This document shows, in pieces, positions 1 through 64,000 of a stretch of DNA of 64,000 nucleotides. The notes under the pieces were generated by a model, which was given only the letters and a program-made list of their open reading frames with translations, made no database searches and was not told where the DNA came from. The position numbers and the translations under genes are program-made. Each line of letters begins with the position of its first letter. Positions within the stretch are counted from its first letter, which is position 1. The stretch is taken from the NCBI RefSeq assembly GCF_017348835.2, contig NZ_CP071375.1, one strand, 5' to 3'. This DNA is from Escherichia coli. GTDB lineage: Bacteria; Pseudomonadota; Gammaproteobacteria; Enterobacterales; Enterobacteriaceae.

Positions 1-944
1 TCAAGGGCAGTTGCCAGAGATTGCACCGCCGCGTAGGTGATCCAGACATAAGGCCCGGACGGATCTTTCTTGTCTGCTTTCAGCGCATCAACGATGCCCT
101 GGTTTGCCGGATCCTGGTCATAGCGTTTTGGCATAGTGACCAACATGCCTTCGGCGGCATCACCGGCAATGTTCGACAACGACGCATTACCCACACCTTC
201 CGGCCCCATAAACTGGGTTTTCAGGCCAACGGAACGGGCCTGGCGCAGCATCTGCCCCATTTCCGGGTAGTAACCGCCGTAGTAAACGAAGTCGATGTTT
301 TCTTTTTTCAGGCGGGCGATCAGCGCGGAGAAATCTTTCTCCCCGGCGGTAATACCGTCGAAGAAGACGACGTTGGCGTTAGCCGCTTTCAGCCCGTCCT
401 GCACCGAACGCGCCAGCCCTTCGCCATACTGTTGTTTGTCGTGAATGATGGCGATGCGCTGAGGCTTCACCGTCTCAAGAATGTATTTTGCCGCCGTTGG
501 CCCCTGGGAAGAGTCCAGCCCGGCAGTACGCATAATGTGTTGATAACCGCGTTGGGTCAGCTCCGGGTTGGTCGCTCCCGGCGAGATCATCAGAATACCT
601 TCGTCTTCATAGATATCTGACGCAGGCTGGGTAGAAGAAGAACACAGATGACCAATAACGTATTTAATGCCGTCATTAACGATTTTGTTGGCGACCGCAA
701 CGGCTTGTTTCGGGTCGCAGGCGTCGTCATATTCCACGCCAACCAGCTTATCGCCTTTAATTCCCCCTTTGGCATTAATGTCTTTAATCGCCTGACGCGC
801 GCCGTTAAATTCCATATCGCCCCACTGGGCAATCGGGCCGGACATCGCGCCGACAACGGCAACTTTAATATCGTCGGCTAAAGCGGTGTGTGAAATTGCC
901 AGTGCAATCATCCCTGCGATGATAGTTTTCGCATTCCGTTTCAT
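1..944 (-). CDS. livK: Leucine-specific periplasmic binding protein LivK; 3' end lies beyond the window start
   Basis: Reverse complement of 861-944 translates [28 protein letters not shown]; reading frame is open to position 1; absent from ORF track because it runs off the window. Confidence 0.85.
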
Positions 945-1367
945 AGTCAAAAATCCCCATTCGTGATGTTGTGTTGCTTTGTTTTTATGTGTTAACAAAT
1001 CAGACTGTTCTTTTTTTATACTGCACTGTTTTTGCCTGTCTGATTAAGGGTTTAGCGCAGTATTTTGTGATAATAGCGATTAAAGTCCCTATTTTTCAGT
1101 CGATTAAGAACAGATAATATTCTGAATTTATTGATAGATAAACAGAAAAAAGTGCCTTTGTCAGCATAAAATAACGGCACAAAGGGCGGAATAATTCACT
1201 ACCATTCAGGGGATTATGCTGGGTATTTTTCATTCTCTAATGTTTTAACTTTGTAATTATTGCTGTTAAAAAATTAATCACCTGCCAAAAGAAATAAAAA
1301 AGAGAAAGCCTCCGATTAAATTATTTCGCTACACTGGTTCCACTTTTGTGATTTACACGGGTTACCC

Positions 1368-1751
1368 ATGAAGCTGACCATCATTCGATTAGAAAAATTT
1401 AGCGACCAGGACCGGATTGACCTGCAAAAGATCTGGCCGGAGTATTCCCCTTCCTCTTTACAGGTTGACGATAACCACCGCATCTACGCCGCACGTTTCA
1501 ACGAGCGCCTGCTTGCTGCTGTACGCGTAACCTTGAGCGGCACCGGGGGGGCACTGGATTCTCTGCGCGTGCGGGAAGTCACCCGACGTCGCGGCGTGGG
1601 GCAATATCTGCTGGAAGAGGTGTTAAGTGATAATGCCAGCGTTTCATCCTGGTGGATGGCGGATGCAGGCGTAGAAGATCGCGGTGTGATGACGGCGTTT
1701 ATGCAGGCACTGGGATTTACGGCACAGCAGGGCGGCTGGGAGAAGCGTTAA
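1368..1751 (+). CDS. panZ: PanD maturation factor PanZ (formerly YhhK), GNAT-fold, 127 aa
   Basis: 127-aa ORF MKLTIIRLEKFSDQDRIDLQKIWPEY matches remembered PanZ; position between livK and livJ. Confidence 0.85.
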   Translation: MKLTIIRLEKFSDQDRIDLQKIWPEYSPSSLQVDDNHRIYAARFNERLLAAVRVTLSGTGGALDSLRVREVTRRRGVGQYLLEEVLSDNASVSSWWMADAGVEDRGVMTAFMQALGFTAQQGGWEKR

Positions 1752-2275
1752 TCGCTCTGTGTAAAAAGCAGTTCAATGGATTTGGTTGGGAAAAATAACG
1801 CATTTTCGTTTTCCCCGACTAAAGGGATAAAGCCCAGCGATTTATAAAACGTATGGGCTTTTTCATTCAGCGCCTCGACAAAAAGACCGTGAATACCTAC
1901 CGCTAAAGAGGCTGACCAGACGACTTTCATGGCATGAGCAACCAGTGTTGCTCCCCATCCCTGCCCCTGTAATGAACGATCAATTGCCAGACGCCCAAGA
2001 GTGACGCTGGGAATATTTTTGTAGGGAATTTTTTTCTGTTTCGATTTCGAGGGCAATGCGGCTCGTTCAAAACAACTGCCGGATAATGTGTAATATCCCA
2101 GCACCTGACGTTCTGGAGTGTTGCGACAAAGGATATACGCTCGCAGAATTTTGTTGCGATGTTGACGAACGAGATGTGTCGTCAGAAAGAGATTTAACGC
2201 TTCCTCGCCGCAGTCGAATCGCTGTAGATCATAATCTGCATCATCGGTCAGAATCTCTATCGTCAGATCATCCAT
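1748..2275 (-). CDS. GNAT-family acetyltransferase toxin of a type II TA pair (TacT/AtaT/ItaT-like tRNA-acetylating family), 175 aa
   Basis: 175-aa ORF with acetyl-CoA-binding motif LQGQGWG; lies 6 bp downstream of a DUF1778-type antitoxin ORF on the same strand; stop codon overlaps panZ stop. Confidence 0.75.
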   Translation of the reverse strand: MDDLTIEILTDDADYDLQRFDCGEEALNLFLTTHLVRQHRNKILRAYILCRNTPERQVLGYYTLSGSCFERAALPSKSKQKKIPYKNIPSVTLGRLAIDRSLQGQGWGATLVAHAMKVVWSASLAVGIHGLFVEALNEKAHTFYKSLGFIPLVGENENALFFPTKSIELLFTQSD

Positions 2276-2281
2276 AAATTA

Positions 2282-2548
2282 TTACATTCCCTGAAGACGT
2301 TTTGCCGCACGTTTTAGCTTTTCACCTGGTGACGGTGGATTACTCAGCGCATCCATCACCCGCATCCAGGATTCCTCATTGAGGATCACCCGCCGATGTT
2401 GTTCAATCACTTCCGCAGCCCGCTGCGAAGCGCTGTTCAACATAAATTGGCTGACGGACTGATTAGATATCGCTGCCGCTTCCTCAATCATACTTTTGTC
2501 ATCGTCAGTTAAACGCAGATCGATACGCTGCTTTTTAACAGCAGACAT
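2282..2548 (-). CDS. DUF1778/RHH-type antitoxin (TacA/AtaR-like), 88 aa
   Basis: 88-aa ORF MSAVKKQRIDLRLTDDDKSMIEEAA typical of DUF1778 antitoxins; immediately upstream of the GNAT toxin. Confidence 0.75.
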   Translation of the reverse strand: MSAVKKQRIDLRLTDDDKSMIEEAAAISNQSVSQFMLNSASQRAAEVIEQHRRVILNEESWMRVMDALSNPPSPGEKLKRAAKRLQGM

Positions 2549-2697
2549 GTGAACTCTCCTGCTCCGTATAATATGTACGGCATATCACCGTACAATAAGC
2601 ATATCCTGGATTGTTTAATCTTTCTACAACCATTTCGACAAACACAAAAAAACCCGATGGACGTTAAGCGCACCGGGCATTTTCATTTATCTAACAA

Positions 2698-3801
2698 TTA
2701 CTTCGCATCGGTCGCCGTGCCGTTGGCGTGCCAGTCAAATACGCCGAACTCAAAGCCTTTCAGATCGCCTTTCTCATCCCAGGTCAGCGGTCCCATTACG
2801 GTATCCACGGAGTTCGCTTTCAGGTATTTGGCGATTTCAGCCGGATCGTCAGACTGATTCAGGCCCGCCTGCAAAGATTGCAGCGCGGCGTAGGTGGTCC
2901 AGACGAATGCGCCGCTTGGGTCCTGTTTTTTCGCTTTGATCGCATCAACAATGGGTTTGTTCGCCGGAACCTGATCGTAGTTCTTCGGCTTGGTCACCAG
3001 CAGCCCTTCCGCTGATTCGCCCGCAATGTTAGACAGCGAAACGTTAGCCACACCTTCCGGCCCCATAAACTGAGTTTTCAGCCCTGCCGCGCGTGCCTGA
3101 CGCAGGATTTGCCCCATTTCCGGGTGATAACCGCCGTAGTAAACGAAGTCGATATTCTCTTTTTTCAGACGCGCCACCAGCGTTGAGAAATCTTTTTCCC
3201 CGGCGGTGATACCATCAAAGAACACCACGTTAGCATTGCCTTTCTTCAGGCCGTCCTGCACCGCTCGCGCCAGACCTTCGCCGTATTGCTGTTTGTCGTG
3301 AACGATAGCAATACGCTGCGGTTTCACTTTCTCAAGAATATATTTCGCCGCCGTCGGCCCCTGGTCGGAGTCCAGGCCGGTGGTGCGCAGGATCAGCTGA
3401 TAGCCACGGGCGGTCAGCTCCGGCGCGGTTGCCGCTGGGGTGATCATTAAAATGCCTTCGTCTTCGTAGATGTCAGACGCAGGCTGCGTTGATGAAGAAC
3501 AGAGGTGACCAATCACGTATTTAATGCCGTCGTTAACGACTTTGTTCGCCACCGCAACCGCCTGTTTCGGGTCACAGGCATCGTCATATTTTACGATTTG
3601 CAGTTTGTTGCCTTTAATGCCGCCTTTAGCGTTGATATCCGCAACCGCCTGCTCTGCGCCGGTAAACTCCTGGTCACCGTACTGCGCAACCGGACCGGAC
3701 ATTGCGCCCACGACCGCGACTTTAATATCTTCTGCCAGAGCCATATTGCTGAATGCCAGCGCGATACATCCTGCCAGTAACGCTTTACCCTTTATGTTCA
3801 T
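2698..3801 (-). CDS. livJ: Branched-chain amino acid periplasmic binding protein LivJ, 367 aa
   Basis: ORF track 2698..3858 trimmed to the internal [23 protein letters not shown] signal-peptide start; paralogue of LivK. Confidence 0.9.
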
Positions 3802-4071
3802 CCTGAGAATCCCCATTCTTCTGGTTATTACGTGTGTTGTGATGTTGTTGTTCAGCACTTTATTTCGTTTTATGCATGACTACCCGTGCTTTAGCAGCAT
3901 ACTCTGCTAAAACATACCCGATTTTTATGATATTGGAATAGCTATTTTGACAGTTTATTAACAATCTGCGTGGGGATTGGCGTTTTGCCGGAGGGGAAAT
4001 TGATTATTGTAGAGGCCCAAAAAACAAAAACCCCGGACTCGCATCCAGGGTTCTCTGCTTAATAGCGGAAA

Positions 4072-4926
4072 TTACGCTTCTATAGCAGCGCGCAGTTTTT
4101 TCATCGCGTTCTTTTCCAGCTGGCGTACACGTTCAGCGGAAACACCGTAACGGTCAGCCAGTTCCTGCAACGTGGACTTGTTGTCTTCGTCCAGCCAGCG
4201 CGCACGGATGATGTCCTGGCTGCGTTCGTCCAGACCCTGCATCGCGTCGGTCAGACGATTTGCTGCCTGCTCTTCCCAGTTATCATCTTCAATGCCGTCG
4301 GCAAAGTTAGATGATTTATCCTGCAGATAGAGCACCGGTGCCATCGGTTGGCTGTCGGAATCGTCGTCGGAAGACAGGTCAAAGGTCATGTCCTGTGCCG
4401 CCATACGTGATTCCATCTCACGTACGTCTTTGCTGGTTACGCCCAGTTCACGGGCCACCATTTCGACTTCATCCTGGTTAAACCAGCCCAGACGCTGCTT
4501 GGTTTTACGCAGGTTGAAGAACAGTTTGCGCTGCGCTTTGGTGGTCGCAACTTTGACGATACGCCAGTTACGCAGAACGTATTCGTGGATCTCTGCTTTG
4601 ATCCAGTGGACGGCGAAGGAGACCAGGCGCACACCCACTTCCGGGTTGAAACGGCGCACTGCTTTCATCAGGCCGATGTTACCTTCCTGAATCAAATCCG
4701 CCTGTGGCAGGCCATAGCCCGCATAATTACGAGCAATATGAACAACAAACCGCAGGTGAGACAGGATCAGCGTTTTAGCTGCTTCCAGATCGCCATGGTA
4801 ATGCAGCTTTTCAGCCAGCGCCCGCTCCTCGTCAGCCGACAACATCGGCCACGCGTTAGCTGCCCGGATGTAGGAATCCAGGTTGCCAACTGGGGCTAAA
4901 GCTAAACTTTGCATTTTGTCAGTCAT
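4072..4926 (-). CDS. rpoH: RNA polymerase sigma-32 heat-shock factor RpoH, 284 aa
   Basis: 284-aa [54 protein letters not shown] matches RpoH. Confidence 0.95.
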
Positions 4927-5019
4927 TCAAATCCTCTCAATCGATATCTTCTGGCGCTTCAGTGGTAGCAACAACTGTGCCAGAGCTTAAGAGCAACGAG
5001 GTTATCATTCACTGTTTTA

Positions 5020-5046
5020 TCAGACCGTGATTTTATCCACAAGTTC
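5020..5046 (-). promoter_or_regulatory. rpoH P3 sigma-E dependent promoter (GAACTT-N16-TCTGA)
   Basis: Minus strand reads TTGAACTTGTGGATAAAATCACGGTCTGATAAAACAGTGAATG upstream of rpoH; matches the sigma-E consensus and the remembered rpoH P3. Confidence 0.6.
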
Positions 5047-5170
5047 AATGCAAGCTTGTGAATAAATTACGCACAAAATGTGACATAGAGATGAAATACC
5101 GGGAAGAGACAACGGGGTCTCTCTCCCTGCTACGGAACCCATTGCAGGGAAAGAGTATAACACGCTTTTA

Positions 5171-6229
5171 TTATTCAGGCGTAAAGTGGCGTAAATGTTG
5201 TACCGTGGCAAGCCACGCTGCCACCCAGCCAATCATCGAGCATACCAGCAGCAATAGCAGGCATTCATCGAACGATAAGCCATTGATATCAAACTTCGTT
5301 CCGAAAACCTGTGCCACTTCCGCAACCGCCGATGACAATCGCAGCACCAGAATTTCTGACAAAATTAATGACAACAATGCGCCAGAAAATCCCAGCAGTG
5401 CGCCACCGTACAGGAACGGGCGCAGGATGAAACCATCCGTCGCACCAATCAGTTTCTGCACGTTGATGGAGTCACGACGAGCAAAGATACTCAGGCGTAC
5501 ACTGTTACCGATGACGAGGAACACTGCCGCCACCATCAACACGCCGATCATCGCCGAAACGCGCCCGACCAGCCCGGTCAACGCCGCCAGACGGGCAAAC
5601 CAGCTGTCATCCATCCGCACTTCGTCAATGCCGTTAATCTGCGTGATACGATCACGCAGCGTATTGAGTGATTCCGTCCCCTGAAAATCGAGTTTCGGGA
5701 TCACCACCGCCACTGCCGGAAGCGGGTTTTCTTCCAGCATATCCAGCGCACCACCAAAACCAGACCAGTTACGGAACTCGCCCAGTGCGTCTTCACGAGA
5801 AAGATAGTTCACTTTCTCCACGCCTTGCTCGGCCTGCAACTGTGCCACCACGCCCGCAGCGGCGTCATCGTCCAGCGTTTTTTGCAGATAAACAGTGATT
5901 TGCGGCGACGGATAATACTGCGTCGCCGCCTGGTTAACGTTTTTGTACACCATATAACAGACGCTGGGCAGCGTCAGGGAGATGGCGATAACCATCACCG
6001 TTAAAAACGTGGCGAACGGTTTGCTTTTCAGATCCTGCAATGCGCCGTGGAAGGCATAGCGCACCTGTTCGTTGAAAACGTTGGTTTTGCGATTTACCGG
6101 TTTTGGCGAGGATTTCGCGCGTTTCGGTGCGTTACGACCGCCGTCGCCTGAGCCGCCGACCGATTTACGGAAGCGATCAAGACGCCCGCCAAACTGCCGA
6201 ATATGATTGATTGCATCGCGCTTATTCAT
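5171..6229 (-). CDS. ftsX: Cell division permease-like protein FtsX, 352 aa
   Basis: ORF track 5171..6256 trimmed to [15 protein letters not shown] start; overlaps ftsE stop. Confidence 0.9.
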
Positions 6230-6890
6230 GGCCCACGCCTCCATGCAAGTGACCATCGCTCAGGGTGAGCATGCGATAGGAACGCCGTGAAATCAGGTTG
6301 ATGTCGTGCGTTGCCATCAATACGGTTACCCCAACGCGGTTAAACTCTTCAAACAGACGTAGAATCCCTTCCGACAACGCGTCGTCCAGGTTACCAGTCG
6401 GTTCGTCCGCCAGCAGTACCGCGGGCTTATTCACCACCGCGCGGGCAATGCCAACACGCTGTTGTTCACCGCCGGAAAGCTGAATAGGAAAGTTCTTCGC
6501 TTTGTCCAGTAGCCCGACTTTATCCAGCGCCGCCGACACCCGGCGACGAATATCGTCACCGCTGGCACCGGCGATAATCAGCGGGATCGCCACGTTATCG
6601 TAGACAGTACGGTCCATCAGTAGATGGTGATCCTGGAAAATCATGCCAATCTGGCGGCGCAGAAACGGAACTTCACGGTTTTTCAGACGCGTGATGTCAT
6701 GGCCGCTAAACCAGATTTTCCCGGCGCTGGGCCGCTCAATCCCACAGATCAGCTTCAGGAGGGTACTTTTCCCTGCGCCGGAATGACCGGTCAGAAACGC
6801 CATCTCACCCGGCTGCATATGGAACGTAACGCCCTGCAGCGCCTGTCTCCCACCGAGATAAGCCTTGCTGACATGTTCAAAGCGAATCAT
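6222..6890 (-). CDS. ftsE: Cell division ATP-binding protein FtsE, 222 aa
   Basis: 222-aa ORF with Walker [10 protein letters not shown] and ABC signature LSGGEQQR; between ftsY and ftsX. Confidence 0.95.
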
Positions 6891-6892
6891 TG

Positions 6893-8389
6893 TTAATCCT
6901 CTCGGGCAAAAAGTGCCTCTATAAAGTCGTCCGCCTTAAACGGACGCAAATCCTCAATACGTTCGCCGACACCAATGTAGCGGATAGGGATACCAAACTG
7001 GTCAGCCACCGAGAAAATTACCCCGCCTTTCGCCGTGCCGTCCAGTTTCGTTAGCGTGATGCCGGTTAAGCCAACAGCTTCGTGGAACAGTTTGGCCTGG
7101 CTTACCGCGTTCTGCCCGGTGCTGGCATCAATAGTCAGCATAACTTCATGCGGCGCTTCAACGTCGAGTTTCTTCATCACGCGGACGATTTTCTTCAACT
7201 CTTCCATCAGATGCGATTTGTTCTGCAGACGTCCGGCGGTATCGGCAATCAGGACGTCGATATTACGCGCTTTAGCTGCCTGAATGGCGTCGAAGATAAC
7301 AGAGGCGGAATCCGCACCGGTATGCTGGGCAATCACCGGAATATTGTTGCGCTGACCCCAGACCTGAAGCTGTTCAACCGCTGCTGCACGGAAAGTATCG
7401 CCCGCCGCCAGCATCACCGATTTACCCTGCTGCTCAAACTGACGCGCCAGCTTACCAATCGTCGTGGTTTTACCCACACCGTTGACGCCCACCATCAGGA
7501 TCACGAACGGCGTTTTACCTTCAACATTCAGCGGCTCATCGACTTTCGCCAGAATCTCGCCCATCTCTTCTTTCAGCAGGCCATAGAGCGCCTCGGCATC
7601 ACGAAGCTGCTTGCGGGATGCGCCTTCCGTCAGATTGGTGATAATTTTACGTGTGGTTTCCACGCCCACATCGGCGATCAACAGCTGTTCTTCCAGCTCT
7701 TCAAAAAGATCATCGTCGATTTTTTTACCGCGGAACAGGCTGATAAATCCGGAACCGAGATTTTCTTTGGTTTTTAACAGGCTGCGTTTCAGGCGCGCGA
7801 AAAAACCTTCTTTGGTTGGTTTTTCCTGCTCCTGAGCGATTTCTTCCACCGGCTGCTCTTCTTCTGCCGGAGGAACCACTATCACCGCTTCTTCTGCCGC
7901 TTCGGCAGCCAGCGCCTGTGCTTCCAGCTCTTCGTCGGTGATTTCTTCTTTAGCCGCTTCTTCTTCCGCCACTTCGACAATCTCTACGGTTTCCGCTTCA
8001 GCCTGCCACTCTTCTGGCGAAACCTCTTCGGCGTTGACGTCTTCCGGCAACGGCAGCTCTTCACGTTCGATAGCCACTGGCTCCGGCGTTTCTTCTACGA
8101 CCGGTTCCGGCTGTGCAACGACTTCCGCTTCAGGCTGCGCTTTTTCACTTTCAGCAACCTGTTCAGTGACTTCCACAACGTCGGCAGCAAAAGTTTCCGC
8201 CTCGGCTTCAGTATGCGCCTGCGGCTGCTCTTCAACGGCGTGTTCAGAAGCCTTCACAGGCTCTTGCGCCTGAACGATTTCTTCTACAACCGGTTGTTCA
8301 TTCTGAACTTCTGTCTCTTTTTCCGGGGTCTGCTCTTTTTGACCAAAGCCCAGCCAGGAAAAAAAGCCACGTTTTTTTTCTTTCGCCAT
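6893..8389 (-). CDS. ftsY: Signal recognition particle receptor FtsY
   Basis: 498-aa ORF with acidic N-terminal domain and C-terminal SRP GTPase domain (GVNGVGKTT); operon ftsYEX. Confidence 0.95.
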   Translation of the reverse strand: MAKEKKRGFFSWLGFGQKEQTPEKETEVQNEQPVVEEIVQAQEPVKASEHAVEEQPQAHTEAEAETFAADVVEVTEQVAESEKAQPEAEVVAQPEPVVEETPEPVAIEREELPLPEDVNAEEVSPEEWQAEAETVEIVEVAEEEAAKEEITDEELEAQALAAEAAEEAVIVVPPAEEEQPVEEIAQEQEKPTKEGFFARLKRSLLKTKENLGSGFISLFRGKKIDDDLFEELEEQLLIADVGVETTRKIITNLTEGASRKQLRDAEALYGLLKEEMGEILAKVDEPLNVEGKTPFVILMVGVNGVGKTTTIGKLARQFEQQGKSVMLAAGDTFRAAAVEQLQVWGQRNNIPVIAQHTGADSASVIFDAIQAAKARNIDVLIADTAGRLQNKSHLMEELKKIVRVMKKLDVEAPHEVMLTIDASTGQNAVSQAKLFHEAVGLTGITLTKLDGTAKGGVIFSVADQFGIPIRYIGVGERIEDLRPFKADDFIEALFARED

Positions 8390-8538
8390 TTGCGACTACA
8401 CTCCTCGCTGTTGCTTCATGGCACAGCGTTAACGCTATGTACATAGCAGCTAAAAAAATGATGAAATAGTCTATCACTTAACTTAATTCACATCACCGCC
8501 TGCAATTATGTGTTATCTGGCGGATTGAGCAATTTATC

Positions 8539-9135
8539 ATGAAAAAACCGAATCATTCCGGCAGCGGCCAAATCCGCATTATTGGCGGGCAGTGGCGAGG
8601 CCGTAAACTCCCGGTTCCTGATAGCCCAGGTCTGCGCCCCACCACCGACCGCGTACGCGAAACGTTATTTAACTGGCTGGCTCCGGTCATTGTTGACGCC
8701 CAATGTCTGGATTGCTTCGCCGGAAGCGGCGCGCTGGGGCTGGAAGCGTTATCACGCTACGCTGCGGGGGCCACGTTGATTGAGATGGATCGTGCAGTTT
8801 CTCAGCAGTTAATTAAGAATCTGGCGACACTAAAAGCAGGCAATGCACGCGTGGTGAACAGCAACGCGATGTCATTCCTGGCGCAAAAAGGCACACCGCA
8901 TAATATCGTTTTTGTCGATCCACCGTTCCGCCGTGGCTTGTTAGAAGAGACGATAAATTTACTGGAAGATAACGGCTGGCTGGCTGACGAAGCCCTGATT
9001 TATGTCGAAAGCGAAGTCGAAAACGGTCTGCCCACTGTTCCGGCAAACTGGTCATTGCATCGGGAAAAAGTGGCGGGTCAGGTGGCTTATCGGCTGTATC
9101 AACGCGAAGCACAAGGAGAAAGTGATGCTGATTAA
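8539..9135 (+). CDS. rsmD: 16S rRNA m2G966 methyltransferase RsmD, 198 aa
   Basis: 198-aa ORF with methyltransferase motifs LDCFAGSGALGLEA and VFVDPPF. Confidence 0.9.
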   Translation: MKKPNHSGSGQIRIIGGQWRGRKLPVPDSPGLRPTTDRVRETLFNWLAPVIVDAQCLDCFAGSGALGLEALSRYAAGATLIEMDRAVSQQLIKNLATLKAGNARVVNSNAMSFLAQKGTPHNIVFVDPPFRRGLLEETINLLEDNGWLADEALIYVESEVENGLPTVPANWSLHREKVAGQVAYRLYQREAQGESDAD

Positions 9136-9394
9136 TATTGGACGTTTGTTAATGCTCTGCGTTTGGGGATTTTTAATCCTCAACCTGGTGCATCCCTTCC
9201 CGCGCCCGCTGAATATTTTCGTTAACGTGGCGCTGATTTTTACCGTGCTGATGCATGGTATGCAGCTGGCGCTATTGAAATCCACTTTACCGAAAGATGG
9301 CCCGCAGATGACCACCGCCGAAAAGGTGCGAATTTTCCTTTTCGGCGTGTTTGAACTGCTGGTCTGGCAGAAGAAATTTAAAGTTAAAAAATAA
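9125..9394 (+). CDS. yhhL: Small inner-membrane protein YhhL (DUF1145), 89 aa
   Basis: ORF track 9002..9394 trimmed to in-frame ATG at 9125 (MLINIGRLLMLCVWGFLILNLV), start overlapping rsmD end. Confidence 0.75.
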   Translation: MLINIGRLLMLCVWGFLILNLVHPFPRPLNIFVNVALIFTVLMHGMQLALLKSTLPKDGPQMTTAEKVRIFLFGVFELLVWQKKFKVKK

Positions 9395-9396
9395 CC

Positions 9397-9756
9397 TTAT
9401 TGTTCGCCAACAAAGCTAACAAAGCGCGTTCCTTTATAGCTCAGCGTACCTTTATCGCCCACTGTCAGGGCGTGGTACTGCTGGGCGTCGAGGCGAAACG
9501 TCTGCTCCATTCCTCCGCTTTGCGGTTTGAAGCTTGCCTCATAGCGCATACTGGTGCCTGCCGGAGTCACTTCCTGCTGGCGCGAACGGCGATCGTTAAT
9601 CGGTTTTTCCCGCTTGTTGCTCACCACCACCAGCTTTTGCTGGAGCGGTGCCATATCATTATCAGCTTTTTCCCGTCGCTGTTGCATAAAACGAAACGAT
9701 GCGGCGACGATAATTAAGCCAATGATAACAATAAAGAAAAGAGGTGGTTTGCTCAT
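9397..9756 (-). CDS. yhhM: YhhM (DUF2500) membrane-anchored protein, 119 aa
   Basis: 119-aa ORF MSKPPLFFIVIIGLIIVAASFRF; K-12 synteny. Confidence 0.85.
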   Translation of the reverse strand: MSKPPLFFIVIIGLIIVAASFRFMQQRREKADNDMAPLQQKLVVVSNKREKPINDRRSRQQEVTPAGTSMRYEASFKPQSGGMEQTFRLDAQQYHALTVGDKGTLSYKGTRFVSFVGEQ

Positions 9757-9896
9757 CTTTATCCCTCATCGGAAAATGCGGAATTAAGCATACCCTGCCA
9801 GTTATGGTGTTGTCATCCGTCCACCCTCGCCACTAAACTGGAAGCAAGACCGTAGGCATTCCGCTTACGAAAAAATAACGAATTCAAGGAACTAAG

Positions 9897-10523
9897 ATGC
9901 TTTGGTCGTTTATCGCTGTCTGTCTTTCCGCATGGCTATCTGTGGATGCATCGTATCGTGGGCCAACCTGGCAACGCTGGGTGTTTAAACCGTTAACCCT
10001 TCTTCTCCTGTTGTTACTGGCCTGGCAAGCGCCGATGTTCGACGCCATTAGCTATCTGGTGCTGGCGGGGCTGTGCGCCTCACTGCTGGGCGATGCGCTA
10101 ACCCTGTTGCCACGTCAACGTCTGATGTACGCCATCGGCGCGTTTTTCCTCTCGCACCTGCTGTACACCATCTATTTCGCCAGTCAGATGACGCTCTCTT
10201 TCTTCTGGCCTCTGCCGTTGGTACTGCTGGTTCTGGGCGCGCTGTTACTGGCGATTATCTGGACGCGACTGGAAGAGTATCGTTGGCCTATCTGCACGTT
10301 TATCGGCATGACGCTGGTGATGGTGTGGCTGGCAGGTGAACTGTGGTTCTTCCGTCCGACCGCTCCGGCGCTCTCTGCGTTTGTCGGCGCTTCGTTGCTG
10401 TTTATCAGTAACTTTGTCTGGCTGGGTAGCCACTATCGCCGACGCTTCCGTGCGGATAACGCGATTGCTGCGGCCTGCTACTTTGCCGGTCACTTCCTCA
10501 TCGTCCGCTCGCTGTATCTCTGA
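9897..10523 (+). CDS. yhhN: YhhN-family inner membrane protein, 208 aa
   Basis: 208-aa multi-pass membrane ORF; K-12 synteny upstream of zntA. Confidence 0.85.
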
Positions 10524-10529
10524 TAAAAC

Positions 10530-10561
10530 TTGACTCTGGAGTCGACTCCAGAGTGTATCCT
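10530..10561 (+). promoter_or_regulatory. zntA promoter with ZntR (MerR-type) operator: TTGACT, 20-bp spacer containing a dyad, TATCCT
   Basis: cTTGACTctggagtcgactccagagtgTATCCT about 40 bp upstream of zntA ATG; perfect dyad ACTCTGGAGTCGACTCCAGAGT; 20-bp spacer typical of MerR-family promoters. Confidence 0.75.
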
Positions 10562-10596
10562 TCGGTTAATGAGAAAAAACTTAACCGGAGGATGCC

Positions 10597-12804
10597 ATGT
10601 CGACTCCTGACAATCACGGCAAGAAAGCCCCTCAATTTGCCGCGTTCAAACCGCTAACCACGGTACAGAACGCCAACGACTGTTGCTGCGACGGCGCATG
10701 TTCCAGCACGCCAACGCTCTCTGAGCTCTCTGAAAACGTCTCCGGCACCCGCTATAGCTGGAAAGTCAGCGGCATGGACTGCGCCGCCTGTGCGCGCAAG
10801 GTAGAAAATGCCGTGCGCCAGCTTGCAGGCGTGAATCAGGTGCAGGTACTGTTCGCCACCGAAAAACTGGTGGTTGATGCCGACAATGACATCCGTGCAC
10901 AAGTTGAATCTGCGGTGCAAAAAGCGGGCTATTCCCTGCGCGATGAACAGTCCGCCGACGAGCCACAAGCATCGCGCCTGAAAGAGAATCTGCCGCTGAT
11001 TACGCTAATCGTGATGATGGCAATCAGCTGGGGTCTGGAGCAGTTCAATCATCCGTTCGGGCAACTGGCGTTTATCGCGACCACGCTGGTTGGGCTGTAC
11101 CCGATTGCTCGTCAGGCATTACGGCTGATCAAATCAGGCAGTTACTTCGCCATTGAAACGTTAATGAGCGTAGCCGCTATTGGTGCGCTGTTTATTGGCG
11201 CAACGGCTGAAGCTGCGATGGTGTTGCTGCTGTTTTTGATTGGTGAACGACTAGAAGGTTGGGCCGCCAGCCGCGCGCGTCAGGGCGTCAGCGCGTTAAT
11301 GGCGCTGAAACCAGAAACCGCCACGCGCCTGCGTAACGGTGAGCGGGAAGAGGTGGCGATTCACAGCCTGCGCCCTGGCGATGTGATTGAAGTTGCGGCG
11401 GGCGGGCGTTTGCCTGCCGACGGTAAACTGCTCTCGCCCTTTGCCAGTTTTGATGAAAGCGCCCTGACCGGCGAATCCATTCCGGTGGAGCGCGCAACGG
11501 GCGATAAAGTTCCTGCAGGAGCCACCAGCGTAGACCGTCTGGTAACGCTGGAAGTGCTGTCAGAACCGGGTGCCAGCGCCATTGACCGGATTCTGAAACT
11601 GATCGAAGAAGCCGAAGAGCGCCGCGCCCCCATTGAGCGGTTTATCGACCGTTTCAGCCGTATTTATACGCCAGCAATTATGGCCGTCGCCCTGCTGGTA
11701 ACGCTGGTGCCGCCGCTGCTGTTTGCCGCCAGCTGGCAAGAGTGGATTTATAAAGGGCTGACGCTGCTGCTGATTGGCTGCCCGTGTGCGTTAGTTATCT
11801 CCACGCCCGCGGCGATTACCTCCGGGCTGGCAGCAGCGGCACGTCGTGGGGCGTTAATTAAAGGCGGTGCGGCGCTGGAGCAGCTAGGTCGTGTTACCCA
11901 GGTGGCGTTTGATAAAACCGGTACGCTGACCGTCGGTAAACCGCGCGTTACCGCGATTCATCCGGCAACGGGTATTAGTGAATCTGAACTGCTGACACTG
12001 GCGGCGGCGGTCGAGCAAGGCGCGACGCATCCACTGGCGCAGGCGATCGTGCGCGAAGCACAGGTTGCTGCACTCGCCATTCCCGCCGCCGAATCACAGC
12101 GGGCGCTGGTCGGGTCTGGCATTGAAGCGCAGGTTAACGGTGAGCGCGTATTGATTTGCGCTGCCGGGAAACATCCCGCTGATGCATTTGCTGGTTTAAT
12201 TAACGAACTGGAAAGCGCCGGGCAAACGGTAGTGCTGGTAGTACGTAACGATGACGTGCTTGGTGTCATTGCGTTACAGGATACCCTGCGCGCCGATGCT
12301 GCAACTGCCATCAGTGAACTGAACGCGCTGGGCGTCAAAGGGGTGATCCTCACCGGCGATAATCCACGCGCAGCGGCGGCAATCGCCGGGGAACTGGGGC
12401 TGGAATTTAAAGCGGGCCTATTGCCGGAAGATAAAGTCAAAGCGGTAACCGAGCTGAATCAACATGCGCCGCTGGCGATGGTCGGTGACGGTATTAACGA
12501 CGCGCCAGCGATGAAAGCTGCCGCCATCGGGATTGCAATGGGCAGCGGCACAGACGTGGCGCTGGAAACCGCCGACGCAGCATTAACCCATAACCACCTG
12601 CGCGGTCTGGTGCAAATGATTGAACTGGCACGCGCCACTCACGCCAATATCCGCCAGAACATCACTATTGCGCTGGGGCTGAAAGGGATCTTCCTCGTCA
12701 CCACGCTGTTAGGAATGACCGGACTATGGCTGGCGGTACTGGCAGATACGGGTGCGACGGTGCTGGTAACGGCGAATGCGTTAAGGTTGTTGAGCAGGAA
12801 ATAA
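10597..12804 (+). CDS. zntA: Zn/Cd/Pb-exporting P-type ATPase ZntA
   Basis: 735-aa ORF with N-terminal CCCDGAC and GMDCAACARK metal-binding motifs, CPC transmembrane motif and DKTGTLT phosphorylation site. Confidence 0.95.
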   Translation: MSTPDNHGKKAPQFAAFKPLTTVQNANDCCCDGACSSTPTLSELSENVSGTRYSWKVSGMDCAACARKVENAVRQLAGVNQVQVLFATEKLVVDADNDIRAQVESAVQKAGYSLRDEQSADEPQASRLKENLPLITLIVMMAISWGLEQFNHPFGQLAFIATTLVGLYPIARQALRLIKSGSYFAIETLMSVAAIGALFIGATAEAAMVLLLFLIGERLEGWAASRARQGVSALMALKPETATRLRNGEREEVAIHSLRPGDVIEVAAGGRLPADGKLLSPFASFDESALTGESIPVERATGDKVPAGATSVDRLVTLEVLSEPGASAIDRILKLIEEAEERRAPIERFIDRFSRIYTPAIMAVALLVTLVPPLLFAASWQEWIYKGLTLLLIGCPCALVISTPAAITSGLAAAARRGALIKGGAALEQLGRVTQVAFDKTGTLTVGKPRVTAIHPATGISESELLTLAAAVEQGATHPLAQAIVREAQVAALAIPAAESQRALVGSGIEAQVNGERVLICAAGKHPADAFAGLINELESAGQTVVLVVRNDDVLGVIALQDTLRADAATAISELNALGVKGVILTGDNPRAAAAIAGELGLEFKAGLLPEDKVKAVTELNQHAPLAMVGDGINDAPAMKAAAIGIAMGSGTDVALETADAALTHNHLRGLVQMIELARATHANIRQNITIALGLKGIFLVTTLLGMTGLWLAVLADTGATVLVTANALRLLSRK

Positions 12805-12836
12805 AGGTGTTGCCTGATAGCCTCTGGCTATCAGGG

Positions 12837-13145
12837 TTAGTGCTGGGCCGGGAACGGTGGCATGGTCAGGAAAGTGTAATATAGCGCTAACATCAGAATG
12901 ACGGAGATAACACAACATGTAGCAACCAGGCGGGACGTGAATGATGGCCTTTTGAACATCAACCACAGGGCATAAGCAAGCCCGACGCCGTTAAGTAAAG
13001 GTAAAAAAATCATTAGCCAGAGCCAACCACAGGCAAGTACCCCCAGCCATCCCCCCACGGCGATTAAAACAGGCATCAGCCAATTGGGGGCGAACATCGC
13101 GAACAATCCCAGCAATCCCAGGCAAACAGGAATTAAATAATCCAT
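12837..13145 (-). CDS. Hypothetical small hydrophobic membrane protein, 102 aa; not recognised
   Basis: Intact 102-aa ORF with about three predicted TM helices, convergent with zntA; weak SD-like sequence; no family recognised. Confidence 0.3.
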   Translation of the reverse strand: MDYLIPVCLGLLGLFAMFAPNWLMPVLIAVGGWLGVLACGWLWLMIFLPLLNGVGLAYALWLMFKRPSFTSRLVATCCVISVILMLALYYTFLTMPPFPAQH

Positions 13146-13169
13146 TTGTGTATTCCATTACACTTGCTT

Positions 13170-13203
13170 GCCGGATGCGGCGTGAACGCCTTATCCGTCC
13201 TAC
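13170..13203. repeat. REP (repetitive extragenic palindrome) element
   Basis: GCCGGATGCGGCGTGAACGCCTTATCCG-type REP core between the small ORF and tusA. Confidence 0.7.
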
Positions 13204-13289
13204 GTACCGGTTTCAAGCAGCAACATTGAGTGCGATCGGTCCACTCGCCCCTCTGGGGAGAGGGTTAGGGTAACAGTCCGTGATCCACC

Positions 13290-13535
13290 TTAACCACCTT
13301 TACGAATCAAATAACGATAAGGCAGTCCATCCGTCTCTTTAGCAACCAGTTCGTGTTCCATAAAGGTACAAAACCCAGGAATATCGCGGGTCGTCGCCGG
13401 ATCGTCAGCAATAATCAGCAACGTTTCACCTGGCTGCATATTGCGCACTGTTTTGCGCACCATCATGACTGGTTCCGGGCAGCGCAGGCCAAGTGCGTCG
13501 AGTGTGTGGTCAGGGCTGGAAAAGAGATCGGTCAT
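13290..13535 (-). CDS. tusA: Sulfur carrier protein TusA, 81 aa
   Basis: 81-aa ORF with the conserved [11 protein letters not shown] motif. Confidence 0.95.
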
Positions 13536-13744
13536 TTTCTTCTCATCACATAAAAAAACGGCGCTAGTTTACGCCCTGTGAGTCCGTAAGCAAACCAGGT
13601 TAACGATTGCGTGAAAATTAACCATTGCATTGTCAACGTAAAGCAGTATCATGCGGCGGCTCGAAAAAAGGGTAAGCACGTATAAAATAGCGTGTCGCAC
13701 GTATTGGGTTCCCTCACCCCAATGGTTAATCAAAAAGGTACAAT

Positions 13745-14410
13745 ATGAACGTTTTCTCGCAAACTCAACGCTATAATGCGTTGTTCTGGTTATCGTTATT
13801 TCATCTGCTGGTGATCACCTCCAGTAACTATCTGGTTCAGCTTCCCGTCTCCATTTTTGGTTTCCATACCACCTGGGGCGCGTTTAGCTTCCCGTTTATT
13901 TTCCTTGCTACCGACCTGACCGTGCGTATTTTTGGCGCACCGCTGGCCCGTCGTATCATCTTTGCGGTGATGATCCCGGCGTTGCTGATCTCCTACGTCA
14001 TCTCGTCGCTATTCTATATGGGTTCCTGGCAGGGATTCGGCGCACTCGCCCACTTCAACCTGTTTGTCGCCCGTATCGCCACCGCCAGTTTCATGGCCTA
14101 CGCGCTGGGACAGATCCTCGACGTGCACGTTTTTAACCGCCTGCGTCAGAGTCGCCGCTGGTGGCTGGCACCGACAGCGTCCACACTGTTCGGTAACGTC
14201 AGCGACACGCTGGCCTTTTTCTTCATTGCCTTCTGGCGTAGCCCGGATGCCTTTATGGCTGAACACTGGATGGAAATCGCGCTGGTCGATTACTGTTTCA
14301 AAGTGTTAATCAGTATCGTTTTCTTCCTGCCAATGTATGGCGTATTACTCAATATGCTGTTGAAAAGACTGGCAGGTAAATCCGAAATCAACGCTTTGCA
14401 GGCGAGTTAA
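13745..14410 (+). CDS. yhhQ: Queuosine-precursor transporter YhhQ, 221 aa
   Basis: 221-aa multi-pass membrane ORF; K-12 synteny. Confidence 0.85.
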   Translation: MNVFSQTQRYNALFWLSLFHLLVITSSNYLVQLPVSIFGFHTTWGAFSFPFIFLATDLTVRIFGAPLARRIIFAVMIPALLISYVISSLFYMGSWQGFGALAHFNLFVARIATASFMAYALGQILDVHVFNRLRQSRRWWLAPTASTLFGNVSDTLAFFFIAFWRSPDAFMAEHWMEIALVDYCFKVLISIVFFLPMYGVLLNMLLKRLAGKSEINALQAS

Positions 14411-14482
14411 AGGTTCGTTATCAGAGTTGTGATAAGATGGATGAATGAGCCGTTATGGCCGTTTATCGAAAGGAAGAAGTCA

Positions 14483-15040
14483 ATGCGCAATCTGGTTAAA
14501 TATGTCGGAATTGGCCTGCTGGTTATGGGGCTTGCGGCCTGTGATGATAAAGACACTAACGCTACGGCGCAGGGTTCGGTCGCGGAAAGTAACGCTACCG
14601 GGAATCCCGTCAACCTGCTTGATGGCAAGTTAAGTTTCTCGCTGCCAGCGGATATGACCGACCAGAGCGGTAAGCTGGGAACGCAGGCCAATAACATGCA
14701 TGTCTGGTCCGACGCCACCGGGCAGAAAGCAGTCATCGTCATCATGGGCGATGATCCGAAAGAAGATCTGGCGGTGCTGGCGAAGCGTCTGGAAGATCAG
14801 CAACGTAGCCGCGATCCGCAGCTGCAAGTAGTGACCAACAAAGCCATTGAGCTGAAAGGTCACAAAATGCAGCAGTTAGACAGCATTATCTCCGCGAAAG
14901 GCCAGACGGCGTACTCTTCCGTTATTCTGGGTAACGTGGGTAATCAACTGCTGACCATGCAAATTACGCTGCCCGCTGACGATCAGCAAAAAGCGCAGAC
15001 CACCGCAGAAAACATCATTAATACGCTGGTTATTCAGTAA
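14483..15040 (+). CDS. dcrB: Periplasmic lipoprotein DcrB, 185 aa
   Basis: ORF track 14429..15040 trimmed to [20 protein letters not shown] (lipobox LAAC). Confidence 0.85.
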
Positions 15041-15043
15041 GTT

Positions 15044-16261
15044 TTAAGATGATGAGGCGGCCTCAGGGACGTGTTCCGGAGGCCGTTTTTTTAATCGCCA
15101 CGTCAGTAATAACGCGATTGCGACCAGTCCCGCCGCCGCCAGATAAATCACCGGTACGCCCGCCCAACTCATCACCAGCCCAGCCAGTGGTCCAGTCACG
15201 CCAAGCGATAAATCCATAAATACGGTGTAAGTTGCCAGCGCCGCCCCCTGATTTTGCTGCGGAACCGCTTTTACCGCCACTACACCCAATGCCGGGAACA
15301 CCAGCGAAAACCCGGCCCCCGCCAGTAAGACGCCGATTTTCGCCATCCACGGCATAGTCGCCACGCCAACCAGTAGCAGGCCGATTATCTCAACGCTAAA
15401 GCAAATCATCGCTACGTTTAAGCCGCCGATACGGTTAATGCCGTTAGGGAATAACAAACGCGTACCGACAAACGCACAGCTAAACAGCGTCAGCGCGAAA
15501 GCCGCACCGTCCCAACCTTTAGCGTCATAAAACAGCGTGATAAAGGTGGCGATGACGCCAAATCCGGCGGAAGCCAACGCCAGCGCCATACCGTACAGCC
15601 AGACGCGCCCAAGCACCGCGCGAAACGGCAGCGGTTTGCCTTTACTGGCTTTTACCGTCGGACGCGGGATCGCCAACAAAATGGCCACCAGCGCCACGGC
15701 CATAATGATTAACGCTAACGCCTGCAAGCCGCCCCAGTGATAAAACACGACACCTAACGGCGCACCCATCGCCATCGCCCCATAAGTGACAATACCGTTC
15801 CACGAAATCACCCGTCCGATATGCAGCGAGCCAACCACGCCAACGCCCCACAGGGTCGATCCCGTTCCGGCAAAACTTTGCCCAATCCCAAGGATGACGC
15901 GTCCCAGGCAAAGTAATAACAGGCTGATGACGGGCAGACTGGCGGTTAATCCTGCCGTCAGATATCCCAGACCGCTCAAAAAGCAGCCGCATAAACCGAA
16001 GACGACAATCTTTTTGGGGCCCAGCAAATCGGCGTAACGTCCGGCATGAGGACGGCTCAGCAAGGTGGCAAAATATTGCAGGCTGATAACCAATCCTGCC
16101 CAGAAAGCGCTAAAGCCCATCACATCATGGACATAGCCCGGTAATACAGCGAGCGGCAACCCGATGGTGAGGTAGCTGGCGAAGTTAAACATGACAATGG
16201 AGACAATGCGCAAATTCAGGCGCAATCCGTTTAGCGCGGGTTCGGCTACGGGTTCGGGCAT
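15044..16261 (-). CDS. yhhS: MFS transporter YhhS, 405 aa
   Basis: ORF track 15044..16303 trimmed to MPEPVAEPALNGLRLNLR start; 12-TM MFS-like. Confidence 0.85.
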   Translation of the reverse strand: MPEPVAEPALNGLRLNLRIVSIVMFNFASYLTIGLPLAVLPGYVHDVMGFSAFWAGLVISLQYFATLLSRPHAGRYADLLGPKKIVVFGLCGCFLSGLGYLTAGLTASLPVISLLLLCLGRVILGIGQSFAGTGSTLWGVGVVGSLHIGRVISWNGIVTYGAMAMGAPLGVVFYHWGGLQALALIIMAVALVAILLAIPRPTVKASKGKPLPFRAVLGRVWLYGMALALASAGFGVIATFITLFYDAKGWDGAAFALTLFSCAFVGTRLLFPNGINRIGGLNVAMICFSVEIIGLLLVGVATMPWMAKIGVLLAGAGFSLVFPALGVVAVKAVPQQNQGAALATYTVFMDLSLGVTGPLAGLVMSWAGVPVIYLAAAGLVAIALLLTWRLKKRPPEHVPEAASSS

Positions 16262-16392
16262 GAGGATCACCACATTTTTACAACAGTGTTTCATTTTTAC
16301 CACGTGCTGACGTGAAAATCAGCAGTAAGAATCAGAATATTGCTGGCGTGACTCCCGCTACACTTAATACAAAAAGTCACAAGGAAGCCCCA

Positions 16393-17442
16393 ATGGAAAC
16401 CCCTCAACCCGATAAAACGGGCATGCACATTCTGCTCAAGCTGGCCTCGCTGGTAGTGATCCTCGCGGGCATTCACGCAGCGGCAGATATCATTGTGCAG
16501 CTGTTACTGGCGCTGTTTTTTGCCATCGTCCTCAACCCGCTCGTTACCTGGTTTATTCGACGGGGAGTAAAACGCCCCGTTGCCATTACGATTGTGGTGG
16601 TGGTGATGCTGATCACACTAACCGCGCTGGTCGGCGTACTGGCGGCATCGTTTAACGAATTTATCTCTATGCTGCCGAAGTTTAATAAGGAGCTGACGCG
16701 CAAACTTTTTAAATTGCAGGAGATGTTGCCTTTTCTTAATTTGCATATGTCGCCGGAGCGAATGCTGCAGCGGATGGACTCGGAAAAAGTGGTTACCTTC
16801 ACCACAGCGCTAATGACCGGGCTTTCCGGGGCAATGGCGAGCGTGCTTTTGCTGGTGATGACCGTAGTTTTTATGCTGTTTGAAGTGCGCCACGTCCCTT
16901 ACAAAATGCGTTTTGCATTGAATAATCCACAGATTCATATCGCCGGACTACACCGCGCCTTAAAAGGTGTTTCGCACTATCTTGCATTGAAGACGCTACT
17001 CAGTTTATGGACAGGTGTCATCGTCTGGCTGGGGCTGGAGCTGATGGGGGTGCAGTTTGCGCTGATGTGGGCAGTACTGGCGTTTTTGCTCAACTACGTG
17101 CCCAATATCGGCGCGGTAATTTCCGCCGTACCGCCAATGATTCAGGTGCTGCTGTTTAATGGTGTTTACGAATGTATTCTGGTCGGCGCATTGTTTTTAG
17201 TTGTCCATATGGTTATCGGCAATATTTTAGAACCACGGATGATGGGCCATCGCCTGGGGATGTCCACCATGGTGGTATTTCTTTCATTGTTAATTTGGGG
17301 ATGGCTGCTCGGCCCGGTAGGGATGCTACTTTCGGTGCCATTAACCAGCGTGTGTAAAATCTGGATGGAAACCACCAAAGGCGGTAGCAAACTGGCGATT
17401 TTACTGGGGCCAGGCAGACCGAAAAGTCGGTTACCGGGATGA
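16393..17442 (+). CDS. yhhT: AI-2E/PerM-family inner membrane transporter YhhT, 349 aa
   Basis: ORF track 16312..17442 trimmed to METPQPDKTGMHILLKLA start. Confidence 0.8.
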   Translation: METPQPDKTGMHILLKLASLVVILAGIHAAADIIVQLLLALFFAIVLNPLVTWFIRRGVKRPVAITIVVVVMLITLTALVGVLAASFNEFISMLPKFNKELTRKLFKLQEMLPFLNLHMSPERMLQRMDSEKVVTFTTALMTGLSGAMASVLLLVMTVVFMLFEVRHVPYKMRFALNNPQIHIAGLHRALKGVSHYLALKTLLSLWTGVIVWLGLELMGVQFALMWAVLAFLLNYVPNIGAVISAVPPMIQVLLFNGVYECILVGALFLVVHMVIGNILEPRMMGHRLGMSTMVVFLSLLIWGWLLGPVGMLLSVPLTSVCKIWMETTKGGSKLAILLGPGRPKSRLPG

Positions 17443-17496
17443 GGCGACAAGTGATACGATACGCACTTTCATTTTCCATTAAACGTTGGCCCTGAT

Positions 17497-18084
17497 ATGT
17501 ATCGGATAGTTCTGGGGAAAGTTTCGACCTTAAGCGCAGCTCCACTGCCACCGGGTTTACGCGAGCAAGCACCGCAAGGTCCACGACGCGAACGCTGGCT
17601 GGCGGGGCGTGCATTGCTTTCGCACACGCTTTCCCCGCTACCGGAGATCATCTATGGCGAACAAGGCAAACCGGCATTCGCGCCGGAAACGCCGCTATGG
17701 TTCAACTTAAGCCATAGCGGTGACGATATCGCCCTGCTGTTGAGCGATGAAGGCGAAGTCGGCTGCGATATCGAAGTGATTCGCCCGCGCGCCAACTGGC
17801 GCTGGCTGGCGAACGCCGTATTCAGCCTCGGGGAACACGCTGAGATGGACGCCGTGCATCCTGATCAGCAACTGGAAATGTTCTGGCGCATCTGGACGCG
17901 CAAAGAAGCCATCGTTAAACAACGTGGCGGCAGCGCCTGGCAAATCGTCAGCGTAGACAGCACCTATCACTCCTCGCTGTCAGTCAGCCATTGTCAGCTA
18001 GAAAATTTAAGTCTGGCGATCTGCACCCCCACCCCCTTTACGCTCACCGCCGACAGTGTGCAATGGATCGATTCAGTTAACTGA
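17497..18084 (+). CDS. acpT: 4'-phosphopantetheinyl transferase AcpT, 195 aa
   Basis: 195-aa ORF with PPTase motifs FNLSHSGD and WTRKEAIVK. Confidence 0.85.
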   Translation: MYRIVLGKVSTLSAAPLPPGLREQAPQGPRRERWLAGRALLSHTLSPLPEIIYGEQGKPAFAPETPLWFNLSHSGDDIALLLSDEGEVGCDIEVIRPRANWRWLANAVFSLGEHAEMDAVHPDQQLEMFWRIWTRKEAIVKQRGGSAWQIVSVDSTYHSSLSVSHCQLENLSLAICTPTPFTLTADSVQWIDSVN

Positions 18085-18129
18085 TCCGCCCACCCGACTG
18101 CCCATCTATTGATCCAGAACAGGTAATCA

Positions 18130-18157
18130 GTATGACGAATACTTAAAATCGTCATAC
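18130..18157 (+). promoter_or_regulatory. NikR operator (GTATGA-N16-TCATAC) in the nikA promoter
   Basis: GTATGAcgaatacttaaaatcgTCATAC, a perfect 6-N16-6 dyad about 40 bp upstream of nikA ATG. Confidence 0.8.
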
Positions 18158-18194
18158 TTATTTTCGCCATCTATTTTAATCCATTGGGGTTACC

Positions 18195-19769
18195 ATGCTC
18201 TCCACACTCCGCCGCACTCTATTTGCGCTGCTGGCTTGTGCGTCTTTTATCGTCCATGCCGCTGCACCAGATGAAATCACCACCGCCTGGCCGGTGAATG
18301 TCGGGCCACTAAACCCGCACCTTTACACGCCTAACCAGATGTTCGCCCAGAGCATGGTTTATGAACCATTGGTGAAATATCAGGCAGACGGTTCGGTGAT
18401 CCCGTGGCTGGCAAAAAGCTGGACTCATTCAGAAGATGGCAAAACCTGGACCTTCACCCTGCGTGATGACGTGAAATTCTCCAACGGTGAACCGTTCGAT
18501 GCCGAGGCGGCGGCAGAAAACTTCCGCGCAGTACTCGATAACCGTCAACGTCACGCCTGGCTGGAGCTGGCAAACCAGATTGTTGATGTTAAAGCACTCA
18601 GTAAAACAGAGCTGCAAATTACCCTGAAAAGCGCCTACTATCCTTTCCTGCAAGAACTGGCCCTGCCCCGTCCTTTCCGTTTTATCGCTCCCTCGCAGTT
18701 TAAAAACCATGAAACCATGAACGGAATTAAAGCGCCGATTGGCACCGGACCGTGGATTTTGCAGGAATCGAAACTGAATCAGTACGATGTCTTCGTCCGT
18801 AACGAAAACTACTGGGGCGAAAAGCCAGCGATTAAAAAGATCACCTTTAACGTCATCCCGGACCCGACTACCCGCGCGGTGGCGTTTGAAACTGGCGATA
18901 TCGACCTGCTGTACGGAAACGAAGGGTTATTACCGCTCGATACCTTCGCCCGCTTTAGCCAGAATCCGGCTTACCACACCCAACTGTCACAGCCGATCGA
19001 AACCGTGATGCTGGCGCTCAATACCGCCAAAGCCCCCACCAACGAGCTGGCAGTACGTGAAGCTCTTAATTACGCGGTGAACAAAAAATCGCTGATTGAT
19101 AACGCGTTGTATGGCACCCAGCAGGTCGCCGACACCCTGTTTGCCCCTTCTGTGCCCTACGCCAACCTCGGTCTGAAACCGCGCCAGTACGATCCGCAGA
19201 AAGCGAAAGCGTTGCTGGAAAAAGCCGGTTGGACGCTGCCTGCGGGCAAAGACATCCGCGAGAAAAATGGTCAGCCGCTGCGCATTGAACTGTCGTTCAT
19301 CGGCACCGATGCGTTAAGCAAATCGATGGCGGAAATCATTCAGGCTGATATGCGCCAGATTGGCGCAGATGTCTCGCTGATTGGCGAAGAAGAGAGCAGT
19401 ATCTATGCTCGTCAGCGCGACGGTCGTTTTGGCATGATTTTCCACCGCACCTGGGGCGCGCCATACGATCCACACGCCTTCCTGAGTTCAATGCGCGTAC
19501 CGTCGCACGCTGACTTCCAGGCACAGCAAGGATTAGCCGACAAGCCGCTGATTGATAAAGAGATCGGCGAAGTGCTGGCGACCCATGACGAAACGCAACG
19601 TCAGGCGCTGTATCGCGACATTCTGACCCGTCTGCATGACGAGGCGGTTTATCTGCCTATCAGTTACATCTCAATGATGGTGGTATCAAAACCGGAGCTG
19701 GGTAACATCCCCTACGCGCCGATCGCCACCGAAATTCCGTTCGAACAGATTAAACCGGTGAAACCTTAA
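18195..19769 (+). CDS. nikA: Nickel ABC transporter periplasmic binding protein NikA, 524 aa
   Basis: 524-aa ORF with signal peptide; first gene of nikABCDER. Confidence 0.95.
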
Positions 19770-20709
19770 TGTTGCGTTACGTATTACGCCGCTTTCTGCT
19801 GCTGATCCCGATGGTGCTCGCCGCCTCGGTGATCATTTTTCTGATGCTGCGCCTCGGCACCGGCGACCCGGCGCTCGATTATCTGCGTCTGTCTAACCTG
19901 CCGCCGACGCCGGAGATGCTGGCCTCTACCCGCACCATGCTCGGGCTGGATCAGCCGCTGTACGTCCAGTACGGTACCTGGTTGTGGAAGGCGCTGCATC
20001 TTGACTTTGGTATCTCATTCGCCAGCCAACGCCCGGTGCTGGACGATATGCTGAACTTCCTGCCCGCCACGCTGGAACTTGCAGGTGCCGCGCTGGTATT
20101 AATTCTGCTCACTTCCGTGCCGCTCGGTATCTGGGCGGCGCGCCATCGCGACCGTCTGCCGGATTTCGCCGTACGTTTCATCGCGTTTCTTGGCGTGTCG
20201 ATGCCTAACTTCTGGCTGGCGTTTTTACTGGTGATGGCGTTTTCGGTATATCTGCAATGGCTACCCGCGATGGGCTACGGCGGCTGGCAGCACATCATTT
20301 TGCCTGCGGTTTCCATTGCCTTTATGTCGCTGGCGATTAACGCGCGGCTGCTGCGCGCCAGTATGCTGGACGTCGCCGGTCAGCGTCACGTCACCTGGGC
20401 GCGGCTACGCGGCCTGAATGACAAACAGACCGAGCGTCGCCATATTCTGCGTAATGCCTCGCTGCCGATGATCACCGCCGTGGGGATGCACATTGGCGAA
20501 CTGATTGGCGGGACGATGATTATCGAAAACATCTTTGCCTGGCCTGGCGTCGGGCGCTATGCGGTGTCGGCGATTTTTAACCGTGACTATCCGGTGATCC
20601 AGTGCTTTACGCTGATGATGGTGGTGGTTTTTGTAGTCTGTAATTTGATTGTCGATTTGCTCAACGCCGCGCTGGACCCGCGCATTCGTCGTCATGAAGG
20701 AGCGCACGC

Positions 20710-20713
<4 letters not shown>
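19769..20713 (+). CDS. nikB: Nickel ABC transporter permease NikB, 314 aa
   Basis: 314-aa permease ORF, 1-nt overlap with nikA. Confidence 0.95.
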
Positions 20714-23517
<2,804 letters not shown>

Positions 23518-23549
23518 GTTATTTCTAAAACGAGGAAAGAAAAGATATT

Positions 23550-23582
23550 AACTGAACTTAATTTATAAAATTAAGTTCAGTT
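23550..23582. terminator. Perfect 15-bp inverted repeat with 3-nt loop; likely bidirectional terminator between convergent nikR and hicB-like gene
   Basis: AACTGAACTTAATTT-ata-AAATTAAGTTCAGTT; U-rich tract follows on the minus strand. Confidence 0.5.
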
Positions 23583-23636
23583 GCATAGATAGATCCTGTA
23601 AAGGCAGATATTCTGCGTAATGTACGCCGCTATAAG

Positions 23637-23996
23637 TTATAAATGATTCAAACGCTCATTCAGTGTTTCAATAATATAGGTATTAACAGAGACTTGTTGC
23701 TGCGCAGCCGCATTATTAAGGCGTTCACTCAGCGATTCTGGATAACGTAACGTAAAGGTTTTAATCTTTTCTGTACGCGCATACGGCTCAATACCCGCAG
23801 CTTTACAATCCTCAAGATACTCTCGCAGGGAAAGCTCTCCTTCTTTTTGCAGCCCCTGAATACTGTCAGAGACAAAATCACAATAACCTGACAAGCCCAG
23901 GAATTTGCCACGAAATGCATTCAGTTCTGGCACGTAAGTGATAACTGCAGGTTGCCCGGCAATCTCCATAGAGTTTGGCGTCTTCAGTTTGATCAT
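23637..23996 (-). CDS. HicB-family antitoxin-like protein with C-terminal RHH DNA-binding motif, 119 aa
   Basis: 119-aa ORF; C-terminal TFTLRYPESLSERLNNAAAQQQVSVNTYIIETLNERL resembles a CopG/RHH motif; start codon overlaps the stop of an upstream HicA-like frame (ATGA). Confidence 0.6.
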   Translation of the reverse strand: MIKLKTPNSMEIAGQPAVITYVPELNAFRGKFLGLSGYCDFVSDSIQGLQKEGELSLREYLEDCKAAGIEPYARTEKIKTFTLRYPESLSERLNNAAAQQQVSVNTYIIETLNERLNHL

Positions 23997-24268
23997 GGTT
24001 TTACCCCTATACTTAGTAACCAGTCACGCACGCTTTCTACAGCGCCTTTATCGGTATCTGGCGACGGATGAGGCCGATGGAAACACGCAACGCTCATATT
24101 TAGTATGAACTTACAACGCGAACCTCTTCCTTCCTTAATTTCTCCGCCTAACGCTTTAACCAGAGATTCTATATCAGTCCATTTGATTCCTTGAGGTAAA
24201 GGTGATTTAAATAGCTGATCCAGTGTGTTTTTTTGTTTCTTTCGTAAAGCCTGTACCTGTGTTTACAT
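23993..24268 (-). pseudogene. HicA-like mRNA-interferase toxin frame with in-frame TAA as codon 2 (ATG TAA ...); probably inactivated, or initiated non-canonically
   Basis: Minus-strand frame reads M*TQVQALRKKQKNTLDQLFKSPLPQGIKWTDIESLVKALGGEIKEGRGSRCKFILNMSVACFHRPHPSPDTDKGAVESVRDWLLSIGVKP*; HicA-like GS..F...HP core; only in-frame ATG downstream would give 34 aa. Confidence 0.45.
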
Positions 24269-34857: not shown

Positions 34858-36060
34858 TCAGGACGACTTCGCTGCAATCAAATCCTGCGCACAAGCCCAT
34901 GCACTCGACCACGCCCACTGGAAGTTATAGCCCCCCAGCCAGCCGGTGACGTCCATCACTTCGCCGATGAAGTACAGCCCAGGCACTTTGCGCGCTTCCA
35001 TCGTCCGTGAAGAGAGTTCGTTGGTGTCCACGCCGCCGAGCGTCACTTCGGCAGTGCGATAGCCTTCAGTGCCGTTGGGTTGTACGCGCCAGTCGGTCAA
35101 TGTGCTAATCAGTGCCTGTTGGTCACGCACGTTGAGCTGTTTTAGCGAAACATCCGGGATTTGCCCGAGTTGCTGTAAGCGTTCAACCAACCGCTTCGGT
35201 AGATGAACCGCCAGTGTGTTTTTCAGGCTCTGATTCGGATGTGCGTTACGCTGCTCATTCAGGAAGGTTTCGAGGTCCACATCCGGTAGCAGATTGATAC
35301 TGACAAATTCACCCGGTTGCCAGTAGCTGGAAATCTGCAACACCGCCGGTCCAGATAAGCCGCGGTGGGTGAAGAGTAAGTTCTCTCGGAAAACGGTGCC
35401 GTTTTCAGCGGTAATCACGGAAAGCACCGCCACGCCCGCCAGCACCTGTAACTCTTCGAGCAACGGTTTATGCAGAGTGAATGGCACCAGACCCGCGCGG
35501 GTCGGCAGCACGTTGAGACCAAATTGTTCGGCAATCTTATAACCAAACGGCGACGCGCCCAGCCCCGGCATTGACAGCCCACCGGTCGCGATGACCAGCT
35601 TTTCGCAACCGACAGTCATGCCGTTCAGTTCAAGCGTGAAGCCTGTATCATCCTTCTCCACGCTCAGCACTTCGCTACGCAATCTGAAGGTCACATTGCC
35701 CTTCTCGCACTCATCCACCAGCATGTCGACAATCTGCTGCGCGGAGTCATCGCAGAAGAGTTGTCCTAACGTTTTCTCGTGCCAGGCGATGCCGTGTTTA
35801 TTGACCAGATCAATGAAATCCCACTGGGTAAAACGCGCAAGTGCAGACTTACAAAAATGCGGATTCTGGCTCAGATAAGCGCCCGGTTCGACATAAAGGT
35901 TGGTAAAGTTGCAGCGCCCACCGCCAGACATGAGGATTTTGCGCCCTGGTTTTTTACCATTATCGATCAGCAGAACCCGGCGTCCTGCCTGACCTGCCAG
36001 CGCAGAACAGAACATACCCGCCGCACCAGCGCCTATAATAATGGCATCAAACCTTTCCAC
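34858..36060 (-). CDS. yhiN: FAD-dependent oxidoreductase YhiN (HI0933-like flavoprotein), 400 aa
   Basis: 400-aa ORF with N-terminal dinucleotide-binding motif IIGAGAAGMFCS. Confidence 0.9.
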   Translation of the reverse strand: MERFDAIIIGAGAAGMFCSALAGQAGRRVLLIDNGKKPGRKILMSGGGRCNFTNLYVEPGAYLSQNPHFCKSALARFTQWDFIDLVNKHGIAWHEKTLGQLFCDDSAQQIVDMLVDECEKGNVTFRLRSEVLSVEKDDTGFTLELNGMTVGCEKLVIATGGLSMPGLGASPFGYKIAEQFGLNVLPTRAGLVPFTLHKPLLEELQVLAGVAVLSVITAENGTVFRENLLFTHRGLSGPAVLQISSYWQPGEFVSINLLPDVDLETFLNEQRNAHPNQSLKNTLAVHLPKRLVERLQQLGQIPDVSLKQLNVRDQQALISTLTDWRVQPNGTEGYRTAEVTLGGVDTNELSSRTMEARKVPGLYFIGEVMDVTGWLGGYNFQWAWSSAWACAQDLIAAKSS

Positions 36061-36291
36061 GTTGCGCTCCTCTTAGAAAAAACGGGCGTGAATTGTAAAG
36101 ATTCCTCAGTGGTCGCACCAGCATCAATATTACTAAAAGGAAGTATTTGCCTGAATTATATAAGATAATTATTTTTTGAGTGAAATCCATACAGGAGGCA
36201 AATCAAAAAAAGTCTATATTTCACTTTGCCCGCGCCGCGAAAGTCACTGATAATGCGCCGCGTTCATGTCCTCAAAATGGCGTAACGTCCT

Positions 36292-37791
36292 ATGCTACAT
36301 TTGTTTGCTGGCCTGGATTTGCATACCGGGCTGTTATTATTGCTTGCACTGGCTTTTGTGCTGTTCTACGAAGCCATCAATGGTTTCCATGACACAGCCA
36401 ACGCCGTGGCAACCGTTATCTATACCCGCGCGATGCGTTCTCAGCTCGCCGTGGTTATGGCAGCGGTGTTCAACTTTTTGGGTGTTTTGCTGGGTGGTCT
36501 GAGTGTTGCCTATGCCATTGTGCATATGCTGCCGACGGATCTGCTGCTTAATATGGGATCGTCTCATGGCCTTGCCATGGTGTTCTCTATGTTGCTGGCG
36601 GCGATTATCTGGAACCTGGGTACCTGGTACTTTGGTTTGCCTGCATCCAGCTCTCATACGCTGATTGGCGCGATCATCGGGATTGGTTTAACCAATGCGT
36701 TGATGACCGGGACGTCAGTGGTGGATGCACTCAATATCCCGAAAGTATTAAGTATTTTCGGTTCTCTGATCGTTTCCCCTATTGTCGGCCTGGTGTTTGC
36801 TGGCGGTCTGATTTTCTTGCTGCGTCGCTACTGGAGCGGCACCAAGAAACGCGCCCGTATCCACCTGACCCCAGCGGAGCGTGAAAAGAAAGACGGCAAG
36901 AAAAAGCCGCCGTTCTGGACGCGTATCGCGCTGATCCTTTCCGCTATCGGCGTGGCGTTTTCGCACGGCGCGAACGATGGTCAGAAAGGCATTGGTCTGG
37001 TTATGTTGGTATTGATTGGTGTCGCACCAGCAGGCTTCGTGGTGAACATGAATGCCACTGGCTACGAAATCACCCGTACCCGTGATGCCATCAACAACGT
37101 CGAAGCTTACTTTGAGCAGCATCCTGCGCTGCTGAAACAAGCTACCGGTGCTGATCAGTTAGTACCGGCTCCGGAAGCTGGCGCAACGCAACCTGCGGAG
37201 TTCCATTGCCATCCGTCGAATACCATTAACGCGCTCAACCGCCTGAAAGGCATGTTGACTACCGATGTGGAAAGCTACGACAAGCTGTCGCTTGATCAAC
37301 GTAGCCAGATGCGCCGCATTATGCTGTGCGTTTCTGACACCATCGACAAAGTGGTGAAATTGCCTGGCGTAAATGCTGACGATCAGCGTCTGTTGAAGAA
37401 ACTGAAGTCCGATATGCTAAGTACCATCGAGTATGCTCCGGTGTGGATCATCATGGCGGTCGCGTTGGCGTTAGGTATCGGTACGATGATTGGCTGGCGT
37501 CGTGTGGCAACGACTATCGGTGAGAAAATCGGTAAGAAAGGCATGACCTACGCTCAGGGGATGTCTGCCCAGATGACGGCGGCAGTGTCTATCGGCCTGG
37601 CGAGTTATACCGGGATGCCGGTTTCCACTACTCACGTACTCTCCTCTTCTGTCGCGGGGACAATGGTGGTAGATGGTGGCGGCTTACAGCGTAAAACCGT
37701 GACCAGCATTCTGATGGCCTGGGTGTTTACCCTTCCGGCTGCGGTACTGCTTTCCGGCGGGCTGTACTGGCTCTCCTTGCAGTTCCTGTAA
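36292..37791 (+). CDS. pitA: Low-affinity inorganic phosphate transporter PitA, 499 aa
   Basis: 499-aa ORF with two PiT-family repeats ([21 protein letters not shown]). Confidence 0.95.
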
Positions 37792-37860
37792 TCGTACGCA
37801 CCAAAACGAGCGGGTCAGCTGGCCCGCTTCAGATTGTTGACATAGTGCGCTTTGTTCATG

Positions 37861-37957
37861 CCGGATGCGGCGTGAACGCCTTATCCGGCCTACAAAAACA
37901 TGCAAATTCAATAGATTGCAGAGATTATGTAGGCCTGATAAGCGTAGCGCATCAGGC
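37861..37957. repeat. Pair of REP elements (BIME-like) downstream of pitA
   Basis: GCCGGATGCGGCGTGAACGCCTTATCCGGCCTAC and inverted GTAGGCCTGATAAGCGTAGCGCATCAGGC. Confidence 0.7.
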
Positions 37958-37982
37958 AATTTTGCGTTTGCAATCAGTCTCG

Positions 37983-38012
37983 AGCGGGTCAGTTTACTGG
38001 CCCGCTTTTTTA
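37983..38012 (+). terminator. Rho-independent terminator (hairpin plus T-run) between pitA and uspB
   Basis: AGCGGGTCAG-tttac-TGGCCCGCT followed by TTTTTT. Confidence 0.55.
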
Positions 38013-38034
38013 TGCGTTATTATTGCTGAAGTGC

Positions 38035-38370
38035 TTAATGCCAAATCATCAATGCAATCAGGCTGACCACCACCAGACCACACAATGCGCTGGTCAGAAT
38101 AAACTGCCGACGCACCCGCTCACAGCGGCGAATAAATTCATCATCGTGATGATCGCGATAACGTTGGGCATAGATATACCAAACGAGACGCACCTGTTTG
38201 TTGGGTTGGCCATGTGAGGTAAAAAAGCCCCCTCCATCAACATATTGATAGAGCAATGGATCGCAGTTACGCAGTACCACTAACAACGCGCGTAGTGATG
38301 AGAAATAGCGCGCCATGTTAACAATGCAAACGACACATAAAGCCCAAAATAATGCGACGGTGCTTATCAT
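38035..38370 (-). CDS. uspB: Universal stress protein B, UspB, 111 aa
   Basis: 111-aa two-[28 protein letters not shown]. Confidence 0.9.
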
Positions 38371-38760
38371 ACCTCCTCCCCGGCGACCTGCCCGCGGAGT
38401 TCCACCCCGGGGCTACCGCTCCCGATACGCTGCCAATCAGTTAACACCAGGTCCTGGAGAAACCGCTTTTGTGGTGACCAACATCCGAGCGGCTCTATAG
38501 ATAGTGTAGGAGATCAGGTTGTTTTTTTTCCAGAAGGTTAACCACTATCAATATATTCATGTCGAAAATTTGTTTATCTAACGGGTAAGCAAGGCGGATT
38601 GACGGATCATCCGGGTCGCTATAAGGTAAGGATGGTCTTAACACTGAATCTTTACGGCTGGGTTAGCCCCGCGCACGTAGTTCGCAGGACGCGGGTGACG
38701 TAACGGCACAAGAAACGCTAGCTGGCCAGTCATCGACAACTTTATGGAAGGAGTAACACT

Positions 38761-39195
38761 ATGGCTTATAAACACATTCTCATCGCGGTCGATCTCTCCC
38801 CGGAAAGCAAAGTTCTGGTAGAGAAAGCAGTCTCTATGGCTCGCCCCTACAATGCGAAAGTTTCTCTGATCCACGTAGATGTAAACTACTCTGACCTATA
38901 CACCGGGCTTATTGATGTGAATCTGGGTGATATGCAGAAACGCATCTCTGAAGAGACACATCATGCGCTGACCGAGCTTTCCACTAATGCAGGCTACCCA
39001 ATCACTGAAACCCTGAGCGGCAGCGGCGACCTGGGCCAGGTTCTGGTCGATGCAATCAAGAAATACGATATGGATCTGGTGGTTTGTGGTCACCACCAGG
39101 ACTTCTGGAGCAAACTGATGTCTTCCGCACGTCAGCTGATCAACACCGTTCACGTTGATATGCTGATTGTTCCGCTGCGCGACGAAGAAGAATAA
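38761..39195 (+). CDS. uspA: Universal stress protein A, UspA, 144 aa
   Basis: 144-aa [27 protein letters not shown]. Confidence 0.95.
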
Positions 39196-39220
39196 TCTTC
39201 CCTCCACGACGTGTTCCTGA

Positions 39221-39250
39221 ACGCCCGCATATGCGGGCGTTTTGCTTTTT
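39221..39250 (+). terminator. uspA rho-independent terminator
   Basis: ACGCCCGCAT/ATGCGGGCGT perfect hairpin followed by TTTGCTTTTT. Confidence 0.7.
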
Positions 39251-39512
39251 GGCGCGCCTTGTTACCTGATGCAGCATAAACACCTTATCTGGCCTACGAT
39301 CTGCGCACGCAATCAAAATCCCCTGCCAATACAACATTTAACACCATTATATTTTCCATCATTAGTGTGATCGGCTGGTTATTTTCTGTTGTAATAGTGT
39401 ATTAATCTATTCGCCGCATCAATATTAAGAATCTCTGACAGATGTAAACTTTTTCGCGCGTTATCCCTTACGCGTTCATACTTTTCAGGATGGTATTGGA
39501 AGGTTAATAAAT

Positions 39513-40982
39513 ATGAATACAACAACACCCATGGGGATGCTGCAGCAACCTCGCCCATTTTTCATGATCTTTTTTGTCGAGTTATGGGAGCGATTCGGCT
39601 ACTACGGCGTGCAGGGCGTACTGGCGGTTTTCTTCGTTAAACAGCTTGGATTCTCGCAAGAGCAGGCTTTTGTCACTTTTGGTGCTTTTGCTGCGCTGGT
39701 CTATGGCCTCATTTCCATTGGCGGCTATGTCGGCGACCACCTGCTGGGGACCAAACGCACCATCGTTCTTGGAGCACTTGTGCTGGCGATTGGCTACTTC
39801 ATGACCGGCATGTCGCTACTTAAGCCTGACCTGATTTTCATCGCCCTGGGGACTATCGCTGTCGGTAACGGCCTGTTTAAAGCTAACCCAGCCAGCTTGC
39901 TTTCGAAGTGCTATCCGCCGAAAGATCCGCGCCTTGATGGCGCATTCACCCTGTTCTATATGTCGATCAACATCGGCTCGTTGATAGCGTTATCGCTGGC
40001 CCCTGTGATCGCTGATAGATTCGGTTATTCAGTCACCTACAACCTGTGCGGGGCGGGGTTAATTATCGCATTACTGGTTTACATCGCCTGTCGTGGAATG
40101 GTGAAAAACATTGGTTCTGAGCCCGACTTCCGGCCAATGAGCTTCAGCAAACTGTTGTACGTATTACTTGGCAGCGTGGTGATGATCTTCGTCTGCGCCT
40201 GGCTGATGCACAACGTAGAAGTCGCCAATCTGGTGCTGATTGTTCTCTCCATCGTCGTCACCATCATCTTCTTTCGTCAGGCATTCAAGCTGGATAAAAC
40301 CGGGCGCAATAAAATGTTTGTCGCCTTTGTCCTGATGCTCGAAGCGGTGGTGTTTTACATTCTCTACGCCCAGATGCCAACGTCGCTGAACTTCTTTGCC
40401 ATCAACAACGTGCATCATGAAATTCTCGGCTTTTCCATCAACCCGGTCAGCTTCCAGGCGCTTAACCCGTTCTGGGTGGTACTCGCCAGCCCAATACTGG
40501 CAGGCATTTACACGCATCTGGGTAACAAAGGCAAAGACCTCTCGATGCCGATGAAATTTACTCTCGGCATGTTTATGTGCTCACTGGGCTTTTTGACGGC
40601 GGCAGCTGCGGGAATGTGGTTTGCGGATGCACAAGGGCTGACATCGCCATGGTTTATCGTGCTGGTGTACTTATTCCAGAGCTTAGGTGAACTGTTTATT
40701 AGCGCCCTTGGCCTGGCGATGATTGCTGCCCTGGTGCCGCAGCATTTGATGGGCTTTATTCTCGGGATGTGGTTCCTGACGCAGGCTGCCGCGTTCTTGC
40801 TGGGCGGCTATGTGGCAACATTTACCGCGGTGCCGGACAACATTACCGATCCGCTTGAGACGTTGCCCGTCTATACCAACGTGTTTGGTAAGATTGGTCT
40901 GGTCACGCTGGGCGTTGCAGTAGTGATGCTGTTGATGGTGCCGTGGCTGAAACGCATGATTGCGACGCCGGAAAGCCATTAA
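39513..40982 (+). CDS. dtpB: Dipeptide/tripeptide:H+ symporter DtpB (YhiP), 489 aa
   Basis: 489-aa POT-family ORF with the ExxERFxYYG motif. Confidence 0.95.
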
Positions 40983-40996
40983 TTATTCTTGCAGAA

Positions 40997-41033
40997 AGCA
41001 GGGTAGCGTTATCGCTACCCTGCTTTACTTTTA
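40997..41033. terminator. Bidirectional hairpin terminator between convergent dtpB and rsmJ
   Basis: AGCAGGGTAGCG-ttat-CGCTACCCTGCT followed by T-rich tract. Confidence 0.55.
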
Positions 41034-41783
41034 CACTGGCGTACCTGCATAAATATCAAACCTATGCCCTTTAGTGACAACCGCGTTTGGCGTGGCGACA
41101 TTCGCTAGCGGTGGCGCGTAGTCCGGGCGCTTTACCACCACGCGTTTGGTCGCCAGCAAGCGTGCAGGCTCCAGCAACCCATCCGCGTCGAGATCCGGCC
41201 CCACCAGCGACTGAAAGACACGCATCTCTTTTTTCACCAGCGCGCTTTTCTGCTTATGCGGGAACATCGGATCGAGATAAACCACCTGCGGGCGCGGGGT
41301 AATATCGGTCAGCGCCGTCAGGCTGGAGGCGTGAATTAACTGCAAACGCTCCTGCAACCAGCCGCCGATTTCCGCATCCGCATAACCACGCGCCAGGCCG
41401 TCGTCGAGCAATGCGGCAACGACTGGATTACGCTCCAGCATCCGCACGCGGCAGCCGACTGAAGCCAGCACAAAGGCATCGCGCCCCAGCCCTGCGGTGG
41501 CATCCACCACATCCGGCAAATAATCGCCTTTAATGCCCACCGCTTTCGCCACCGCCTCACCGCGACCACCGCCGAATTTGCGTCGGTGCGCCATCGCTCC
41601 GCCAACAAAATCAACAAAGATGCCGCCAAGTTTTGGCTCATCACGCTTGCGCAATTCCAGATGTTCCGGCGTTAACACCAGCGCCATCAGGTTGTCTTCA
41701 TCGTGCTCCAGCCCCCAGCGGGCCGCCAGAACAGATAAGGCACCGTCTCCGGTGCCTGTTTCATCAATTAAGCAGATTTTCAC
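41031..41783 (-). CDS. rsmJ: 16S rRNA m2G1516 methyltransferase RsmJ (YhiQ), 250 aa, GTG start
   Basis: ORF track 41031..41888 trimmed to in-frame GTG at 41783 ([10 protein letters not shown]), 7 bp after the prlC stop. Confidence 0.8.
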
Positions 41784-41790
41784 TGAATGA

Positions 41791-43833
41791 TCAGCCCTTA
41801 ATGCCGTAATGCTCCAGCATCGCATCCAGCTGCGGTTCACGACCACGGAAGCGTTTGAACAGATCCATCGGCTCTTCTGAACCGCCACGGCTCAGAATGT
41901 TGTCGAGGAACGACTGCCCGGTTTCACGGTTGAAAATGCCCTCTTCCTCAAAGCGCGAGAAAGCATCTGCCGCCAGCACATCGGCCCACAGGTAGCTGTA
42001 GTAACCTGCGGCATAACCACCGGCGAAAATATGGCTGAAAGCGTGCGGGAAACGGCCCCAGGATGGAGACGGTACTACGGCAACCAGTTTCTTGATTTCT
42101 GCCAGAGTTTCGAGGATTTTCGCTCCCTGATCCGGGCGGAACTCGGCATGGAGGCGGAAATCGAACAGGCCGAACTCCAGCTGGCGCAGAATAAACAGCG
42201 CCGCCTGGTAGTTCTTCGCTGCCAGCATTTTATCCAGCAACTCTTTCGGCAGCGGTTCGCCGGTTTCATAGTGACCGGAGATAAACGCCAGCGCCTCCGG
42301 CTCCCAGCACCAGTTTTCCATAAACTGGCTCGGCAGTTCGACCGCATCCCACGGCACCCCGCTGATACCAGACACACCAGCGGTTTCAATGCGGGTAAGC
42401 ATATGATGCAGGCCATGACCGAACTCATGGAACAGAGTGATCACTTCGTCGTGAGTGAACAGCGCCGGTTTACCATTCACCGGGCGGTTGAAGTTACAGG
42501 TCAAATACGCGACCGGTTTTTGCAGCGAACCGTCGGCTTTACGCATCTGGCCTACGCAGTCATCCATCCACGCCCCGCCGCGCTTGTTTTCACGGGCATA
42601 CAGGTCGAGGTAGAAGCTACCGCGCAGTTCGTTGTTCTCGTCATACAGTTCGAAGAAACGTACATCCGGATGCCAGACATCAACATCTTTACGCTCTTTA
42701 GCGGTGATGCCGTAAATACGTTTCACCACTTCAAACAGGCCGTTAACCGCTTTGTTTTCCGGGAAGTACGGACGCAGCTGTTCGTCACTGATGCTGTAGA
42801 GGTGCTGTTTTTGTTTTTCGCTGTAGTACGCGATATCCCACGGCTGCAACTCATCGACGCCAAATTCGGCTTTGGCGAAGGAACGCAGTTGTGCCAGCTC
42901 TTTTTCGCCTTGCGGACGTGCGCGTTTTGCCAGATCGGTTAAGAAATCAAGCACCTGCTGCGGGTTTTCTGCCATTTTAGTGGCAAGGGATTTAAAGGCG
43001 TAGTTTTCAAAGCCCAGCAGTTGCGCCAGTTCGTGACGCAGCGCGAGGATCTCTTCCATCACCTTGCTGTTGTCCCACTTACCGGCGTTCGGACCTTGAT
43101 CGGAAGCGCGAGTGCTGTAAGCACGATACATCTCTTCGCGCAGAGCCTGGTTGTCGCAATAGGTCATTACCGGCAGGTAGCTTGGGATATCCAGCGTCAG
43201 CAAATAACCTTCCAGCTCTTTCGCTTCGGCCTGGGCTTTTGCCGCAGCCAGCGCGCTTTCTGGCATCCCCGCCAGCTCCGCTTCGTCGGTAACGAGTTTG
43301 GTCCAGCCCATTGTCGCATCGAGGACGTTGTTGCTGTACTGGTTTCCCAGCTCGGAAAGACGAGTGGCAATCTCACCGTAGCGTTGCTGTTTCTCTTTTG
43401 GCAGACCGATGCCAGAGAGTTCAAAGTCGCGCAGTGCGTTATCAACCGCTTTCTTCTGCGCCGTGTTCAGCGTGGCGTAATGATCGCCATCGCGCAGGTC
43501 GCGATACGCTTTATACAGCCCTTCATGTTGCCCTACCCAGGTGCTGTATTCCGACAGCAGCGGCAGGGTTTGCTCGTAGGCTTCACGCAGTTCCGGGCTA
43601 TTTTTCACCGAGTTCAGGTGGCTGACCGGGGAGAAGATACGCCCCAACACATCGTCCACTTCCGCCAGCGGCTGGCAGAGATTTTCCCAGGTGTACGGTG
43701 CCCCTTGCGCTACTACGCGCTCCACATTTTCCCGGCAGTCGTTCAGCGCCTGAGTCACGGCTGGAACGACATGTTCCGGGAGAATTTTAGAAAACGGAGG
43801 CAATTCAAAGGGAGTCAGTAACGGATTCGTCAT
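41791..43833 (-). CDS. prlC: Oligopeptidase A (PrlC/OpdA), M3 family, 680 aa
   Basis: ORF track 41791..43872 trimmed to [17 protein letters not shown]; zinc motif HEFGH present. Confidence 0.95.
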
Positions 43834-44035
43834 TAGCGCAGTCCTGGTTAAAGAGGTTAAAGAAGCGCTCAACAGGCGCTTTACATAATGTTTGTAGCAT
43901 GGGGTTAAGTGTAGTGAATTTCAATGAGAAACGTTACGCTTTCGCGGCGGCGGCCTCTTTTCGGTATACTGTCCTGATAGGCTTTTGTGCGCCCCGAATA
44001 CGGGCCGATTTTTACTTACCGGAACACCTTTACCC

Positions 44036-44878
44036 ATGCTCAGTTATCGCCACAGCTTTCACGCTGGCAACCACGCCGACGTCCTTAAACATACCGTTCA
44101 GAGCCTGATCATCGAGTCGCTGAAAGAGAAAGATAAACCGTTTCTCTATCTCGACACCCACGCAGGGGCCGGGCGTTATCAGTTAGGCAGCGAACATGCC
44201 GAGCGTACCGGCGAATATCTCGAAGGTATCGCCCGTATCTGGCAGCAGGACGATTTGCCCGCAGAACTGGAGGCGTACATCAATGTGGTAAAACACTTCA
44301 ACCGTAGCGGTCAGTTGCGTTACTACCCCGGTTCGCCGTTGATTGCTCGCCAGCTACTGCGCGAACAAGACAGCCTGCAACTGACCGAACTGCACCCGAG
44401 CGATTACCCGTTGCTGCGTTCTGAATTTCAGAAAGATAGCCGTGCGCGCGTTGAAAAAGCCGACGGTTTCCAGCAGCTTAAGGCCAAACTGCCGCCGGTT
44501 TCCCGCCGTGGTTTAATCCTTATCGACCCGCCGTATGAAATGAAAACCGACTATCAAGCGGTGGTCAGCGGGATAGCAGAAGGTTACAAACGTTTCGCCA
44601 CTGGTACATACGCACTGTGGTATCCGGTGGTGCTGCGTCAGCAAATTAAGCGCATGATCCACGATCTGGAAGCGACCGGTATTCGCAAAATTCTGCAAAT
44701 TGAACTGGCGGTACTGCCAGACAGCGATCGCCGTGGCATGACCGCTTCCGGCATGATTGTGATTAACCCGCCGTGGAAGCTGGAACAGCAGATGAATAAC
44801 GTGCTGCCATGGCTGCACAGCAAACTGGTTCCGGCAGGTACCGGGCACGCCACCGTAAGCTGGATCGTGCCGGAGTAA
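44036..44878 (+). CDS. rlmJ: 23S rRNA m6A2030 methyltransferase RlmJ (YhiR), 280 aa
   Basis: ORF track 43985..44878 trimmed to MLSYRHSFHAGNHADVLKH; DPPY catalytic motif. Confidence 0.9.
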   Translation: MLSYRHSFHAGNHADVLKHTVQSLIIESLKEKDKPFLYLDTHAGAGRYQLGSEHAERTGEYLEGIARIWQQDDLPAELEAYINVVKHFNRSGQLRYYPGSPLIARQLLREQDSLQLTELHPSDYPLLRSEFQKDSRARVEKADGFQQLKAKLPPVSRRGLILIDPPYEMKTDYQAVVSGIAEGYKRFATGTYALWYPVVLRQQIKRMIHDLEATGIRKILQIELAVLPDSDRRGMTASGMIVINPPWKLEQQMNNVLPWLHSKLVPAGTGHATVSWIVPE

Positions 44879-44949
44879 TTGCAGCCATCGCTGGCACCTA
44901 TTACGTCTCGCGCTACAATCGCGGTAATCAACGATAAGGACACTCTGTC

Positions 44950-46302
44950 ATGACTAAACACTATGATTACATCGCCATCGGCGGCGGCAGCGGCGGTATC
45001 GCCTCCATCAACCGCGCGGCTATGTACGGCCAGAAATGCGCGCTGATTGAAGCCAAAGAGCTGGGCGGCACCTGCGTGAATGTTGGCTGCGTGCCGAAAA
45101 AAGTGATGTGGCACGCGGCGCAAATCCGTGAAGCGATCCATATGTACGGCCCGGATTATGGTTTTGATACCACTATCAATAAATTCAACTGGGAAACGTT
45201 GATCGCCAGCCGTACCGCCTATATCGACCGTATTCATACTTCCTATGAAAACGTGCTCGGTAAAAATAACGTTGATGTAATCAAAGGCTTTGCCCGCTTC
45301 GTTGATGCCAAAACGCTGGAGGTAAACGGCGAAACCATCACGGCCGATCATATTCTGATCGCCACAGGCGGTCGCCCGAGCCACCCGGATATTCCGGGCG
45401 TGGAATACGGTATTGATTCCGATGGTTTCTTTGCCCTTCCTGCTTTGCCAGAGCGCGTGGCGGTTGTTGGTGCGGGTTACATCGCCGTTGAACTGGCGGG
45501 CGTGATTAACGGCCTCGGCGCGAAAACGCATCTGTTTGTGCGTAAACATGCGCCGCTGCGCAGCTTCGACCCGATGATCTCTGAAACGCTGGTCGAAGTG
45601 ATGAACGCCGAAGGCCCGCAGTTGCACACCAACGCCATCCCGAAAGCGGTAGTGAAAAATGCCGATGGTAGCCTGACGCTGGAGCTGGAAGATGGTCGCG
45701 GTGAAACGGTGGATTGCCTGATTTGGGCGATTGGTCGCGAGCCTGCCAATGACAACATCAACCTCGAAGCCGCTGGCGTTAAAACCAACGAAAAAGGCTA
45801 TATCGTCGTCGATAAATATCAAAACACCAACGTTGAAGGTATTTACGCAGTGGGTGATAACACGGGTGCAGTGGAACTGACACCGGTAGCAGTTGCAGCG
45901 GGTCGCCGTCTCTCTGAACGCCTGTTTAATAACAAGCCGGATGAGCATCTGGATTACAGCAACATTCCGACCGTGGTCTTCAGCCATCCGCCGATTGGTA
46001 CTGTTGGTTTAACGGAACCGCAGGCGCGCGAGCAGTACGGCGACGATCAGGTGAAAGTGTATAAATCCTCTTTCACCGCGATGTATACCGCCGTCACCAC
46101 TCACCGCCAGCCGTGCCGCATGAAGCTGGTATGCGTTGGACCGGAAGAGAAGATTGTCGGTATTCACGGCATTGGCTTTGGTATGGACGAAATGTTGCAG
46201 GGCTTCGCGGTGGCGCTGAAGATGGGTGCAACCAAAAAAGACTTCGACAATACCGTCGCCATTCACCCAACGGCGGCAGAAGAGTTCGTGACAATGCGTT
46301 AA
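44950..46302 (+). CDS. gor: Glutathione reductase Gor, 450 aa
   Basis: 450-aa ORF with FAD motif GGGSGG and redox-active [13 protein letters not shown]. Confidence 0.95.
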
Positions 46303-46308
46303 ATGTTA

Positions 46309-46339
46309 AAGGGCTAAGAGTAGTGTGCTCTTAGCCCTT
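46309..46339. terminator. Hairpin between convergent gor and dinQ
   Basis: AAGGGCTAAGAG-tagtgtg-CTCTTAGCCCTT perfect 12-bp stem. Confidence 0.5.
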
Positions 46340-46355
46340 AATTACGTTTCCGCTA

Positions 46356-46439
46356 TCAGTTCAGAAGCTGAAGCAGAAAGCGGATCAGTTCCAGCAGCGC
46401 AATTAACGCCCCAAGAACGATGATTGCTTTATCAATCAC
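46356..46439 (-). CDS. dinQ: DinQ, 27-aa SOS-inducible membrane toxin peptide (type I TA-like, regulated by agrAB antisense RNAs), GTG start
   Basis: Minus strand 46439..46356 translates (V/M)IDKAIIVLGALIALLELIRFLLQLLN*; too short for the ORF track; position after gor. Confidence 0.8.
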   Translation of the reverse strand: MIDKAIIVLGALIALLELIRFLLQLLN

Positions 46440-46632
46440 CCGTTTTCTCCATGCGATGGAGTGAGAATGCATCCGCTTACTCATCCACTGCCTGTCACGG
46501 CGCATGTCTCATTGTTAGATAAGAACTCTCTCACTCCGGCCAGAGCATCAGTTAACGGCACCACCCGTACTTCTGACCAGGACTTTGAAAGCGTTTATGC
46601 GCATTACCAGAGTGAAAATGCCTCAGAGCTAA

Positions 46633-46648
46633 CTGGATAATCATACAG
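46633..46648 (-). promoter_or_regulatory. LexA box (CTG-N10-CAG) of the dinQ promoter
   Basis: aaCTGGATAATCATACAGta, about 195 bp upstream of dinQ; TATAAC -10-like hexamer immediately upstream on the minus strand. Confidence 0.6.
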
Positions 46649-46678
46649 TACATTCAGGTTATAAAACCAGCATGTCCT

Positions 46679-47771
46679 GTGTAAGTTCACAGAGATATTG
46701 CAATTGCCTCCGGATAAGTAAGGGGAGATTGCACTATGCAAATGCAGCATCTGATGGTTGGCTATCCTAAGTACTACCAAACGGCCGATTATGCGTTGAG
46801 GCTTTCAGTGATGGCTGATATAGCAACAATGAGAATGAAGGCTCTGCACTTCTGGGATAAACACGGTATTTCTGCAGCTTCTGAAGCCTTTGGCGTGTCC
46901 TGCCGCACGCTTTACTGGTGGCGTCAGTTACTGAACAAGGAAGGACCTGAGGGGCTAATCCCGCACAGTAAGGCACCTCTGGTGCGACGAAAAAAACACT
47001 GGCATCCCGATGTGCTGAAAGAGATTCGACGCCTCAGGACAGAGCTGCCGAACCTCGGTAAAGAGCAGATTTTTGTTCGCCTGAAGCCCTGGTGCGAACA
47101 GCGCTATCTGGCCTGTCCGAGTGTTTCCACCATCGGCAGAATGATCGCTGCCGCACATGATAAAATGCGGATGATACCTGTGCGTCTGGGATCGCGGGGG
47201 AAGGCACTGCTTGTCAAAAAGCGGTCTGCCAAACCCCGCAGGCCAAAGCACTACCGCCCGGTAAAGACAGGTGAGCTCATTGGGATGGACGCCATTGAGC
47301 TCAGAATGGGCGAACTGCGTCGCTATGTCATCACCATGATCGACGAATGCAGCAATTACGCGCTGGCGCTGGCTGTGCCGTCACTCAACAGTGATATCGT
47401 CAATCACTTCTTCAGCCGCGCAGCCCGGTTGTTCCCGGTCGGTATCAGCCAGATAATCACAGATAACGGAAAAGAGTTCCTGGGAAACTTCGACAAAACG
47501 CTGCAGGAAGCCGCTATCAAACACCTCTGGACCTATCCCTACACGCCAAAAATGAACGCTATCTGTGAACGTTTTAACCGGACGTTAAGAGAGCAGTTTA
47601 TTGAATTTAATGAGATTTTACTCTTTGAAGATCTGGCGCTATTTAACCAGAAGCTGGCGGAATATCTGGTGCTGTATAACAGCAAAAGACCCCACAAGGC
47701 GCTCGCACTAATGACGCCCGTGGAATATATTTTAAAAGAGAATAAAAATTGCAATATGTGGTGGACCCATA
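46679..47771 (+). mobile_element. IS481-family insertion sequence (~1.09 kb) with imperfect terminal inverted repeats and 8-bp target-site duplication CATGTCCT
   Basis: CATGTCCT at 46671-46678 and 47772-47779; termini GTGTAAGTTCACAGAGATATTGCAATT and AATTGCAATATGTGGTGGACCCATA are inverted; single rve/DDE transposase fills the element; boundaries uncertain by ~10 bp. Confidence 0.7.
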
Positions 47772-47818
47772 CATGTCCTTGCAATAGTTTCAGTATGGTA
47801 TTAGCATTGATGCGTTAG
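46736..47818 (+). CDS. IS481-family DDE (rve) transposase, 360 aa; last ~15 codons are read from the target duplication and flanking DNA
   Basis: 360-aa ORF with N-terminal HTH region and integrase core (ITDNGKEF, YTPKMNAICERFNRTL); stop codon lies 47 bp beyond the inferred right end. Confidence 0.8.
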   Translation: MQMQHLMVGYPKYYQTADYALRLSVMADIATMRMKALHFWDKHGISAASEAFGVSCRTLYWWRQLLNKEGPEGLIPHSKAPLVRRKKHWHPDVLKEIRRLRTELPNLGKEQIFVRLKPWCEQRYLACPSVSTIGRMIAAAHDKMRMIPVRLGSRGKALLVKKRSAKPRRPKHYRPVKTGELIGMDAIELRMGELRRYVITMIDECSNYALALAVPSLNSDIVNHFFSRAARLFPVGISQIITDNGKEFLGNFDKTLQEAAIKHLWTYPYTPKMNAICERFNRTLREQFIEFNEILLFEDLALFNQKLAEYLVLYNSKRPHKALALMTPVEYILKENKNCNMWWTHTCPCNSFSMVLALMR

Positions 47819-47897
47819 ATGATGGCATTCTCACTCCAGCCAGAGCCACCAACTCTGGGCTGCAAAGTAAAAAACCGACGCAAAGTCGGTTTTTTTA
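47815..47897 (+). ncRNA. agrA: agrA-like small antisense RNA of the dinQ locus (approximate ends)
   Basis: TTGCAA-N17-TAGCAT promoter-like pair, CTCACTCCAGCCAGAGCC segment matching the dinQ leader, terminator hairpin ACCGACGCAAAGTCGGT plus T7. Confidence 0.5.
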
Positions 47898-48044
47898 CAT
47901 CCGGATTCGGACAAGGCTTAATATGACGATGACCCAGTGAAAGTATATAAATCGTCACTGCGATATATACCGAAGTGCCCCCTCCGCCAGCTGAAGAAAT
48001 CGCTAATTCTTGCAATGTTAGCCACTGGCTAATAGTATTGAGCT

Positions 48045-48127
48045 GTTAGATAAGAGCTCTCTCACTCCAGCCAGAGCCACCAACTCAGGGCTGGAAAGTA
48101 AAAAACCGACGCAAAGTCGGTTTTTTT
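48045..48127 (+). ncRNA. agrB: agrB-like small antisense RNA, second copy (approximate ends)
   Basis: Near-identical second copy with TTGCAA-N17-TAGTAT promoter-like pair and the same terminator. Confidence 0.5.
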
Positions 48128-48159
48128 ACGTCCTGATTCAGACCTCCTTTCAAATGAAT

Positions 48160-48240
48160 AGCCAACTCAAAATTCACACCTATTACCTTCCTCTGCACCT
48201 ACGCATTCGTTAAACCATATATGTTTTTGACTTATCCGCT
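48160..48240 (+). promoter_or_regulatory. Probable ars operon promoter/operator remnant, now directly upstream of a short arsB tail and arsC
   Basis: Sequence with TTGACT at 48227-48232 where arsR would be expected; no arsR or arsB ORF follows; identity with the K-12 ars promoter is from memory and unverified. Confidence 0.3.
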
Positions 48241-48241
48241 T

Positions 48242-48292
48242 TGGTTTGTAACGCTGGCTGCGCTGGCGCTACGTCTCTCTTTCACTTTGTAA
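48242..48292 (+). pseudogene. Possible 3'-terminal remnant of arsB (16 codons, WFVTLAALALRLSFTL*)
   Basis: Short hydrophobic frame ending 12 bp before arsC ATG, the position where arsB normally ends; no upstream arsB body. Confidence 0.3.
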
Positions 48293-48304
48293 TGAGATAC
48301 TGAT

Positions 48305-48730
48305 ATGAGCAACATTACCATTTATCACAACCCAGCCTGCGGCACATCGCGTAATACGCTGGAGATGATCCGCAACAGCGGTACAGAACCGACCATTATC
48401 CATTATCTGGAAACACCACCAACGCGCGATGAACTGGTAAAACTCATTGCCGATATGGGGATTACCGTACGCGCGCTGCTGCGTAAAAACGTCGAGCCGT
48501 ATGAGGAACTGGGCCTTGCGGAAGATAAATTTACTGACGAGCGGTTAATCGACTTTATGCTTCAGCACCCGATTCTGATTAACCGTCCGATTGTGGTGAC
48601 GCCGCTGGGAACTCGCCTATGCCGCCCCTCGGAAGTGGTGCTGGAAATTCTGCCAGATGCGCAAAAAGGCGCGTTCTCCAAGGAAGATGGCGAGAAAGTG
48701 GTTGATGAAGCGGGTAAGCGGTTGAAATAA
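48305..48730 (+). CDS. arsC: Arsenate reductase ArsC (glutaredoxin-dependent), 141 aa
   Basis: 141-aa ORF MSNITIYHNPACGTSRNTLEMIRNSG with catalytic Cys12. Confidence 0.95.
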   Translation: MSNITIYHNPACGTSRNTLEMIRNSGTEPTIIHYLETPPTRDELVKLIADMGITVRALLRKNVEPYEELGLAEDKFTDERLIDFMLQHPILINRPIVVTPLGTRLCRPSEVVLEILPDAQKGAFSKEDGEKVVDEAGKRLK

Positions 48731-48779
48731 AGCGGCTATATCCCCCCCACAGGTTGTTAGAAAAGTGCGCTTTATTTAT

Positions 48780-48879
48780 GTCGGATGCGACGCTGGCGCG
48801 TCTTATCCGACCTACAAGGTTATGAAAATTCGATGAATTGTATGTTATTTGTAGGCCTGACAGGCGTAGCGCATCAGGC
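48780..48879. repeat. Pair of REP elements downstream of arsC
   Basis: GTCGGATGCGACGCTGGCGCGTCTTATCCGACCTAC and GTAGGCCTGACAGGCGTAGCGCATCAGGC. Confidence 0.7.
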
Positions 48880-49356
48880 GATTTTGCTATTTACACATTA
48901 CTCCCTGCGTGAGATTCCAATTATCGCGTCCAGCATGGTGTATCAGTGATCTGCTTAGTGATCAGCGATACAGTGCAGCAGTTTAAAGACGTACTGGATT
49001 ATGATTTATCAGTGCTTTACACAACAAATTATTCAATAATTATAAGATACCTTAACCCATTTTATTATTACACATCTAAAACATCACAAAAATATCATTT
49101 CACACACTATCGGAGAACATCATAACTTTTTAAAATGAGCGCTTTTTGATAGTTGTTAACGTTTTCTTTTACGATACTATCAATGCCCTTTTTTATACAC
49201 AAATATTACCGGGTGGAGATAAAAGGGAAGTCAAAGGTAATTATATCAGGAAGATATGACGCATGATATTTATTGTGCGTAGAAGAAAATCCATTCCTGC
49301 TCTAATTATCCAATTTAAAAATCTTAGCATAAAACAGATAATGAATAAGGAATGTT

Positions 49357-50472
49357 ATGTCAATTGACTTTACCCCAGGTGTGATAAATACATATCACGG
49401 CGATATTTATAACCGCACAACAGATACCGACAATGTTAAAACACCAGACACACCGATGTGGCCTTGTGATAATCGGGAAGAACAACAACCCATTAATTCC
49501 ACATTCTCTGGAGAAGGATACAACCCTGAACAATATGATTTAGCGCGGCAACACCTCCCACAAATTTATGCGTGCCGCACGAACACCAAATATACAGATG
49601 CAGACTACTCAAAAGTTGTGGCTCAACTTGTAAGTCTTATTACTAACATTGAATCGATAAGTTCGACACCACTTACGCGGCAGGCACAGGAAATACTTAA
49701 TCAAATTAATAACATTAGATACGAAAAGAACAAAAGTGCTGAATGTCGAATCATTGTTGTCGCTAATCCTAAACCCGACAAGGCAATCATAACTAAAATT
49801 AGCGTAGAAGAGGGAATACCAGTAAGATTCAGTGTCCAAACCATGTTTTCAGATACTAATTTTATTGCTGAACAACGAGCTGACTTACCGACTAATATAA
49901 AAGATATTCAAATCCTGTATCAAAAAATGACGAAGTTATATATTGAACACAGTGAAAATAAAAACAGGATGAAAGTCTTTGCCGGAACCAACTTTATTGA
50001 TTTCAATATGACAGGACAGAACCTGTCCGGGTTCGTTCTAACTTTGTCAAGGTTTTATTTCGAAGATCTACTTAATATAAATTTCACTGACGCAAATTTA
50101 GGTGACACTATTTTTTCACATAAAGAACACCCTACCCCCAAATTATATAAAGACGAACAATATCTTGACAAACAAATCGAAGGTTTATTTTCAACATTAT
50201 TAACCATTAATGACAACTTTTTACGAGCAAAAGCGGAAATTGCTTCGACAATAATTAAATTCTTAGAGGCCAGGATAACCAATCTTTCATACAATGACAT
50301 ATTAAAATATCAGCAAGAATTCCAAAAACAATGTTATAAGCAAGTTAAAGCCTTTACGACACTCTCCCGATACAATAAAATTCAAACATGGGCAGAAATG
50401 TCTGAATATCAATTCGAAGTATTTCAATACGAGACGCTTAACCCAAAAAAATGTCACGTACGCCTTATTTAA
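49357..50472 (+). CDS. yhiS: YhiS-like uncharacterised protein, 371 aa, intact; AT-rich gene
   Basis: 371-aa ORF at the arsC-slp position; Asn/Ile/Lys-rich, a few pentapeptide-repeat-like segments ([11 protein letters not shown]). Confidence 0.6.
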
Positions 50473-50826
50473 AGAGGCCACTTCCTAATGAAAAAGATAT
50501 ATATTATGGGGTGGAAATAGAAATACCATCTGGCAAAAGAATTCGCTTATCAAATCATTATCAGAATATAATACCATAATATTGATTATTAGCACTTTAT
50601 AATTATTGAATAAAAATATATTTTATGTAATTTTAAAACAAAGGATTATATTATGGGGCGATGGATACTCATGTCACGCCCCAAAATCAATGGAATTGAA
50701 CTAAACAGAAGGGATATAAACATCAGACAGGTTTACGTTACTATCAGGCATATCGCCTCAGAATCAGATGAAAACTATAAAGAAATATCTATTATGGTTT
50801 TAATATTTGTTGATAAGGATAGTAAC

Positions 50827-51393
50827 ATGAACATGACAAAAGGTGCACTCATCCTCAGCCTTTCATTTTTGCTTGCCGCATGTAGTTCAATTCCGCAAAA
50901 TATCAAAGGCAATAACCAACCTGATATTCAAAAAAGTTTTGTTGCTGTTCATAACCAGCCGGGGTTATATGTTGGTCAACAAGCGCGCTTTGGCGGGAAG
51001 GTTATCAACGTTATCAATGGCAAAACGGATACGTTGTTAGAAATCGCTGTATTACCGTTGGATAGCTATGCGAAACCTGATATTGAAGCCAACTATCAGG
51101 GCCGACTGCTCGCCAGACAAAGCGGCTTCCTTGATCCAGTGAACTATCGTAATCACTTTGTTACCATCCTCGGTACCATTCAGGGTGAACAACCCGGCTT
51201 TATCAATAAAGTCCCGTATAACTTCCTGGAAGTGAATATGCAGGGCATCCAGGTGTGGCATTTGAGAGAAGTGGTTAATACCACCTATAACCTGTGGGAT
51301 TACGGCTATGGTGCATTCTGGCCGGAACCGGGCTGGGGTGCGCCTTACTACACCAATGCGGTGAGTCAGGTAACACCTGAGCTGGTCAAATAA
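50827..51393 (+). CDS. slp: Starvation-inducible outer membrane lipoprotein Slp, 188 aa
   Basis: ORF track 50653..51393 trimmed to MNMTKGALILSLSFLLAACSS (lipobox). Confidence 0.9.
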   Translation: MNMTKGALILSLSFLLAACSSIPQNIKGNNQPDIQKSFVAVHNQPGLYVGQQARFGGKVINVINGKTDTLLEIAVLPLDSYAKPDIEANYQGRLLARQSGFLDPVNYRNHFVTILGTIQGEQPGFINKVPYNFLEVNMQGIQVWHLREVVNTTYNLWDYGYGAFWPEPGWGAPYYTNAVSQVTPELVK

Positions 51394-51548
51394 CACCACC
51401 GAAAGATGCAGATGCTTTCTCAGCATCTGCATCGTGCATTACATCAAATTAATACACAGCAAGCTAACTATTATTACTATAAGCCCTGTCCTGTTAATTA
51501 CCTTTGGCAAACTGATTATAAAGTTAATGTCCGCACCAGGAGTCGGTT

Positions 51549-52079
51549 ATGTTTCTTATAATTACCAGGGATACGATGTTCTTCACCGCGATGAAAAACA
51601 TTCTGAGTAAAGGTAATGTCGTTCATATACAGAACGAAGAAGAGATCGACGTAATGTTGCATCAGAATGCCTTCGTCATTATTGATACATTAATGAATAA
51701 TGTATTTCATTCTAATTTTCTCACTCAAATTGAACGATTAAAACCTGTCCATGTCATTATTTTCTCCCCCTTTAATATTAAACGCTGCCTGGGGAAAGTG
51801 CCGGTGACCTTTGTTCCGCGGACTATCACTATCATTGATTTTGTCGCACTCATCAATGGCAGTTACTGCTCTGTGCCTGAAGCGAATGTGTCACTTTCGC
51901 GCAAGCAACATCAGGTTCTGAGCTGCATTGCGAATCAAATGACAACGGAAGATATTCTGGAGAAACTGAAAATATCGCTAAAAACGTTCTACTGCCATAA
52001 ACACAATATCATGATGATCCTCAATCTTAAGCGGATCAATGAGCTGGTACGCCATCAGCATATTGATTATCTGGTATGA
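51549..52079 (+). CDS. dctR: LuxR-family regulator DctR (YhiF), 176 aa
   Basis: 176-aa ORF with C-terminal LuxR-type HTH; follows slp. Confidence 0.9.
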   Translation: MFLIITRDTMFFTAMKNILSKGNVVHIQNEEEIDVMLHQNAFVIIDTLMNNVFHSNFLTQIERLKPVHVIIFSPFNIKRCLGKVPVTFVPRTITIIDFVALINGSYCSVPEANVSLSRKQHQVLSCIANQMTTEDILEKLKISLKTFYCHKHNIMMILNLKRINELVRHQHIDYLV

Positions 52080-52139
52080 ACGATTGATCAATATAAAGAG
52101 GCCCAGCAATAAATAGCCAGACCTCCCGTTAATTATACG

Positions 52140-53168
52140 TTATGCAGCAACGCCTTCCGGTATCAGCGAAGCAATTTGCTTACGCCATTGCGCTTGCTCC
52201 TGTTCGCCTTCTGTACGTTGACCATAAAGTTGCGCTATCTGCGTACCATCATGGGCAAACAATTCCAGACTGGTTACGTAGCCATCGCTGGTCGGTTTAC
52301 GGGTAACCCAGGCTTCAGCAATGCTCTCTTCTAATAGATGAAGAGTAAACGTCGGGTTGAAAATATTCAGCCAACCTTTCATTGGCACCACTTTTTCTAC
52401 CACACCGGTGAAAATCTGTACGCAGCCACGGTTGCCAACAAACACCATGATTTCATTACCATCCTGCTGTGCAGATTCAAGAATTTGCGCCAACGCACTG
52501 TTGGATACTTTGCAGGCCAAATCGTCCGCCACCAGATTGAACGCCTGTTGGCGCGTCAGGTTGTGGCGCTTGAGCAACGTAAAAAACTGATGAACGTCGG
52601 TCATCGCCCGCCACTCTTGCTCGACCACACTGGCATCGACTCGCGTTTGAACAACTGGCGCATCAACGGCTTTTAACTCAAGCGGCGTATTCTCATCGGT
52701 GATAAACCGTGCCAGAAGCTCACTCCATGCCGCCATATCGGTATTGTCGGTGGCATAAACTTTTAGTAATGCATCGCCCTGATGATCAAAGAACTGAATA
52801 CTTTGGCGTTCGCCACGAGCCGTGTTTTCTTTGATGTGGAAAACACTGGCCCATTGATTGAGAAACAGACGTAAATCCAGCGCGCGTGGATTGAGGATCA
52901 ATCCGGCATGTCCGTTCAAATGCTGGTTTGTGAACGCACCAACTTGCTCATGGACTGCATATTCATTACGGCAAATACATTTGGTCTCGCCAACACTTTC
53001 GAGCGCCGCCAGAATTTCACGGATATCGCCGCGCATCCGCCACGCATCGTGCGTGACGCGTGCAAATGCCAGTTCTGCTTCTCTAATATTCATTAACCCT
53101 GCGATGTCACGCGCGTACTTTCCGGGATTTTGTTCTTTTAACTCAAGCCAGCGTGTGTAGTGGTTCAT
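52140..53168 (-). CDS. chuS: Haem-degrading protein ChuS (HemS/ShuS family), 342 aa
   Basis: 342-aa ORF MNHYTRWLELKEQNPGKYARDIAGLMNIREAELAF; adjacent to chuA. Confidence 0.9.
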   Translation of the reverse strand: MNHYTRWLELKEQNPGKYARDIAGLMNIREAELAFARVTHDAWRMRGDIREILAALESVGETKCICRNEYAVHEQVGAFTNQHLNGHAGLILNPRALDLRLFLNQWASVFHIKENTARGERQSIQFFDHQGDALLKVYATDNTDMAAWSELLARFITDENTPLELKAVDAPVVQTRVDASVVEQEWRAMTDVHQFFTLLKRHNLTRQQAFNLVADDLACKVSNSALAQILESAQQDGNEIMVFVGNRGCVQIFTGVVEKVVPMKGWLNIFNPTFTLHLLEESIAEAWVTRKPTSDGYVTSLELFAHDGTQIAQLYGQRTEGEQEQAQWRKQIASLIPEGVAA

Positions 53169-53216
53169 TGTCTCTCTTCCTTCCAGATAAATGCCCCTAA
53201 ATATCGGGGCAGATGA

Positions 53217-55199
53217 TTACCATTGATAACTCACGAAAATTTTTCCGTTACGACCATCCTGTGGGATGCCTTGCGGCGACCAGTACTCTTTGTCGAAAGC
53301 GTTACCCAACACCAAAGTAGTGGTCATACCTTTGAGCGCCTGTTGTCCTTGATAACTGACGTAGAAATCATTCACGCCATAGCCTGGTTGTTTGCTGTAA
53401 CTGCTGCTGATATGTGTTGAGCGATCGGCAAACGTACCAACCCACCCAACAGAGAAGCCACTGTGAGCGATCGGAATATTCAGGGTGCTGGTAACGGTAT
53501 CCGGGTTAATGCTGGAGATGTATTCGCCGGTATCGGTGTCTTTGCCGCGGGTACGGTTATAGGCCACATCAAGGCTAAACAGATCAGTGGTATATTTCGT
53601 CATCACATCCCAGCCCCAGATTTTGGCGTTCGGGACGTTATACGACATAGTCGTCGCCGCCGCGAAATCGACGGTCGTGGAGATGTAATCCTTCGCTTTG
53701 GTATCAAAGTAGCTGGCTTTAAATTCCAGAGCATCATTGGACAACATCAGGTCATCAAAACGCAGCCCAAAACCGTACTCCTGAGTTTCGTTAGTTTCCG
53801 GACGTAAGTTCGGGTTTGACACCCAATAGTTGGTATAGAAGCGACCAATCGAGAAGTGCTTAGAATCGTTATACATTTCGCCCATCGTCGGGGCGCGGAA
53901 TGCCTGGGCATATGAGCCAAATAACATCAGCCAGTTAGTCGGATTGATAGTCATCCCCGCACGAGATGACCATTTGTCGGCATCAACATCTTTGTAACCG
54001 TCACTGCTACCGCGATAACTGTCATAGCGGGTTCCGCCAAGCAGGGTAATCGGCAGATCGCGTAAGGTGATCTCATCCTGTAGCCAGCCGGAGCTAAAAT
54101 CGATTTTTGCTTGCGGGAAGCCCGTCGTCGCGCCGCCCGGATGTTGTTCCTGACGATAATACTCACCGCCATATGTCAGTAAGTGAGAAGCGAAACTGTC
54201 GGCAAAGAGAGTGGAACGGTTCTCCAGCCTGGCTCCTTTTGTTATCTGTTCACGATACTCGCCGGAACTCCCCGTGTTTTGCGCATTAATACGGACTTCC
54301 GACCAATAAATTTTTGCATCTGCATTTAACCAGTCGTTGCCCTGCGGGGCGAGTTTATAAGAAAGCTGCGCATCGCGTTGAATTGTTGAACGATCAACCA
54401 TCGGGTTGCTGCTTTCAGAAGCCTCAACGGTCTGCGGATTTTTTGGTTCACGCGCGTCGTTGTTGTAGTAACGCACTAAACCGCTCAGAGACTGGGCTGA
54501 ATCAATTTGCCAGGTCCCTTTCGCCAGCATGTTATTAATGGACTCGTCATTCGGCGCGGTTTCACCATTGCTCTGGCGTAAATCACCCCGATCGCGACTG
54601 GACCAGGCCACAATACCATCCAGATTTTCAGTTCGCCCAAACGCGCTCGCGCCTAATCCCAGGCTATGGTCCCCCGTGCCGCCAGTACCAAAGACACGAA
54701 AACCACTGCTTTGTCCTTCCTGCAATAAATCTTTTGCATCGACCGTATCGTAGGAGATCACTCCACCCAGCGCGCCACTGCCATACAGTAATGCTGAAGG
54801 TCCGCGAACAATCTCAACACGCTTGATCAGCGCCGGATCGAGAAAAGTGCCATTCAGGTGTCCGGTATCCGTTCCCTGGCGAACACCATCGATAAGAACC
54901 AGCACGCCGCGATGATCATAGCCACGCATATTTACATCCTGACCGTTGGTTCGTCCGGTACCATCCAGAGTAATTCCAGGAACATGACGCAGCAGATCGG
55001 TGGCTGAAGTAGCCGTTTGATTTTCAGGAGCGGAAGTGTCGATGACGCTGACCATCATAGGCGCTTCGAAGGAACTACGGGCATTCCCCGTTGCCGTAAC
55101 GGTCATGGTTTCAGTAGCAAAAGCAAACGTTGGCAAGGTGGCAGAAACAGCCAAGGCCAATAAACTCAAACGCAACGAGGTAAATTGCGGACGTGACAT
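53217..55199 (-). CDS. chuA: TonB-dependent outer membrane haem receptor ChuA, 660 aa
   Basis: 660-aa ORF with signal peptide, TonB-box region ETMTVTA, FRAP and NPNL haem-receptor motifs, C-terminal aromatic residue. Confidence 0.95.
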   Translation of the reverse strand: MSRPQFTSLRLSLLALAVSATLPTFAFATETMTVTATGNARSSFEAPMMVSVIDTSAPENQTATSATDLLRHVPGITLDGTGRTNGQDVNMRGYDHRGVLVLIDGVRQGTDTGHLNGTFLDPALIKRVEIVRGPSALLYGSGALGGVISYDTVDAKDLLQEGQSSGFRVFGTGGTGDHSLGLGASAFGRTENLDGIVAWSSRDRGDLRQSNGETAPNDESINNMLAKGTWQIDSAQSLSGLVRYYNNDAREPKNPQTVEASESSNPMVDRSTIQRDAQLSYKLAPQGNDWLNADAKIYWSEVRINAQNTGSSGEYREQITKGARLENRSTLFADSFASHLLTYGGEYYRQEQHPGGATTGFPQAKIDFSSGWLQDEITLRDLPITLLGGTRYDSYRGSSDGYKDVDADKWSSRAGMTINPTNWLMLFGSYAQAFRAPTMGEMYNDSKHFSIGRFYTNYWVSNPNLRPETNETQEYGFGLRFDDLMLSNDALEFKASYFDTKAKDYISTTVDFAAATTMSYNVPNAKIWGWDVMTKYTTDLFSLDVAYNRTRGKDTDTGEYISSINPDTVTSTLNIPIAHSGFSVGWVGTFADRSTHISSSYSKQPGYGVNDFYVSYQGQQALKGMTTTLVLGNAFDKEYWSPQGIPQDGRNGKIFVSYQW

Positions 55200-55260
55200 A
55201 GCGATTCTCCATGAGGAAAATAAAAAATGCTGGCTGCCTGGGTTAATACCGGGGTGGCTG
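55200..55260 (-). promoter_or_regulatory. chuA 5' leader containing a FourU-type element next to the Shine-Dalgarno (candidate RNA thermometer)
   Basis: Minus strand reads CATTTTTTATTTTCCTCATGGAGAATCGC-ATG: U-run upstream of GGAGA SD; a temperature-sensing leader is remembered for shuA/chuA. Confidence 0.4.
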
Positions 55261-55488
55261 GCGAAAAATAAATTTATTTAAAATTCAGAGCGATAATATT
55301 CGCCGGGTGAGTTTACAGGCGTTTATATCCCATGAAATTGCCTGATAACTCGGCAATTACGCAAAAGCACGCCCTCTTTGTCAGGCAAAACGATATGCCC
55401 CATCAGGAGTGAAGAGAGCTGTGCGTTATCCCTTGCAAATGCTATGGTTTTGTTATCCATATGGTCGTGTTTTGTTAAATGCAAACGT

Positions 55489-55507
55489 GATAATGAGAAT
55501 TATTATC
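55489..55507. promoter_or_regulatory. Fur box in the chuA-chuT divergent region
   Basis: GATAATGAGAATTATTATC, 17/19 match to GATAATGATAATCATTATC. Confidence 0.7.
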
Positions 55508-55836
55508 GATCAATTTTTTATGATCAAGTTTTTTTTTAACCACCATTAACACAATAAACAGGGGGTTATGAAACCTATCCTGCGCCCTGTAAACCACCTT
55601 GTTTTTATGGTTATCCCCCCATGCCTCATCACTAAATTTTGTCGTTAACAGTGATAATTTTTTCTTCTCTTTGCTCTGCAAGCCTCGATATCTCTGGGTT
55701 CTCAGCTTTTTCCTGCGATGAAATTTAGTCGGTAACAAGAACGTTAGCTGACGAAGCATCTTGATAAAAATCAAAAATAAATACGCTTGTAACGCCTTGC
55801 GTATTGAATCGACGGTTGTATTTCATATATAACTCA

Positions 55837-55855
55837 AATGATAATCATGATCATT
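55837..55855. promoter_or_regulatory. Second Fur box immediately upstream of chuT
   Basis: AATGATAATCATGATCATT contains the TGATAATCAT Fur core; lies inside the N-terminally extended chuT ORF, arguing for the downstream start. Confidence 0.6.
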
Positions 55856-55881
55856 CTCAATTTGATAAGAGTTCTCATATT

Positions 55882-56796
55882 ATGCCAAGGATCATCACCA
55901 GGCCGTTTCTTTTTTCCCCACTGACGTTATGTATTTCAGCCGTGGCCTCTGCCGCGAAGAGCACGGTAAAACGAAAAAAATTGTTTACGGCAGTACTGGC
56001 TCTTAGCTGGGCTTTTAGCGTAACGGCTGCCGAACGTATCGTGGTCGCAGGAGGATCGCTGACGGAGCTAATCTACGCGATGGGCGCTGGCGAACGCGTG
56101 GTTGGTGTCGATGAAACGACATCTTATCCACCAGAAACCGCCAAACTGCCGCATATTGGCTACTGGAAACAACTCAGCAGCGAAGGCATTTTGTCACTTC
56201 GCCCGGATAGCGTAATTACCTGGCAGGATGCTGGACCGCAAATTGTGCTCGACCAACTACGGGCGCAGAAAGTCAACGTCGTTACCCTGCCGCGTGTGCC
56301 TGCCACCCTTGAGCAGATGTACGCCAACATTCGCCAACTGGCAAAAACGTTACAGGTTCCTGAACAAGGGGACGCGCTGGTGATACAGATCAACCAACGC
56401 CTGGAGCGAGTACAGCAAAACGTGGCAGCCAAAAAAGCCCCGGTTAAAGCCATGTTTATTCTCTCCGCAGGCGGAAGTGCGCCACAAGTTGCCGGTAAAG
56501 GCAGCGTCGCGGACGCCATTCTTTCGCTTGCCGGAGCAGAAAACGTCGCTACCCACCAGCAGTACAAAAGCTACAGTGCAGAATCACTGATTGCGGCTAA
56601 CCCTGAAGTGATTGTCATAACCTCACAAATGGTCGATGGCGATATTAATCGGCTACGTTCTATTGCTGGAATTACCCACACTGCCGCATGGAAAAACCAG
56701 CGCATTATCACCGTTGATCAAAACCTGATTCTGGGAATGGGTCCGCGTATTGCTGATGTCGTTGAGTCTTTACACCAGCAGCTTTGGCCGCAATAA
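55882..56796 (+). CDS. chuT: Periplasmic haem-binding protein ChuT; start uncertain (304 aa from 55882, 330 aa from 55804)
   Basis: ORF track 55804..56796; signal peptide-like KKLFTAVLALSWAFSVTAA; Fur box at 55837-55855 favours the ATG at 55882. Confidence 0.8.
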   Translation: MPRIITRPFLFSPLTLCISAVASAAKSTVKRKKLFTAVLALSWAFSVTAAERIVVAGGSLTELIYAMGAGERVVGVDETTSYPPETAKLPHIGYWKQLSSEGILSLRPDSVITWQDAGPQIVLDQLRAQKVNVVTLPRVPATLEQMYANIRQLAKTLQVPEQGDALVIQINQRLERVQQNVAAKKAPVKAMFILSAGGSAPQVAGKGSVADAILSLAGAENVATHQQYKSYSAESLIAANPEVIVITSQMVDGDINRLRSIAGITHTAAWKNQRIITVDQNLILGMGPRIADVVESLHQQLWPQ

Positions 56797-56815
56797 ATGG
56801 ATTTAAATCAGACGA

Positions 56816-64000: not shown

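What the first reader, a model, noticed from the sequence alone, without database searches (positions are those of the whole stretch)
1748..2548. GNAT-toxin/DUF1778-antitoxin module wedged between panZ and livJ
A 175-aa GNAT acetyltransferase with the acetyl-CoA motif LQGQGWG and an 88-aa DUF1778/RHH-like protein 6 bp upstream form a classic antitoxin-then-toxin operon on the minus strand. The toxin stop codon overlaps the panZ stop on the opposite strand, so the module is inserted with no spare DNA. This family (TacT, AtaT, ItaT, KacT) acetylates aminoacyl-tRNAs; the tRNA specificity of this copy cannot be read from the sequence. It is absent from the K-12 layout as I recall it.
Basis: partly seen in the sequence, partly recalled or inferred. 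Interest (0 to 1): 0.55.

Follow-up and report, generated by a model that had tools for sequence, protein, structure and literature searches.

The report
Known AtaR–AtaT toxin–antitoxin module
This gene pair is the already well-studied E. coli AtaR–AtaT toxin–antitoxin system, whose toxin stops protein synthesis by acetylating charged tRNAs. It sits at its usual chromosomal site and differs from the crystallised proteins by one residue each, so it is ordinary.

Summary
Two minus-strand ORFs, 88 aa at 2282–2548 and 175 aa at 1748–2275, lie 6 bp apart, and the toxin's stop overlaps panM/panZ's stop by 4 bp.

They are the published AtaR–AtaT system of enterohaemorrhagic E. coli.
- The toxin matches PDB 6GTS chain A at 174/175 residues (C65S).
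- The antitoxin matches AtaR in 6AJM/6GTO/6GTS at 87/88 residues (T62M).
- All 20 AtaT residues named by mutagenesis or structure as important are intact.

PGAP names the genes ataR/ataT. The module occurs at this same livJ–panM site in 1,624 of 5,426 complete E. coli genomes (1,612 full length), always chromosomal and single-copy. K-12 lacks it and has an unrelated 187-bp REP-like spacer.

It is in fact published for this protein: Met-tRNAfMet, and later Gly-, Trp-, Tyr- and Phe-tRNAs.

Small additions from this work:
- S65 is a common allele (588 genomes) and probably the ancestral one.
- AtaR M62 is private to two pig isolates.
- The module occupies the identical site in E. albertii and E. 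whittamii, with about three-fold lower synonymous divergence than its flanks.
- "No spare DNA" holds only on the panM side.

Verdict: already known, low interest.

The parts
2282..2548 (-). ataR: the 88-aa antitoxin. It has an N-terminal ribbon-helix-helix DNA-binding part (with R8, D10, R12) and a C-terminal toxin-binding part. It carries the rare T62M allele.
   Evidence: ORF. 87/88 identical to AtaR in PDB 6AJM/6GTO/6GTS. Pfam TacA1 PF08681 at E = 9.5e-26. PGAP names it ataR in the identical PE164 record. The M62 allele is in only 2 of 5,426 genomes. The equivalents of KacA R8/D10/R12 are present (sequence; PMC6698736).
1748..2275 (-). ataT: the 175-aa GNAT toxin, an aminoacyl-tRNA N-alpha-acetyltransferase. 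It carries the S65 allele.
   Evidence: ORF. 174/175 identical to PDB 6GTS_A at E = 9e-116. GNAT Pfam domains. L27, F30, H34, R37, R40, N41, R71, S76-K79, K81, K82, P84, Y85, R95, G108, L136, Y144 and K165 are all intact (against PMC7595197). The S65 allele is in 588 genomes and C65 in 1,024.
2276..2281 (-). 6-bp spacer between the ataR stop and the ataT start. A weak Shine-Dalgarno-like AGGGAA lies 12-17 nt upstream of the ataT ATG, inside ataR.
   Evidence: Read directly from the sequence. That the toxin is translated less than the antitoxin is an inference, not shown here.
1748..1751 (.). TTAA: the 4-bp overlap of the convergent stop codons of panM (+) and ataT (-).
   Evidence: The same junction is present in O157:H7, Ecol_743, E. 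albertii, E. whittamii and L010.
2564..2594 (-). Putative AtaR operator. The main palindrome is TGTACGG-N7-CCGTACA (2574-2580 / 2588-2594). A second, weaker pair CCGTA-N7-TACGG (2564-2568 / 2576-2580) shares the middle half-site.
   Evidence: Inverted repeat I1. The GTACGG/CCGTAC arms are invariant in 6 alleles from 4 Escherichia species, while the 7-nt centre varies and the promoter-proximal half-site varies in E. albertii and E. whittamii. The literature says the AtaR4-AtaT2 hexamer binds a palindrome in the operator (PMC6698736; PMC8138530). The published operator sequence itself could not be read.
2568..2595 (-). Putative sigma-70 promoter of ataRT on the minus strand: -35 TTGTAC (2590-2595), a 16-nt spacer, and -10 TATTAT (2568-2573). 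The operator palindrome fills the spacer.
   Evidence: Read by eye from the sequence. It falls below the threshold of the consensus scan, which found no promoter. Inference only.
2556..2560 (-). Shine-Dalgarno AGGAG, ending 7 nt upstream of the ataR ATG.
   Evidence: Sequence. Conserved in all 6 alleles.
2646..2684 (-). Intrinsic terminator of livJ: a hairpin followed by U7 on the minus strand. It separates livJ from the ataRT promoter.
   Evidence: RNA fold gives -17.6 kcal/mol, z = -3.5, with 0 of 200 shuffles as stable. The window has a G.U pair where O157 has A-U, so pairing is kept on the minus strand only. Conserved in all alleles.
1368..1751 (+). panM/panZ, the neighbouring gene that converges on ataT. 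It is context and not part of the module.
   Evidence: NCBIfam PanM equivalog at 186.8 bits. PGAP annotation.
2698..3801 (-). livJ, the upstream neighbour on the same strand. It is context and not part of the module.
   Evidence: PGAP annotation of the PE164 record, which is identical over 1748-2700 and differs from the whole window by 2 SNPs and 1 indel, mapped to window coordinates.

Best explanation
This is the chromosomal type II toxin-antitoxin operon ataR-ataT of Escherichia coli, at its standard site between livJ and panM.

Transcription and control. The operon is transcribed on the minus strand from a promoter just downstream of the livJ terminator. AtaR is translated first and AtaT second. 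AtaR dimerises through its N-terminal ribbon-helix-helix domain. Its C-terminal half wraps AtaT and stops AtaT from forming the homodimer it needs for activity. The resulting AtaT-AtaR4-AtaT hexamer binds the palindromic operator overlapping the promoter and represses the operon, and an excess of toxin loosens that repression.

Toxic activity. [quoted passage not shown] Met-tRNAfMet was described first. Gly-, Trp-, Tyr- and Phe-tRNAs, which share G-C pairs in the lower acceptor stem, were shown later. The acetylated tRNAs cannot be used and translation stops.

What is shown here: the identity of both proteins, the intactness of all named functional residues, the conserved operator arms, the genomic position, and purifying selection on the toxin.

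What is taken from the literature on the O157:H7 proteins: the enzymology, the neutralisation mechanism and the autoregulation.

What is inferred: that the S65 and M62 alleles behave like the studied ones, and the exact promoter.
For: Identity: the toxin is 174/175 identical to PDB 6GTS_A and the antitoxin 87/88 to 6AJM_C/6GTS. The Pfam domains are GNAT and TacA1.

Annotation and position: RefSeq annotates ataT/ataR at this exact place in a record whose DNA is 100% identical over 1748-2700. The same arrangement is found in O157:H7, the strain in which AtaRT (ECs4308-4307) was characterised (PMC7470980).

Functional residues: the catalytic Y144, the acetyl-CoA residue G108 and all tRNA-contact and pocket residues named in PMC7595197 are intact.

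Allele S65: it is a common natural allele. S65 in 588 genomes plus C65 in 1,024 genomes gives 1,612, which is every full-length copy. S65 is also the form in E. albertii, E. whittamii and L010.

Selection: the toxin is under strong purifying selection, with 1 non-synonymous against 15 synonymous differences from E. albertii, dN/dS about 0.02.

Operator: the palindrome arms are identical to those of O157 and invariant across 6 alleles.

Published mechanism: PMC7595197, PMC8138530 and PMC6698736.
Against: Nothing contradicts the identification.

The AtaR T62M allele is rare (2 of 5,426 genomes) and lies in helix alpha-C of the toxin-binding region. Its effect has not been tested. In the 73%-identical KacA, residue 62 is not among the listed toxin contacts (W61, V64, A67, I68), and natural alleles have T, A or M at this position.

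The promoter is below the threshold of the consensus scan.

The physiological substrate is still disputed in the literature: initiator tRNA only, or several elongator tRNAs.

The biological role of the module is not established. PADLOC has no match.
Confidence: 0.97

Rival explanations
1. The main cellular job of this AtaT is protein lysine acetylation rather than tRNA poisoning. One report says O157:H7 AtaT acetylates the type III secretion translocon EspB at K206, which stabilises EspB and raises virulence.
For: PMC7957018 reports attenuated adhesion and colonisation for an ataT deletion mutant and acetylation of EspB by AtaT. The window's protein differs from that enzyme by one residue.
Against: It is a single study. 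It does not exclude the tRNA activity, which is supported by crystal structures with tRNA, in-vivo LC-MS and mutagenesis (PMC7595197). About 30% of E. coli genomes of many pathotypes carry the module. Whether those strains, or this one, have the LEE/EspB system was not examined. At most this is an added function.
Confidence: 0.1
2. In this lineage the module is a decaying or inactive remnant, because of antitoxin T62M and toxin S65, with no remaining toxin activity.
For: AtaR M62 is private to two pig isolates. At the same site, 10 other genomes carry a degenerate version with a truncated toxin, so decay does happen at this locus.
Against: Both ORFs are full length with canonical start codons, and ataR has a strong Shine-Dalgarno sequence. 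All named functional residues are intact. S65 is the common, probably ancestral allele. A single non-synonymous change in each gene relative to the crystallised proteins is no sign of decay. An inactive antitoxin next to an intact toxin would be lethal, not neutral.
Confidence: 0.02
3. The module works as an anti-phage abortive-infection system, or as a selfish 'addiction' cassette that stabilises this chromosome segment. The tRNA acetylation would be the effector step.
For: Toxin-antitoxin modules in general have been linked to abortive infection (background in PMC7470980). The module's synonymous divergence between species is about three-fold lower than that of its flanks (Fisher p = 3e-7). 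It is present or absent among strains. This is the pattern expected for an accessory element that spreads by recombination.
Against: Neither protein matches any PADLOC defence model. No phage, integrase or other defence genes adjoin it. No experiment in the papers read shows phage protection by AtaRT. This concerns the biological role and is compatible with the best explanation rather than an alternative to the mechanism.
Confidence: 0.15

Closest known systems
AtaR-AtaT of E. coli O157:H7 (ECs4308-ECs4307; PDB 6GTS, 6GTP, 6GTQ, 6AJM, 6AJN, 7CHD)
   Same: It is the same system. The toxin is 174/175 and the antitoxin 87/88 identical. The gene order, the 6-bp spacer, the 4-bp overlap with panM, the position between livJ and panM and the operator palindrome arms are all the same. 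DNA identity to O157:H7 over the module and spacer is 98.8%.
   Different: The toxin has Ser65 instead of Cys65, which is the other common natural allele and probably the ancestral one. The antitoxin has Met62 instead of Thr62, which is rare. There are 9 substitutions in the 149-bp ataR-livJ spacer, three of them in or beside the centre of the operator but none in its arms.
KacA-KacT of Klebsiella pneumoniae (PDB 5XUN, 5ZGN)
   Same: It is the sister system. The toxin matches at E = 2e-74 and the antitoxin at E = 4e-38 over their full lengths. The paper gives 67% and 73% identity to AtaT and AtaR (PMC6698736). It forms the same T-A2-A2-T hexamer on a palindromic operator and uses the same DNA-reading residues R8 and R12.
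   Different: It belongs to a different species and locus. Its tRNA targets were unknown at the time of the cited papers. It is a paralogous family member and not the same gene.
TacA-TacT (Salmonella), ItaR-ItaT (E. coli HS), AtaR2-AtaT2 (E. coli O157:H7)
   Same: [quoted passage not shown]
   Different: They are distant in sequence. AtaT2 is 29.2% identical to AtaT, and the other GNAT-toxin chains in the PDB match at only E = 1e-21 to 1e-4. They have different substrates: Gly only for AtaT2, Ile/Val/Met for ItaT, and several for TacT. The AtaT residues that read the lower acceptor stem (S76-K79) are not conserved outside the AtaT/KacT clade.

Membership tests
AtaR-AtaT (GNAT/RHH type II toxin-antitoxin system of E. 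coli) | The toxin is a GNAT-fold protein with the acetyl-CoA motif (Q-x-x-G-x-G, G108) and the catalytic Tyr144. | tested here: met
   Pfam GNAT domains over residues 92-156. QGQGWG at residues 103-108, with G108 and Y144 present. Their roles come from PMC7595197.
AtaR-AtaT (GNAT/RHH type II toxin-antitoxin system of E. coli) | Orthology with the characterised AtaT and AtaR proteins: near-identity over the full length. | tested here: met
   174/175 to 6GTS_A at E = 9e-116, and 87/88 to 6AJM_C at E = 5e-51.
AtaR-AtaT (GNAT/RHH type II toxin-antitoxin system of E. coli) | A DUF1778/TacA-type ribbon-helix-helix antitoxin encoded immediately upstream in the same operon. | tested here: met
   Pfam TacA1 PF08681 at E = 9.5e-26. 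The gene lies 6 bp upstream on the same strand.
AtaR-AtaT (GNAT/RHH type II toxin-antitoxin system of E. coli) | The tRNA acceptor-stem and aminoacyl-pocket residues that set AtaT's substrate range (H34, R37, R40, R71, S76, K77, S78, K79, K81, K82, Y85, R95, L27, L136). | tested here: met
   All are identical to the residues tested by mutagenesis in PMC7595197.
AtaR-AtaT (GNAT/RHH type II toxin-antitoxin system of E. coli) | The same chromosomal position as the prototype, between livJ and panM. | tested here: met
   O157:H7 strain WS4202 has livJ-ataR-ataT-panM with the same junctions. So do 1,612 other complete genomes.
AtaR-AtaT (GNAT/RHH type II toxin-antitoxin system of E. coli) | A palindromic operator in the promoter region that is bound by the AtaR4-AtaT2 complex. 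| tested here: inconclusive
   A palindrome TGTACGG-N7-CCGTACA lies 26-46 bp upstream of the ataR ATG. Its core GTACGG/CCGTAC arms are identical in O157 and invariant in 6 alleles. Binding cannot be tested here, and the paper with the operator sequence is not held.
AtaR-AtaT (GNAT/RHH type II toxin-antitoxin system of E. coli) | The toxin arrests growth when expressed alone and is neutralised by the cognate antitoxin. | not testable with these tools
   Shown for the O157 proteins (PMC7595197). For this allele pair (S65 / M62) it is inferred only.
AtaR-AtaT (GNAT/RHH type II toxin-antitoxin system of E. coli) | Acetyl-CoA-dependent N-alpha-acetylation of aminoacyl-tRNA. | not testable with these tools
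   Shown for the O157 protein in vitro and in vivo. Inferred here from 99.4% identity.
Catalogued anti-phage defence systems (PADLOC-DB 2.0) | A match of either protein to a defence-system model. | tested here: not met
   No family at E <= 0.01 for either protein.

The most novel reading that the evidence does not exclude
The fixed tail-to-tail overlap of ataT with panM may be functional rather than an accident of insertion. PanM/PanZ is a GNAT-fold acetyl-CoA/CoA sensor that controls pantothenate, and hence CoA, synthesis. AtaT is an acetyl-CoA-dependent toxin. The two genes converge with overlapping stop codons, and no significant intrinsic terminator lies between them. Each transcript must therefore read into the other gene, which could couple toxin expression to CoA metabolism through antisense or transcriptional interference. 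The same junction in four Escherichia species is compatible with this, but a single ancestral insertion explains it just as well.
Probability: 0.05. Interest if true: 0.45.

Novelty: already known. Interest (0 to 1): 0.08.

Why it matters
It matters little as a discovery. The system has crystal structures of the toxin alone, with the antitoxin, and with tRNA, together with defined substrates and a described mode of autoregulation, and RefSeq already names the genes.

The modest value of this check is in the detail.
- The reference Cys65 toxin used in all the structural work is the derived allele. Ser65 is the form shared with other Escherichia species.
- The panM–livJ interval has at least three states: a REP-like spacer, ataRT, or a degenerate module with a TacA-type antitoxin and a toxin remnant.
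- ataRT alleles do not follow species boundaries. Synonymous divergence between E. coli and E. albertii is 0.13 in ataT against 0.39 in livJ. This suggests the module moves between Escherichia species by homologous recombination of its flanks.

These points are useful to anyone studying the population biology of chromosomal toxin–antitoxin modules, but they are not surprising.

Tried and rejected
1. NCBIfam HMMs. There was no specific AtaT or AtaR model hit, only sub-threshold rimI, MobA and RelB matches. This was uninformative and the PDB comparison settled the identity.

2. Consensus promoter scan. It found no promoter in 1200–4100. The promoter I give was read by eye and is marked as inference.

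3. Jurenas et al. 2019 (PMID 30718814), the paper with the operator structure. It is not held, so the published operator sequence could not be compared. I relied on reviews and on the KacAT paper.

4. Insertion by a mobile element. Only short 10–13-nt repeats, likely chance matches, flank the module, and no integrase or IS element is adjacent. Homology with K-12 breaks exactly at the two stop codons, and K-12 has unrelated REP-like DNA there. I rejected a simple insertion into an empty site, and the direction of the event is left open.

5. Identity with AtaT2 or ItaT. Rejected: AtaT2 is 29% identical to AtaT, and the window has no second GNAT toxin–antitoxin module in the PE164 annotation.

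6. PADLOC defence models. No match.

7. Terminators between panM and ataT. A hairpin followed by a U-tract on the + strand inside ataT (1829–1863) is not significant (z = −1.75). There is no structure on the − strand downstream of the ataT stop (z = +0.5).

8. Structure prediction. Not run, because solved structures of near-identical proteins exist.

9. The genome-contig scan. It returned only close relatives, 3 loci, all Escherichia. It says nothing about more distant genera.

Full report
**Observation.** They are 6 bp apart. The 127-aa ORF at 1368..1751 on the + strand is PanM/PanZ, matching the NCBIfam equivalog at 186.8 bits against a cut-off of 68. Its TAA stop and the toxin's TAA stop share the tetranucleotide TTAA at 1748–1751. 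The motif LQGQGWG is at toxin residues 102–108. On the other side, 149 bp (2549–2697) separate the antitoxin start from the livJ stop, so the module is flush only against panM.

**Identity.** The toxin matches solved AtaT chains over its full length. It is 174/175 identical to 6GTS_A (E = 9e-116), and the only difference is Ser65 for Cys65. The antitoxin is 87/88 identical to the AtaR chain of 6AJM/6GTO/6GTS (E = 5e-51), with Met62 for Thr62. The next best hits are KacT and KacA of Klebsiella (E = 2e-74 and 4e-38). Other GNAT toxins are far weaker. Pfam finds GNAT domains in the toxin and TacA1/DUF1778 in the antitoxin.

The DNA of 1748–2700 is 100% identical to E. coli PE164 (a pig isolate) and 98.8% identical to O157:H7 strains. 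RefSeq annotates ataT, ataR, panM and livJ there. The literature places ataRT at ECs4308–ECs4307 in O157:H7 Sakai (PMC7470980). The whole window is the reverse complement of PE164 246520–310519, apart from two SNPs and a 1-nt indel.

**Function, taken from published work on the O157 proteins.** AtaT is an acetyl-CoA-dependent acetyltransferase that modifies the alpha-amino group of aminoacyl-tRNAs. It was first reported to be specific for initiator Met-tRNAfMet. It was later shown to acetylate Gly-, Trp-, Tyr- and Phe-tRNAs at least as well, and to block global translation rather than initiation. Substrates are selected through G-C pairs in the lower acceptor stem and a hydrophobic pocket for the amino acid (PMC7595197).

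AtaT must dimerise to be active. AtaR prevents dimerisation, and an AtaT–AtaR4–AtaT hexamer binds a palindromic operator and represses the operon. Excess toxin weakens binding (PMC8138530; PMC6698736).

I checked every residue the mutagenesis and structure work names: L27, F30, H34, R37, R40, N41, R71, S76, K77, S78, K79, K81, K82, P84, Y85, R95, G108, L136, Y144 and K165. All are present in this copy.

**The two substitutions.**
- A 41-mer centred on codon 65 matches 588 genomes with the Ser allele and 1,024 with the Cys allele. Together these are all 1,612 full-length copies.
- Ser65 is also found in E. albertii, E. whittamii and a third Escherichia genome. It is therefore probably ancestral, and the crystallised Cys65 is derived.
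- AtaR Met62 is present in only two genomes, PE164 and F2_81, both from pigs.
- Residue 62 lies in helix alpha-C of the toxin-binding half. In KacA the listed contacts are W61, V64, A67 and I68, not residue 62. Natural alleles have T, A or M at this position.
- The DNA-reading residues R8, D10 and R12 are present.

**Regulatory DNA.** The features upstream of ataR, read on the minus strand, are these.
- The livJ terminator at about 2646–2684 is a hairpin followed by U7, at −17.6 kcal/mol with z = −3.5. A G.U pair in the window replaces an A-U pair in O157, so pairing is preserved on the livJ strand only.
- A perfect palindrome TGTACGG-N7-CCGTACA lies at 2574–2594.
- An AGGAG Shine–Dalgarno sequence follows it.

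In an alignment of six alleles from four species, the GTACGG/CCGTAC arms never vary, while the 7-nt centre does. A second, promoter-proximal half-site varies in two species. A plausible promoter (−35 TTGTAC, 16 nt, −10 TATTAT) brackets the palindrome, but it falls below the threshold of the consensus scan, so it is inference. I could not read the paper that gives the operator sequence.

**Distribution and history.** The module is in 1,624 of 5,426 complete E. coli genomes, always on the chromosome and in one copy. panM is in 5,424 of them. K-12 has a 187-bp REP-like spacer that shares no similarity with the module, and homology breaks exactly at the two stop codons. Ten genomes carry a third state: a different 94-aa TacA-family antitoxin next to a 3' remnant of ataT.

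A scan of species-representative genomes found close relatives only in E. albertii, E. whittamii and one further Escherichia genome. All sit at the same livJ–ataR–ataT–panM site with the same 4-bp overlap.

Synonymous divergence between the window and E. albertii:

| Gene | dS |
|---|---|
| ataT | 0.13 |
| ataR | 0.09 |
| livJ | 0.39 |
| panM | 0.37 |

That is 20 synonymous differences in about 182 sites against 106 in about 351 (Fisher p = 3e-7). The ataT divergence between species is no larger than between two E. coli alleles (0.15). The module is also AT-richer, at 46% GC and GC3 0.43–0.48, against 55–56% and 0.62–0.63 for the flanking genes.

The simplest reading is one ancient acquisition at this junction, followed by exchange between lineages and species through homologous recombination. 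Whether K-12 lost the module or never had it cannot be decided with the data here. The toxin is under strong purifying selection, with dN/dS about 0.02 against E. albertii, which argues against decay.

**Rivals.**
- One paper reports that AtaT also acetylates the translocon EspB and promotes EHEC virulence (PMC7957018). That would be an added role and not a replacement.
- A defence or addiction role is possible, but PADLOC has no match and the neighbouring genes are ordinary housekeeping genes.
- Convergent transcription of panM and ataT with no significant terminator between them leaves room for antisense coupling. No evidence supports it.

**Verdict.** Novelty: already known. Interest: low.

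Noticed in passing
window 1493-1673 (inside panM, 1368-1751 +): A roughly 180-bp patch of panM carries 17 substitutions absent from O157:H7, K-12, Ecol_743 and UID2309220033, although the surrounding DNA is 99.3-100% identical to O157:H7. Only 2 of 5,426 genomes (PE164, F2_81) match panM at >=99%. The amino-acid changes are E60G, R87S, N88D, P90A, G91S and C94S. They lie outside the PanD-contact elements described for PanZ (N-terminus, 43-48, 66-76). It looks like a short recombination import from an unidentified donor. Window panM is no closer to E. albertii, E. whittamii or L010 (90-93% identity over the whole gene); the patch itself was not compared with them.
   Followed up: partly
window 2549-2697 (ataR-livJ spacer): This spacer has 9 differences in 149 bp from O157:H7 on an otherwise 99.5% O157-like backbone. 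Individual pieces match alleles of E. whittamii (next to the livJ stop), L010 (terminator loop) and Ecol_743 (operator centre). The spacer is therefore a small mosaic.
   Followed up: partly
L002 (E. coli UID2309220033) 2501-2989; the same panM-livJ site: Ten complete genomes carry a third allele at this site. It has a different 94-aa TacA-family antitoxin (about 76% DNA identity to ataR) beside a 65-aa C-terminal remnant of ataT, plus extra REP-like DNA before livJ.
   Followed up: partly
window 49357-50472 (+): This is an intact 371-aa ORF in the window. The same gene is annotated as a frameshifted pseudogene in PE164, which has one extra A near window position 50444. That base is the only indel between the window and PE164, alongside SNPs at 7971 and 10258. 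The protein's function was not examined.
   Followed up: partly
window 23637-24223 (-), between nikR and yhhJ: A second toxin-antitoxin pair lies here: HicB antitoxin (119 aa, 23637-23996) and a HicA-family toxin (23993-24223). The full-length HicA reading frame has no ATG/GTG/TTG start. PGAP starts it at CTG (24223), and the first ATG would give only 34 aa. The toxin may be poorly translated or degenerate.
   Followed up: partly
window 46736-47818 and 48305-48730: An IS481-family transposase gene sits next to arsC. No arsR or arsB is annotated in this stretch of the PE164 record, so the ars operon appears to be truncated here. The type I toxin gene dinQ is adjacent at 46356-46439 (coordinates mapped).
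   Followed up: no
window about 52140-61093: The chu/shu haem-uptake cluster (chuA, chuS, shuT, hutW, hutX, chuY, shuU and an ATPase gene) lies between yhiD and dctR. chuA is known as a marker used in E. coli phylogroup typing (from my own knowledge). This fits the O157-like backbone of the window.
   Followed up: no
window 29616-31238 and 31500-33107 (-): Two adjacent paralogous DUF4049 genes (540 and 535 aa) of unknown function lie between yhiM and yhiY/yhiI.
   Followed up: no
window 1829-1863 (+), inside the 3' part of ataT: A hairpin followed by UUUUUC on the panM strand lies 78-115 nt past the panM stop and is conserved in O157 and E. albertii. It could act as the panM terminator embedded in ataT coding sequence, but it is not significant against shuffles (-15.7 kcal/mol, z = -1.75). 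No structure is found downstream of the ataT stop on the minus strand.
   Followed up: partly
L008 (E. albertii NBRC 107761) about 1-1350: In E. albertii only 125 of the 270 bp of the livJ-rpoH spacer match the window, and rpoH was not found within the 3 kb fetched upstream of ataT. Something different may lie beyond livJ there.
   Followed up: no

Follow-up and report, generated by a model that had tools for sequence, protein, structure and literature searches.

The locus and its annotation

The subject of this work is a small open reading frame, ORF102, in a 64,000-nucleotide stretch of Escherichia coli DNA that was analysed as a whole and is called the window below. According to the ORF listing of the window, ORF102 runs from 12837 to 13145 on the minus strand and starts with ATG, and its 102 codons encode a hydrophobic protein (GRAVY 1.35) with four predicted helices. 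A sequence-only reading of this DNA had reported an intact hydrophobic ORF of 102 aa between zntA and tusA, and we found that both its coordinates and the translation quoted there matched exactly. The ORF had also been placed convergent with zntA, as is indeed the case, zntA lying at 10597..12804 on the plus strand. On the other side, tusA (13290..13535, minus strand) is the upstream neighbour on the same strand, 144 nt away in the window, and is the presumed source of the transcript.

The ORF had been suspected to be an overlooked gene. However, it already carries the RefSeq/PGAP label "hypothetical protein" in every carrier genome listed, and is uncharacterised in UniProt. The product of the window allele is WP_000385059.1, annotated as "hypothetical protein" also in the identical strain PE164, and the carriers of this allele include O145:H28 strains. 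A second allele group, whose DNA is about 91-93% identical to that of the window allele, has the product accessions WP_000385055/56. Exact matches to the window protein occur on >1000 contigs in public data (UniProt A0A066QZ38, "Uncharacterized protein"), and our literature search with the protein accessions found no citing paper. ORF102 is an annotated yet uncharacterised gene, not a missed one.

Several elements flank the gene. A weak Shine-Dalgarno-like GGA (13154..13156, minus strand) was read from the sequence 8 nt before the ATG, and a comparison of leaders placed it inside the motif ATGGAAT, common to all alleles. Further upstream, a REP palindromic unit (13170..13203; gccggatgcggcgtgaacgccttatccgtcctac) was read from the sequence between tusA and ORF102. 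The sequence-only reading had the ORF followed by this element, but in the orientation of the ORF it is upstream. Its surroundings gave a sub-threshold match to the REP-derived Rfam family naRNA4 (13129-13200), and the alignment revealed that REP copy number differs between alleles. Adjoining the tusA stop is a G-rich hairpin repeat, CCCCTCTGGGGAGAGGGTTAGGG (13222..13272), which in the alignment is the only part of the spacer kept in K-12-type genomes; a hairpin-G-quadruplex element has been listed between zntA and tusA in K-12 (PMC5100583). On the minus strand between tusA and ORF102, our consensus scan detected neither a sigma-70-like promoter nor a terminator-like site. Since neither signal separates the two genes, co-transcription with tusA is the simplest model, and ORF102 is probably expressed as the distal gene of that transcript. 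The REP and the G-rich hairpin between them could attenuate the read-through.

At the opposite end, a hairpin with a perfect 10-bp stem and a 3-nt loop (12813..12835) lies between the stop codons of zntA and ORF102. It occupies the 32-nt gap between both stops, with a predicted dG of -16.4/-17.1 kcal/mol in the window and about -20 in other alleles, and the mean p-distance of this 32-nt spacer is 0.06. From its position and sequence, the hairpin is a candidate shared 3' end or terminator of the convergent zntA and ORF102, although it has no canonical U-tract and the terminator scan did not call it.

Distribution of the segment

The hairpin, ORF102, its leader and the REP together form a presence/absence segment (about 12807..13202) that is missing from K-12-type E. 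coli. As seen in the alignment, the whole segment of about 400 bp is absent from the K-12 derivative J53, a B strain, and O157:H7 and ST131 genomes, and a third allele (AHB29 type) has no ORF and retains two REPs. By megablast, 315-317 of 5,426 complete E. coli genomes (about 6%) carry the segment. ORF102 is dispensable, the segment having been lost from about 94% of the complete E. coli genomes. When genomes without the segment were searched by tblastn for remnants of the ORF, nothing significant was found. The sequence-only reading could not place the ORF because K-12 and most E. coli lack this whole segment.

Outside E. coli, we searched for relatives with word-indexed HMMER against 5.8 billion proteins, with full phmmer against 1.84 billion representatives, and with a profile against 5.8 billion proteins. 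In all of these protein searches, relatives were confined to the genus Escherichia and one outlier, P0039, described below. The Escherichia matches came from E. coli, E. marmotae, Escherichia sp. E4742 and other cryptic-clade strains, with fragments in E. albertii. A species scan by pattern and tblastn, covering one genome per GTDB species and independent of gene calling, found ORF102 in five representatives, all Escherichia (sp. E1V33, a diverged 'E. coli', sp. MOD1-EC7003, the E. albertii type strain and E. whittamii), and all five are intact at 102 codons. Synteny was identical at every Escherichia contig looked up (yhhS-dcrB-yhhQ / tusA -> ORF <- zntA-yhhN), and the same locus, tusA -> ORF <- zntA, was found in E. 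albertii, E. marmotae, E. whittamii, Escherichia sp. E4742 and the cryptic clades.

A patchy gene of this kind might be suspected of mobility. However, tblastn found no match among 50,697 phage records, the sole PLSDB match is a 4.9-Mb record that is evidently a chromosome, and no mobile-element genes lie nearby. We accordingly rejected the idea that ORF102 is part of a mobile element.

Predicted structure

About three membrane helices had been expected from the sequence. AlphaFold2, run from a 10-sequence alignment, instead predicts four (residues 4-18, 24-39, 41-65 and 69-94), with a mean pLDDT of 71.5. The only charged residues are D2, K65, R66, R72 and H102, and the sole basic cluster (K65, R66, R72) falls between helices 3 and 4. 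According to the positive-inside rule, basic loops are cytoplasmic. On this ground, the K65-R66...R72 loop would lie in the cytoplasm, and both ends of the protein, including the conserved C-terminal PPFPAQH, would be periplasmic. Searches of PDB sequences and fold libraries gave no significant match. Of the two descriptions offered by the sequence-only reading, that of a small membrane protein agrees with both the hydropathy and the AlphaFold2 model. The other was a chance ORF in a GC-rich spacer. The spacer is not GC-rich, the GC content being 0.498 in the ORF versus 0.501 in the window, and a chance origin is contradicted by the coding evidence presented below.

A homologue in Superficieibacter

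The sole relative outside Escherichia is P0039, a protein of 83 aa, which phmmer found at E = 9.7e-5 over the 1.84-billion library. BLASTP with composition adjustment aligned it to ORF102 at E = 1e-14 with 36% identity, and both proteins share a C-terminal FPAQH. The P0039 gene has an AGGA Shine-Dalgarno and lies 35 bp downstream of tusA, on contig L005. We take the homology to be real because it is implausible that the best remote match among 1.8 billion proteins would adjoin tusA by chance. In a blastn comparison of L005 with the E. coli loci, tusA aligned and the ORF did not, so that, judging from these sequences, the likeness of the two proteins has outlived the likeness of their DNA.

The L005 contig is 94-97% identical to Superficieibacter genomes on either side of a 911-bp segment, which starts at the tusA stop and replaces a spacer of 132 bp. 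This segment carries the P0039 gene together with a convergent ORF of 162 aa, for which Pfam gave no match. Sequence comparison thus indicates that the homologue in this second genus is again presence/absence polymorphic at the tusA 3' junction. No small ORF after tusA was found in Pluralibacter, Cronobacter, Pseudocitrobacter, Atlantibacter or typical Superficieibacter, and with its absence from these four other genera and from typical Superficieibacter, we discarded a general rule of a small ORF after tusA in Enterobacteriaceae. In Pluralibacter, tusA is followed by zntA after a 3-nt gap with no ORF, and in Cronobacter, Pseudocitrobacter and Atlantibacter by a TRAP transporter. The tusA 3' junction is a synteny breakpoint.

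Comparison of the two proteins also suggests how the Escherichia form arose. Residues 2-83 of P0039 align by BLASTP with residues 21-102 of ORF102. Within ORF102 we found an in-frame tandem duplication of 57 nt (13020..13133, minus strand), in which nucleotides 13-69 and 70-126 of the ORF match at 33 of 57 positions against a background of 16.4 +/- 3.3. This is the strongest in-frame self-similarity in the ORF, and the duplication adds helix 1. The offset of 19 codons equals the difference in length between ORF102 and P0039 (102 versus 83 aa), and because the 57-nt offset matches this 19-aa difference, we conclude that the Escherichia form is a three-helix core with a first helix duplicated in frame. 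With the basic loop in the cytoplasm, P0039 would be N-in (K2) and ORF102 N-out (D2). Residues conserved across both genera include P25, G32-W33-L34, N52, G55, P67, R72, S81 and the FPAQH tail. In contrast, no cysteine and no intramembrane charge is conserved between the two proteins: C8 lies within the added N-terminal helix, absent from P0039, and C39, C77 and C78 vary within Escherichia.

Comparison with known families

Searches of Pfam, NCBIfam, PHROGs and PADLOC gave no significant family for ORF102. There was no Pfam match at E <= 1, and the best PHROG match (E = 0.33) was to a family without assigned function. The only named family to surface was MrpF/MnhF/PhaF (NF009243; PDB 6u8y chain B), whose members are likewise small (84-91 aa), hydrophobic and multi-helix. 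Both weak matches span residues 45-93 of ORF102. However, the NCBIfam match reached 15 bits against a cut-off of 95 (E = 0.031), the match to 6u8y_B had E = 0.86, and Pfam MrpF_PhaF did not match. Moreover, MrpF/MnhF proteins sit in a multi-subunit mrp/mnh operon, whereas the neighbours of ORF102 are tusA and zntA at all Escherichia loci. Membership was therefore rejected, and the resemblance appears best explained as compositional. The same judgement was made of a 40% match over 35 aa to the C-terminal helix of ZntA (E = 0.16). SMR proteins (EmrE/SugE) share with ORF102 a length of about 105 aa and four TM helices. We rejected membership in this family as well, since Pfam Multi_Drug_Res did not match and the essential membrane-embedded Glu of helix 1 is absent, D2 being the only acidic residue.

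The position next to tusA raises a different possibility, that ORF102 works with the sulfur carrier TusA, as a membrane tether or in sulfur supply, as YeeD/YedF do with YeeE/YedE. In both genera the gene directly follows tusA and is read from the same strand, while the far neighbours differ (zntA versus the 162-aa ORF), and the interval is free of promoter and terminator signals. YeeE/YedE (TsuA-type) proteins, paired with TusA-like YeeD/YedF, resemble ORF102 in this adjacency to a TusA-family gene. YeeE/YedE are proteins of about 350 aa with conserved catalytic cysteines and a Pfam family of their own. ORF102, at 102 aa, showed no Sulf_transp match and lacks a conserved cysteine; the position beside a TusA-family gene is the one feature in common, and membership was rejected. 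Furthermore, tusA is highly conserved and functions without the ORF in K-12 and most Enterobacteriaceae, and the adjacency may only reflect the tusA 3' junction being a hotspot of insertion, deletion and rearrangement. We consider a partnership with TusA improbable.

If ORF102 were a small toxic membrane protein, akin to a type I toxin or a holin and belonging to an addiction, exclusion or defence module, its patchy distribution would be explained. The protein is very hydrophobic, the gene is presence/absence polymorphic in two genera, and its homologue in L005 is accompanied by an uncharacterised ORF. Nevertheless, with 102 aa and four helices ORF102 does not resemble type I toxins, which have fewer than about 60 aa, a single helix and a cis- or trans-encoded antisense RNA antitoxin. 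PADLOC gave no match, there was no antisense sRNA signal and no sRNA family besides the sub-threshold REP-derived match, and the Escherichia locus has no companion gene. A phage holin was likewise rejected, there being no PHROG holin match, no match among the phage records and a core chromosomal context; PHROGs and PADLOC both came back empty for the toxin idea in general. The gene was never found on phages or true plasmids, and it keeps a fixed chromosomal locus with no mobile-element genes nearby. A toxin strikes us as scarcely credible.

By functional class, the nearest analogy is with the small accessory inner-membrane proteins, such as AcrZ, KdpF, MgtS and CydX. These are short, very hydrophobic proteins without enzymatic activity, and they are often dispensable and confined to a lineage; their genes adjoin operons of larger functions or form part of them, and few of their residues are conserved besides helix-packing positions. 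Most of them, however, have fewer than 50 aa, one helix and each a demonstrated partner, whereas ORF102 has 102 aa and four helices and no sequence relationship to them. ORF102 also resembles the orphan genes of Escherichia in being confined to one genus plus an outlier, in having no family and an elevated omega, and in being short and often lost. It differs from a pure de novo orphan in its 36%-identical homologue at the tusA junction in Superficieibacter.

Coding evidence and disrupted copies

To investigate whether the frame is maintained as a coding sequence, we compared 15 distinct alleles from at least six Escherichia lineages, most of them ascertained as called proteins. The frame was open in all 15, among them the five species representatives from the tblastn scan, and where full-length alleles varied in length they did so in frame (a +9 nt duplication in E. 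coli L025, 99 aa in P0002, 94 aa in P0022). Substitutions were counted by Fitch reconstruction on a neighbour-joining tree. The 146 substitutions on the tree fell on codon positions 1/2/3 as 41/29/76 (chi-square P = 5e-6). In a permutation that preserved mutation type, each observed mutation being moved to a random site with the same base, 67 synonymous changes were observed versus 46.1 +/- 5.4 expected (P = 0.0002). Of the six frames, the annotated one alone was open and also had an excess of synonymous change. The antisense frame with the same wobble position echoed the synonymous signal but contains stops. An overlapping gene in another frame, such as a 55-aa ORF at 12991..13158, was rejected, the other sense frames having no synonymous excess and both gaining and losing stops.

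These P values are optimistic and the substitution counts on the tree inflated, because recombination at the locus is heavy: in the ORF, tusA and zntA, 30-54% of the informative pairs of sites failed the four-gamete test. Even so, a conservative count per variable site gave 26/20/42 at codon positions 1/2/3 (chi-square about 8.8, P about 0.01), and the bias remained. Recombination likewise confounds the estimates of omega, which for ORF102 were 0.25-0.7 in pairwise comparisons by NG86 (Nei-Gojobori) and 0.43-0.83 by maximum likelihood (Goldman-Yang), versus 0.00-0.11 by the latter method for tusA and zntA in the same genome pairs. Overall, omega was about 0.3-0.8 for ORF102 versus about 0.04 for the neighbouring genes, and constraint on ORF102 relative to its own synonymous rate is weak.

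Disrupted copies do occur. A T7 homopolymer (13003..13009; coding strand, minus, codons I46-F47-L48) is a recurrent site of -1 frameshifts, and these lead to the 61-aa truncations P0032-P0036 (MIFYLYLT...), which we reproduced by translating a one-T deletion. In P0023-P0029 the frameshift is N-terminal and the start codon is taken from another frame, at an ATG 13 nt upstream, and one O145 genome was flagged 'frameshifted' by PGAP. Each disrupted variant was found on 1-12 contigs, versus >1000 for the window allele. Among 60 evenly sampled carrier genomes, 59 look intact and one is frameshifted. The frame is therefore not interrupted in most related genomes, as a chance ORF would have been according to the sequence-only reading; they either have the frame deleted outright or carry it intact, and interrupted copies are rare. 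The deep-branching alleles are all intact and the disrupted ones are rare tips, and rare young disruptions against deep intact lineages are, as far as the allele sequences tell, the pattern that purifying selection predicts.

The intactness across species, the codon periodicity, the frame-specific signature and the homologue adjoining tusA in a second genus together reject a chance ORF. An alternative is that ORF102 is a relic, a decaying ORF or a young proto-gene, evolving almost neutrally, open only through the recent ancestry of its alleles and in the course of being deleted. Such a fate would fit the maximum-likelihood omega, the absence of the segment from 94% of E. coli genomes, the many different frameshifted and truncated variants among cluster representatives, the weak Shine-Dalgarno, and a synonymous divergence so low that few mutations have been able to strike the frame. 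However, about 4-6 stop-creating changes were expected, and no allele has a stop. Neither the bias in codon positions, seen on the tree and per site alike, nor a synonymous excess specific to one frame is expected of such a sequence; the disruptions sit at the tips and not on the deep branches, and neutral DNA does not keep 36% protein identity to another genus. On balance, we regard decay or recent birth as unlikely.

Low synonymous divergence

A separate feature of ORF102 is how little its alleles differ at silent sites. At four-fold degenerate sites, divergence was 0.118 in ORF102, versus 0.273 in tusA and 0.263 in zntA for the same genome pairs. The total nucleotide divergence of ORF102, 0.086, was far below the local neutral rate, which the four-fold sites in tusA and zntA put at 0.27. 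Four-fold divergence falls abruptly at the borders of the ORF, the adjacent 150 nt of zntA having 0.217 and the last third of tusA 0.308. Distances in ORF102 were uncorrelated with those in the flanks (rho 0.04-0.20), whereas the flanks correlated with each other (0.59). The history of the cassette across Escherichia species may be younger and reticulate; the alternative is constraint on its synonymous sites. If the flank rate is taken as neutral, omega of ORF102 becomes about 0.2-0.3; if the cassette is merely younger, it is about 0.5-0.8.

These observations could also mean that what is conserved is the nucleotide sequence, whether it serves as an RNA or DNA signal, acts on zntA as an antisense RNA or 3'-UTR, or forms a recombination cassette, and that the ORF is incidental. 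The low four-fold divergence, its sharp boundaries, the independence from flank distances and the very conserved hairpin between the stops all point that way. In contrast, RNA stability was ordinary on both strands (fold z = +0.31 and -0.17), and RNA structure was thereby rejected as the cause of conserved synonymous sites. No Rfam family matched besides the sub-threshold REP-derived one, the periodicity of substitutions tracks the sense frame, and the Superficieibacter homologue is alike in protein only. A purely nucleotide-level role is very improbable.

Discussion

Our results are best explained if ORF102 is a genuine lineage-restricted accessory gene for a polytopic inner-membrane protein of about 11 kDa, and we give this reading, which draws on sequence comparison and prediction, a probability of roughly 0.58. 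Under it, transcription would begin at the tusA promoter, read through the REP and the G-rich repeats and end at the hairpin shared with the convergent zntA, and translation would start from the weak GGA Shine-Dalgarno. The product may be an accessory or modulatory subunit that binds another membrane protein by helix-helix contacts. A modulatory subunit is preferred here to a transporter or an enzyme because the protein has no conserved intramembrane charge or cysteine and keeps a conserved intramembrane N52 and a conserved tail. This role, which we favour by analogy over TusA-specific, toxin or nucleotide-level roles, is the most speculative part of the proposal.

A bolder extension is that ORF102 and P0039 represent a new family of tusA-linked membrane proteins, borne on a cassette that has been exchanged between Escherichia species independently of its flanks. 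We think this quite unlikely. If true, such exchange would explain why synonymous divergence in the ORF is less than half of that in tusA and zntA, with sharp boundaries, why the allele tree of the ORF ignores species relationships, and why, in each of two genera, the tusA 3' junction shows presence/absence polymorphism. Balancing or niche-specific selection could then maintain the polymorphism, perhaps in connection with sulfur relay or metal homeostasis.

In summary, ours is a modest finding at the level of annotation, not a new mechanism, and two leads come out of it, the position after tusA, which is conserved, and a synonymous divergence that is anomalously low. The gene occurs in clinically relevant lineages, EHEC O145:H28 and another group numbering about 265 complete genomes, and is missing from all common laboratory strains, the reason why it has escaped study. 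Its history, from a three-helix core through the in-frame duplication of a helix to repeated losses, is a compact case of the evolution of small membrane proteins. If the protein is made, the E. coli pan-genome gains in ORF102 a further uncharacterised small membrane protein whose presence varies between strains.

Comparison of gene order placed a synteny breakpoint in Enterobacteriaceae on the 3' side of tusA (13290-13535, minus strand; loci L012-L016 and L031-L035). Beyond that end of tusA lay zntA in Pluralibacter and Escherichia, a dctPQM TRAP transporter in Atlantibacter, Cronobacter and Pseudocitrobacter, and a GntR/aminotransferase gene in Superficieibacter. On the other side of tusA, the order yhhS-dcrB-yhhQ was conserved across these loci. 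The Superficieibacter cassette, which carries P0039, an 83-residue remote homologue of the ORF, spans 405-1315 of contig L005 and includes a second, convergent ORF of 162 residues on the minus strand (688-1176) as the companion of P0039. For this companion no Pfam match was found, and it was a singleton among a collection of 15 billion proteins.

A hairpin resembling a terminator, with a T-run behind it (GGCGTAAACTAGCGCC GTTTTTTTAT), was found on the minus strand at 13560-13575, about 25 nt 5' of the tusA start codon, and a hairpin like it was present around 115-140 of the Superficieibacter contig. This hairpin is a possible tusA leader or attenuator element. A G-rich hairpin repeat adjoins tusA at 13248-13272, where the window copy has only three G-runs (GGGG-AGAGGG-TTAGGG). 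The K-12 copy, catalogued in PMC5100583 as a hairpin-G-quadruplex (HPGQ) element, runs on with GTGAGGGG. Separately, in E. coli RMDEC465 (L022, 3058-4038), a transposase gene of IS621 (IS110 family) has inserted into the REP region between tusA and the ORF, cutting the ORF off from the promoter of tusA.

Disrupted and possibly rearranged copies of the ORF were also observed. Its coding strand contains a T7 homopolymer at 13003-13009, where -1 frameshifts have recurred; in several E. coli assemblies the resulting alleles give truncated products of 61 residues (P0032-P0036). In P0037, encoded on a metagenome contig (ERZ27296531 k141_16413; L037, 3001-3174), residues 1-33 of the ORF are fused to the C-terminal 24 residues of ZntA. 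The two parts meet at a short stretch, GGATGGCTGG, present in the ORF and in zntA in inverted orientation, and the contig terminates within the zntA/ORF hairpin. This fusion is either an assembly artefact or an inversion between the convergent ORF and zntA. In the hairpin between the two stop codons, the E. whittamii copy (L030) has the same arms and a flipped 3-nt loop (window 12823-12825), TCT versus AGA in the sense of the ORF, as expected for recombination across the palindrome.

The window and strain PE164 have a zntA (10597-12804 in the window) of 735 codons, versus 732 in the other fetched Escherichia loci, and a further indel was found within the final 900 nt of the gene in the E. albertii and MOD1-EC7003 copies. 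Across loci L002-L030, four-fold (synonymous) divergence was 0.118 in the ORF (12837-13145) versus about 0.27 in zntA and tusA, with the drop sharply bordered on the flanking genes, and ORF allele distances did not correlate with flank distances. The divergence and distance results suggest either that the cassette has been swapped independently among Escherichia species or that the synonymous sites of the ORF are constrained.

Follow-up and report, generated by a model that had tools for sequence, protein, structure and literature searches.

Sequence analysis of a dinQ-agrA-agrB type I toxin-antitoxin locus of Escherichia coli split by an IS481-family insertion, and the pairing specificity of its two antisense RNA genes

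The window, a stretch of 64,000 nucleotides of an Escherichia coli genome, carries between positions 46356 and 48130 what is, by its sequence, the characterised SOS-induced type I toxin-antitoxin locus dinQ-agrA-agrB, in a rare form split by an insertion sequence (IS) (Table 1). The initial annotation had recognised the locus, and this identity is borne out because Rfam, NCBIfam, RefSeq annotation and near-identity to K-12 agree. The source strain is identical here to the pig isolate PE164 (100% over the compared record), in whose identical record RefSeq annotates dinQ. Left of the insertion, 5 of 478 positions differ from K-12 (98.95% identity), and right of it 12 of 470 (97.4% identity); each of the published K-12 regulatory elements maps onto the window with the expected bases. 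As in K-12 (PMC3567139; PMC5066626; RF02891; NCBIfam NF041472), the locus lies downstream of gor and has the same DinQ, LexA operator, leader elements, agr promoters and terminators, with a matching AgrB and a mismatched AgrA. Unlike K-12, it has a 1096-bp IS between dinQ and agrA, has lost arsR/arsB, and carries A11G in AgrB, five substitutions in AgrA and C28U in the dinQ leader.

Table 1 Features of the dinQ-agrA-agrB region, in window coordinates.
Feature	Position	Strand	Details
dinQ primary transcript, predicted by homology	46305-46633	minus	numbering transferred from PMC5066626
Hairpin between gor and dinQ	46309-46339		terminator-like site, 14 pairs; putative shared bidirectional gor/dinQ terminator
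dinQ CDS	46356-46439	minus	27-aa membrane toxin DinQ, GTG start
dinQ Shine-Dalgarno	46450-46447	minus	GGAG; GUG at 46439
Antisense target, dinQ 5' UTR (G88-A119)	46515-46546	minus	plus-strand direct repeat of agr 5' ends
Variable 9-nt specificity block in dinQ leader	46521-46529		AAGAACTCT
Conserved core in dinQ leader	46530-46547		CTCACTCCgGCCAGAGCa, 2 mismatches to agr core
dinQ transcript landmarks, predicted	46633; 46590	minus	+1; +44 processing site
LexA operator 1, putative	46633-46648		CTGGATAATCATACAG; overlaps dinQ -10 hexamer TATGAT (46645-46640, minus)
Candidate LexA operator 2 and dinQ -35 region	46655-46670		CAGGTTATAAAACCAG; proposed
Target-site duplication	46673-46677 (left); 47774-47778 (right)		TGTCC, 5 bp
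IS481-family IS	46678-47773	plus	1096 bp; ends TGTGTAAG...CCCATACA
Transposase ORF	46736-47818	plus	360 aa; helix-turn-helix and rve/DDE integrase core
agrA promoter, predicted	47779-47784; 47802-47807	plus	TTGCAA-N17-TAGCAT, as in K-12
agrA small RNA	47815-47898	plus	Rfam RF02891, 100.3 bits
agrA 5' block	47821-47829		GATGGCATT; mismatched to resident dinQ
agrA terminator	47869-47896		AAAAAACCGACGCAAAGTCGG+T7, identical to that of agrB
agrB promoter, predicted	48010-48015; 48033-48038	plus	TTGCAA-N17-TAGTAT, identical to K-12
agrB small RNA	48046-48129	plus	Rfam RF02891, 108.1 bits
agrB 5' block	48052-48060		AAGAGCTCT
agrB terminator	48100-48127		AAAAAACCGACGCAAAGTCGG+T7, identical to that of agrA
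Deletion junction	48241-48244		1686 bp of K-12 absent: arsR, and arsB except its last ~50 bp
arsC	48305-48730		directly after deletion; Pfam ArsC

The 27-aa dinQ ORF that had been read from the sequence is real. Its translation, VIDKAIIVLGALIALLELIRFLLQLLN, has the features of a small hydrophobic single-transmembrane toxin, scores 54 bits against NCBIfam toxin_DinQ (cutoff 30) and corresponds to RefSeq WP_001295215.1, which is found at the locus in PE164 and in all other strains fetched. The CDS is nested in a 49-aa ORF (46356-46505), and its sole difference from K-12, at 46413, is synonymous. In K-12, the dinQ terminator was placed a few nucleotides past the gor stop codon (PMC3567139). Upstream of the gene, the CTG-N10-CAG LexA box noted earlier is present, with 100% identity to the K-12 operator. 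Since CTG-N10-CAG on its own occurs often (32 times in the window, with about 12 expected), the assignment of this putative site rests on its identity to the operator described in K-12 (PMC3567139); a LexA consensus search allowing up to three mismatches returned no match, because the real box departs from the idealised palindrome at five positions. In K-12, another operator, weaker than the first, lies near it, and the dinQ promoter overlaps both (PMC3567139); a candidate for this second operator can be placed in the window. The leader follows the published numbering (GUG at G195, Shine-Dalgarno at G184-187, U16-U19; PMC5066626), with which a run of four U at +16 to +19 agrees. Leader elements 1-4, the basis of the +1 closed-Shine-Dalgarno and +44 open-Shine-Dalgarno structures, are all found at homologous positions, and their only change is C28U (46606), which keeps a G-U pair with G94.

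The two tandem agr-like units were also correctly recognised: they repeat with a 231-bp period, and both score far above the gathering score of Rfam RF02891 (AgrB), which is 40. The promoter-like TTGCAA-N17-TA..AT pairs are found upstream of both, the agrA promoter having been described in K-12 (PMC3567139), and the two hairpin-plus-T7 terminators are indeed identical. A generic promoter and terminator scan listed neither the agr promoters nor the agr terminators. We regard this result as uninformative rather than negative: the scan applied overly strict thresholds, each promoter pair matches just 8 of 12 consensus positions, and the A-run and T-run of the terminators were counted as part of the stem. 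Relative to K-12, agrB carries one A>G change, which turns a pair into a G-U wobble, while the agrA substitutions comprise TA>AT in the block, a T>C that restores a core pair, and two in stem 1. Two substitutions in agrA, at 47856 and 47863, are private to the window; the G>C at 47863 yields a C-C mismatch in stem 1, flagged as a non-canonical pair in the Rfam match. These private changes fit relaxed constraint on a copy without a resident target.

The 18-mer core CTCACTCCAGCCAGAGCC is exact in both agr units, with about 0.03 chance matches expected. The initial annotation had extended it to the dinQ leader at 46510-46527; the leader copy is instead an imperfect one, with the two mismatches and the position given in Table 1. 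The 5' ends of the two units differ as had been described, the two strings then quoted being offset by one base from each other. By sequence comparison, what tells the two units apart is the 9-nt block lying 5' of the core, and not the invariant core that had been named as the target. Over leader positions 46515-46547, AgrB forms 30 Watson-Crick and one G-U pairs with two mismatches out of 33, versus 25 Watson-Crick and four G-U pairs with four mismatches for AgrA, and the predicted duplex energies, from a 40-nt by 72-nt calculation, are -62.4 and -49.4 kcal/mol, respectively. The pairing of each copy with the leader, a check proposed with the initial annotation, thus favours AgrB. A duplexfold calculation on the complete small RNA and mRNA was dropped, as it over-extended the duplex. 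In K-12, where the agr transcripts and their 5' ends were mapped experimentally (PMC3567139), complementarity is 25/31 for AgrA and 30/31 for AgrB, and only AgrB counters DinQ toxicity (PMC3567139, Weel-Sneve 2013); with AgrB, the Shine-Dalgarno hairpin closes and the +44 mRNA is no longer translated, and AgrA has neither effect (PMC5066626, Kristiansen 2016). The suggestion that the 5' ends affect the relative repression of dinQ is therefore right, by these papers and by the pairing counts, and it is not new.

By its pairing, AgrB is the antitoxin that fits the resident dinQ, and AgrA is unmatched to the resident leader in the 9-nt block, at nucleotides 7-15. This specificity may be quantitative rather than absolute, because with G-U pairs allowed AgrA has just two true mismatches to the block of the K-12/window leader (type B). 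By homology with K-12, dinQ would be repressed by LexA; DNA damage would yield a primary transcript rich in 5' UTR that cannot be translated, and removal of its first 43 nt would leave a +44 mRNA from which the 27-aa inner-membrane toxin can be translated. The 5' ~33 nt of constitutively made AgrB would then pair with the leader from +88 to +119, re-closing the Shine-Dalgarno hairpin and leading to RNase III cleavage.

The IS accounts for 62% of the interval, and both the element and its 360-aa transposase ORF were missed by the initial annotation. Its imperfect terminal inverted repeats (TGTGTAAGTTCAC.../...GTGGACCCATACA) have an inner ATATTGCAATT in common, the left junction (46677-46692) reads CTGTGTAAGTTCACAG, and K-12 provides the empty site (...GCACGTCC/TTGCAAT); a 5-bp target duplication is seen at six sites. 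The transposase matches Pfam rve, rve_3 and HTH_32, scores 221.4 bits against NCBIfam transpos_IS481 (E = 1.7e-65), just below the curated cutoff of 224, and 98 bits against IS3, and RefSeq names WP_001178364.1 an 'IS481 family transposase'. With a single helix-turn-helix and DDE (rve) transposase, TGT...ACA ends and a short target duplication, the element resembles the IS481 family, in which its nearest named relative is ISKpn28 (~75% DNA identity). It stands apart by a target of fixed orientation, N5 then TTGC, and by a transposase ORF that has no stop inside the IS; the frame runs past the right end to a TAG (47816-47818) made of agrA nucleotides 2-4, and the C-terminal tails vary between insertion sites.

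This element lies between the divergent promoters, at about -45 of dinQ and -42 of agrA, the agrA -35 hexamer beginning 5 bp from its end, and it occupies this site in only 7 of 5426 complete E. coli genomes. Both copies of the target duplication carry the T-allele in the window and the C-allele in IAL7255, and the two insertions are therefore independent events at the same base pair. In 1072 genomes the IS is present at 80% or more of its length, with up to 38 places in one genome, and 1096-bp copies with 100% identity lie at dinQ-agrA, iap-hok, hokB, prophage hokD and malS-avtA. Because N5-TTGC is present both at the agrA -35 hexamer and in the ribosome-binding site/start-codon region just upstream of hok coding sequences, the IS appears as a recurrent visitor to type I toxin loci. 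A scan of GTDB genomes for its right end gave only two metagenome-assembled contigs, probably E. coli contamination and of no use for target analysis, and a literature search on IS adjoining hok found nothing relevant. IS150 and IS186 insertions are said to adjoin K-12 hok loci, as Pedersen and Gerdes reportedly described in 1999, and the window IS is like them in being tied to chromosomal type I toxin loci. The uncharacterised 'ISu' drawn by Almendros 2014 in diagrams of CRISPR-I (iap-cysH), which also show a hok-sok system (PMC3903273), is probably the element seen in the window.

Alleles of the dinQ target block were counted by BLAST, and 12 genomes were inspected. E. coli has at least four such alleles, B (AAGAACTCT), A (AATGGCATT), C (GACGACTAT) and D (GTGGGCATT), and further agr block variants are AgrA with AATGGCATT or GATGGCTAT and AgrB with AAGAACTCT or GTGGGCATT. 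Type-A leaders were counted in 2341 genomes and type-B leaders in 1683, O157:H7 being one of the type-A strains. The agrA block is identical to the dinQ block in 1666 of the 2341 type-A genomes. An agrA-position copy is present in 1651 of the 1683 type-B genomes, ~1450 of which also have agrB, and a type-A dinQ coexists with a K-12-type agrB in ~1100 genomes, these two co-occurrence figures being estimates from evenly spaced rows of a composite BLAST. In that search, a junction base or 23-nt flank plus 6 nt of block made 28-mer seeds, by which alleles cross-matched, and its partly contaminated counts were used only after decoding by identity class. Some resident agr copy has at most one true mismatch to the dinQ block in all ten distinct complete-genome haplotypes (10/10), a result equalled by only 4 of 20000 shuffles. 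It is the agrA-position copy that matches in Z1323CEC0015 and LWY24 (30 Watson-Crick pairs out of 33), agrB falling short with 7 mismatches; the first 33 nt of the LWY24 AgrA are those of the window AgrA and pair with their own type-A leader at -62.3 kcal/mol. In single-copy genomes such as UTI89, EC12 and FWSEC0007, the sole copy is the agrA-position gene, which fits the dinQ of its own genome. Three metagenome contigs (L034, L038 and L079) lack a matching agr copy and may be strain chimeras. Nine type-B metagenome contigs showed an agrA-type copy only, which is hardly ever so in complete genomes; copy numbers from such contigs were set aside because short-read assembly probably collapses the exact repeat of 66 nt.

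In these comparisons, the 9-nt block that sets the agr copies apart changes from strain to strain together with the dinQ leader, a relationship not found in the literature searched. They suggest that each dinQ block allele is matched by whichever agr copy is resident, the AgrB-matching configuration of K-12 and the window being the minority. The window AgrA would pair with a type-A leader as well as AgrB does with the resident one, and we infer that, instead of being a decayed copy, AgrA most plausibly acts as an antitoxin with a second specificity, directed at the dinQ allele that is commonest in E. coli. The dinQ region of the window looks like a type-A backbone, as in Z1323CEC0015, with a tract of 22 to 192 bp exchanged, an event that would have switched the control of dinQ from AgrA to AgrB. 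Gene conversion from agrB to dinQ was set aside as the source of the type-B tract; exchange with another dinQ allele is likelier, because three of the eight differences (46507, 46509 and 46510) lie outside the agr homology.

We hold it unlikely that AgrA is instead a degenerating, functionless duplicate of AgrB, whose 5' differences reflect decay and encode no specificity. A degenerate copy was proposed for K-12 (PMC3567139), in which dinQ is not repressed by AgrA in vivo or in vitro (PMC3567139; PMC5066626), and the two private changes in the window agrA, one of them breaking a stem pair, point the same way. However, in the largest class, that of the type-A genomes, the leader block and the agrA-type block are the same or nearly so, the agrA-position gene is the only, dinQ-matching copy in single-copy genomes such as UTI89, and random decay would not track its target this closely, as the shuffles indicate. 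The co-variation of the 5' block with the dinQ target also bears on whether the agr units are small-RNA genes at all, or REP- or terminator-type repeated intergenic DNA, as the silence of the generic scans might indicate. This last reading is effectively refuted, since both units give full-length covariance-model matches (100-108 bits, E ~1e-18) and are 97% identical to the K-12 ncRNA genes agrA and agrB, with their experimentally mapped transcripts.

The IS might also have damaged the locus, by removing upstream promoter DNA, by transposase read-through into agrA or by driving dinQ from an outward-facing promoter, leaving a decaying module. Its ends are only ~42-45 bp from both transcription starts, the A/T-rich spacer upstream of each promoter is displaced, no terminator separates the transposase ORF from the agrA sequence in which it ends, copies of this IS separate three hok genes from the leader sequences upstream of them, and the inserted copy in Z1323CEC0015 is itself decayed. 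Nevertheless, we find such damage improbable: the -35 and -10 hexamers of both promoters, both LexA sites, the dinQ leader and CDS and all RNA elements are intact beside the IS, and so is agrB, the matching antitoxin 230 bp further on. Moreover, an uncontrolled intact toxin should be counter-selected, yet the arrangement occurs in at least four locus backgrounds. We infer that the dinQ/agrAB locus of the window remains functional.

Taken together, these results are very probably best explained by a chromosomal dinQ/agrAB locus in which AgrB is the cognate antitoxin, an IS and an ars deletion have been acquired, function is presumably retained and AgrA would have a second specificity. To the broader proposition, that two agr specificities exist, that the leader switches between them by tract exchange and that the IS targets N5-TTGC at toxin loci, we lean with modest conviction. 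Publications of 2013 and 2016, with entries in Rfam and NCBIfam, already cover the locus, the promoters and terminators in it and what the 5' difference between AgrA and AgrB does functionally; allele switching and the site-specific IS are modest additions to the known system. It is suggested that the K-12-based label of a 'non-functional AgrA' reflects the choice of strain, and annotators should be warned that 'AgrB' cannot be assigned by position alone. Alleles A, B, C and D, with more in related species, form a natural series on the antisense specificity of a 9-nt block. If the proposed switching is true, short-patch recombination can give the toxin leader a new specificity without a moment out of control, thanks to the spare antitoxin gene. 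A site-specific IS that repeatedly lands by toxin genes bears on the inactivation or rewiring of such loci.

In zorO/orzO-zorP/orzP of O157:H7 and in Ibs/Sib, which are tandem or multiple near-identical toxin/antisense pairs, a few nucleotides of the pairing region set the match between antitoxin and mRNA, and each antitoxin is accompanied in the genome by a toxin gene of its own. By contrast, dinQ/agrAB has two antitoxin genes for one toxin gene, and the leader match switches between strains. The tisB/istR-1 system is, like dinQ, an SOS type I module with a LexA-controlled toxin, an inert primary mRNA activated by 5' processing and a duplex cut by RNase III, a comparison drawn before (PMC5066626; PMC5668327). 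It differs in its unrelated sequence, in lacking a tandem second antitoxin copy and in relying on ribosome standby, whereas dinQ uses a switch that closes the Shine-Dalgarno sequence.

Just downstream of the locus lies the arsR/arsB deletion, which the initial annotation had missed; its junction is common to 1111 of 5426 genomes.

The interval between gor and arsC holds dinQ-agrAB, an SOS-induced toxin gene followed by two tandem antisense small-RNA genes. The initial annotation recognised this known system correctly; it gave one wrong coordinate and overlooked a large feature, an insertion sequence (IS). Alignment to K-12 (L001) falls into two blocks, window 46201-46678 at 98.95% and 47772-48241 at 97.4% identity, which identifies the features found here with those of K-12. 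Over this interval, E. coli PE164 and F2_81 are 100% identical to the window, and RefSeq annotates them with gorA, dinQ, a transposase of the IS481 family and arsC. The proposed 27-aa DinQ ORF translates to VIDKAIIVLGALIALLELIRFLLQLLN and matches NCBIfam toxin_DinQ (54 bits, cutoff 30), and both agr-like units match Rfam RF02891 (gathering score 40). Their promoter-like pairs, TTGCAA(47779-84)-N17-TAGCAT and TTGCAA(48010-15)-N17-TAGTAT, were found as described, as were the identical terminators, AAAAAACCGACGCAAAGTCGG followed by seven T. The CTG-N10-CAG LexA box lies at 46633-46648, as in K-12; since 32 sites in the window fit this bare pattern, the box is identified as a LexA operator by homology only. 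The 18-mer core adjoining the variable agr 5' ends (0.03 chance matches expected) is exact in both agr units, as annotated, but its dinQ-leader copy carries two mismatches and lies at 46530-47, not 46510-27. These copies belong to a family of three direct repeats (46513-46546, 47813-47846 and 48044-48077), and with dinQ transcribed from the opposite strand, the agr RNAs are antisense to its leader.

Features of the gor-arsC interval (dinQ transcript positions placed by the numbering of PMC5066626, with GUG = G195)
Feature	Position	Strand	Remarks
gor	44950-46302	+	Pfam pyridine-nucleotide disulphide oxidoreductase; first gene in order
Strong hairpin	46309-46339		between gor and 49-aa ORF
49-aa ORF	46356-46505	-	from ORF listing; last 27 codons, with GTG start, are DinQ
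dinQ Shine-Dalgarno	46450-46447		placed by numbering
Antisense target in dinQ leader	46546-46515		placed by numbering
dinQ +44	46590		placed by numbering
dinQ +1	46633		placed by numbering
IS481-family element	46678-47773		1096 bp; flanked by 5-bp duplication TGTCC
360-aa ORF	46736-47818	+	absent from initial annotation
agrA	47815-47898		84-nt unit; end-to-end match to RF02891 (AgrB), 100.3 bits
agrB	48046-48129		84-nt unit; end-to-end match to RF02891 (AgrB), 108.1 bits
arsC	48305-48730		Pfam ArsC; closes the interval

In K-12, dinQ is LexA-controlled, only its +44 transcript is translated, from a GUG start into a 27-aa inner-membrane peptide, and AgrA and AgrB are constitutive, with a common transcription start sequence (PMC3567139). 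AgrA is complementary to dinQ at 25 of 31 nt and AgrB at 30 of 31, and only the loss of agrB, not of agrA, confers UV sensitivity (PMC3567139). On binding G88-A119, AgrB closes the Shine-Dalgarno hairpin again and elicits cleavage by RNase III, two effects that AgrA lacks (PMC5066626). By homology, this established mechanism would carry over to the window locus. With the dinQ numbering transferred, the U16-U19 run falls exactly at its expected position, and in a 40-nt duplex AgrB pairs with the leader more strongly (30 Watson-Crick pairs, one G-U and two mismatches of 33; -62.4 kcal/mol) than AgrA (25, four and four of 33; -49.4 kcal/mol). The suggestion that the 5' differences affect dinQ repression is thus correct, but published for K-12 (PMC3567139, PMC5066626), as is the rest of the finding as written; judged from the sequences, only the allele switching and the site-specific IS described below might be new. 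Positions 46457-46470 and 47825-47838 form a perfect 14-nt inverted match: AgrA nt 11-24 (GCAUUCUCACUCCA) equal the dinQ mRNA stretch around 'sequence 3' (+164 to +177), an internal element competing for the same partner, sequence 2. This identity is shorter in K-12.

The IS lies between sequences that are contiguous in K-12, ACCAGCACGTCC and TTGCAATAG; in the window the filled site reads ACCAGCATGTCC, the element (TGTGTAAG ... CCCATACA) and TGTCCTTGCAATAG. The one ORF in the element encodes helix-turn-helix and rve domains (Pfam) and scores 221.4 bits on NCBIfam transpos_IS481 against a cutoff of 224, IS3 being the next-best family at 98. This ORF has no stop within the element and terminates at TAG 47816-47818, nucleotides 2-4 of agrA; the C-terminal tail of the transposase therefore differs at every insertion site, and the tails do vary among other insertion sites. 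With this stop inside agrA and agrA's own terminator the nearest downstream, the transposase mRNA should carry AgrA sequence at its 3' end. The insertion spares the agrA -35 hexamer and, on the dinQ side, the -10 and -35 hexamers together with both LexA sites, the second of them a candidate; the IS ends lie about 45 bp from the dinQ transcription start and about 42 bp from that of agrA. Side observations concern possible regulatory sites nearby. A sigma-70-like site, GTGAAA-18-GATAAT (46612-46641, plus strand), the sole one from a generic scan of the region, overlaps LexA box 1 and faces the IS and agrA; K-12 has the same site. At 46677-46692, shortly before the transposase start, the final C of the target duplication joins the IS left end to give CTGTGTAAGTTCACAG, a perfect pair of LexA-like half-sites, CTGT-N8-ACAG. 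Finding one such site in 64 kb is close to chance level, but its location hints that transposition may be under SOS control.

The IS occupies the dinQ-agrA site in just 7 of 5426 complete genomes, and a near-full-length copy is present anywhere in 1072. Both duplication copies are CGTCC in IAL7255, which has a K-12-like backbone, and TGTCC in the window, EC12 and FWSEC0007; the element has therefore inserted independently at least twice, each time at this base pair and in this orientation. At this site (homologous to 46673-46682 and 47774-47778), the IS of Z1323CEC0015 (L008) is missing the outermost bases at its left end, has a frameshifted transposase and is not flanked by a clean duplication; this copy has either decayed or arisen from a third, aberrant insertion. 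Comparison of window 46678-47773 with other target loci (L003, L011-L016 and L020) showed that wherever a copy has 100% or nearly 100% identity, its right end abuts the 5-bp duplication, with TTGC coming next, in a fixed orientation: [T/CGTCC]TTGCAAT at dinQ-agrA, [ATGTC]TTGCC at iap-hok in E2348/69, [TCTCC]TTGCC at both hokB and prophage hokD, and [CCGAT]TTGCA at malS-avtA. The right flank in UTME-9 is ATATG-TTGCAAT. In older copies of about 93% identity (galF-yegH; ColV plasmids, between iss and iroB), the pattern is less clear. On the opposite strand the hokB duplication gives GGAGA, readable as the hokB ribosome-binding site, and at three hok-family genes (iap-hok, hokB and prophage hokD) the IS hit the ribosome-binding/start-codon region 5' of the CDS. 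This looks like sequence-directed targeting that recurrently hits type I toxin loci, the agrA -35 context and the region before several hok CDSs happening to be targets.

Comparison of other IS-bearing strains revealed that the 9-nt dinQ target block (46521-46529) is not constant. Six further genomes were fetched and the block was tabulated.

Block alleles in dinQ and at the two agr positions
Strain	dinQ	agrA position	agrB position
K-12	AAGAACTCT	GATGGCTAT	AAGAACTCT
Window	AAGAACTCT	GATGGCATT	AAGAGCTCT
Z1323CEC0015	AATGGCATT	AATGGCATT	AAGAACTCT
LWY24	AATGGCATT	GATGGCATT	AAGAGCTCT
O157:H7	AATGGTATT	GATGGCATT	GTGGGCATT
MDR_56	GTGGGCATT	GATGGCTAT	GTGGGCATT
OkiPb01695	GTGGGCATT	GATGGCATT	GTGGGCATT
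UTI89 / EC12	GACGACTAT	GATGGCTAT, only copy	none
FWSEC0007	AATGGCATT	AATGGCATT, only copy	none
RMDEC465	GTGGGCAAT	GTGGGCATT, only copy	none

In all ten distinct haplotypes, some resident agr copy shows at most one true block mismatch, a fit equalled in just 4 of 20000 trials when dinQ alleles were shuffled among them. The agr roles are reversed relative to K-12 in Z1323CEC0015 and LWY24, whose leaders are of type A, that of K-12 and the window being type B: their AgrA is Watson-Crick paired at 30 of 33 positions (-58 to -62 kcal/mol), and their AgrB has seven mismatches (about -45 kcal/mol). Allele-specific 56-nt searches of complete genomes, with each flank shorter than a 28-nt seed, counted 1683 type-B, 2341 type-A and 434 type-C dinQ leaders; 1666 type-A genomes carry the identical block in the agrA-position copy. 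No description of this co-variation was found in the literature searched, and T1TAdb just takes the more stable of the two agr paralogues.

Across 46305-46677 the window equals Z1323CEC0015 at polymorphic positions 46413, 46606, 46654 and 46673, where K-12 differs, and K-12 at all eight sites within 46507-46528; a short exchanged tract, estimated at no less than 22 and under 192 bp, therefore separates its type-B leader from a type-A one. Its agr alleles, GATGGCATT and AAGAGCTCT, are those of type-A LWY24. The window agrA has two private substitutions, one breaking a stem-1 pair, which fits relaxed constraint on a copy without a resident target. Substitutions at 46507-46510, which in the mRNA adjoin the antisense target on its 3' side, vary together with the block. 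Of the eight changes, three fall outside the region homologous to agr and appear compensatory for a local hairpin (77.8% of cells paired; four of nine pairs changed on both sides; matched by 14 of 500 shuffles), a result that is suggestive only, the structure being derived from one of the sequences tested. Its loop, UCUAAC, complementary to the Agr 5' UUAGA, could serve as a first-contact site.

The agrA-agrB spacer was detected in 3841 of 5426 genomes, so that roughly 29% appear to be single-copy. EC12, FWSEC0007, UTI89 and RMDEC465 lack one 231-bp unit, and their lone agr gene has a promoter of the agrA type, its block matching that of the resident dinQ. Scanning metagenomes for the dinQ leader with any block yielded additional alleles, probably contributed by relatives or by dinQ-like loci on plasmids, in which an agr copy 181-199 bp from the leader bears the leader's block: the match is exact for GATAACTAT, AAAGTTTGC, GATGATGTT and GATGGAACT, whereas GTAAACCGT and GTAGACCGT are one G-U apart. 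There were three exceptions (L034, L038 and L079), in short-read data whose copy number is not trustworthy. Type-B dinQ with an agrA-type copy alone is frequent in short-read metagenome contigs (L043, L053, L055, L061, L067, L071-L073 and L076) and rare in finished genomes; the 66-nt exact repeat common to the two agr units probably collapses during assembly, and surveys of dinQ-agr should allow for short-read contigs missing an agr copy.

Downstream of agrB, a 1686-bp deletion at 48241-48244 has taken out arsR and almost the whole of arsB, of which a remnant persists to 48292; arsC remains. Of 5426 complete E. coli genomes, 1111 share this junction, UTI89 and EC12 among them.

Follow-up and report, generated by a model that had tools for sequence, protein, structure and literature searches.

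An IS481-family insertion sequence upstream of the agrA promoter of Escherichia coli and its probable preference for promoter-shaped targets

What decides where an insertion sequence (IS) comes to rest, when it is found again and again a few base pairs upstream of the promoters of small RNAs? The question is raised by a 64,000-nucleotide stretch of E. coli DNA (hereafter the window), in which an IS481-family element of 1,096 bp lies upstream of the agrA promoter in the dinQ/agrAB locus (Table 1). The annotation itself is ordinary, as RefSeq already names an IS481 family transposase; of broader interest is the rule to which this insertion belongs, i.e., that a widespread enterobacterial IS and its relative ISKpn28 insert immediately ahead of -35 hexamers, precise to the base pair and in one orientation only. 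Were this rule intrinsic to the element, it would represent a mode of target choice new among bacterial DDE transposases, a natural “safe-haven” strategy, and a simple system for studying how a transpososome reads a promoter or RNA polymerase. It would also mean that antitoxin small RNAs are repeatedly orphaned, the hok and ldr toxin genes being cut from their promoters, and that a candidate promoter can be annotated in the 40 bp following the right end of each copy.

The dinQ/agrAB locus and the boundaries of the element

[quoted passage not shown] The transcription start of dinQ was placed by mapping published landmarks (331 nt, G1..C14, U44..G56, A287..U331; PMC5066626) onto the sequence, and only position 46633 fits them all; the corresponding -10 element, TATGAT (46640-46645), lies inside the LexA box, and the dinQ promoter is known to overlap both LexA operators (PMC3567139). 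The AgrA and AgrB RNAs are described as starting with the same sequence, from promoters that resemble the consensus (PMC3567139), and the agrB promoter of the window indeed shares the architecture of that of agrA (TTGCAA-17-TAGTAT, 48010-48038). Both promoters were missed by a consensus promoter/terminator scan, in which they score 8/12, below the threshold; this same scan, blind to promoters such as these, found no strong promoter inside the IS.

The element is a discrete IS481-family IS with one transposase gene, as the initial annotation had recognized. The long ORF, devoid of programmed frameshift, encodes a protein matching the Pfam profiles HTH_32/HTH_28 (residues 40-136), rve (179-271), and rve_3 (261-328), with D185, D243, and E279 (spacing 58 and 36) as candidate catalytic residues based on motif inspection inside the rve match. 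Its best NCBIfam family is IS481, with 221.4 bits, slightly below the cut-off of 224 (NF033577), vs. 98 bits for IS3. The identical protein in RefSeq (WP_001178364.1), whose exact sequence occurs on 59 contigs, is labeled only “IS481 family transposase.” The termini, TGTGTAAG...CCCATACA, form imperfect TGT...ACA repeats matching at 19/26 positions and share ATATTGCAATT about 20 nt from the tips, in agreement with the size (~1-1.3 kb) and the TGT/ACA ends of the family. IS481 and IS1002 of Bordetella, the prototypes of the family, likewise combine one DDE transposase ORF, TGT...ACA ends, a length of ~1 kb, and a short target duplication; they generate 6-bp duplications at NCTAGN and carry outward promoters, and they are not known for insertion at a fixed distance from host promoters.

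Among 5,426 complete E. coli genomes, 1,419 carry the IS, at up to 38 places per genome; strains such as IAL7255 and RM14723 have 14-38 copies. Best matches of at least 99% identity were found in 146 records, and 100%-identical 1,096-bp copies are among those listed in E. coli genomes. Such identical copies start with TGTG, end with ATACA, and all have 5-bp duplications; indeed, the boundaries of the IS are the same to the base pair at every site. A scan of genome contigs for the 17-nt right tip returned chance matches only, in unrelated MAGs. Among 41 unique complete copies, 21 are flanked by a perfect 5-bp duplication and three more by one with a single mismatch. In the window, the 8-mer CATGTCCT is present twice (46671-46678 and 47772-47779) and had initially been taken for an 8-bp target duplication. 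This overcounts the duplication, because the extra CA belongs to the right tip of the IS, and the extra T is the first base of the IS at one end and the first T of TTGCAA at the other. Only the central TGTCC is duplicated, and TTGCAA directly abuts the right-hand duplication, rather than lying one base away from the junction as had been thought. The 8-bp reading is ruled out by the 5-bp duplications of other copies and by IAL7255, in which the IS occupies the same site between CGTCC and CGTCC. A 6-bp duplication (NNNNNT) is formally possible, since the target nearly always continues with a T, which is also the base with which the IS begins, and every validated insertion found with both its junctions lies at a T. 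Duplications of 2-15 bp, mostly 6, are reported for the IS481 family (ISfinder, cited in PMC10045372), a range that includes the 5 bp observed here.

Aligned empty sites bear out the initial view that the IS arrived by discrete transposition into the control region between the divergent dinQ and agrA. The IS is absent from AGCACGTCCTTGCAAT in K-12 and E. coli 042, as well as from the T-allele site AGCATGTCCTTGCAAT, a sequence that matches 65/65 in the genomes listed (2,567 records in the ≥99% identity band). The agrA site is occupied in 7 of the 5,426 genomes, and the occurrence there of both TGTCC/TGTCC and CGTCC/CGTCC implies at least two independent insertions; the empty dinQ-ars intergenic region spans 901 bp and contains 25 TTGs, the same one of which was occupied at least twice. 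An assembly artefact was rejected, as empty sites are clean, duplications differ from locus to locus, and seven complete genomes carry the insertion. The insertion in the window is best explained by simple transposition of an active IS481-family IS.

Table 1. Coordinates of the features in and around the dinQ/agrAB locus of the window
Feature	Coordinates	Strand	Evidence
gor (gorA), glutathione reductase, left neighbor	44950..46302	+	ORF; RefSeq annotation of identical PE164 locus
dinQ CDS, 27-aa DinQ toxin, GTG start	46356..46439	-	RefSeq WP_001295215.1 in identical locus; PMC3567139
dinQ mRNA segment complementary to AgrA/AgrB (agr repeat)	46514..46546	-	Direct repeat with 47814-47846; PMC3567139
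Strong LexA operator CTGTATGATTATCCAG	46633..46648	-	Sequence
Probable second, weak LexA operator with the -35 region of dinQ CTGGTTTTATAACCTG, includes TATAAC	46655..46670	-	Inferred from sequence and PMC3567139
Left target-site duplication TGTCC	46673..46677	.	Empty sites; other copies; CGTCC/CGTCC in IAL7255
IS481-family insertion sequence	46678..47773	+	100%-identical 1,096-bp copies in E. coli; boundaries from 41 complete copies
Left inverted repeat TGTGTAAGTTCACAGAGATATTGCAATT	46678..46705	+	19/26 positions match right repeat; ATATTGCAATT common to both
Transposase ORF, 360 aa, HTH N-terminus and rve core	46736..47818	+	ORF list; profile matches
Right inverted repeat, end ...GTGGTGGACCCATACA	47747..47773	+	21-nt tip also in ISKpn28-like relatives
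Right target-site duplication TGTCC (agrA -40..-36)	47774..47778	.	Other copies; IAL7255
agrA core promoter: -35 TTGCAA 47779-47784, 17-bp spacer, -10 TAGCAT 47802-47807	47779..47807	+	Sequence
agrA small RNA, start GUUAGAU, terminator 47869-47895	47814..47898	+	Rfam AgrB match, 100.3 bits, 47815-47898; inverted repeat
agrB small RNA, intact	48046..48129	+	Rfam AgrB family match, 108.1 bits

Promoter elements in the right flanks of the IS

To the right of the IS, a promoter-like pattern emerges from 58 non-redundant junctions, which were drawn from viral contigs and metagenomes as well as from E. coli genomes. Flank positions 1-5 from the IS tip are uninformative, positions 6-8 read T/T/G (42/58 each), and a -10 signal (TAnnnT) follows at positions 29-34, 17 bp after the hexamer; all insertions have one orientation relative to the promoter, and the left flanks contain no motif. 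TTG begins at position +6 in 31/58 right flanks, compared with 0-3 at most other offsets (maximum of seven, at +39). Insertions with a perfect duplication have TTG there in 20 of 21 cases and TTT in the remaining one. At non-sok sites, TTG is found in 23/50 flanks vs. a background of 1.6% (p ~4e-28), and TAnnnT follows at 16-18 bp in 11 of these 23 TTG sites vs. 3.4% of 2,050 control TTGs (p ~6e-11). After dereplication, A2 and T6 of the -10 element are found at exactly the 17-bp spacing in 14/15 sites, and a stricter -10 test is passed by 8/15, vs. 3.2% of intergenic-like TTGs (p ~6e-9).

The promoters occupied, for the most part those of antitoxin small RNAs, include the promoters of agrA, an agr-like RNA (dql), rdlD, sok, and STnc100. 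Rfam matches begin 41 nt past the IS tip for rdlD and 42 nt past it for both the AgrB-family RNA and agrA, while STnc100 and sok lie immediately past the tip. The distance and orientation to transcription starts are thus fixed at agrA, rdlD, and the agr-like RNA, the tip being located at -41/-42. Taken together, it is highly probable that the agrA site is a characteristic target of the element, 5 bp upstream of a sigma70 -35 element, co-oriented with it, and of a type used recurrently at the promoters of antitoxin small RNAs.

Many of the occupied sites are homologous sok promoters; the validated sites represent ~8 independent promoter families, 6/8 with a good -10. TTG is absent from about a third of the right flanks, which makes the specificity partial. 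Most copies that lack TTG also lack a duplication and may consequently be rearranged, and many are known from one junction only.

ISKpn28, an IS481-family element of Klebsiella, has the same 1,096-bp length as the IS of the window, an identical 21-nt right tip, and an HTH+rve transposase similarly open through the right end. The two elements share 74-75% DNA identity over 1,096 bp, below the ≥90-95% expected of isoforms; the element of the window is therefore a different IS of the same subgroup. ISKpn28-like copies with valid 5-bp duplications are also found at N5-TTG, in hok/sok and STnc100 loci, and, at the level of sequence comparison, the target preference is shown to be conserved in this 25%-diverged relative. 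ISKpn28 has also been reported within the mgrB gene, at position +91, where colistin was the selecting agent (PMC6101004), which counts against absolute specificity. The ISKpn28 literature examined reports its presence or mgrB disruption and no target preference. More generally, full-text searches of a literature collection with few subscription journals turned up no account of either IS targeting promoters or antitoxin RNAs.

Possible origins of the target preference

The pattern suggests an intrinsic, oriented preference for the upstream edge of sigma70-type promoters (N5, TTGnnn, a 17-bp spacer, TAnnnT); the occupied promoters are mainly constitutive ones that drive type I antitoxins and other small RNAs. 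Such a preference would presumably be exerted at integration, the transpososome either reading TTG directly or docking on the promoter-bound RNA polymerase holoenzyme. In its most specific form, which we put forward tentatively and with less than even confidence, the transposase would be guided by promoter-bound sigma70 holoenzyme (e.g., through sigma region 4 or alpha, in the position of a class II activator) and would integrate at -41 of occupied promoters, neutralizing type I toxin genes and sparing antitoxin RNAs. The process would be a bacterial counterpart of that described for Ty3 and Pol III. Ty3, which TFIIIB directs to Pol III start sites, and Tf1, which inserts at Pol II promoters, are yeast LTR retrotransposons for which tethering to transcription factors has been demonstrated. 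The IS resembles them in its fixed distance, on the base-pair scale, upstream of transcription starts and in its gene-sparing “safe-haven” character; unlike theirs, its tethering to RNA polymerase is hypothetical. Other bacterial elements, too, are found recurrently ahead of promoters or within type I toxin-antitoxin loci, such as IS150 and IS186 in the hok loci of E. coli K-12, and IS1 and IS5, which activate bgl, flhDC, and glpFK. Unlike the IS of the window, these elements insert regionally or downstream of hok, and are not known to occupy one fixed position and orientation relative to a -35 element.

Selection after insertion could produce part of the same picture. The transposase would then read only N5-TTG, or nothing, and the excess of -10 elements and small RNAs would reflect survivorship, insertions within genes being purged whereas those upstream of promoters or affecting dispensable toxins persist. 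All the data consist of standing insertions, and hence have been filtered by selection; severing the hok and ldr toxin genes from their promoter should be harmless or beneficial; and the occurrence of ATATTGCAATT in both inverted repeats makes it plausible that the HTH of the transposase binds TTGCAA-like DNA, which is the -35 element of agrA. On the other hand, a -10 element at the right spacing follows 3-7% of intergenic-like TTGs vs. 8-14 of the 15 validated sites, that spacing hardly ever departs from 17 bp, the flanks around TTG (ATA before, CAATT after) are unlike the repeat motif, and the same TTG of the dinQ-ars region was reused. Survivorship alone is therefore considered an unlikely explanation. 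Mimicry of the repeat motif ATATTGCAATT by the target was rejected, since the motif is not matched at positions 3-5 or 9-13 of the flanks.

The original interpretation of the locus was of a different kind. It assumed an untargeted insertion with an 8-bp duplication that replaced the upstream region shared by the two promoters, and it proposed that TTACAC, supplied by the end of the IS, and TATAAC form a hybrid dinQ promoter with a 15-bp spacer, altering the expression of DinQ and AgrA relative to K-12. Both hexamers exist at that spacing, and the insertion does replace the DNA that lay farther upstream than -45 (dinQ) and -41 (agrA). However, the duplication is 5 bp long, a 15-bp spacer is suboptimal, and the published dinQ start assigns the -10 element to TATGAT, so that TATAAC falls in the -35/second-operator region and is no -10. 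Moreover, the IS lies at -45 of dinQ and -41 of agrA and leaves the LexA operators and both native core promoters intact; two back-to-back promoters have been split, not replaced. We consider this reading improbable.

Least credible of all is the notion that the IS came to lie near toxin-antitoxin loci by co-travel or by homologous-recombination copying instead of repeated targeted transposition: sok-type flanks are mutually homologous, and several duplication-less copies share their left flank with other loci (e.g., L057 vs. L147/L150), which points to recombination between copies, but the rdlD, agr, sok, STnc100, and plasmid targets share no homology, the perfect 5-bp duplication is a different one at each locus, clean empty sites exist, and the IS boundaries are invariant. 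A promoter formed at the junction of an IS circle was also rejected as a reason for target choice, since, with 0-5 bp between the two repeats, the right repeat offers no plausible -35 at 16-18 bp from the -10 (TAAGTT) of the left repeat.

Consequences for the locus and for the transposase

Oriented integration at the promoter edge would not impair the core promoters of dinQ and agrA or either LexA operator, would move the two back-to-back promoters 1.1 kb apart, and would exchange the DNA from -42 and beyond for the ends of the IS. AgrB was reported to be particularly important for holding down the translationally active +44 dinQ transcript (PMC3567139). As agrB is intact, the phenotypic effect on DinQ is, judging from the arrangement of the locus, probably small.

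The transposase gene is co-oriented with agrA and has no stop codon inside the IS. Its C-terminus does depend on the insertion site, as first noted, and the extension beyond the right end amounts to 45 bp, i.e., 14 codons and TAG (47816-47818), instead of the 47 bp and ~15 codons initially counted. The ORF crosses the agrA promoter and ends at agrA +3..+5; transcription and translation of the transposase would run across the promoter to this point, with the agrA terminator located downstream. A stop codon supplied by the target is also known for IS870 of Agrobacterium, where it is provided by the target CTAG. The IS of the window is similar in having no internal stop and differs in that the stop is optional and the target is a promoter element rather than CTAG. 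A consensus-like -35 element (TTGA) supplies an in-frame TGA two codons past the IS tip, while with TTGC or TTGT the ORF continues for 9-24 codons or more. As predicted from TTG, position 3 of the tail is Cys or a stop in six of the seven protein tails of cluster members. Target-supplied ends would explain the variable C-termini of this transposase and the “missing C-terminus” pseudogene calls that it receives.

The inserted element and its duplication

The 1,096-bp insertion sequence (IS) between dinQ and agrA is followed on its right by the small-RNA genes agrA and agrB and then by arsC, and over 46300-48300 the window is 100% identical to the pig strain E. coli PE164. The uninterrupted site reads ...AACCAGCACGTCCTTGCAAT... 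in K-12 and E. coli 042, and a variant empty site, ...AGCATGTCCTTGCAAT..., matched 65/65 as a reconstructed query in the genomes listed, with 2,567 records in the band of at least 99% identity. Alignment with uninterrupted loci, the check proposed in the initial annotation, thus identifies the insertion as a clean gain. Further right, arsR and nearly all of arsB are deleted (window 48228-48305): the sequence is K-12-like up to ...GACTTATCCGCTT (~48240), then come the final ~50 nt of arsB, followed by arsC (48305-48730). arsR is still present in other strains bearing the IS at the same site (contig L188).

Features of the dinQ-agrA region (window coordinates)
Feature	Position	Strand	Remarks
gor	44950-46302	+	first in gene order
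dinQ	46356-46439	-	between gor and the insertion
strong LexA operator CTGTATGATTATCCAG	46633-46648	-	
dinQ -10 TATGAT	46640-46645	-	lies in the strong LexA operator
dinQ weak -35 and probable second operator	~46655-46670	-	
IS	46678-47773	+	
transposase	46736-47818		sole ORF of the IS; HTH domains, then rve integrase core
agrA -35 TTGCAA	47779-47784		17-bp spacer to -10
agrA -10 TAGCAT	47802-47807		start G 47814
agrA	47815-47898		Rfam AgrB-family RNA, 100 bits
agrB	48046-48129		Rfam AgrB-family RNA, 108 bits

The IS ends, TGTGTAAG... and ...CCCATACA, are imperfect inverted repeats (19/26 positions) that both contain ATATTGCAATT. Its transposase scores 221 bits with the NCBIfam IS481 model, just below the cut-off of 224 (98 bits for the runner-up family, IS3); the structure of the element and the RefSeq name of the identical protein, IS481 family transposase, uphold the family assignment made at the outset. 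ISKpn28, the closest named relative, matches it in length and in the 21-nt right tip, but the two share only ~75% DNA identity (74-75%), so that the IS is not ISKpn28 itself. Among the matches listed, identical copies, 100% over exactly the same 1,096 bp, are carried by dozens of chromosomes and plasmids of E. coli; the best match reaches at least 99% identity in 146 records, and some match is found in 1,419 of 5,426 genomes, in up to 38 places per genome. The 14-38 matching places in E. coli IAL7255 (NZ_CM130730), RM14723 and UTME-10/-14 indicate recent bursts, and these genomes would be the insertion-site sets least filtered by selection. Many E. coli ColV/IncF-type plasmids (L058, L071, L072, L081 and others) carry a ~93%-identical copy (1,085 bp in L058) whose first base is A rather than T; it lacks a duplication, its right flank (CAGCAAACGCA...) contains no TTG, and it appears to be an ancient insertion that has decayed and been passed on with the plasmid backbone.

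Eleven further E. coli copies all start with TGTG, end with ATACA and are flanked by 5-bp repeats (CTGTG, TCTCC, CTGAG, GCTGT, AACGC and others). Across all sources there are 41 unique complete copies; the 5-bp duplication is perfect in 21 of them and off by one base in another 3. At the dinQ/agrA site itself, the IS lies between two copies of TGTCC in the window, FWSEC0007 and 377323_2f, and between two copies of CGTCC in IAL7255. The 8-bp duplication first proposed, CATGTCCT, must accordingly be shortened to TGTCC, since 5-bp duplications at this and other sites resolve it into TGTCC, the IS-terminal CA and one T. This T serves both as the opening base of the IS and as the leading T of TTGCAA; a duplication of 6 bp, NNNNNT, is formally possible, and among validated insertions with both junctions none was found at a site without the T. 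The window IS is thus an IS481-family DDE element that arrived in a simple transposition event, its target cut with a 5-bp stagger at agrA -41/-36.

Targeting of promoter edges

In the first 11 loci, TTGnnn stands to the right of the 5-bp duplication in 11/11, and most adjoin a type I toxin gene (hokA, hokD, another hok/gef gene, ldr, and the dinQ-like gene of E2348/69). Exact searches with the 21-nt right tip yielded right junctions from viral contigs (41 loci) and metagenome contigs (120 loci); the resulting 178 junctions fell into 90 distinct flanks and 58 clusters, each represented once. Counted outward from the tip, positions 1-5 are uninformative, T, T and G prevail at positions 6, 7 and 8 (each 42/58), and positions 29-34 read T-A-a-a-n-T. 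As read from the sequence, this right-flank pattern is the logo of a sigma70 promoter with a 17-bp spacer. TTG falls exactly at +6 in 31/58 representatives, with 0-3 at most other offsets and a maximum of 7 at +39. With sok-like promoters left out, TTG occupies +6 in 23/50 flanks vs a 1.6% background (p about 4e-28), and TAnnnT follows at 16-18 bp in 11/23 of these non-sok sites vs 3.4% of 2,050 control window TTGs (p about 6e-11). Simple insertions, those with a perfect duplication, have TTG in 20/21 cases and TTT in the remaining one. After dereplication to 15 such sites, A2 and T6 stand at a spacing of exactly 17 bp in 14, and 8 pass a stricter -10 test, compared with 3.2% of the TTGs of intergenic-like sequence (p about 6e-9). 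If homologous promoters are counted once, about 8 independent families remain, and in 6 of these the -10 is good. No motif was found in left flanks. Non-TTG flanks come mostly from copies lacking a duplication, which are probably rearranged; a Klebsiella plasmid copy of ISKpn28 has a hok site on its left and a replaced right flank.

On Rfam matches, the sites past the tip are real promoters: rdlD begins 41 nt past it, agrA 42 nt past it in the window, an AgrB-family RNA 42 nt past it at the dinQ-like locus of E2348/69, and the phage small RNA STnc100, as well as sok, directly after it. At the E2348/69 locus (L010, NC_011601 486508-488203), where the dinQ-like (dql) toxin gene adjoins mnmH, the IS lies at -42 of the AgrB-family RNA promoter TTGAAT-17-TATAAT, with duplication GCTGT. 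An ISKpn28-like copy is present in many phage and prophage contigs (L024 7107-7313; L025; L016, L026-L029, L033-L037 and others), where its duplication, GAGCA or GAGTA, lies directly upstream of TTGAAA-17-TAAATT and STnc100 is found past the tip; this predicted STnc100 promoter is a second recurrent small-RNA target, and not a toxin-antitoxin one. The exact dinQ/agrA site is occupied in 7/5,426 complete genomes, which differ in background (ars operon intact or deleted; 4-12 differences over the left 300 positions). The two duplication alleles, TGTCC and CGTCC, imply at least two independent insertions, at one base pair and in one orientation; the empty intergenic region holds 25 TTG triplets.

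The upstream edge of sigma70 promoters is thus the preferred target of this IS subgroup, entered in one orientation; the preference is common to the E. coli element and to ISKpn28-like copies just 74-75% identical to it, and we infer that it is exerted at integration and not by selection alone. The transposase might dock on promoter-bound holoenzyme, which would fit the -10 signal, the constancy of the 17-bp spacer and the bias toward small-RNA promoters that are strong and constitutive; alternatively, its HTH might read TTG directly, which would fit the TTGCAA motif in both inverted repeats. The target rule of IS481 and IS1002 is NCTAGN. Neither this rule nor the family range of duplication lengths (PMC10045372) provides for insertion at a set distance from host promoters. 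Full-text searches of a library with few subscription journals turned up no description of such targeting, whether for this IS, for ISKpn28 or for toxin-antitoxin loci. The element is therefore of a known kind, the IS481 family, with an apparently undescribed targeting behavior of which the window insertion is one clear instance: ordinary as an IS annotation, it is notable as an example of promoter-edge targeting.

Consequences for toxin-antitoxin loci

The full-length dinQ RNA is 331 nt long, with landmarks G1..C14, U44..G56 and A287..U331 (PMC5066626), all of which fit only one start, window 46633 on the - strand. This start makes TATGAT the -10 and places the beginning of the IS at dinQ -45, so that TATAAC, initially paired with an IS-borne TTACAC in a hybrid dinQ promoter, is not the -10. 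On the other side, the IS tip lies at agrA -41 and the duplication covers -40..-36; agrB has the same promoter architecture (TTGCAA-17-TAGTAT) and start sequence as agrA, in line with PMC3567139. Of the supposed replacement of the shared upstream region, what stands is that upstream DNA of both promoters has changed; the core promoters and LexA boxes are intact, and the toxin gene dinQ, judged from these elements, keeps its own promoter and LexA control. The back-to-back promoters are now 1.1 kb apart. AgrB is reported to be particularly important in holding down the active +44 dinQ transcript (PMC3567139), and agrB is untouched. Effects on dinQ and agrA are expected to be at most modest; they could include the loss of upstream sequences, the removal of whatever occlusion the two polymerases exert on each other, and tnp read-through transcripts ending at the agrA terminator and carrying an agrA antisense segment.

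This geometry is unlike that of hok and ldr, since at dinQ the agrA gene is upstream of the toxin promoter. At hokD (L006, L009, L011, L014), hokA (L007, L013) and ldr (L005), the IS stops 13-15 bp short of the toxin start codon, on its upstream side, and TCTCC, the sequence duplicated at hokD, is the hok Shine-Dalgarno GGAGA read on the other strand. Insertion so close to the start severs the toxin ORF from its promoter and mok and spares the antitoxin promoter, which may account for the persistence of these insertions. A further copy is present at hokA (L013) in PE164, the strain that the window matches. Rfam's 'sok' model RF01794 (157 nt) aligns with the hok mRNA leader strand (L006 1391-1557, L007 1391-1535) and not the strand fired by the TTGCCT-17-TAACCT promoter; what it represents is apparently the hok-leader strand or a region longer than the Sok RNA.

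The transposase reading frame past the tip

The transposase ORF runs past the right end of the IS, as the initial annotation had noted; with no stop codon of its own within the element, it crosses the agrA promoter for 14 codons to TAG 47816-47818. In the window (47774-47818) and all other copies the junction frame is ...ACA|NNN|NNT|TGN, so that a consensus-like -35, TTGA, yields an in-frame TGA two codons past the tip; TTGC or TTGT encodes Cys, and the ORF continues with a longer, site-specific tail. Cys or a stop, predicted by TTG at +6, occupies tail position 3 in 6/7 C-terminal tails of the transposase protein cluster (2,164 members). This site-dependent stop gives rise to many transposase lengths and to 'missing C-terminus' pseudogene calls in RefSeq, where labels vary inconsistently among 'IS481 family transposase', 'integrase core domain-containing protein' and pseudogene 'missing C-terminus'.

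Follow-up and report, generated by a model that had tools for sequence, protein, structure and literature searches.

An arsC-only locus of Escherichia coli and the deletion junction that splits its ars promoter

Introduction

How does an arsenate reductase gene come to stand without the repressor and the efflux pump of its operon, and from what promoter could it still be expressed? The question is raised by a chromosomal locus of Escherichia coli within a 64,000-nucleotide stretch of contig NZ_CP071375.1 (assembly GCF_017348835.2; the whole stretch is referred to here as the window, and positions are counted from its first letter), in which arsC is present and both arsR and arsB are missing.

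The arsC-only locus is already known for its gene content and phenotype, and is an ordinary lineage polymorphism. According to Sütterlin et al. 2018 (PMC5923176), the deletion is widespread and long known in E. coli rather than private to one strain; in B2 isolates arsC is all that separates gor from slp as far as ars genes go, phylogroup E isolates share their gene order with either B1 or B2, and the absence of arsR and arsB reflects loss, not their gain elsewhere; the paper also asks why arsC has persisted. It further reports sodium arsenite MICs below 128 mg/l for isolates without arsRB and above that value for isolates with arsRBC or arsRDABC, and in another study (PMC9731454) As(III) MICs were lowest for ST131 isolates without arsR and arsB.

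Here we report the exact deletion junction, its position inside the ars promoter, its identity between B2 and non-B2 strains, and its presence in a rare pig-associated lineage. We propose, with a probability of about 0.9 for the explanation as a whole, consequences included, that the locus is the chromosomal E. coli arsRBC operon after one old illegitimate deletion.

Results

An intact arsC follows a 1,686-bp deletion

The gene order in the window is prlC-rlmJ-gor-dinQ-agr-arsC-yhiS-slp-dctR-chuS-chuA, with arsC as the sole ars gene between gor/dinQ and yhiS/slp, the layout of the published arsC-only allele and also of Nissle 1917. The arsC gene (48305..48730, + strand) encodes a glutaredoxin-dependent arsenate reductase of 141 codons and is intact, as predicted from the start: its product matches NCBIfam NF007456 at 304.9 bits (cutoff 242) over residues 1-141 of 141, and TIGR00014 at 137 bits (cutoff 106). 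All of Cys12, Arg60, Arg94 and Arg107 are kept, residues whose roles as the catalytic cysteine and the arginine triad are established for R773 ArsC.

Alignment with K-12 MG1655 reveals the absence of 1,686 bp (NC_000913.3 3648490-3650175), replaced by the dinucleotide TG, in agreement with the loss of ~1.7 kb holding arsR and arsB that had been anticipated. The segment lost relative to K-12 comprises 38 nt of the promoter/leader, arsR, the arsR-arsB spacer and arsB codons 1-414. To its left, window positions 47772-48241 are 97.4% identical to the K-12 agrA-agrB-Pars region (L001 4021-4490), the match stopping at ...TTGACTTATCCGCTT; to its right, positions 48244-48800 are 96.2% identical to the last 49 nt of K-12 arsB together with arsC. 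The resemblance to the K-12 ars promoter, which the original prediction had offered tentatively, is borne out by these values, and homology with the ars promoter and arsB sets the region apart from unrelated intergenic DNA.

The TG at the junction (48242..48243, + strand) matches neither K-12 flank and constitutes a filler of unassignable origin. It is followed by the arsB 3' remnant (48244..48292, + strand), consisting of one nucleotide of codon 414, codons 415-429 (FVTLAALALRLSFTL, the residues in which K-12 ArsB ends) and the stop codon. A frame of 16 codons read across the junction (48242-48292, TGG TTT GTA ... TTG TAA) translates as WFVTLAALALRLSFTL before its stop and had been taken for the extreme 3' end of arsB; this holds for 15 of its codons, while the leading W codon is a product of the junction. 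No microhomology between the K-12 breakpoints is present in the alignment, and no repeat is found there either.

These remnants bear on the direction of change. The converse history, in which arsC alone is the ancestral state and arsRB was gained by insertion in other lineages, draws on nothing beyond the gene content itself and has in our view a negligible probability: an in-frame 15-codon arsB end and an operator and -35 hexamer without arsR make sense only as remnants, and the arsRBC and rMLST trees of the published work agree, arguing for loss (PMC5923176).

Surroundings of the locus

Upstream of the remnant lies the agrB small RNA with its terminator (48046..48129, + strand; Rfam RF02891 AgrB, 108.1 bits, E 1.5e-19), which aligns to K-12 agrB; since agrB ends at 48129, the ars remnant starts directly after the agrB terminator. 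Two matches to the Rfam AgrB family are present in the window (47815-47898 and 48046-48129), as in K-12, O145 and A30, and a single agr repeat is apparently present in Nissle 1917, 33F4 and ETEC6335, to judge from spacing and alignment coverage.

Further upstream, an IS481-family element of 1,093 bp (46679-47771; ORF 46736..47818, scoring 221 bits against transpos_IS481, below the cutoff of 224) is flanked by a target duplication of ~8 bp, CATGTCCT. Its transposase frame has no internal stop within the element and ends 47 nt into the flank. Its site is the region of the divergent dinQ and agrA promoters: a LexA-box-like sequence, CTGGATAATCATACAG, is ~25-30 bp away, and the 5' end equivalent to that of agrA follows 36 bp downstream. 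The insertion might affect the SOS regulation of the DinQ toxin or agrA expression.

Directly 3' of arsC, REP-like palindromic repeats occupy 48740-48880, with a sub-threshold Rfam match to naRNA4 at 48779-48811 (31.1 bits vs a gathering score of 59.5). The yhiS-like ORF (49357-50472, 371 aa) is uninterrupted in the window and without an NCBIfam family match; in K-12, by contrast, IS5 interrupts yhiS, which is a pseudogene there, and the yhiS-like copy in strain PE164 is flagged as frameshifted by RefSeq.

The junction separates the ars -35 hexamer from the native -10

What survives of the ars promoter region is its left part (48131..48241, + strand), homologous to K-12 up to ...CCGCTT. It contains the ArsR operator (ABS) TTAAACCATATATGTTTTTGACTT at 48210..48233 (+ strand), which overlaps the -35 hexamer TTGACT (48227-48232), the same hexamer that had originally been singled out within promoter-like sequence. 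The published R773 ABS, TTAAATCATATGCGTTTTTGGTT, is the counterpart of this operator (PMC7606416), and the ABS is located upstream of the promoter (PMC3918153). The operator is identical to that of the intact O157:H7, EC31 and LR-28 operons; decay of the operator after the loss of arsR, considered on account of an AAACC variant, was rejected, the variant being shared by these same three intact operons.

Sigma-70 -10 elements are located 16-18 nt after the -35, and the left breakpoint falls only 9 nt downstream of TTGACT. All five intact operons read GACACT 17 nt after the -35, a hexamer which we take, from this 17-bp spacing, to be the putative native ars -10; a literature search returned no publication giving the native ars -10 or start site. 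As the breakpoint lies between the -35 and the -10, the native -10, the start site and the arsR ribosome-binding site are, by geometry, deleted. The fusion of the ars promoter to the arsB tail that had been envisaged is confirmed at the junction, but it involves only the operator/-35 half of the promoter, everything from 9 nt past the -35 being gone.

A candidate replacement can be read in the sequence to the right of the junction. The arsB tail donates a putative extended -10 type element, TGT-AACGCT (48247..48255, + strand), at a distance of 17 bp from the retained -35. The stretch is conserved as TGTAACGCT or TGTAACTCT across all the deletion alleles, which show no variation in the -35, in the 17-bp spacing or in the TGT-AAC motif, and AACGCT itself matches the -10 consensus at only 2 of 6 positions. 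A consensus promoter/terminator scan reports nothing here, and the same scan also misses the native K-12 ars promoter. Segment-wise divergence among the deletion alleles offers too few sites to show constraint on such a hybrid promoter, and the putative arsC leader RNA folds no better than shuffled sequence (z = 0.42). We infer that arsC may be transcribed constitutively from a hybrid promoter composed of the retained TTGACT, the 17-bp spacer and the TGT-AACGCT of the arsB tail. Such transcription would escape arsenic control, possibly with some read-through from agrB, and translation would proceed from the ribosome-binding site of arsC itself.

One junction is shared by all eight deletion alleles examined

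Eight deletion alleles were read across the junction, namely those of the window (identical to PE164), Nissle 1917 and Z0117EC0054 (both Nissle-type), O145:H28 RM9872, A30, DSM 103246, 33F4 and ETEC6335. All eight have the same CCGCTT-TG-GTTTGTAAC junction, TG filler included, and all eight share a G-to-A change at 48250 that occurs in none of five intact operons. These five operons all read ...CCGCTTCGAAGAGAGACACT... and ...GCTGTTTGTGAC... at the corresponding sites. The identical breakpoints and 2-nt filler, together with the absence of a repeat or microhomology, indicate that all carriers inherited one and the same illegitimate deletion, a single and probably old event that spread afterwards.

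A 200-nt query centred on the junction matched as one contiguous stretch in 1,111 of the 5,426 complete genomes of E. coli, about a fifth, which counters a chance arrangement; in the same census, K-12 arsRB was present at a coverage of at least 80% in 4,122 genomes. The junction query from Nissle 1917 returned 1,043 records at an identity of at least 99% and 24 at 95-99%. Some 94% of carriers have the Nissle (phylogroup B2) allele type, and the other types, found in O145:H28 and other backgrounds, account for 44-68 genomes. The deletion allele is close to fixation in the Nissle-type lineage (phylogroup B2) and occurs at low frequency in other backgrounds. A scan of one genome per bacterial species yielded no exact match to the junction in other species.

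The window and Nissle alleles differ at ~12% of non-coding positions, close to the synonymous divergence of gor (dS 0.12), so that the deletion allele may be about as old as the split of B2 from the rest of the species. This comparison also bears on an independent origin of the deletion in the window lineage at a recurrent hotspot, as opposed to inheritance or acquisition of the B2-type allele. Near the junction, the window flanks do resemble intact operons (96-98% identity) more than they resemble the Nissle allele (~90%), as such an origin would have it; yet 90% identity fits neutral divergence between B2 and non-B2, the breakpoints, filler and G-to-A change are common to all alleles, and there is neither repeat nor microhomology to drive recurrence. 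We regard a second origin as very improbable, and the junction of the window as that of the B2 strains, identical by descent.

The window derives from a rare non-B2 lineage

Over 6.4 kb of upstream housekeeping DNA, an identity of at least 99% was found only with PE164, a pig isolate from China, and F2_81, also a pig isolate; both are 100% identical to the window, and the next genome is at 98.3%. The window gor is 97.2% identical to that of Nissle, while between two Nissle-type (B2) strains the identity of this gene is 99.9%, from which it follows that the window strain is not B2. Among phylogroup typing markers, chuA alone falls within the window. On these sequence comparisons the host is a rare, chuA-positive pig lineage and clearly not B2. 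The IS481-family insertion is common to PE164 and F2_81 only. The 41.7-kb IncFII-type plasmid pPE164 bears espT, a gene for a type III effector, along with an EspF-repeat fragment, which suggests that the host lineage may belong to the attaching-effacing E. coli.

At 48210-48304 the window allele shows no difference from the alleles of 33F4 and ETEC6335, but identity with the arsC of these strains drops to 94.8% and 96.2%, respectively. More generally, arsC alleles from deletion strains are scattered among those from intact strains and fail to group in a single clade. We read this as an allele that has apparently been moved and reshuffled by homologous recombination, and recombination of the flanks is the most likely route by which it would have reached the window lineage. 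As a separate observation, the mean dS of arsC in the same strains is 0.17 vs 0.094 for gor (44950-46302), about twice the synonymous diversity, and arsC alleles follow neither strain background nor deletion status, suggesting frequent recombination at the locus.

arsC is constrained in deletion alleles

Purifying selection acts on arsC, with a dN/dS of ~0.08 (mean 0.084; 0.03-0.10 when the window allele is compared with others, 0.05-0.17 when deletion alleles are compared among themselves), although the mosaicism of the gene means that recombination with intact operons could explain part of this apparent constraint. In all eight deletion alleles arsC is full length with its catalytic residues intact.

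The main rival to continued expression holds that arsC is a silent relic whose sole promoter was destroyed with the -10 and start site, and which is preserved because too little time has elapsed or because it is renewed through recombination with intact operons. The deleted native -10, the promoter scan and the mosaic distribution of arsC alleles between deletion and intact strains would all be compatible with this. What it has to accommodate is the age of the allele, with flanks ~12% different between the window and Nissle, along with the intact and constrained arsC of all eight alleles and the invariance of the -35, spacing and TGT-AAC motif. That the gene has survived so long, intact and constrained, speaks against silence, an argument weakened by the exchange with intact operons, and we consider the silent relic unlikely overall. 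Expression data on arsC in B2 strains were not found in the literature.

No arsRB is found elsewhere in PE164 and F2_81

In the window, arsR is deleted and arsB, the gene of the arsenite/antimonite antiporter, is represented by codons 415-429 only; tblastn with K-12 ArsR and ArsB against all 64 kb returned the arsB tail and no ArsR homologue. With PE164 and F2_81 standing in for the genome behind the window, we searched with a chimeric query made of 2 kb of window DNA and K-12 arsRB. In megablast, PE164 and F2_81 ranked first, each with a single place vs two in intact genomes, and blastn with a word size of 11 gave two places vs three, the extra place common to all genomes being taken as a paralogue of the housekeeping part of the query. 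Neither does pPE164, the sole plasmid of PE164, carry any ars gene. PE164 and F2_81 are without arsRB elsewhere, as far as searches blind to unrelated pump families can tell. The original prediction of an arsenate reductase left without its pump or repressor, which an arsRB copy elsewhere in the genome would have overturned, holds for the window and for these two 100% matches.

A divergent ars system elsewhere, such as arsRDABC or an Acr3 pump, might still compensate and retain arsenic resistance: some E. coli (ST69) carry arsRDABC, and the window covers just 64 kb. Set against the consistent shortfall of one place in both searches and the plasmid devoid of ars genes, such compensation seems highly unlikely, an unrelated pump family being of a kind that these searches could not detect.

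Discussion

The most economical course of events would begin with a non-homologous deletion from 9 nt past the ars -35 hexamer to arsB codon 414, leaving a 2-nt filler. The resulting allele would have persisted as a presence/absence polymorphism, crossing phylogroups by recombination. ArsC would still reduce arsenate by means of glutathione and glutaredoxin, and the arsenite so formed would have no exit through ArsB. We predict that the window strain, like the B2 strains, tolerates arsenite poorly.

A more specific account joins these steps to the fate of arsC. A single deletion about as old as the B2 split, spread by recombination, would by chance have rebuilt a working, repressor-free promoter, with the old -35 and an extended -10 in the arsB tail 17 bp apart as in the native promoter, and constitutive arsC would have been retained through selection for a role independent of the ArsB pump. 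Taken together, this combination is tentative, with the odds against it. Why arsC survives alone, under purifying selection and in about one fifth of E. coli, is a question already raised by Sütterlin et al. A promoter-splitting junction common to B2, O145:H28 and rarer lineages makes the question of expression easily testable, and the locus is usable as a simple lineage marker.

The locus can be set against three known systems. With the arsRDABC operon of R773 it shares a homologous ArsR operator and an ArsC of the same glutaredoxin-coupled family, and it differs in being chromosomal rather than plasmid-borne and in lacking arsR, arsD, arsA and arsB. It occupies the same site as K-12 arsRBC (b3501-b3503), to which the operator/-35 region is 96-97% and the arsB tail with arsC 96.2% identical, but is without the 1,686 bp that hold the -10, the start site, arsR and arsB codons 1-414. 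The closest counterpart is the B2 arsC-only locus (Antimicrob Agents Chemother 62:e00209-18), of which the relevant parts of PMC5923176 describe the gene content and not the junction. Unlike that locus, the window belongs to a non-B2 host, its flanks are ~90% identical to the B2 allele, and it has two agr repeats, compared with one in Nissle, and the upstream IS481-family element. The gor-dinQ-agr-arsC-yhiS-slp-dctR-chuS order is nevertheless the same, arsR and arsB are gone and arsC is kept in both, and the junction agrees base for base with Nissle 1917 and a second B2-type strain.

Follow-up and report, generated by a model that had tools for sequence, protein, structure and literature searches.

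Background

The closest described counterpart of the gene analysed here is yhiS of Escherichia coli K-12 (b3504; UniProt P37635), which has been treated as an uncharacterised, IS5-disrupted pseudogene under the names yhiS-1/yhiS-2 (PMC8170033, PMC11677980). The K-12 arsC/yhiS and insH11/slp intergenic regions are described as H-NS-bound promoter islands, K-12 yhiS itself carrying IS5 (PMC3661553), and yhiS is one of the sites for which high StpA affinity is reported, again with IS5 in the K-12 copy (bioRxiv 10.64898/2026.02.10.705075). When YdeO is over-expressed, yhiS is unresponsive despite a nearby YdeO site, unlike the adjoining slp-dctR (PMC4222967).

The sequence analysed here is a stretch of 64,000 nucleotides of E. 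coli (contig NZ_CP071375.1 of assembly GCF_017348835.2), referred to below as the window, in which yhiS occupies the same locus as in K-12 with the same synteny, arsC-yhiS-slp-dctR. The two copies share 94% nucleotide identity over gene nucleotides 1-746 and approximately 98% beyond the IS5 site, and each is a disrupted version of a gene of 407 codons: K-12 yhiS is broken by IS5 and keeps a tract of eight A residues (A8), whereas the window copy is free of IS5, has seven A residues (A7) and has lost the last 42 residues alone. An O157:H7-like YhiS (strain CV261, WP_001303709.1, cluster P0001) has the same length as the window protein (371 aa), is cut at the same codon and shares 98% protein identity with it; its lesion is independent, being C4A7 to C4A6 rather than C3A8 to C3A7, and it ends in CHARLI rather than CHVRLI.

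Results and discussion

Identity and surroundings of yhiS

By synteny and sequence identity the gene is yhiS, a chromosomal orphan of E. coli/Shigella only. Flanked by arsC and slp, it lies at the left edge of the acid-fitness island, where the gene order is gor, dinQ, an IS481-family element, the agrA/agrB small RNA genes, arsC, yhiS, slp, dctR and chuS. The features concerned are:

48305..48730: arsC, neighbour of yhiS
49357..50472, plus strand: yhiS ORF; codons 1-365 authentic, codons 366-371 (CHVRLI) out of frame
51549..52079: dctR, downstream of slp
52140..53168, minus strand: chuS; the strain carries the chu haem-uptake cluster

As stated in the original prediction, which was made from the sequence of the window alone, the ORF is uninterrupted, running from ATG to stop through 371 codons plus the stop; the sequence AAGGAA, 5 nt upstream of the ATG, is a plausible ribosome-binding site. 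The name yhiS, proposed there as well, agrees with the synteny, with the position next to slp-dctR and with the identity to the K-12 fragments, and the protein is 75-98% identical to the UniRef-named YhiS proteins. What the window copy lacks is the complete 407-codon frame of the intact gene, the frame being lost past codon 365 with A7 in place of A8. The gene is already catalogued, and the window allele is already public as a hypothetical protein.

The statement that the K-12 copy is split by IS5 is correct: in MG1655, two pseudogene pieces surround an IS5 transposase. The element lies after gene nucleotide 746, with its TTAG target duplicated on both sides, and the corresponding site of the window is empty:

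50099..50102, plus strand: TTAG, target of the K-12 IS5 (insH11), unoccupied in the window

Several other features of the window were observed around this locus. An IS481-family element of approximately 1.09 kb (46671-47818; transposase ORF 46736..47818), with an 8-bp direct repeat CATGTCCT at 46671-46678 and 47772-47779, separates dinQ from the agrA/agrB antisense RNA genes, and the insertion is shared by PE164, the closest relative of the window. Two Rfam matches to the AgrB family (47815-47898 and 48046-48129; 108 and 100 bits), the first of which starts right where the IS481 transposase ORF ends, presumably represent agrA and agrB, which regulate the dinQ toxin as antisense RNAs. The genes arsR and arsB are missing (window 48241-48305): the sequence that lies just upstream of arsR in K-12 is joined to the last 50 nt of arsB, so that arsC stands alone, without regulator or pump, a layout that recurs, minus the IS element, in Ecol_AZ146. 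The left edge of the homology shared at the yhiS locus falls at about 49020-49050 of the window, a junction of variable gene content: upstream of it, O103, O111:H8, Sx181 and MS1718 are unrelated to the window, and the place of arsC is taken by a 'permease' gene in O103, Sx181 and MS1718 and by an IS1203 transposase in O111:H8. Elsewhere in the window, Rfam identifies the shuA/chuA 5' UTR RNA thermometer (55197-55228, minus strand; 60.1 bits against a gathering score of 58) and the ES036 (CssrF) small RNA (37896-37936, plus strand; 42 bits against a gathering score of 37.6).

A one-base deletion in a poly-A tract detaches a conserved C-terminal tail

The original prediction held that yhiS is intact here. 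Comparison with other alleles contradicts this: a 1-nt deletion in a poly-A tract removes a conserved tail of 42 residues from the protein. The two features involved are:

50445..50451, plus strand: A7 homopolymer, site of the 1-nt deletion; PE164 and K-12 have A8
50451..50579, plus strand: detached yhiS 3' end, a 42-codon ORF equal to residues 366-407 of the full-length protein

Over 1224 nt, the window differs from PE164 at a single position (99.9% identity), which is the tract itself: positions 50442-50453 of the window read CCC-A7-TG and the PE164 counterpart reads CCC-A8-TG. Likewise, one homopolymer base is the sole difference between F2_81 and the window over 1224 nt. The yhiS gene of PE164 translates without interruption to 407 aa, ending in NIIP. 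The 407-aa and 371-aa forms align through residue 365, past which the former continue into the conserved 42-residue tail and the latter end in six unrelated residues. Other alleles keep the frame with different versions of the tract (C4A7, TA7 or the interrupted CGAAAAGA) or lose it with C4A6 (-1, O157-like) or A9 (+1).

A search of 5.8 billion proteins found homologues in E. coli and Shigella alone, most of them 407 aa long, not 371; the 407-aa clusters are dominant (8964, 2855, 539, 394 and 190 member sequences) and the 371-aa clusters are small. On comparison of the alleles, the 407-codon form is the ancestral one, because its frame is retained in three deeply diverged allele families with only 75-80% protein identity, one of which (SM107, CGAAAAGAT) has no homopolymer at the frameshift site; because the longest stretches of the gene that all alleles share without a nucleotide change fall in the tail; and because dN/dS in the tail is 0.12-0.66, mostly below 1. 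The chance of 42 open codons in DNA of the yhiS region is approximately 0.08, a figure that by itself lends weak support.

The last 60-80 nt of the 407-codon frame (window 50518-50579; gene nucleotides 1148-1205) are the most conserved DNA of yhiS, with 97-100% identity in the most complete comparison, where the alleles are approximately 85% identical elsewhere. Either protein constraint or a regulatory signal for slp that overlaps the frame could account for this conservation.

The locus is not annotated consistently by the pipelines. In PE164 the in-frame A8 copy (L002, 6001-7224), which has a clean 407-aa translation, is entered by PGAP as a "frameshifted" pseudogene ending at 7117, and the 371-aa copies of CV261 and A30 are taken as normal proteins; the PGAP reference in the PE164 lineage is evidently a truncated protein.

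Decay of yhiS across E. coli

A sensitive blastn search finds some part of yhiS in 5416 of 5426 complete E. coli genomes (99.8%); at least 80% of the gene is present in one piece in only 3997 of the 5426. The lengths of the gene were surveyed in 60 genomes, sampled at regular intervals through the ranked list of 4365 megablast hits, with the following result:

Frame-keeping length (1225 nt): 26 of 60 genomes
1 nt shorter: 21 of 60 genomes
Other lengths: 6 of 60 genomes
IS-split or partial: 7 of 60 genomes

Because 26 of these copies have a frame-keeping length and all six of the six frame-compatible copies that were checked are annotated as intact 407-aa coding sequences, approximately 35-45% of genomes appear to hold an intact yhiS. 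The lesions found in other copies are at least seven in number and independent of each other:

A8 to A7: the window and strain A30
C4A7 to C4A6: O157-like strains, independently giving a 371-aa product
A9: strain 21AR0133
Loss of C after a T6 run, nucleotide 761: eight strains (O103, O111:H8 and six others)
Extra A at nucleotide 966: strain ET490
IS5 insertion: K-12 derivatives
IS1 insertion: strain L16-131
Only nucleotides 1-379 left: approximately 1050 genomes, e.g. Ecol_AZ146 (L017, 3001-3380)

Several of the strains with the lesion at nucleotide 761 have taken second hits (a nonsense codon, a 2-nt deletion, a further 1-nt deletion). In the group that retains nucleotides 1-379, slp begins 190 nt further on, a deletion of approximately 1 kb having taken the rest of yhiS and part of the region upstream of slp. 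The catalogue fits a dispensable gene that has been lost many times, mostly through slippage in short homopolymers.

For the window, we propose that slipped-strand loss of one A turned the A8 tract of an ancestral 407-codon yhiS into A7 (50445-50451), shifting the frame past codon 365 and giving a 371-aa product without the conserved 42-residue tail. The gene being dispensable, the lesion would be an unremarkable mutation, either loss-of-function or hypomorphic, and it is one among many independent lesions that have inactivated yhiS in more than half of E. coli genomes. As a whole, the best explanation, which we consider likely and hold with good confidence, is that the window carries a frameshift-truncated allele of a dispensable and repeatedly broken orphan. 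The truncated 371-aa product has presumably lost its function; the truncated form could be tolerated or even favoured, as an O157:H7-like lineage has the same length via an independent lesion.

Composition, origin and probable silencing

The locus coincides with a region of atypical composition:

48950..50830, no strand assigned: AT-rich island (33% GC), comprising yhiS and the intergenic regions that part it from arsC and from slp

The GC content of yhiS is 35.1% (32% at third codon positions) and that of the island is 33.2%, against 50.1% for the whole window; along the sequence, the GC fraction is 0.30-0.40 across about 48800-51000 and 0.50-0.56 in the flanks. These values support the claim that the gene and its flanks are AT-rich, and the protein is rich in Asn, Ile and Lys as had been noted (Ile 9.2%, Thr 8.9%, Asn 7.8%, Lys 7.0%).

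That the gene was horizontally acquired, as the original prediction suggested, is consistent with this composition and with the restricted distribution of the protein, which is found in E. coli/Shigella only, both being features of xenogeneic DNA. The search of 1.84 billion representative proteins brought up no homologue in a donor, and yhiS is without mobility signatures of its own; the nearby IS481-family element, 1.6 kb upstream of yhiS, is lineage-specific. Peptide-pattern and degenerate DNA-pattern scans of the GTDB species representatives (100,044 species) were both empty, in a collection whose E. coli representative also lacks the segments sought. A recent import is contradicted by the genomes: because remnants are found at the same locus in nearly all of the complete genomes searched, the acquisition of yhiS, if it was acquired, would be as old as the species.

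In comparison with H-NS-silenced xenogeneic genes and promoter islands, yhiS is alike in its 33-35% GC within a genome of 50% GC, in being a lineage-restricted orphan and, on the published K-12 data, in its H-NS-bound flanking regions and high StpA affinity, and differs in having no integrase, tRNA or direct repeats to mark a mobile island and in keeping to a single locus throughout 99.8% of E. coli genomes. The gene would be transcriptionally silent, and is best described as an old AT-rich orphan, restricted to the species and probably silenced. A scan of 48700-50900 for promoters and terminators found none of the latter and 15 promoter-like sites, where 9.5 +/- 3.6 would be expected, a result made uninformative by the AT-rich DNA.

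The YhiS protein and its pentapeptide-like segment

Searched exhaustively with a HMMER profile, a set of 1.84 billion representative proteins yielded no YhiS homologue outside E. coli/Shigella. There is one full-length 50%-identity cluster, from E. coli; the other matches are E. coli fragments or long pentapeptide-repeat proteins, of which the latter reach E values down to 2e-7 and align only with residues 203-297 or thereabouts, mostly 203-256. Pfam scans of the matches found nothing common to them beyond pentapeptide repeats, and Pfam, NCBIfam, PADLOC and PHROGs hold no family for YhiS. A match to the DDE_Tnp_1_3 family (E = 0.014) stays below threshold, with 15.8 bits where 27 are required, and was taken as chance. 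The segment of YhiS concerned is:

49975..50124, plus strand: pentapeptide-repeat-like segment, residues 207-256, ten pentads

Inspected by eye, residues 207-256 form an unbroken series of ten pentads, each centred on F, L or M, which is preceded immediately by N or D in seven of them; this agrees with the tandem pentads of PF00805, which have a central L or F and small or polar residues at positions i-2 and i-1. PF00805 matches occur in 10 of 11 members of the YhiS family, all of them sub-threshold (best E = 0.091), with scores of 11-12 bits (12.0 for the window protein) against a gathering threshold of 20.2 bits. When PDB sequences were searched with a profile, just two pentapeptide-repeat proteins matched, both weakly, the match of the Rfr protein 2f3l (E = 0.006) covering residues 202-254. 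To speak of pentapeptide-repeat-like segments, as the first description of the gene did, is fair as a statement of resemblance, given the ten pentads and the weak profile matches, and does not amount to family membership. With the pentapeptide-repeat proteins (PF00805; the cyanobacterial Rfr proteins 2f3l/2g0y, Qnr/MfpA), residues 207-256 of YhiS share a five-residue periodicity; unlike them, YhiS has only about ten pentads in an otherwise unrelated protein of 407 aa, and it shows no sign of DNA mimicry or gyrase protection. A type III effector with pentapeptide repeats, of the EspX or PipB2 kind, was considered and set aside, no search having found similarity beyond the repeats.

AlphaFold models of the full-length protein and of residues 176-407 have mean pLDDT values of 32 and 47, too low for use. 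Over the pentad segment pLDDT is 30-37 and a beta-helix is not built; both runs drew the 42-residue tail as a beta-hairpin, at low confidence. Foldseek found nothing in the PDB that matches these low-confidence models at E <= 0.001. YhiS is without a transmembrane segment, and its N-terminus is not signal-like, the maximum hydropathy over 19 residues being 0.99. YhiS is most likely a soluble cytoplasmic protein whose N-terminus is variable and probably disordered, together with helical regions and a short segment of pentapeptide type, which would be enough for approximately 2.5 coils of beta-helix. We infer that YhiS binds another macromolecule or has a scaffold role, rather than being an enzyme.

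Allelic divergence and other readings of the locus

Intact alleles of yhiS differ from each other far more than does the DNA around the gene. The window or PE164 is 80-84% identical to SM107 across 49719-50517; identity is 95-100% on either side, both in the intergenic DNA upstream and in the stretch that runs from 50518 into slp, and all strains examined share one Slp protein sequence. About three haplotype families are combined in the alleles, which are mosaics of them, and the substitution rates are as follows:

Codons 151-300: dS 0.42-0.68, dN/dS 0.13-0.34
First 100 codons: dS 0.05-0.11, dN/dS 0.5-2.0, mostly near 1

Because of the low dN/dS in codons 151-300, the core of YhiS, including the pentapeptide segment, is under purifying selection like a real protein. 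The divergent alleles would be either very old or imported from unsampled relatives. So much divergence among intact alleles, under purifying selection, sits poorly with simple dispensability. An alternative that we consider unlikely is that YhiS is more than a decaying orphan, namely an E. coli-specific protein kept as an old, recombining, multi-allele polymorphism. A constrained and divergent core between near-identical flanks, in a gene that has nevertheless been knocked out repeatedly in more than half of genomes, is what a gene in conflict would be expected to show, for example a gene that phages, competitors or the host recognise, or that acts against them. On this reading selection would favour diversity of alleles at some times and loss at others, with the A-tract as the path most often taken to loss.

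A truncated allele that differs from PE164 and F2_81 over 1224 nt by nothing other than one homopolymer base invites the objection that A7 is an error of sequencing or assembly and that the true yhiS of this strain is the intact 407-codon form, for single-base homopolymer differences of this sort are the typical signature of long-read or pyrosequencing errors. However, at least four NCBI accessions record the exact 371-aa protein of the window, which is found on eight public contigs, including one of 5.02 Mb, and strain A30 has A7 as well, on a slightly different allele. Because of these recurrences the A7 allele is probably real, and a read error is quite improbable.

The distribution of tract lengths bears on a further possibility, slightly less probable again, in which the homopolymer is a contingency locus whose changes in length switch yhiS reversibly, as phase variation under fluctuating selection. 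The length of a coding homopolymer is indeed polymorphic among close relatives here (A7, A8 and A9; C4A6 and C4A7), as at phase-variable loci: three independent out-of-frame lengths (A7, A9 and C4A6) occur at one site, in-frame versions occur on near-identical backgrounds, the A7 protein on its eight contigs has an A8 sibling on 17, and other lesions of the gene also fall in homopolymers (T6C at nucleotide 761; an A-run at nucleotide 966). In E. coli with working mismatch repair, however, the mutation rate of tracts of 7-8 bases is too low for classic phase variation, the lesions of many lineages are irreversible (IS5, IS1, the deletion of approximately 1 kb, a nonsense codon, stacked secondary frameshifts), and the SM107 allele family has no tract at all. 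Because the tract is short and irreversible lesions are found in many lineages, decay is the better fit to the pattern.

The least probable reading, and a very doubtful one, is that A7 is a recoding site at which a programmed -1 ribosomal frameshift, or transcriptional slippage adding an A, yields the 407-aa form beside the 371-aa form: the heptamer A_AAA_AAA at 50445-50451 lies in zero-frame phase, as a slippery X_XXY_YYZ site does, a -1 shift gives back exactly the full-length sequence and the zero-frame stop is just 6 codons downstream of the tract, but there is no stimulatory structure (the 79 nt downstream fold at -11.9 kcal/mol, with a z-score of -0.25 against shuffles), A7 is short for efficient transcriptional slippage, and the two-frame layout is not conserved, the nearest relatives and all major allele families being in frame (A8, C4A7, TA7 or an interrupted tract), so that programmed frameshifting is unlikely here.

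Conclusions

The ORF of the window should be annotated as a frameshifted, truncated yhiS rather than as the intact version of a gene that is a pseudogene in K-12, and the ORF of 42 codons that lies downstream of it should not be called a separate gene. These results leave the current understanding of the adjacent acid-fitness island unaltered. For the study of gene loss, yhiS provides a clear case of an AT-rich orphan that is species-wide yet dispensable, and the divergence of its surviving intact alleles under purifying selection could repay population-genetic study.

Follow-up and report, generated by a model that had tools for sequence, protein, structure and literature searches.

The leader of Escherichia coli chuA: a known FourU RNA thermometer beside a conserved interrupted hairpin and a candidate back-up helix

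FourU RNA thermometers include those of Salmonella agsA, Yersinia lcrF/virF, and Vibrio toxT. For the heme receptor gene shuA, with the agsA thermometer as the positive control, ShuA was found to be made at 37 °C and poorly at 25 °C with unchanged mRNA, i.e., the control is post-transcriptional (Kouse et al. 2013, PMC3660397). According to the same study, the 32 nt from -29 to +3 suffice for thermoregulation in E. coli DH5alpha; expression at 37 °C drops with the U-19C substitution, which creates a C-G pair, and expression at 25 °C rises with C-17A. The same behaviour is seen for the leader of UPEC chuA, with lower expression for U-19C and higher for U-19A, and the hairpin point mutants leave the mRNA level unchanged. 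The length of the shuA 5'UTR is given there as 278-342 nt. As for chuA of EHEC Sakai, its transcription start was mapped by differential RNA-seq, yielding a 5'UTR of 291 nt, and the U273A mutation raises chuA-gfp 2.6-fold at 25 °C (Sy & Tree 2022, PMC9002310). The same authors report Rho-dependent 3' ends in this leader at +129, +271, and +297, and a segment (+177 to +217) that represses chuA 9-fold and is required for Rho sensitivity. They also report that the sRNA CyaR activates EHEC chuA, by 1.3x in the wild type and 1.6x in U273A; its mechanism "remains unclear" and an "additional repressive element" must exist, in their words. Another element described for heme-receptor leaders is the HmuP-responsive element (HPRE), a repeated GCCAGC(C) motif; published work reports HmuP/HemP-dependent receptor expression via the HPRE for E. 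meliloti alone, and for C. violaceum it is an inference.

The sequence analysed here (the window) is a stretch of 64,000 nt from E. coli contig NZ_CP071375.1, in which chuA and its leader have the following parts:

53217-55199, minus strand: chuA coding sequence, 660-aa TonB-dependent heme receptor (open reading frame and translation)
55200-55490, minus strand: chuA 5' untranslated leader, 291 nt (length from differential RNA-seq in EHEC Sakai)
55489-55507, minus strand: Fur box GATAATAATTCTCATTATC, overlapping the chuA promoter (2-3 mismatches to the 19-nt Fur consensus)
55197-55228, minus strand: shuA/chuA FourU RNA thermometer, -29 to AUG, AUUUUUUAUUUUCCUCAUGGAGAAUCGCUAUG (Rfam RF02597)
55204-55221, minus strand: proximal SD-occluding hairpin, 7 bp, formed by AUUUUCC (55221-55215), loop UCAU (55214-55211), and GGAGAAU (55210-55204) (minimum-free-energy fold, pair probabilities, published mutants)
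55206-55210, minus strand: Shine-Dalgarno (SD) sequence GGAGA, 6 nt upstream of the AUG at 55199-55197 (read from the sequence)

The name chuA is taken from the annotation of genomes that are 100% identical over the region, and the neighbours are those of the chu locus, with chuS downstream and chuT-chuW-chuX-chuY-chuU-ATPase divergent. Since U273 of the literature corresponds to window position 55218, within the four-U run, and the UTR has 291 nt, +1 is placed at about 55490. The Fur box lies 290-308 nt upstream of the chuA AUG and is one of only 2 matches to the Fur consensus in the 64 kb (the chuA and chuT boxes), with 0.01 expected by chance. A promoter scan also reports a sigma-70-like site over this box (-35 TTGATC at 55527-55522, -10 AATAAT at 55504-55499), the -10 element of which fits a start at about 55490. 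The earlier note on this DNA, made from its letters only, had put the nearest Fur box about 290 bp upstream of chuA and expected a long leader. The box is indeed found at that distance, and the long leader agrees with the published 291-nt UTR and is correct also because the Fur box and the overlapping promoter-like site fit the mapped start.

Several observations concern the neighbourhood of this promoter. The second Fur box (55840-55858) is located 24-42 nt upstream of the divergent chuT/shuT start (chuT ATG at 55882, plus strand), and the layout on this side agrees with that published for shuT: transcription start 42 nt upstream, Fur site within the UTR, and a non-FourU thermometer of its own. 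A match to Hammerhead_HH9 (Rfam) at 55935-56010 on the plus strand, inside chuT, was rejected: it has 24 bits versus a threshold of 52 (E = 0.015), and it is most likely due to chance because the CUGAUGA core is disrupted (C-GAAGAG). In E. coli WP4-S17-ESBL-03 an IS26 transposase gene stands in place of the Fur box, the chuA promoter, and ~85 nt at the 5' end of the leader, and expression of chuA in this strain may be Fur-independent.

According to cmscan, the RF02597 (shuA_thermo) match covers positions 1-32 of 32 with 60.1 bits at a gathering score of 58 (E = 6.4e-8 over 6 kb), and every base of 55197-55228 equals the family consensus. The proximal hairpin spans -22 to -5 relative to the AUG; UUUU at 55220-55217 pairs with AGAA of GGAGAA through 3 A-U pairs and 1 G.U pair, and CC pairs with GG. 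The element is identical in sequence to the experimentally tested alleles (S. dysenteriae shuA, UPEC chuA, and EHEC chuA), and the effects of the published mutations at -19 and -17 are those expected from this hairpin. The U-run upstream of chuA is thus almost certainly the published and experimentally proven shuA/chuA FourU thermometer, i.e., an already known element. The earlier note had proposed that the U-rich stretch could pair with the GGAGA SD, which both the RF02597 match and the fold confirm, and that the SD would be occluded at low temperature, which is established by the published reporters at 25 versus 37 °C and by the point mutants. Its reference to such a description for the shuA/chuA leader was accurate (RF02597; Kouse et al. 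2013, PMC3660397). Two details need correction. The leader sequence that it quoted is present, except that a U was dropped between CGC and AUG (...AAUCGC-AUG) and the strand, minus, was missing. Its range of 55200-55260 does contain most of the thermometer, the true limits of which are 55197-55228, and the remainder covers a separate conserved element at 55229-55262.

The minimum-free-energy fold of the 32-mer is .......(((((((....)))))))....... at 20, 25, 30, 37, and 42 °C, with dG equal to -9.4, -8.4, -7.4, -6.1, and -5.1 kcal/mol, respectively. When the entire 291-nt leader is modelled together with 45-100 nt of coding sequence, the pair probability of the proximal hairpin is 0.92-0.98. Folding of the leader at both 25 and 37 °C, the check suggested along with the thermometer proposal, predicts a stable SD-occluding helix at either temperature. 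Comparison of the 32-mer with dinucleotide shuffles gives z = -2.83 and an equally good fold in 5 of 200; these statistics, taken alone, are suggestive but not compelling. To open the SD, the model requires 9.5-10.3 kcal/mol at 25 °C and 7.4-7.7 kcal/mol at 37 °C, i.e., ~2-2.5 kcal/mol less. The nearest-neighbour model keeps the hairpin folded throughout 25-37 °C, with a two-state Tm of ~65-70 °C and P(SD unpaired) <=0.005, and the thermal response would appear to be a graded "zipper" and not a switch. The thermodynamic model overestimates mutant effects more than 10-fold in comparison with published values: for U273A, it predicts a 17-57-fold change versus the observed 2.6-fold.

The proposed order of events starts with the Fur-repressed promoter, which would give rise to a chuA mRNA with the 291-nt leader. 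In its last 29 nt, AUUUUCC (four U plus CC) would pair with GGAGAAU, forming a 7-bp hairpin rich in A-U and G.U pairs that hides the ribosome-binding site. At 25 °C the hairpin is more stable and little translation occurs; at 37 °C it would open more often, in a zipper-like manner, and ChuA is made. Since Fur control and the thermometer combine, ChuA would be produced only at low iron and host temperature. The thermometer is textbook-level knowledge for this locus and, together with Fur, limits heme-receptor synthesis to the iron-poor host at 37 °C.

Within E. coli, the chuA leader is present in 2236 of 5426 complete genomes and falls into two allele groups, one with >=95% identity to the window (1006 genomes) and one with ~87% (1230 genomes). 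The divergence between them (~13%) is limited to the upstream two-thirds, and the alignment shows no variation in the last ~85 nt. Of the 2235 chuA-positive complete genomes, 2194 carry the 67 nt at 55197-55263 with 100% identity.

The upstream part of the leader has features of its own. An upstream open reading frame of 45 codons (MDNKTIAFARDNAQ...) lies at 55323-55460 on the minus strand; it starts at +31 and lacks an obvious Shine-Dalgarno sequence. In the UPEC-type allele the same ATG is present, but with a frameshifted ORF of 53 codons; the peptide is probably not conserved, given that most differences between the alleles are non-synonymous. Two hairpins that resemble terminators and have U-rich tails are located at 55370-55387 and 55289-55304, both on the minus strand. 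The former (+104 to +121, tail to +131) lies in an island that does not vary among leader alleles, and its position matches the Term-seq 3' end published at +129; the latter (+187 to +202) falls within the +177 to +217 segment.

Comparison with other genera is based on a scan of one genome per species, which yielded 80 loci encoding ChuA relatives with 57-98% identity from ~20 enterobacterial genera. Intact hemP (Pfam PF10636; ending in ...GKLILTK-stop) is found in all 74 non-Escherichia orthologous loci, with a distance from the end of hemP to the receptor start of 66-127 nt in most loci and ~200-293 nt in five Buttiauxella loci. It is absent from all 5 Escherichia orthologous loci, and no hemP-like DNA is detected at blastn sensitivity in the 5426 complete E. 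coli genomes. Both the Fur box (-316 in Citrobacter, -319 in E. coli) and the ATGGATAAC start (-255 and -262, respectively) sit at collinear distances, and the E. coli chuA leader therefore occupies the hemP slot. This positional equivalence of the 291-nt leader (55200-55490, minus strand) and hemP is solid: where all the other genera sampled have hemP, E. coli has the unusually long chuA leader.

Sequence descent of the leader from hemP, however, is not demonstrated. The idea of a decayed hemP was rejected: the upstream ORF (MDNKTIAF...) looks HemP-like by eye, but scanning every Escherichia leader allele in all frames with the HemP profile HMM gives no match. The best match of a hemP DNA profile in the window does fall inside the leader at the collinear position, but has E = 0.28, and blastn reports only the Fur box and a 15-nt match at ATGGATAAC. 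Among the best 120 matches listed in a HemP homolog search only close enterobacterial relatives appear, and this search thus did not widen the taxon sampling. An ERIC-type repeat was also considered for the leader and dismissed, the window having none. ERIC-like repeats (RF02818 V_AS5, 44.5 and 31.2 bits, below threshold) are seen at 949-1073 of locus L005 and 982-1102 of locus L040, their sites being the chuA leader of Escherichia sp. MOD1-EC7003 and the interval between hemP and the receptor gene in some Buttiauxella.

The conserved element directly 5' of the thermometer is the following:

55229-55262, minus strand: HPRE-like interrupted hairpin, with block 1 GCCAGCCACCCCGG (55262-55249), loop UAUUAA (55248-55243), and block 2 CCCAGGCAGCCAGC (55242-55229) (conservation and RNAalifold)

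It consists of eight G-C pairs arranged as four 2-bp steps between tandem C.A/A.C mismatches (one C.C in E. coli), with the layout GC.CA.GC.CA.CC.CC.GG - UAUUAA - CC.CA.GG.CA.GC.CA.GC. The element is present in 79 of 79 ortholog loci, where the blocks follow the pattern GCCAGCCACCCAGG, 3-13 variable nt, CCCAGGCAGCCAGC. Mean pairwise identity of the blocks is 96-97%, versus 54% at synonymous third positions and 92% at first and second codon positions of the adjacent hemP tail. RNAalifold reports the consensus ((..((..((..((-loop-))..))..))..)), and folding as a stepped hairpin accounts for the mirror order of the two blocks. Among the 13 block haplotypes, all substitutions fall at mismatch positions except for one compensated G-C to A-U change; in E. 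albertii, one A.C is turned into G.U. Predicted stability is -5.5 to -9.4 kcal/mol, no better than that of shuffles. The defining HPRE feature, a repeated GCCAGC(C) motif in a heme-receptor 5'UTR, is found as GCCAGCC...CAGCCAGC at 55262-55229 on the minus strand; the accompanying hemP/hmuP in the same locus or genome is not found in E. coli, which makes the element an orphan in the window. A strongly constrained RNA motif, little studied in enterics, thus lies between the hemP slot and the thermometer, and E. coli keeps it without HemP. If a hairpin with periodic A.C mismatches binds HemP-family proteins, it would offer a structural handle on regulators for which action on DNA or on RNA is under dispute.

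Scanning metagenomes for the HemP C-terminus gave 89 distant HemP loci. The regions downstream of hemP in 85 of them contain GCCAGC 109 times on the mRNA strand versus 16 on the opposite strand; in 32 loci, two copies are separated by 12-90 nt. Of these 32, 19 have a minimum-free-energy fold that pairs the outer G-C steps round an inner stem-loop, the inner stem of which differs completely in sequence and length between lineages. Judged from sequence comparison, these loci would represent stem-level covariation in favour of the hairpin.

As for pairing between the U-tract and the SD, a U/C-rich tract complementary to GGAG is kept in every ortholog, and GGAG itself is invariant in 66 of 66 distinct ortholog sequences. 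In E. coli this tract offers a second partner for the SD:

55220-55231, minus strand: distal helix 5' arm AGCAUUUUUUAU, holding the first U-run (55227-55222) and pairing with AUGGAGAAU-C-GCU at 55212-55200 (minimum-free-energy fold and alignment; putative function)

Most genera are predicted to use such a distal arm, AGC(G/A)CUUUUC paired with GGAGAG-UUGCU; in Buttiauxella and Escherichia, the proximal arm in the Rfam register is used or competes. Buttiauxella, whose hemP is intact and which forms an 8-bp hairpin in this register (AAAUUUUC/GGAGAUUU), led to rejection of the idea that the FourU hairpin is an Escherichia innovation after hemP loss. Because that hairpin coexists with hemP and most genera pair CUUUUC with GGAGAG, U-tract/SD pairing is ancestral. 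In the alignment, 87% of cells are paired for the proximal helix versus 37-72% in slid controls, with one position occurring as U.G, C-G, A-U, and U-A. Covariation does not discriminate between the proximal and distal registers, since the SD side is invariant; the proximal hairpin is supported in E. coli and Shigella because the published point mutants lie only in its arm. The full-length wild-type model gives P = 0.94-0.96 for the proximal hairpin and <=0.03 for the distal helix.

A distant HemP locus with low GC content, on metagenome contig L197, reads AGCCAGC-GAUUUUUUGUUUUUAUCACUGGAGA-N9-AUG downstream of hemP, a layout as in E. coli, in the order of stepped-hairpin 3' arm, two U-runs, and GGAGA Shine-Dalgarno sequence. 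U-run/SD pairing beside an HPRE may be widespread.

Other roles can be assigned to the U-rich stretch. It might serve mainly as a binding platform for proteins or sRNAs (Hfq, ribosomal protein S1, RyhB/Esr41), with an incidental hairpin. Hfq-CRAC peaks are reported at the ribosome-binding site, where RyhB and Esr41 act (Sy & Tree 2022, PMC9002310). In general, AU-rich leaders are typical S1/Hfq sites. The ability of the 32-nt element by itself to confer thermoregulation in E. coli DH5alpha, however, makes this reading very improbable, as do the hairpin-designed single mutations, which shift expression in opposite directions as predicted (U to C pairs, C to A unpairs) at constant mRNA. Alternatively, the U-runs could be mainly the U-tract of a weak intrinsic terminator or attenuator, with termination at about +271 and secondary effects of temperature and sRNAs. 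The interrupted stem at 55262-55229 on the minus strand (-7 kcal/mol) is followed by AUUUUUUAUUUU, and the published Term-seq 3' end at +271 falls within AUUUUUUAUUUU, 9 nt past the end of the hairpin (+262). A U-run also follows the 3' motif in several distant HemP loci, and the published hemP mutants of C. violaceum lose receptor mRNA although no internal promoter exists. On the other hand, the site is called neither by a simple terminator scan nor, according to Sy & Tree 2022 (PMC9002310), by ARNold; the hairpin is no more stable than shuffles; and a strong U-run is present in only 9 of 32 distant loci, which is also why HPRE hairpin plus U-run was rejected as a general terminator. Moreover, neither temperature (25 versus 37 °C) nor the mutations alter the mRNA level (Kouse et al. 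2013, PMC3660397), and the +271 end is bicyclomycin-sensitive, i.e., Rho-dependent (Sy & Tree 2022, PMC9002310). Termination as the main role of the U-runs is therefore unlikely.

A different proposal complements the thermometer and does not replace it: the distal helix would be a back-up SD occluder and, at the same time, the repressive element of Sy & Tree that CyaR relieves. This identification, which can be put forward only tentatively and with less than even prospects, is suggested because CyaR pairs with the 5' arm of the helix:

55223-55242, minus strand: predicted CyaR pairing site CCCAGGCAGCCAGCAUUUUU, +249 to +268 of the leader (best short duplex)

CyaR, whose identity was verified with RF00112 (100.7 bits), forms its best short duplex between its nt 19-40 and CCCAGGCAGCCAGCAUUUUU (-18.1 kcal/mol), as computed on 22-nt target windows; full-length RNAduplex gave unrealistic duplexes of 80 nt. 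The site agrees with the published position "about 15 nt upstream of the SD" (Sy & Tree 2022, PMC9002310) and covers one arm of each structure, the 3' arm in the stepped hairpin and the 5' arm in the distal helix. Masking it in the model raises SD accessibility 1.2-1.7x in the wild type and more in U273A, which agrees with the observed CyaR activation in direction and rank order, but not in magnitude, the predicted values being far above the observed ones. Further points in favour of a back-up helix are that it is the minimum-free-energy fold of -45 to +12 at <=37 °C, that its homologue is the predicted fold in most other genera, and that 89% of cells in alignment A2 are paired versus 43-57% in slid controls. 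At the outer U-run/SD pair (25-56), 45 sequences have C-G, 6 have U-A, and 1 has A-U, the C-G to U-A change being compensatory; this covariation, however, is weak and phylogenetically clustered. Modelling of U273A puts the distal helix in place of the proximal hairpin (P = 0.86 and 0.67 at 25 and 37 °C, respectively), which would explain the mere 2.6-fold derepression as well as the persisting and slightly stronger activation by CyaR, left without a mechanism by Sy & Tree 2022 (PMC9002310). Against it stands the low wild-type probability given above, and the effect in the wild type may instead come from a GCAU:AUGU clamp (P = 0.28-0.45). The distal helix nevertheless represents a cheaply testable structural candidate for how CyaR activates chuA, the question posed by Sy & Tree 2022.

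The thermometer was known before; the hemP slot, the stepped hairpin, and the back-up helix are added here, all computationally, and are leads, not established facts. Taken jointly, they could be read as one larger ancestral leader element with the thermometer as its 3' module. An HPRE-type hairpin, near-invariant in enterobacterial heme-receptor leaders, would have become an orphan in Escherichia/Shigella after hemP loss, and its 3' arm plus the first U-run would form a back-up SD-occluding helix relieved by CyaR, which would explain why CyaR activation survives FourU disruption. As a whole, this reading is rather doubtful.

Among known systems, the HPRE (Amarelle et al. 2019, Biometals 32:273), as described in citing papers, has in common with 55229-55262 the GCCAGC(C) repeats and the location in the leader of a TonB-dependent heme-receptor gene, shortly before the start. 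The C. violaceum chuR HPRE CCCGCAAGCCAGCCGACAGCCAGCCAGCG, the sole HPRE sequence compared (as quoted in PMC9131926), shares GCCAGCC and CAGCCAGCG with the block and can be parsed as the same stepped hairpin. In a citing paper, the HPRE is reported as a direct repeat "absent in gammaproteobacteria", whereas here it is seen in 79 enterobacterial loci and read as an interrupted hairpin. In other enterics, the HPRE-like block is located just downstream of hemP; E. coli keeps the block without detectable hemP. The shuT/chuT thermometer (Wei et al. 2017, PMC5458455) is the second one in the same divergent intergenic region and is also combined with Fur, but it belongs to the other strand and another gene, is non-FourU, and has a 42-nt UTR that encloses the Fur site. 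With the agsA-type FourU, the chuA element has in common four U that pair with the SD (A-U plus G.U), a short, gradually opening stem, and translational control. It differs in having no sequence homology and a hairpin of only 7 bp with a 4-nt loop, which ends a 291-nt multi-input leader where a second U-run can pair with the same SD. The RF02597 model itself has a narrow range: its threshold is reached by Escherichia loci alone (60.1 bits), with 28-31 bits for the orthologs of Pseudocitrobacter and Citrobacter and no detection in other genera. The closest system is the shuA/chuA 5'UTR thermoregulator (RF02597; Kouse et al. 2013, PLoS One 8:e63781), with which the element in the window shares the identical 32 nt, hairpin, gene, and position, and from which the element itself differs in nothing.
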